The position numbers and the translations under genes are program-made. The notes beneath the pieces are model-generated. The model was given only the letters and a program-made list of their open reading frames with translations. It had not been told where the DNA came from and did no database searches. Below are positions 1 through 14,079 of a DNA stretch of 14,079 bases, in pieces. The stretch's first letter is position 1. Every line of letters starts with the position of its first letter. The stretch spans positions 1-14,079 of the forward strand of contig NW_021825913.1 of NCBI RefSeq assembly GCF_006345805.1. The letters are read 5' to 3'. This stretch comes from Octopus sinensis. Lineage: Eukaryota.

Positions 1-516
1 GGGGTAAAGAGTAGGATACGAAAGCAAGAAGTTTTAAATCTAGATGCCTTTGTTTAAACAAACCCTTCTGTTGCCACTATAACAGAAATGACGAGAAAAG
101 AAAGAATAAAGAACAATGTACAAATAAATCCAAAAGAGACAAAAAAATTTTCAAATACAAATAATTTTTCTTTTTTGCATTCGTGCTTTTGACTTTTGGT
201 TTTTTTGTTTTTGTTTTCGGTGTGTTTGTGTAATTTATGGCCAGTGTCGATAAACAATGCATCACCTCAAGATCAATATTTGTCTATGTGCTGTGACCTT
301 GCTCTGTTGCTGTCATATGTTAAACGCTAATTGACATGTGATCCACTCATGCTCCCACGAACCAACACACCGCGTCAACCTACCACATCCATCGTTTTAT
401 AAATGAACGAAGGGACTTCGGCTTGCATGTTCGACTGATAAGATTGTTTGCATGCTTAAGGAGTTGTGATTGTTGATAGAAGAAGGAAGAATGGTTTCTA
501 ACTTAAGCAGCACAAG

Positions 517-1014
517 GCCACATATTTGAAGATGACAAAGGTTTGATTCGCTGCTCTCTACGTATTTTAACAACCATCGGTATAGGCATAAACCCACATA
601 TTTTAAGTTAACAAATGCTTGCATGGGGGCTCAACGTATTCAAACAGCCGTCGATATAGGCATCAAGCCACGTATTTTAAGATGACAATGATTTGGTTCG
701 GGACTCTTCGCCGTCGATATAGGCAGAAAGCCACATATTTTAAGATGACAGTTGTTTGGTTCGGGACTCTACGCTTTATACGTAGCATAAAGCTACGTAT
801 TTTACGATGACAGATGTTTGGCTTGCTGTTCGACGTATTTCAACAGCCCTTGGTATAGGCATAAAGCCACTTTTTTTTTATGACGACAGAGATTTGATTT
901 GCAGTTCTACGAGTTCAAACCGTCATCGATATAGACATAAAGCTATTTTTTTTAAGATAATAGAAGTTTGATTTGGTGTTCTACGCATTCTAAATACCGA
1001 CACCATAGGCATAA
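517..1014. repeat. Diverged tandem minisatellite, 7 units of ~62-76 bp
   Basis: Units start at about 517, 593, 667, 730, 792, 866 and 942. Hand consensus is GCCACATATTTTAAGATGACAGATGTTTGATTTGCTGTTCTACGTATTCAAACAGCCGTCGATATAGGCATAAA. Units 3 and 4 are about 12 bp shorter. A possible degenerate partial unit lies at ~382-435. Confidence 0.9.
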
Positions 1015-1154
1015 GATGGCAAAAGTTTTTCTTCACAGTAAACGTATGTGACCCACCATCGCTCCAGGCATAAGATCACTGACTTTAGCAAGGTAAATGT
1101 GTTTAGTTTGTCCGTCTGTGTTATAACTGACCACCCCGAGGATCTATAAAAGAC

Positions 1155-1337
1155 ATGCAGAGATGGCTGTATTGTTAGGAACACTGCTTTGCAAACACCA
1201 GGTTTCGGTTTTCAGTTCCATTGAGTGACACACCTGGCAGGTGACTTCTACAATAGTACCGGAATTCCGAGTTGTTCAGAGCATTAAAAGAGATTTTGGT
1301 AGGTGGAAACTGCACAGAAGCCCATCGTAGATGTGTG
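1155..1337 (+). mobile_element. Old tRNA-derived SINE, family 2 head and core
   Basis: Aligns by eye to 13233-13395: ATGGCTGTATTGTTAGG...GGTTTCGGTTTTCAGTTCC...GGCAGGTGACTTCTACAATAG...GATTTTGGTAGGTGGAAACTGCACAGAAGCCCATCG. Confidence 0.7.
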
Positions 1338-1390
1338 AACCATTTCGATGCTTTCTAAAAGCTCGGGAAAAGATAAGAAATGTGTTATTA

Positions 1391-1503
1391 GGCGGCAAAT
1401 TGATGAAAACGCTGGAGCATCGGAAAAATTTCTAGCGGTATTTTTCCGATTCATTACTTTGTGGGTTCAAATGACATCGGGGTCAATTTTGCCTTTGATT
1501 CTT
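1391..1503 (+). mobile_element. Old tRNA-derived SINE, family 1 5' part
   Basis: GGCGGCAAATTGATGAAAACG...AAATTTCTAGCGGTATTTTT...GGGTTCAAAT...GGGGTCAATTTTGCCTTTGATTCTT matches the reverse complement of the copies at 9236-9817. A B-box-like GGGTTCAAAT is present. Confidence 0.7.
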
Positions 1504-1959
1504 GCACCTCTCATCAGAATCGCTAACTTTGTGCTACAATTAAGAAGGATTATTATCAATATTCTTGTTAAACGGTTGACAGTTCTCAGTTGAGAATTCC
1601 TTTCGTATAGCTCAGAAGACGAGATTTGGACATAAAGTGTTGAGCAATGCCACTAAACGCAACTAAGTTCTTTCTCCGACATGCTGCCGCTTCTCTTATT
1701 TACTATGAATGTTTTTTAATGATTTTTAACAGAAACACAAGCCCAAGTATTTGGAATACACAGGAAGTTCTAAATCAGTAACTGACTACAATATAGTGTA
1801 TTATAACCAAAGTAAATGCATCGTGAAAATGCGAATTTACTGCGGTACTCGTCTTGAGATAATAAACTTTTGTGGACGTTCTGTGTCTAAAAACACAACA
1901 TATATTATAACAGTAGCAGACGAAAATCATACAGTTGTGGTGGTGAGAATGCTAAATGC

Positions 1960-2170
1960 GTATTTCAGCTCCGCTGAACAAAGACGAAATCTTTGTCCTT
2001 CGTCCACCGTCTTAAATTACGTTTTCTCCTTTTCGTATGTCCTCTTCTGTATCGTCTGTAATCCATGTATCGTTTGCTCTCGGTCCTATATTCTCCGCAA
2101 CTTTCGCGGGCACCGCCTGCATGGGAAGCATCTCAGTCTCTTCATTAATGGTGTGAAAGTGAGTAAAACT
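1960..2170 (-). mobile_element. Possible highly decayed non-LTR retrotransposon (RTE-like) ORF2 linker fragment
   Basis: The minus strand translates ...AVPAKVAENIGPRANDTWITDDTEEDIRKGENVI*. This loosely recalls the KxxWIxxxT linker between endonuclease and RT in RTE LINEs. No catalytic motif is seen. Confidence 0.2.
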
Positions 2171-2290
2171 ATCTCGTCGGTAACTGATCAAGAATTAGGG
2201 ACATTCTGTGCTTATCTTCCGTCCATTTGTGCACTCCACATGTTATACGTTATTTTTACACGCCGTTTTTGTATTTACAATACACTTTTC

Positions 2291-2407
2291 ATTTATATGT
2301 GCGTGTATCTGTGTGTCTGAGTGTATGTGTGTGTTCGTGTGTGTGTGTGTTCGTGTGTGTGTGTATTTGTGTTTGTGTTTGTATTTGCGTGTGTGTATTT
2401 GTGTGTT

Positions 2408-2440
<33 letters not shown>

Positions 2441-2503
2441 TTGTGTTTGCGTTTGTGTATTTGTATGTGTGTGTGCGTGCGTGTGTGTATGTGTGTATAT
2501 ATG
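2291..2503. repeat. Interrupted (TG)n microsatellite
   Basis: Visible directly in the sequence. Confidence 0.95.
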
Positions 2504-2961
2504 GTAAATGAAATACGGAAGATGAAAGATACGAGAATTTTTATTAATAACTACACTAGTTTCGAGATATCTAGCGTCGATTCCTCACGGGAGGAAGAAT
2601 TCATTAAAACTCACAGGTTTCAGACAATGACGAGCGAAAGAGAAGACGTCATCCTTAAACCAAAACTTGGGTCGAATGCTTAGCAGTGGATTTTTCTCCG
2701 CTAAAGACAAATCTCGTGCTAAACCAGTTGAAGGATCAAGTCAGCCCTGTTTAATATCACCTGCTGGGGGCTAGATTTGAACTTAAGACATACAGTACAG
2801 GACCAAACACTAGAAAATACCGCAAGGTGTGTGACCGATGCGACTTTCGGGCGGATTTGCTTATGTACTTAGTTGTGTCGGAATATTTGTATGCAGATCG
2901 CAGAGAATCGGATTAAAATACTGCGAGATATTTATTTCGACGCTGCTAACCGATCCATCAA

Positions 2962-2962
<1 letters not shown>

Positions 2963-3009
<47 letters not shown>

Positions 3010-3131
3010 GTCGTCGTCGTCGTCATCATCATCCTCATCATCATCAACATGATCATCAGCATCATCAGCACCCAACACCACCACCACCACCACCACCACC
3101 ATCATCATCACCATCATCATCATCATCATCA
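2963..3131. repeat. Compound (CAT)n/(CGT)n/(CAC)n microsatellite
   Basis: Visible directly in the sequence. Confidence 0.95.
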
Positions 3132-3404
3132 TTAATATTCGACATCTTTCTTTCTGTATGTGATATTTTTCCCTCCGAAAACCCCTAGTGGTATGTTTCT
3201 GTGTGGCATGCACAACAACAACAGCGACAAAAACAACAACGCCAAATGCCACGTTTTTGTTGTGCTTTAAGATTAAAAGACAAGGTCAGGATAAATTCTA
3301 AACAGCTCCGTTGACGCAACCAAATTATTTAACTAACATTAACAGAGAACAAACCCCGAAATAAGGAAACAAATTTAGATATTATCGGTGAATCATGAAA
3401 TATA

Positions 3405-3571
3405 TATGTATTTGTATGAGCGCAGCGCGCTCACATTTGTATGTGTGTGTGCATATATGTGTGTGTGCATATATGTGTGTGTGCATATATATTTGAATGC
3501 ATATGCACACACACACACACACACATAAATATAGATGTATATCTGCATCTATATATATATATCTATCTATC

Positions 3572-3630
<59 letters not shown>

Positions 3631-3745
3631 TATGTGTGTGATTGTGTGTGTGTGTGTATGTGTGTGAATATAAACATACACAGAGAACGAGAATGAGAGA
3701 GAGAGGGAGAGAGAGGAGAAAGAGAGAGGGAGAGAAAGATATATA
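3405..3745. repeat. Compound (TG)/(CA)/(TA)/(GA) microsatellite
   Basis: Visible directly in the sequence. Confidence 0.95.
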
Positions 3746-3788
3746 AGAATAACAACGGTTTCTCTCATTTTAGCGCACGCTCGAACGA

Positions 3789-3841
<53 letters not shown>

Positions 3842-4137
3842 GGTGGTGGTGGTGGTGGTGGCGGTGGTGGTGGTGGTGGTGGTGGTGGTGGTGATGAAGA
3901 TGAGGATGGTGGTGTTGGTGGTGATGGTGATGATGATTATGATGACGATGATGGTGATGATGATGATGGTGATGATAACGATGATGATCATGATGATGAT
4001 GGTGGTGCTGGTGCTGGTGATTTTGGTGGTGGAGGTTATGGTGATGAAGGTGGTTGTGGTGGTGATTGTGGTAGTTGTGGTGGTGGTTATAATGGTGGCG
4101 GTGGTAGCAGTGGTGGTGGCGATGATGGTGGTGAAAC
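3789..4137. repeat. Compound (GAT)n/(GGT)n microsatellite
   Basis: Visible directly in the sequence. Confidence 0.95.
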
Positions 4138-4443
4138 CGCGACCTTGCAGCCTAACCAGTTGGTTACACGTCTTTACTCCCGACTCACAGTAAAATATAT
4201 TCATCTCTAATGGATGTTCTCATGGTCACTAGACTTGTTAGAAAAGGCATAATACATACATATATATGTGTGTGTGTGTGTGAGTGTATTTGTATATATA
4301 TAACCCTAAAATTACATTCTTTGAATTATCATAGGTGATTCGGTGATTTTGCTATATACTTTTCGAGGTATGAGTATTGGTCGTACCTAACCCCATTTTA
4401 TCACATGATAAGCATCAAAATATCACCCAGTTAAGTTAATTAT

Positions 4444-4675
4444 AGAAAACTAACAACCTGCATTACACGTCAGGGTCTAACATGGAGCTCACGAAGGAAG
4501 CGGAAGAGTGGATGCCCTAAAGTATGATTGAAACATTAGATACTGAGTTAGAGCTGCAAAATGCAAGGATCCAACAGGATAGAAGCAGGAAAAGACAGCC
4601 CAGCCACGAAAACAGTGGCGAAACTGCAACGATGCCTAGGATCCTATAGCAAGCGGAGGGTTTAAGTAAGGAAAT
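4444..4675 (+). mobile_element. Decayed 3' end of an RTE-clade LINE ORF2
   Basis: From 4444 the frame reads RKLTTCITRQGLTWSSRRKRKSGCPK. After frameshifts it reads EKTAQPRKQWRNCNDA*DPIASGGFK* (stop at 4667-4669), followed by a TAAG/TAAA-like tail. This fits the RTE C-terminal pattern RKxxxxITRQALxWxPxGKRKRGRPK...AQDRxxWR, recalled from RTE elements. Confidence 0.7.
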
Positions 4676-4866
4676 AAAATCACGTTCAAACACTGCGTTT
4701 CAGGACATGTTGGAGTTTCTGCAAGATGGGGAAAAAGATGCAGAGGTCACGGTTTGCACGGTTTGTCTGTCTGTCTGCTAGAGTAGAGATGACGTGCAGC
4801 TGAACAGCAAAAACAACAACACAATATATGCGGTAGAATCTACACCATCAACAGTAGACACAGCAT

Positions 4867-4892
4867 CTACTACTACTACTACTACTGCTACA

Positions 4893-4940
<48 letters not shown>

Positions 4941-5124
4941 GTTGCTACTACTGCTACTATTACTACTACTACTACTACTACTACTACTGTTGCTACTACT
5001 GCTGCTGCTACTACTACTACTACTACTACTGCTACTACAACTGCTGTTGCTGCTGCTACTGCTGCTACTACTACTACGACTGCTGCCACTACTGCGGCTG
5101 CCACTACTACTACTACTGCTGCGG

Positions 5125-5166
<42 letters not shown>

Positions 5167-5440
5167 TTAATTCTGCTGCTGCTGCTGTAGCTGCAATAAG
5201 GTAGGGGATAACAGCAGAGGTTACAGTATCAGAGGCAACACTATCAACACAACAACAACAACAACAACAGCATGGACTGTAACAGCAGAAACAACAACAA
5301 CAGCAGAAAACACCAGAAAACAACAGCTTGAACGACACTGCAACACGAACAATAACCACAGCAGAAACAACAGGAACAACAACACCTACAAACAACAGTA
5401 AGACAAAACAGCAGCACTAACAACAACAACAACAACAACG
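4867..5440. repeat. (ACT)n/(GCT)n microsatellite (4867-5190) followed by a CAA/CAG-rich low-complexity tract
   Basis: Visible directly in the sequence. Confidence 0.95.
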
Positions 5441-5642
5441 ATAGTAGAGTAAACAAGAATAAAAGACGTGACTATAATGGCGGTCTGGAATGAAAGAGAG
5501 AATGGTGGGTGTATATATATTGTATATTTATTCACGTGTAAGGGTAATTTAAAAGAAAATTGTTTACAGTCTTTATAATGGACGGAAAAAATATTTGAAA
5601 AAAATACGCTTAATATTTAAAATGTTTTAACGTTTCGTGTGA

Positions 5643-5841
5643 ATGTGCATTACGTGTATATACATACAGGGCATGCATACATATATACATACATACATAT
5701 ATGCATTCGTACATATATGCATGCATACATGCATATATATGTATATATACATGCATACATGCATATGTAGGAAAGTATGTAGTTTACATATATATATATA
5801 TGTGTGTGTGTGTGTGGATATACATGTGATTATATATATGT

Positions 5842-5882
<41 letters not shown>

Positions 5883-6374
5883 TATGTGTTTATTTGGGGG
5901 TAAAATCATATGCGTCTGCGCATGTCTATGTAAATATATGTATCTAAAGTTATGTATATATACATACATATATATATATATACATATGCAAATGCATGTA
6001 TATGTATGCATTTAAGTGTGTAACTACGAAATATATTCATGCATATATATATATATGTATATATATATGCATATATATATGTATGTATATATATGTATCT
6101 ATATATATGTATATATATATATGTGTGTATATATATGTGTGTGCATATGTATATATATATATATATATATATACATTCGCATACACACGCACATGTCTAA
6201 ATCTATAATGTATGTATGTATGCATGTATATATGCGTGTCTTCAGATTTTGTTAGAGTGTGTATATATTTGTGTGCGTACCTACGTTACACCTGTGTGCT
6301 CACGTATCTCTGTGTATGCAATGTGTGTGTGTGCGTGCGTGTGTGCGTGCGTGCATGCGTGTGTGTGTGTGTCT
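5643..6374. repeat. Compound (TA)/(TACA)/(TG)/(TGCA) microsatellite field
   Basis: Visible directly in the sequence. Confidence 0.95.
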
Positions 6375-6474
6375 GTGTTAGCAGCTTGAGTATTTTATTT
6401 CGCTTAAGTCTGTTTATATACTGTCTGGAGCAGCATTTAAAATTGACGTCTTTTAAGTGGATGGGTTTTTGTCA

Positions 6475-7197
6475 TTGATGATGATGATGATGATGATGAT
6501 GATGACGACGACGACGACGGTAACGGAGACAAAGTCGCCCGCAATGATGACGATGACGACGATGACAACGTCGTTGATGGTGATAACGACAACGGCGATA
6601 GTGTGACGACGGCGACAATGATGAAGATGACAACGAAGAGTTGGTGGAGGAGGAGGGGGATGACGACTACGACGATTACGACGACGACAACGAGAACGAG
6701 GCGGACGATGATGAATATGCTGATGATGATAGTGGTCTTCATCATCATTGCTTTCCTCCTCCTCCTTCTCTTCCTCCCATTTATTGACATCCCCTCTCCT
6801 CCTACTCATCCTCCTCCTCATCATCATCATTGTGTCCATTTCTTCCTTCTCCTCCTCCCCTTCATTATCATCATTCCCCTCCTCCTCCACTTCATCATCA
6901 TTGTATTCCACCTCCTCCTTCTCTTCCTCCCTTTCGTTATCTCCCTCATCATTATCATCATCATAGTCATCATCATCCTTCTCCTCCTCCTCCTCATCAT
7001 CATTGTTTTCATCATCCTCCTTCTCCTCCTCCCTTTCGTTTTCGTCCTCATTATCATCATCATCATCATTATCATCATCATCATCATCATCGTCATCATC
7101 ATCATCATCATCATCGTCGTCGTCATTATCATCATCATCACCATCATCATCATCATCCTCATCATCATCGTCATCATCATCATCATCGTCATCATCG

Positions 7198-7237
<40 letters not shown>

Positions 7238-7255
7238 TATCATCATCATCATCAA

Positions 7256-7310
<55 letters not shown>

Positions 7311-7331
7311 GTCGTCGTCGTCGTCGTCGTC
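6475..7331. repeat. Compound trinucleotide field: GAT/GAC/GGA, then CCT/CTT/CAT/CGT
   Basis: Visible directly. The strand polarity of the repeat flips near 6735. Confidence 0.95.
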
Positions 7332-7389
7332 ATCTTGAGCGGAGTATGGAGCAGACTGTCTGTCATGTTATACGTGTTACGATTGCTTT

Positions 7390-8580
7390 TTTCCTCTCAC
7401 ATCATTTTTCTTGCTGTTGCTGCTGTTGTTGTTGTTGTTGATGTCACTACTATTCTTCAGTGTCCGTTACTTTCATTTCAGATGTTGTTGTTGTTGTTGT
7501 TGTTTTTAATTCCTCCTCCTATCATTGCTGTTGTTCATAACACCGCATTACTTAATGCAACACAAAACACTGTTGCTCCTTGCAGTGAGAGTATTTTTAC
7601 CCCACCTGTTTCTGCTTTTTGTTGCTGTTATTGTTGTAATTGATGTTGTTTTATGGCTCTCATATTTGTTTGTTATTGTTGTTGTTATTTCCTCTTTCGT
7701 CACCGTTGTCATCGTCGTCATCGTCGTCGTCGTTGTCGTTGTCGTCATCATTCTTAGCTCTTTGTCGTTTTTATTATTGTGTCTCGTATTATTGTAGGAA
7801 ACTGCTCACGCTAGTTTGCAGTATTCTTCTCTTATTTATAATATTATTATTTTTATTATTGGTGCTGTTGTTGTTGTTGTTGTTATTCCTTTGTTACTGT
7901 TGTTGTTGTTGTTGTTTCTGCGGATGTTATTACTGTAGGAAACTACTTATACCATTTTGTAATTTTTTCTTATTCTTAATATTGTTATTATGGTTGACGC
8001 TATCACAGTTACTGCCTTTACCATTGTCGATGTTTCTCTTGTTTTTACCGTTATTATCATAGGAATGTGCTCATACCACTTTGTAGGGTTTTTCTCCTAT
8101 ACTCCATATCACTATTATTGTTCCCCTCGTTGTTCGAGTCGTTGTTGCTTTTATTATTATTATTATTGTAGCATTTTCACATATTCTTAACATTGTCCAT
8201 ATTGTTACAATCACTGTTGCTGCTCTTGTTTTTACCGTTCTTGTTTACGCTGTTGTTGTTGTTATTATTATCATTACTATATTCTTTAAAGCTGTTTGTT
8301 GATTTTATTGCCGCTCTTGTAGCAGTTTGTTATTACAGCTGTTTACACTGCACATGGCTTTGTTGTTGCTGGTGTTGTCGTAATTGTTATTGTTGCAGAT
8401 TTGTTTACCTATTGTTGTTAAGAGTATTGCAATTTTACTGTTGCTATTGTAATTGTTTATTTTCTCATTGCTGTTGGTTCTTATTGGAATCTTACTCTTG
8501 TTCTTGCAACTATTGTTGTTGTGGTTTGTTTTATATACATTCTCCATTAGCTGAATTGCATAACTGCCAAATTGTTTATC
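7390..8580. repeat. Degenerate (TTG/TTA/CTG) low-complexity tract, probably an old decayed microsatellite
   Basis: T-rich with 3-base periodicity and short pure GTT and ATT runs. Confidence 0.85.
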
Positions 8581-8754
8581 GAAAGGTTTTCAGTTCGCAT
8601 TCTGTAATATAATATAACTCGACATAAAATTCATCTTTCTAAGACCACCTAAGTTATTTATACTATACAAATTCTTTTGGTTGACAGAGACAGGAAGTAT
8701 TGAACTATTATCGATTGTTTTTGTCAACTGTAAATATATTGCTTCCTAATCAAT

Positions 8755-8930
8755 TGGCGGAATTTGCTGCACACCTGACAAAATGCTTAGCAGTTTTTCG
8801 CCTGTCATTCTGTTCTGAGTTCAAATACCACCAACGTAGATGTTGCCGTCCATCCCCTTCGGGATGAGTACAATACGTACAAGTTAAGCCCTAGGGTCTA
8901 TCATTGTGCCTAGAATAGAAAAAGAATATT
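8755..8930 (+). mobile_element. tRNA-derived SINE, family 1, with internal deletion
   Basis: TGGCGGAATTTG...CTGACAAAATGCTTAGCAGTTTTTCG...TTCTGAGTTCAAATACCACC...CCATCCCCTTCGGG...GGGTCTAT...TTGTGCCTAGAATAGAAAAAGAATA matches the reverse complement of 9236-9438. Confidence 0.8.
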
Positions 8931-9235
8931 TATCTTATTTGACTGATATTCGGTTGTTTTGACTTAGGCGAACATTTCTCAAATAATATGCAATTGGTGT
9001 TGAGGGTTTTCATTTATTAAAACCTGATGTAATTTCCATGGAGTTTTATCGCGGAATTCAAAAAAAGAATCGAACCAGAATGTCACCGAAAGAATATCAA
9101 ATAATACCAATAAGGAAAAACCAGAAAAATTTTATCAAGATTATTACACACACACACATATATGCAAAAATATCCTGTACGTATATTTGCCAGTCATCTT
9201 CTGAAGTGGAAGTTGAGACTTTGCTGCATGGAGAT

Positions 9236-9438
9236 ATTCTTTTCTTCTCTAAGGACAAAGCCCGAAATTGTTTGGGAAGGGACCAGTGAATTAGATCGAC
9301 TCCAGTGAGTAACTGGTACTTAATTTATCGACCCCAAAAGGATGAAAGGCAAAGTTGACCCCGGTGGAATTTGAACTCAGAATATAAAGACAGACGAAAT
9401 GCCGCTAAGCATTTTGCCAGGTGTGCTGACGTTTCTGC
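9236..9438 (-). mobile_element. tRNA-derived SINE, family 1, copy A (tail type 1)
   Basis: The core GATTAGATCGAC..CCAGT...AACTGGTACTTAATTTATCGACCCC.AAAGGATGAAAGGCAAAGT.GACC..GG.GGAATTTGAACTCAG is shared with copies B and C. The B box GAGTTCAAATTCC is on the minus strand. Confidence 0.9.
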
Positions 9439-9440
9439 TC

Positions 9441-9594
9441 AAAGCACCAGGATGGAAATTTTGGAGTAGAGGGCCAGTCGATTAGATCGACCCCATTACG
9501 CAACTGGTACTTAATTTATCGACTTCAAAAGGATAAAATCAAAGTCGACCTCGGCGGAATTTGAACTCAGACAGTAAGGAGAAGAGGAAATACC
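9441..9594 (-). mobile_element. tRNA-derived SINE, family 1, copy B (tail type 1, head truncated)
   Basis: Same core as copy A. It ends at GAAATACC (9587-9594), which overlaps copy C. Confidence 0.9.
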
Positions 9595-9817
9595 TATTTC
9601 TTTACTACCCACAAGGGGCTAAACACAGAGAGGACAAACAAGGACAGACAAGCGGATTAAGTCGATTATATCGACCCCAGTGCGCAACTGGTACTTAATT
9701 TATCAACCCCGAAAGGATGAAATTCAAAGTCGACCTCAGCGGAACTCAGAACGTAGCGGCAGACGAAATACCGCTAAACATTTCGCCTGGCGTGCTAACG
9801 TTCCTGCCAGTTCACCG
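9587..9817 (-). mobile_element. tRNA-derived SINE, family 1, copy C (near full length, tail type 2)
   Basis: Same head and core. It has a different tail (GAAATACCTATTTCTTTACTACCCACAAGGGGCTAAACACAGAGAGGACAAACAAGGACAGACAAGCGG) and a small deletion in the B-box region (GCGGAACTCAG versus GCGGAATTTGAACTCAG). Confidence 0.9.
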
Positions 9818-9996
9818 TGTTGTTGCATGAAGATATTAAATCCATGATAGTTGGTATTTTACTTGGCTTTTACGTATATCTTCAATATCGCTACAGAATA
9901 GTACTTGCTTCCATAATATGTATTTTCATATCAGCCAGTCATCGATCATTCGAGACACGTGTAAAAATATGCTCTGATGACAACTTCACGTCATAT

Positions 9997-10804
<808 letters not shown>

Positions 10805-10960
10805 AGATCTTGGTCCTGCTTGTTTCTGGACGGCCTGATCTACTTAACTAGCGGTGCTAAGCAGGCGGTTATATCAGCACGGTCATTGCTGACAGCCATT
10901 ATATTTAACAAAAGAATAAGACCAAGGATGGTTACACTCGTCTAAGAGTTGACAGGCACC

Positions 10961-10987
10961 ATGTATGTATGTATGTATGTATGTGTG

Positions 10988-11021
<34 letters not shown>

Positions 11022-11027
11022 TGTATG

Positions 11028-11061
<34 letters not shown>

Positions 11062-11326
11062 TGTATGTATGTATGTATGTATGTATGTATGTATCTATGT
11101 ATGTATGTATGTATCTATGTATGTATGTATGTATGTATGTATGTATGTATGTATGTATGTATGTATGTATGTATGTATGTATGTATGTATGTATGTATGT
11201 ATGTATGTATGTATGTATCTATGTATGTATGTATCTATGTATGTATGTATGTATGTATGTATGTATGCATGTATGTATGTATGTATGTATGTATGTATGT
11301 ATGTATGTATGTATGCATGCATGTAT
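10961..11326. repeat. (ATGT)n tetranucleotide microsatellite, ~90 units
   Basis: Visible directly, with sparse ATCT and GCAT variants. Confidence 0.98.
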
Positions 11327-11340
11327 TACGTAGATATATA

Positions 11341-11487
11341 GGTATGTTACTGTGCGGTAAGAAGTTTGCCCCCCAACATATGGCTTCGGGTTCAGCCGTA
11401 TTAAGCGGCACATTGGGCCATGTAATAGCTTTGGCCCGACTAAGGTTTGTGAGTGTATTTAGTAGACAGAAAATGAAAGAAGCCTGT

Positions 11488-11489
<2 letters not shown>
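11341..11489 (+). mobile_element. tRNA-derived SINE, family 2 head and core
   Basis: CTGTGCGGTAAGAAGTTTG...GGCTTCGGGTTCAG...GGCCCGACTAAGGTTTGTGAGTGTATTTAGTAGACAGAAAATGAAAGAAGCCTGTC is homologous to 13233-13395. Confidence 0.85.
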
Positions 11490-11526
<37 letters not shown>

Positions 11527-11653
11527 AGAAGGATGTGAGAGAGAGAGAGAGAGAGAAAGTGAGACAGATATAAACAGACATAGATAAATAGAGTGAGAGA
11601 GAGAAAAAAATACAGACAGACAGACAGACAGACGGACAGACAGAGAGACAGAC

Positions 11654-11716
<63 letters not shown>
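11490..11716. repeat. Compound (TA)/(GA)/(GACA)/(GATA) microsatellite
   Basis: Visible directly. It lies between the SINE core and the mariner left end. Confidence 0.95.
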
Positions 11717-11717
<1 letters not shown>

Positions 11718-11718
11718 G

Positions 11719-12802
11719 CGAGATCTGACCAATAAGTATCCGGACAGTTGCCATAGTAACGAAGTTAAAGCACGCAGTTTTAAGCCGCTTGGCACAAATT
11801 GACTTTGGGCTCTACGGTGCACGTGCATTAAGTTTTAACGTTCTAGCTCGCTTCCGCTATTTACAGCAACACAGTGGAAGCAACACTGTGCTTGTGTAGT
11901 GTGTGATCGTCGCATTAACCATGACAGAGAAAGTTGTCATGGTGATTCCTACTCAGAGGGCAACGCAAAGTTGCAGAAAGTGTATGGAGAAGAGTGTATG
12001 AGCCGCACACAAGTCGACGAGTGGCTTAGACGTTTCTAGGATGGCCGAAAAAAATGTCGATATTGACGAACGTCCCGGGAGGACCGCAACCAGCTGAACT
12101 GAAAGAAACATCGCGGATGTGCGTGCAGCTGCGAGGGGAAATCGTTGAGTCACCATCTATGAGTTATCAGAGGATGTGCAGATTAATTACGGTTCAGTCC
12201 ATTATCACTGAAGATTTGGGTATGAGAGGCGTGTCTGGCAAGTTTGTGGCCAAACTGCTTTCAGCTGACCAAAAAGACACACGGGCATCAGTTGCACAAG
12301 ACCTCCTTGATTGTGTCTAGAACGATGGAATCTTTCTGAAAACTTTGCGTAGGATTGTGAACCGATATCGCTAAGCATTTGGCAAAATTTGATGCAGATT
12401 CTCTGCTCAACTTTCTCTGTCATTGTCAAATGCGACGATCACGCGCTACTCACGTTCCTTCCAAGCATTGCTGTAAAGAGAGGAAGTGAGCTAGAAGTCA
12501 AAACTTAATGCCCATGCACGCACACATATACACACACGCACACATACGCACACACATAAATACACACAAACATACACACACAATAATATTAATGTACGTG
12601 GTCTGATCAATAAGTATCCGGACTGTTACCATAGTAACGAAGCTAAAGTGCTAAGAATAAAACCGCTTGGCAAAGATTGACCTTGAACTCTGCCGTACAT
12701 GCGCATTAAGTTTTAAGGTCAATCTTTACCAAGTGGTTTTATTCTACGTGCTTTAGCTTCGTTACTATGGTAACAGTCCGGATATTTATTGATCAGACTA
12801 CG
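11719..12802 (+). mobile_element. Non-autonomous Tc1/mariner element with a fold-back (long inverted arm) structure, interrupted by an inverted insertion at 12521-12714
   Basis: The left TIR is CGAGATCTGACCAATAAGTATCCGGACAGTTGCCATAGTAACGAAG (11719 onward). The right TIR is ...CTTCGTTACTATGGTAACAGTCCGGATATTTATTGATCAGACTACG (to 12802). A TA target site sits at 12803-12804, and the left one reads TG at 11717-11718. A transposase relic lies inside. Confidence 0.93.
11921..12347 (+). pseudogene. Mariner transposase N-terminal DNA-binding region, with stops, frameshifts and no catalytic domain
   Basis: Reads MTEKV[deletion]GDSYSEGNAKLQKVYGEECMSRTQVDEWLRRF*DGRK/NVDIDERPGRTATS*TERNIADVRAAARGNR*VTIYELSEDVQINYGS/VQSIITEDLGMRGVSGKFVAKLLSADQKDTRASVAQDLLDCV*NDGIFLKTL. 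This shows the mariner HTH pair and a WVP-like linker (KFVAKLL). It stops just before the expected TGDE motif. Confidence 0.93.
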
Positions 12803-12872
12803 TACATTAATATTATTGTGTGTGTATGTTTGTGTATATTTGTGTGTTTGTGTGTGTGCGTGTGTGTGTGTG
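12521..12872. repeat. Near-perfect palindrome: microsatellite flank + TA + TIR, 30-nt loop, TIR + TA + microsatellite flank
   Basis: 12561-12684 pairs with 12715-12838 (for example 12597 with 12802 and 12581 with 12818). There are about 8 mismatches in the TIR part. Looser pairing continues in the CA/TG flanks. Confidence 0.95.
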
Positions 12873-12875
12873 TTT

Positions 12876-13013
12876 GCCCCTTGCTACGCTTGACAACCGG
12901 TGTTGGTGTAAGACCCTGTAACTTAGCGGTTCGCAAAAACCAAGAGCAATATAACAAGAAGTACAGCGCTTAAAAATATGTCGATGGCCACAGTTTGATA
13001 ACTGAAACAAAAG
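12876..13013 (+). mobile_element. Probable 3' part of the family-2 SINE, with deletions
   Basis: CGCTTGACAACCGGTGTTGGTG...CCCTGTAACTTAGCGGTTCG.AAAA...ATGGCCACAGT...ACTGAAACAAAAGA resembles, from memory, the tail that follows the internal microsatellite in this octopus SINE. Not database-verified. Confidence 0.55.
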
Positions 13014-13027
13014 ATATATATCTACGT

Positions 13028-13140
13028 ATACCTGCGTGTATGTTTGTTTGTGTGTGTGTGTGTGTGTGCGTGCATACGTGTGCGTGTGTGTCTATGAGTG
13101 TTTGTATGTTTCTTTGTGCGTATAAACAATATGTGTGTAT
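13028..13140. repeat. Interrupted (TG)n microsatellite
   Basis: Visible directly in the sequence. Confidence 0.9.
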
Positions 13141-13232
13141 ATCATTATAAAATTATATTGATGTAATGGTATCGATTTGATATAGAAAGCTTTTGATATA
13201 CAATCCGCTAAACACAGTGATTATTTTATACC

Positions 13233-13395
13233 GGTACACGTGTGGCTGTGTGGTAAGAAGCTTGCTGCACAATCACATGGTTCCGGGTTCATTCCTACTG
13301 CGTGGGACATTGGACAAGTGTCTTCTACTATAGCATTGGGCCGACTAAAGCCTTGTGAGCGGATTTGGTGGACGGAAACTGAAAGAAGCCCGTCG
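13233..13395 (+). mobile_element. tRNA-derived SINE, family 2 head and core (best-preserved copy), followed by a TA/TG tract to ~13439
   Basis: A-box-like TGGCTGTGTGG (13243-13253) and B-box-like GGTTCATTCC (13286-13295). The core ends GGACGGAAACTGAAAGAAGCCCGTCG. Confidence 0.9.
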
Positions 13396-13439
13396 TGTGT
13401 ATGTATGCATGTATATATATATATATGTACATGCATATA

Positions 13440-13744
13440 TTGACCTTGAACTCTGCCGTGCATGCGCATTAAGTTTTGACTTCTAGCTCACTTCCTCTCT
13501 TTACAGCAATGCTTGGAAGGAACGTGAGTAGCGCGTGATCGTCGCATTTGACAATGACAGAGAAAGTTGAGCAGAGAATCTGCATCAAATTTTGCCAAAA
13601 GCTTGGCGATATCGGTTCACAAGCCTACGCAAAGTTTTCAGAAAGATTCCATCGTTCTAGACACAATCAATGAGGTCTTGTGCAACTGATACATGTGTGT
13701 CTTTTTGGTCAGCTGAAAGCAGTTTTGACACAAACTGGTAGACA
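13440..13744 (-). mobile_element. Inverted duplicate of part of the mariner element, including its fold-back junction
   Basis: 13457-13744 is the reverse complement of 12232-12520, with about 13 differences by hand count (~95% identical). On the plus strand it reads MTEKVEQRICIKFCQKLGD from 13554. Confidence 0.95.
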
Positions 13745-13790
13745 AATCGAACAAATCGACCCAAGGACTTCTTCGTAAGCCCAGTACTTA
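13745..13790 (-). mobile_element. Possible short reversed fragment of the family-2 SINE tail
   Basis: The reverse complement TAAGTACTGGGCTTACGAAGAAGTCCTTGGGTCGATTTGTTCGATT resembles the recalled SINE tail. Not database-verified. Confidence 0.4.
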
Positions 13791-13793
13791 AGC

Positions 13794-13851
13794 ATAACGA
13801 CACATCACTCTCGTAAATCACATGTATAACGACATATCACTCTCGTAAATC
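13794..13851. repeat. 32-bp tandem duplication
   Basis: ATAACGACACATCACTCTCGTAAATCACATGT is followed by ATAACGACATATCACTCTCGTAAATC, with 1 mismatch over the shared 26 bp. Confidence 0.9.
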
Positions 13852-13880
13852 CTATACATGTGAGTGTGCAGTCGAATCTC

Positions 13881-13950
13881 AGTGTGTGTGTGAGAGAAAG
13901 AGAGAGAGAAAGAGAGAGTGTGTGTGTGTGTGTGTGTGTGTTTGTGTATG
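13881..13950. repeat. (TG)/(GA) microsatellite
   Basis: Visible directly in the sequence. Confidence 0.9.
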
Positions 13951-13992
13951 CAGACAAGAGGAAAAGAAATAGAAGACAAGACTATTACTCTT

Positions 13993-14079
13993 AGCCCTGA
14001 TCAGCTGATCTTCCTATGCAGCGTCTGCGGTCGTGTCTGTTCGTCCTGAACCGGACTCGTCAGGGATCACCAAACCCGC
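13993..14079 (+). mobile_element. Possible C-terminal zinc-finger relic of an RTE-type LINE, running off the window
   Basis: Translates SPDQLIFLCSVCGRVCSS*TGLVRDHQTR. The TGA at 14047 could be a decayed CGA. It resembles the CxxCGRxCxSRIGLxSH terminal finger of RTE ORF2. Confidence 0.4.

Follow-up and report, generated by a model that had tools for sequence, protein, structure and literature searches.

How did the right end of E1, a decayed mariner-like transposon copy, come to lie within a long palindrome that also takes in host DNA beyond the TA target site of the element? The locus lies in the window, i.e. the whole stretch of 14,079 nt that was analysed, which is eukaryote-like and rich in microsatellites (Table 1). 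In the initial annotation, the palindrome had been attributed to a switch-and-return copying error rather than to a second insertion or a MITE, and the analysis presented here supports that view: a single switch-and-return template-switch event within the right end of E1 probably produced the 356-base palindrome. The palindrome is a known kind of mutation and represents neither a new insertion nor a new system, and no function is implied for it.

Table 1. Coordinates of E1, the palindrome and surrounding features, given as positions in the window.
Feature	Position	Strand	Basis or comment
E1, decayed non-autonomous mariner-like copy	11719-12802	+	1084 nt now, putatively ~899 nt before the event
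E1 left end: terminal repeat, leader, ATG at 11922	11719-11936	+	Alignments; homology to relatives from 11719
Inner part of E1 right end, inward from element position 98	12241-12520	-	Abrupt stop at 12520
Source of innermost 21 loop nt, second small inverted repeat	12500-12520	-	19/21 to reverse complement of 12694-12714
Inserted fragment F2, 194 nt	12521-12714	+	Mirror map; removal restores colinearity
Copied host flank	12521-12596	+	(CA)n 12521-12582, CAATAATATTAATG 12581-12594, TA 12595-12596
Left arm, element positions 1-88 (probable copy)	12597-12684	+	80/88 matching to mirror 12715-12802 (mirror map)
GAACTCTGC, element positions 89-97	12685-12693	+	In loop, absent from forward path of E1
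Remainder of loop, element positions 98-118	12694-12714	+	Probable copy of 12500-12520
Right arm, outer right end of E1 itself, element positions 88-1	12715-12802	-	Colinear with 12520 after 9-nt gap
TA target-site duplicate, E1 right end	12803-12804	.	Homology to relatives stops exactly there
Original host flank	12805-12876	+	CATTAATATTATTG 12805-12818, then (TG)n up to 12876
C3, second copy of the same element, inverted and truncated	13433-13736	+	BLAST and alignments
SINE-like repeats, two copies	~11345-11523 and 13241-13432		Repeat search

Geometry and symmetry of the palindrome

On the evidence of a repeat search, self-BLAST and a mirror map, the palindrome is real and slightly wider than first annotated (12521-12872), being an imperfect palindrome of 356 bases at 12521-12876 with its axis at 12699.5. 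The repeat search resolved two arms of 165 nt each (12523-12687 and 12712-12876) that are 88% complementary with 24 nt between them, and self-BLAST of 12520-12877 against its own reverse complement gave 85.8% across 366 columns. In the mirror map, which was ungapped and paired positions by the rule p + q = 25399, the symmetry crosses both TA dinucleotides and continues into the flank, where 39 of the 41 left-arm positions between 12556 and 12596 match their mirror and CAATAATATTAATG is the mirror image of CATTAATATTATTG. A flank 14-mer that includes the TA (ATAATATTAATGTA) matches its partner at 14/14, compared with 12/14 for the runner-up in the window, bearing out the earlier statement that the symmetry does not stop at the target site.

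Outside CAATAATATTAATG and CATTAATATTATTG, the palindrome consists of imperfect (CA)n and (TG)n tracts that reach 12521 and 12876, respectively. The initial annotation had carried the symmetry into these microsatellites as well, a claim that held only in part. The microsatellite arms are in register, with an offset set by the element, and both of their AAA interruptions coincide. However, the pure (CA)n tract matches its mirror partner at 33/37 positions as against 32/37 for unrelated CA tracts, and a second comparison gave 25/27 as against 23/27, values that are barely above background. The symmetry can be accepted as far as approximately 12556 and is likely for the outer 35 nt. Folded as single-stranded DNA, the region gave -156.5 kcal/mol (z = -27.8 against 100 shuffles). 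Extrusion of a cruciform is only a possibility, since the arms are today 88-91% matched and are separated by a spacer of 24-30 nt.

The parent element and its second copy

In its right half, E1 repeats its own 5' end in inverted orientation (11817-11936 against 12519-12408 inverted, 78.5% by BLAST). From approximately 12321 onwards, E1 reads as the reverse complement of the 5' end of the element until the sequence stops at 12520, which places E1 in a derivative whose inverted ends are very long. Copy C3 matches E1 at 96.4% (12241-12520 against the reverse complement of 13457-13736) and served as the in-window yardstick for the intact element across segment 76-118. Mariner-like sequence within the window is confined to 11719-13736 (self-BLAST).

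The first ~140 codons of the transposase persist in E1 in frame-shifted form, and a minus-strand ORF of 74 aa at 12205-12429 reads MTEKVEQRICIKFCQ... A protein stitched together from the reading frames of E1 and the 5' codons of C3 scored 33.2 bits against Pfam HTH_48 (cut-off 24.1), matched SETMAR (E = 2.9e-4) and the Mos1 transposase (E = 1.7e-3) in the PDB, and had 816 homologues at E <= 1e-10. These matches indicate that a Mos1-type N-terminal HTH DNA-binding domain remains in E1. The DDD catalytic domain (Pfam Transposase_1) is absent from E1, in which only the first ~140 residues survive, and the element is therefore non-autonomous. Exact-product look-ups of the window ORFs at 12767-12973 and 1751-2320 returned nothing on record, a protein search with the 74-aa ORF gave no candidates, and an Rfam search and tRNA scan of the window gave no matches.

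The target site on the right side of E1 is TA, and that on the left, where the element is preceded by (GATA)n, is TG (11717-11718) at a point where the phase of the (GATA)n tract predicts TA. The left end of E1 is an outlier, being 77-80% identical to every other copy. This bears on the earlier observation that the two palindrome arms share three variants that are lacking at 11719. The variants are present as described but prove little, since the left end is an outlier and C3 shares ATTGACCTT with the arms, so that they do not tell a local copy apart from an insertion of independent origin.

Host origin of the flank

Four distant relatives, with ~58-67% protein identity, were found via the stitched protein, and the DNA surrounding each was compared. 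These were a soil metagenome sequence (L002), a Logan assembly (L003), the land snail Bradybaena similaris with both element ends (L004), and an ENA assembly (L005). A land snail also supplied the named sequence nearest to the transposase fragment, and this match, together with the SINEs known from cephalopods, may hint at a mollusc host. When seven termini were aligned (the left end of E1, L003, both ends of L004, L005 and both palindrome arms), the homology of each started immediately after the TA, and the terminal sequence is conserved with the snail and other invertebrate mariner copies. The 25 nt upstream of the TA are identical between the two palindrome arms and unrelated in all other termini aligned. 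Since the homology of the relatives starts after the TA and their flanks are unrelated, the palindrome flank is not part of the element, and the alignment identifies it as host DNA. The initial annotation had named a flank that is standard to the element as a competing possibility, and neither the left end of E1 nor the relatives carry it.

Searches beyond these relatives returned no further copies: the terminal-repeat DNA pattern was found in none of the viral contigs or metagenome contigs, and the terminal sequence was not found in the full text of papers. The sole match to the terminal repeat among prokaryotic genomes (L001) was rejected as a chance 22-mer in bacterial coding sequence.

Colinearity of the element after removal of the inserted fragment

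With the interval 12521-12714 cut out by script, the reverse complement of the resulting join (12520 to 12715) lined up colinearly with each of three sequences, namely the left end of E1, C3 and the left arm of the palindrome, the sole gap being one of 9 columns that corresponds to GAACTCTGC. By alignment, C3, the left end of E1, L002 and L003 all have this segment, as does L005 by sequence, and its presence in L002, L003 and L005 marks the 9 nt as standard element sequence. The 30-nt loop of the palindrome (12685-12714) starts with the same 9-mer, so the initial annotation was correct in placing within the loop the sequence that is missing when 12520 joins 12715. As the join is colinear with only the 9-nt gap, and the gap sequence is found in the loop, the right arm is the outer end of E1 itself, and the left arm together with the loop is an inserted reverse-complement copy. 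The content of this fragment (F2) comprises the reverse complement of the right flank, the TA, the outer right end, the 9 nt and 21 nt of the inner right end, and F2 is evidently a copy of one continuous ancestral stretch that includes ~72-75 nt of host flank. The two junctions of the rearrangement are CCCATGCACGCACACATATAC (junction 1) and GCATTAAGTTTTAAGGTCAATC (junction 2).

The restoration of colinearity by a single deletion, with a gap of 9 columns, agrees with a switch-and-return copy as first proposed and bears directly on the alternative that an independent two-ended MITE (12597-12802) entered the central TA of a host palindrome, (CA)n-AATAATATTAATG-TA-CATTAATATTATTG-(TG)n, beside an unrelated truncation of E1 at 12520. 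The unit does have two intact termini (12597 and 12802), TA on both sides and a MITE-like size of 206 nt, and two-end mariner-type MITEs are known. However, this history needs E1 to have been cut at position 98, the MITE arm to start at position 88 in the order and orientation that complete E1 minus 9 nt, and the left arm to end exactly where E1 stops. It also needs a host palindrome of 2 x 75 nt with the insertion dead centre. Transposon target motifs do have a palindromic tendency (PMC4168063), but known motifs are weak preferences of a few nucleotides, as opposed to a 14/14 match with matched repeat interruptions, and the flanks of the palindrome, unlike those of a transposed two-end MITE, are mirror images rather than mutually unrelated target DNA. 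The palindrome-junction pattern has no second copy in the window or in the metagenome contigs. An independent MITE insertion is thus considered very unlikely.

A probable four-point template switch

The four-point template-switch model predicts a product composed of F1, the reverse complement of the sequence from point 2 back to point 3, and F3 (PMC5453318). Applied to this locus, E1 would originally have had an ordinary right end adjoining TA and host CATTAATATTATTG(TG)n. The predicted unrearranged right end is CATGCACG-GCAGAGTTC-AAGGTCAAT, with a join core of CATGCACG-GCAGAGTTC-AAGGTCAATC. This ancestral allele is inferred solely from paralogous and distant copies, rather than observed as in published template switches. 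While DNA was being synthesised in replication or repair, the extending strand would have come off its template at element position 98 (12520) and continued on the complementary strand from a point near 12876, ~72 nt past the TA. Copying would have run back through the host flank, across the TA and the outer end of the element, and beyond the departure point as far as position 118. A second switch at 12715 (position 88) would then have taken the strand back to its first template, with 9 nt skipped. The predicted product consists of F1 (to 12520), F2 as the reverse-complement copy (12521-12714) and F3 (from 12715), with switch point 1 at 12520, point 2 near 12876, point 3 at 12500 and point 4 at 12715, giving a putative ancestral order of 3-1-4-2.

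In the order 3-1-4-2, F2 overlaps points 1 and 4, and two inverted repeats are formed around a short inverted spacer (PMC5453318). In E1, F2 overlaps both points, and the spacer holds the inverted interval between points 1 and 4 (the 9 nt, alongside the 21 nt of 12500-12520). A loop made up of the 9-mer followed by 21 nt matching at 19/21 is exactly what this order predicts. Since the copy took in host DNA past the TA as well as the transposon end, transposition can be ruled out and the sequence gives the four switch points. The two new junctions both lie away from the element termini, which speaks against a rearrangement made by transposase, and alternative or sister-chromatid transposition was ruled out on the same grounds.

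Because point 2 lies ahead of point 1, the nascent strand cannot have served as its own template, implying a switch between strands. Further, the copy spans the departure point and includes the lost 9 nt, suggesting that the template was intact, and with an intact template a replication fork or sister chromatid would be more plausible than a broken end that simply snapped back. As the copy crosses the break site and holds the lost 9 nt, intramolecular snap-back of a broken end was ruled out as the sole mechanism. The direction of synthesis, and the choice between a replication fork and break repair, are likewise inferred, and since the mirror description yields the same order, the direction is not readable from the sequence. 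Recombinational inversion between the inverted 280-nt block shared by the right end of E1 and C3 was also considered in a paper analysis and fails to produce the observed pieces.

Several observations count against the four-point model. Microhomology at the junctions is 0-1 nt today, which is uninformative after such decay, and point 2 lies in a fast-evolving microsatellite, where its exact placement is not possible. The 194-nt length of F2 and the order 3-1-4-2, the latter being the rarest class at 1% of human-chimpanzee events (PMC5453318), are both unusual for the model, and the left target site of E1 is TG, not TA.

A multi-step or differently directed history was also considered, in which either the left arm is the original end of another copy and the right arm the duplicate, or a double-strand break within the right end of E1 was mended through several template jumps with C3 as an extra donor, the 96% E1/C3 block and the palindrome arising in one complex event. 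Mariner-derived MITEs provide documented cases of template switching in gap repair (PMC3814204), the 96% E1/C3 block ends exactly at the palindrome junction at 12520, and this block (10/280) has not diverged significantly less than the arms (10/129; Fisher p = 0.08). However, the end of the block at 12520 is trivially explained by later gene conversion halting where homology ends. The mirror version requires the remainder of a second element to have been lost, and both its position next to E1 and the 9-nt fit to have arisen by chance, and in the version with C3 as donor, C3 retains element positions 76-97 and so is not a copy of E1 as it stands today. Histories of this kind are unlikely in comparison with a single switch and return.

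Age and authenticity of the duplication

Across the 129 non-repeat positions of the arms there are 10 differences (8 transitions, 2 transversions; K2P 0.083), and the repeat parts also carry indels between the arms. When polarised against the left end of E1, by eye on the alignment, derived changes appear on both arms, with 4 left-arm changes clustered at 12649-12653. The 10 differences point to an old event, after which the arms have diverged by ~8%, and argue against a fold-back assembly artefact. Dating or polarising the copy by shared variants failed, the left end of E1 being an outlier and the overlaps with C3 being too short.

Fold-back chimeras are a known artefact of long reads, and adjoining microsatellites disturb assemblers, such that a chimeric read or a mis-join could in principle have created the inverted duplication. 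The arms of a chimera would be near-identical, whereas those observed carry the above substitutions and repeat indels, with both arms changed. Further, the outer flanks both run on into distinct unique sequence, and the junctions fit a precise 9-nt element gap. An artefactual origin is therefore extremely improbable.

Comparison with known systems

FoSTeS/MMBIR and ODIRA events occur on a scale of kilobases to megabases, usually with pre-existing inverted repeats. The inverted duplications produced by these processes (PMC10766183, PMC11293582) and the E1 palindrome have in common an inverted copy made via polymerase jumping between strands, but the event described here spans < 400 nt and would have made the repeat itself.

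Short-range template switches (Loytynoja & Goldman 2017, PMC5453318; Walker et al. 2021, PMC7954356) likewise involve one switch-and-return event, in which a reverse-complement copy of adjacent sequence is produced and a hairpin is made in one step. Published events are termed 'short', whereas F2 measures 194 nt. The published screens left out repeat-masked fragments, whereas the E1 event sits in a transposon end, a location that is, like the fragment length and the order of the switch points, unusual for a template switch.

In the proposed derivation of the Aedes aegypti MITE Goblin from Ozma (Yang et al. 2013, PMC3814204), a Tc1/mariner end is likewise copied in inverted orientation via a template jump, with a two-ended palindromic unit as the result, and template switching in gap repair has been proposed as the origin of Goblin and of hairpin or long-inverted-repeat MITEs. 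In contrast to Goblin, host flank was copied at this locus, the parent E1 is still in place, and the 206-nt product has no known movement. The junctions here also lie inside one end of the element, which rules out gap repair after excision. With Mos1-family mariners and two-end MITEs, E1 shares the Mos1-type HTH domain and a TA at its right terminus, and it differs from Mos1-family mariners in having no catalytic domain and in having a right half that is an inverted 5' end.

Implications

The locus provides an unusually clear example of a putative template switch in a transposon end. It suggests that a transposon end can be turned into a palindrome where it stands through template switching, which would represent a concrete intermediate for the proposed origin of hairpin MITEs, and that screens for template-switch mutations that mask repeats will miss such events. 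As a single old locus known from its sequence alone, it changes no current view. A more far-reaching possibility is that the template switch turned one transposon end, in a single step and without transposase, into a TA-bounded two-ended unit of 206 nt (12597-12802) and that this unit was later mobilised, making the locus the birthplace of a hairpin MITE family. Such a history is unlikely. If true, the copied flank would be direct proof that hairpin MITEs can arise from replication error and not from internal deletion, and a transcript across the unit would fold into a ~165 bp hairpin aimed at the ends of the element itself. As a side effect of the rearrangement, the locus now carries two outward-facing element termini, each adjoining TA.

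Fold-back structure and inverted repeats of the mariner-like copies

The element family is itself built as a fold-back, as seen over 11719-12520 in E1, a decayed, non-autonomous mariner-like copy (11719-12802). In the family, approximately 400 nt of 5' sequence give way to the 5' end again in reverse-complement orientation, with its terminal repeat, leader and first ~105 nt of the ORF. The long inverted ends of the family would have been created by an earlier inverted duplication, because E1 and C3, a second, inverted and truncated copy of the same element (13433-13736), have the same junction.

Sequence features of the window
Feature	Window position	Description
Tandem array	497-1086	unit 63-76 nt, ~7 copies, 60-89% identity
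Trinucleotide arrays (TCA)n, (ATG)n/(TGG)n, (CTA)n	2963-3132, 3789-4133, 4867-5166, 6867-7310	170-430 nt each
(CA)n tract	10000-10791	800 nt, 403 units, 88% matches
(ATGT)n tract	10961-11326	366 nt, after the (CA)n tract
SINE-like repeat, two copies	~11345-11523 and 13241-13432	~78% identical
Inverted repeat	12241-12520 / 13457-13736	280 nt, 96.4% identity, 936-nt spacer
Fold-back junction	E1 near 12321-12332; C3 near 13645-13657	common to both copies

Ten mismatches separate 12241-12520 from 13457-13736, six of which fall within the first 66 nt. Past 12241/13736 the homology of both copies persists, but the alignment is poor and heavily gapped; on the opposite side the 280-nt repeat ends precisely at position 12520, where the palindrome junction lies. 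It has the look of a tract of gene conversion between two old copies in inverted orientation, or else of the product of a second copying event.

Four of the eight differences between the palindrome arms (element parts 12597-12684 and 12715-12802) form a single cluster at 12649-12653, where the left arm reads GTGCTA and both the right arm and the left end of E1 (11719-11936) read GCACGT. Through the change, the local sequence becomes GCTAAAGTGCTAAG, a near direct repeat, and the cluster may represent a small templated multi-base mutation. At the left target site of E1 (11717-11718) the dinucleotide is TG in place of the TA that the (GATA)n tract predicts by its phase; one A-to-G change would explain the TG.

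Conservation of the leader

The ~200 nt from the terminus to the ATG retain recognisable DNA conservation (~73-76%) across distant relatives of the element from a soil metagenome (L002, 250-417), a Logan assembly (L003, 241-455) and an ENA assembly (L005, 254-555), whereas the proteins of copies with the conserved leader are only ~65% identical and the source samples are unrelated. On this comparison, the leader in the lineage of this mariner seems to be under constraint.

Surrounding repeats

The (CA)n and then the (ATGT)n tracts (10000-10791, 10961-11326) sit directly upstream of a SINE-like copy and E1. A (TA)n/(TGTA)n tail closes each SINE-like copy, and the second copy adjoins C3, truncating it at element position 76, counted from the terminus inward. 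Neither ARAGORN nor Rfam recognised the SINE-like repeats (~11345-11523, ~13241-13432), which we take to be reminiscent of cephalopod tRNA-derived SINEs. The decayed ORF of C3 carries a 9-nt tandem duplication (CAAATCGAA x2) at 13741-13760, just past which lies a 26-nt direct repeat (13794-13819 / 13826-13851, 96%).

Within the long trinucleotide arrays there is a 105-nt higher-order unit, and the stretches 3778-4066 and 7053-7341 are mutually inverted at ~71-76%.
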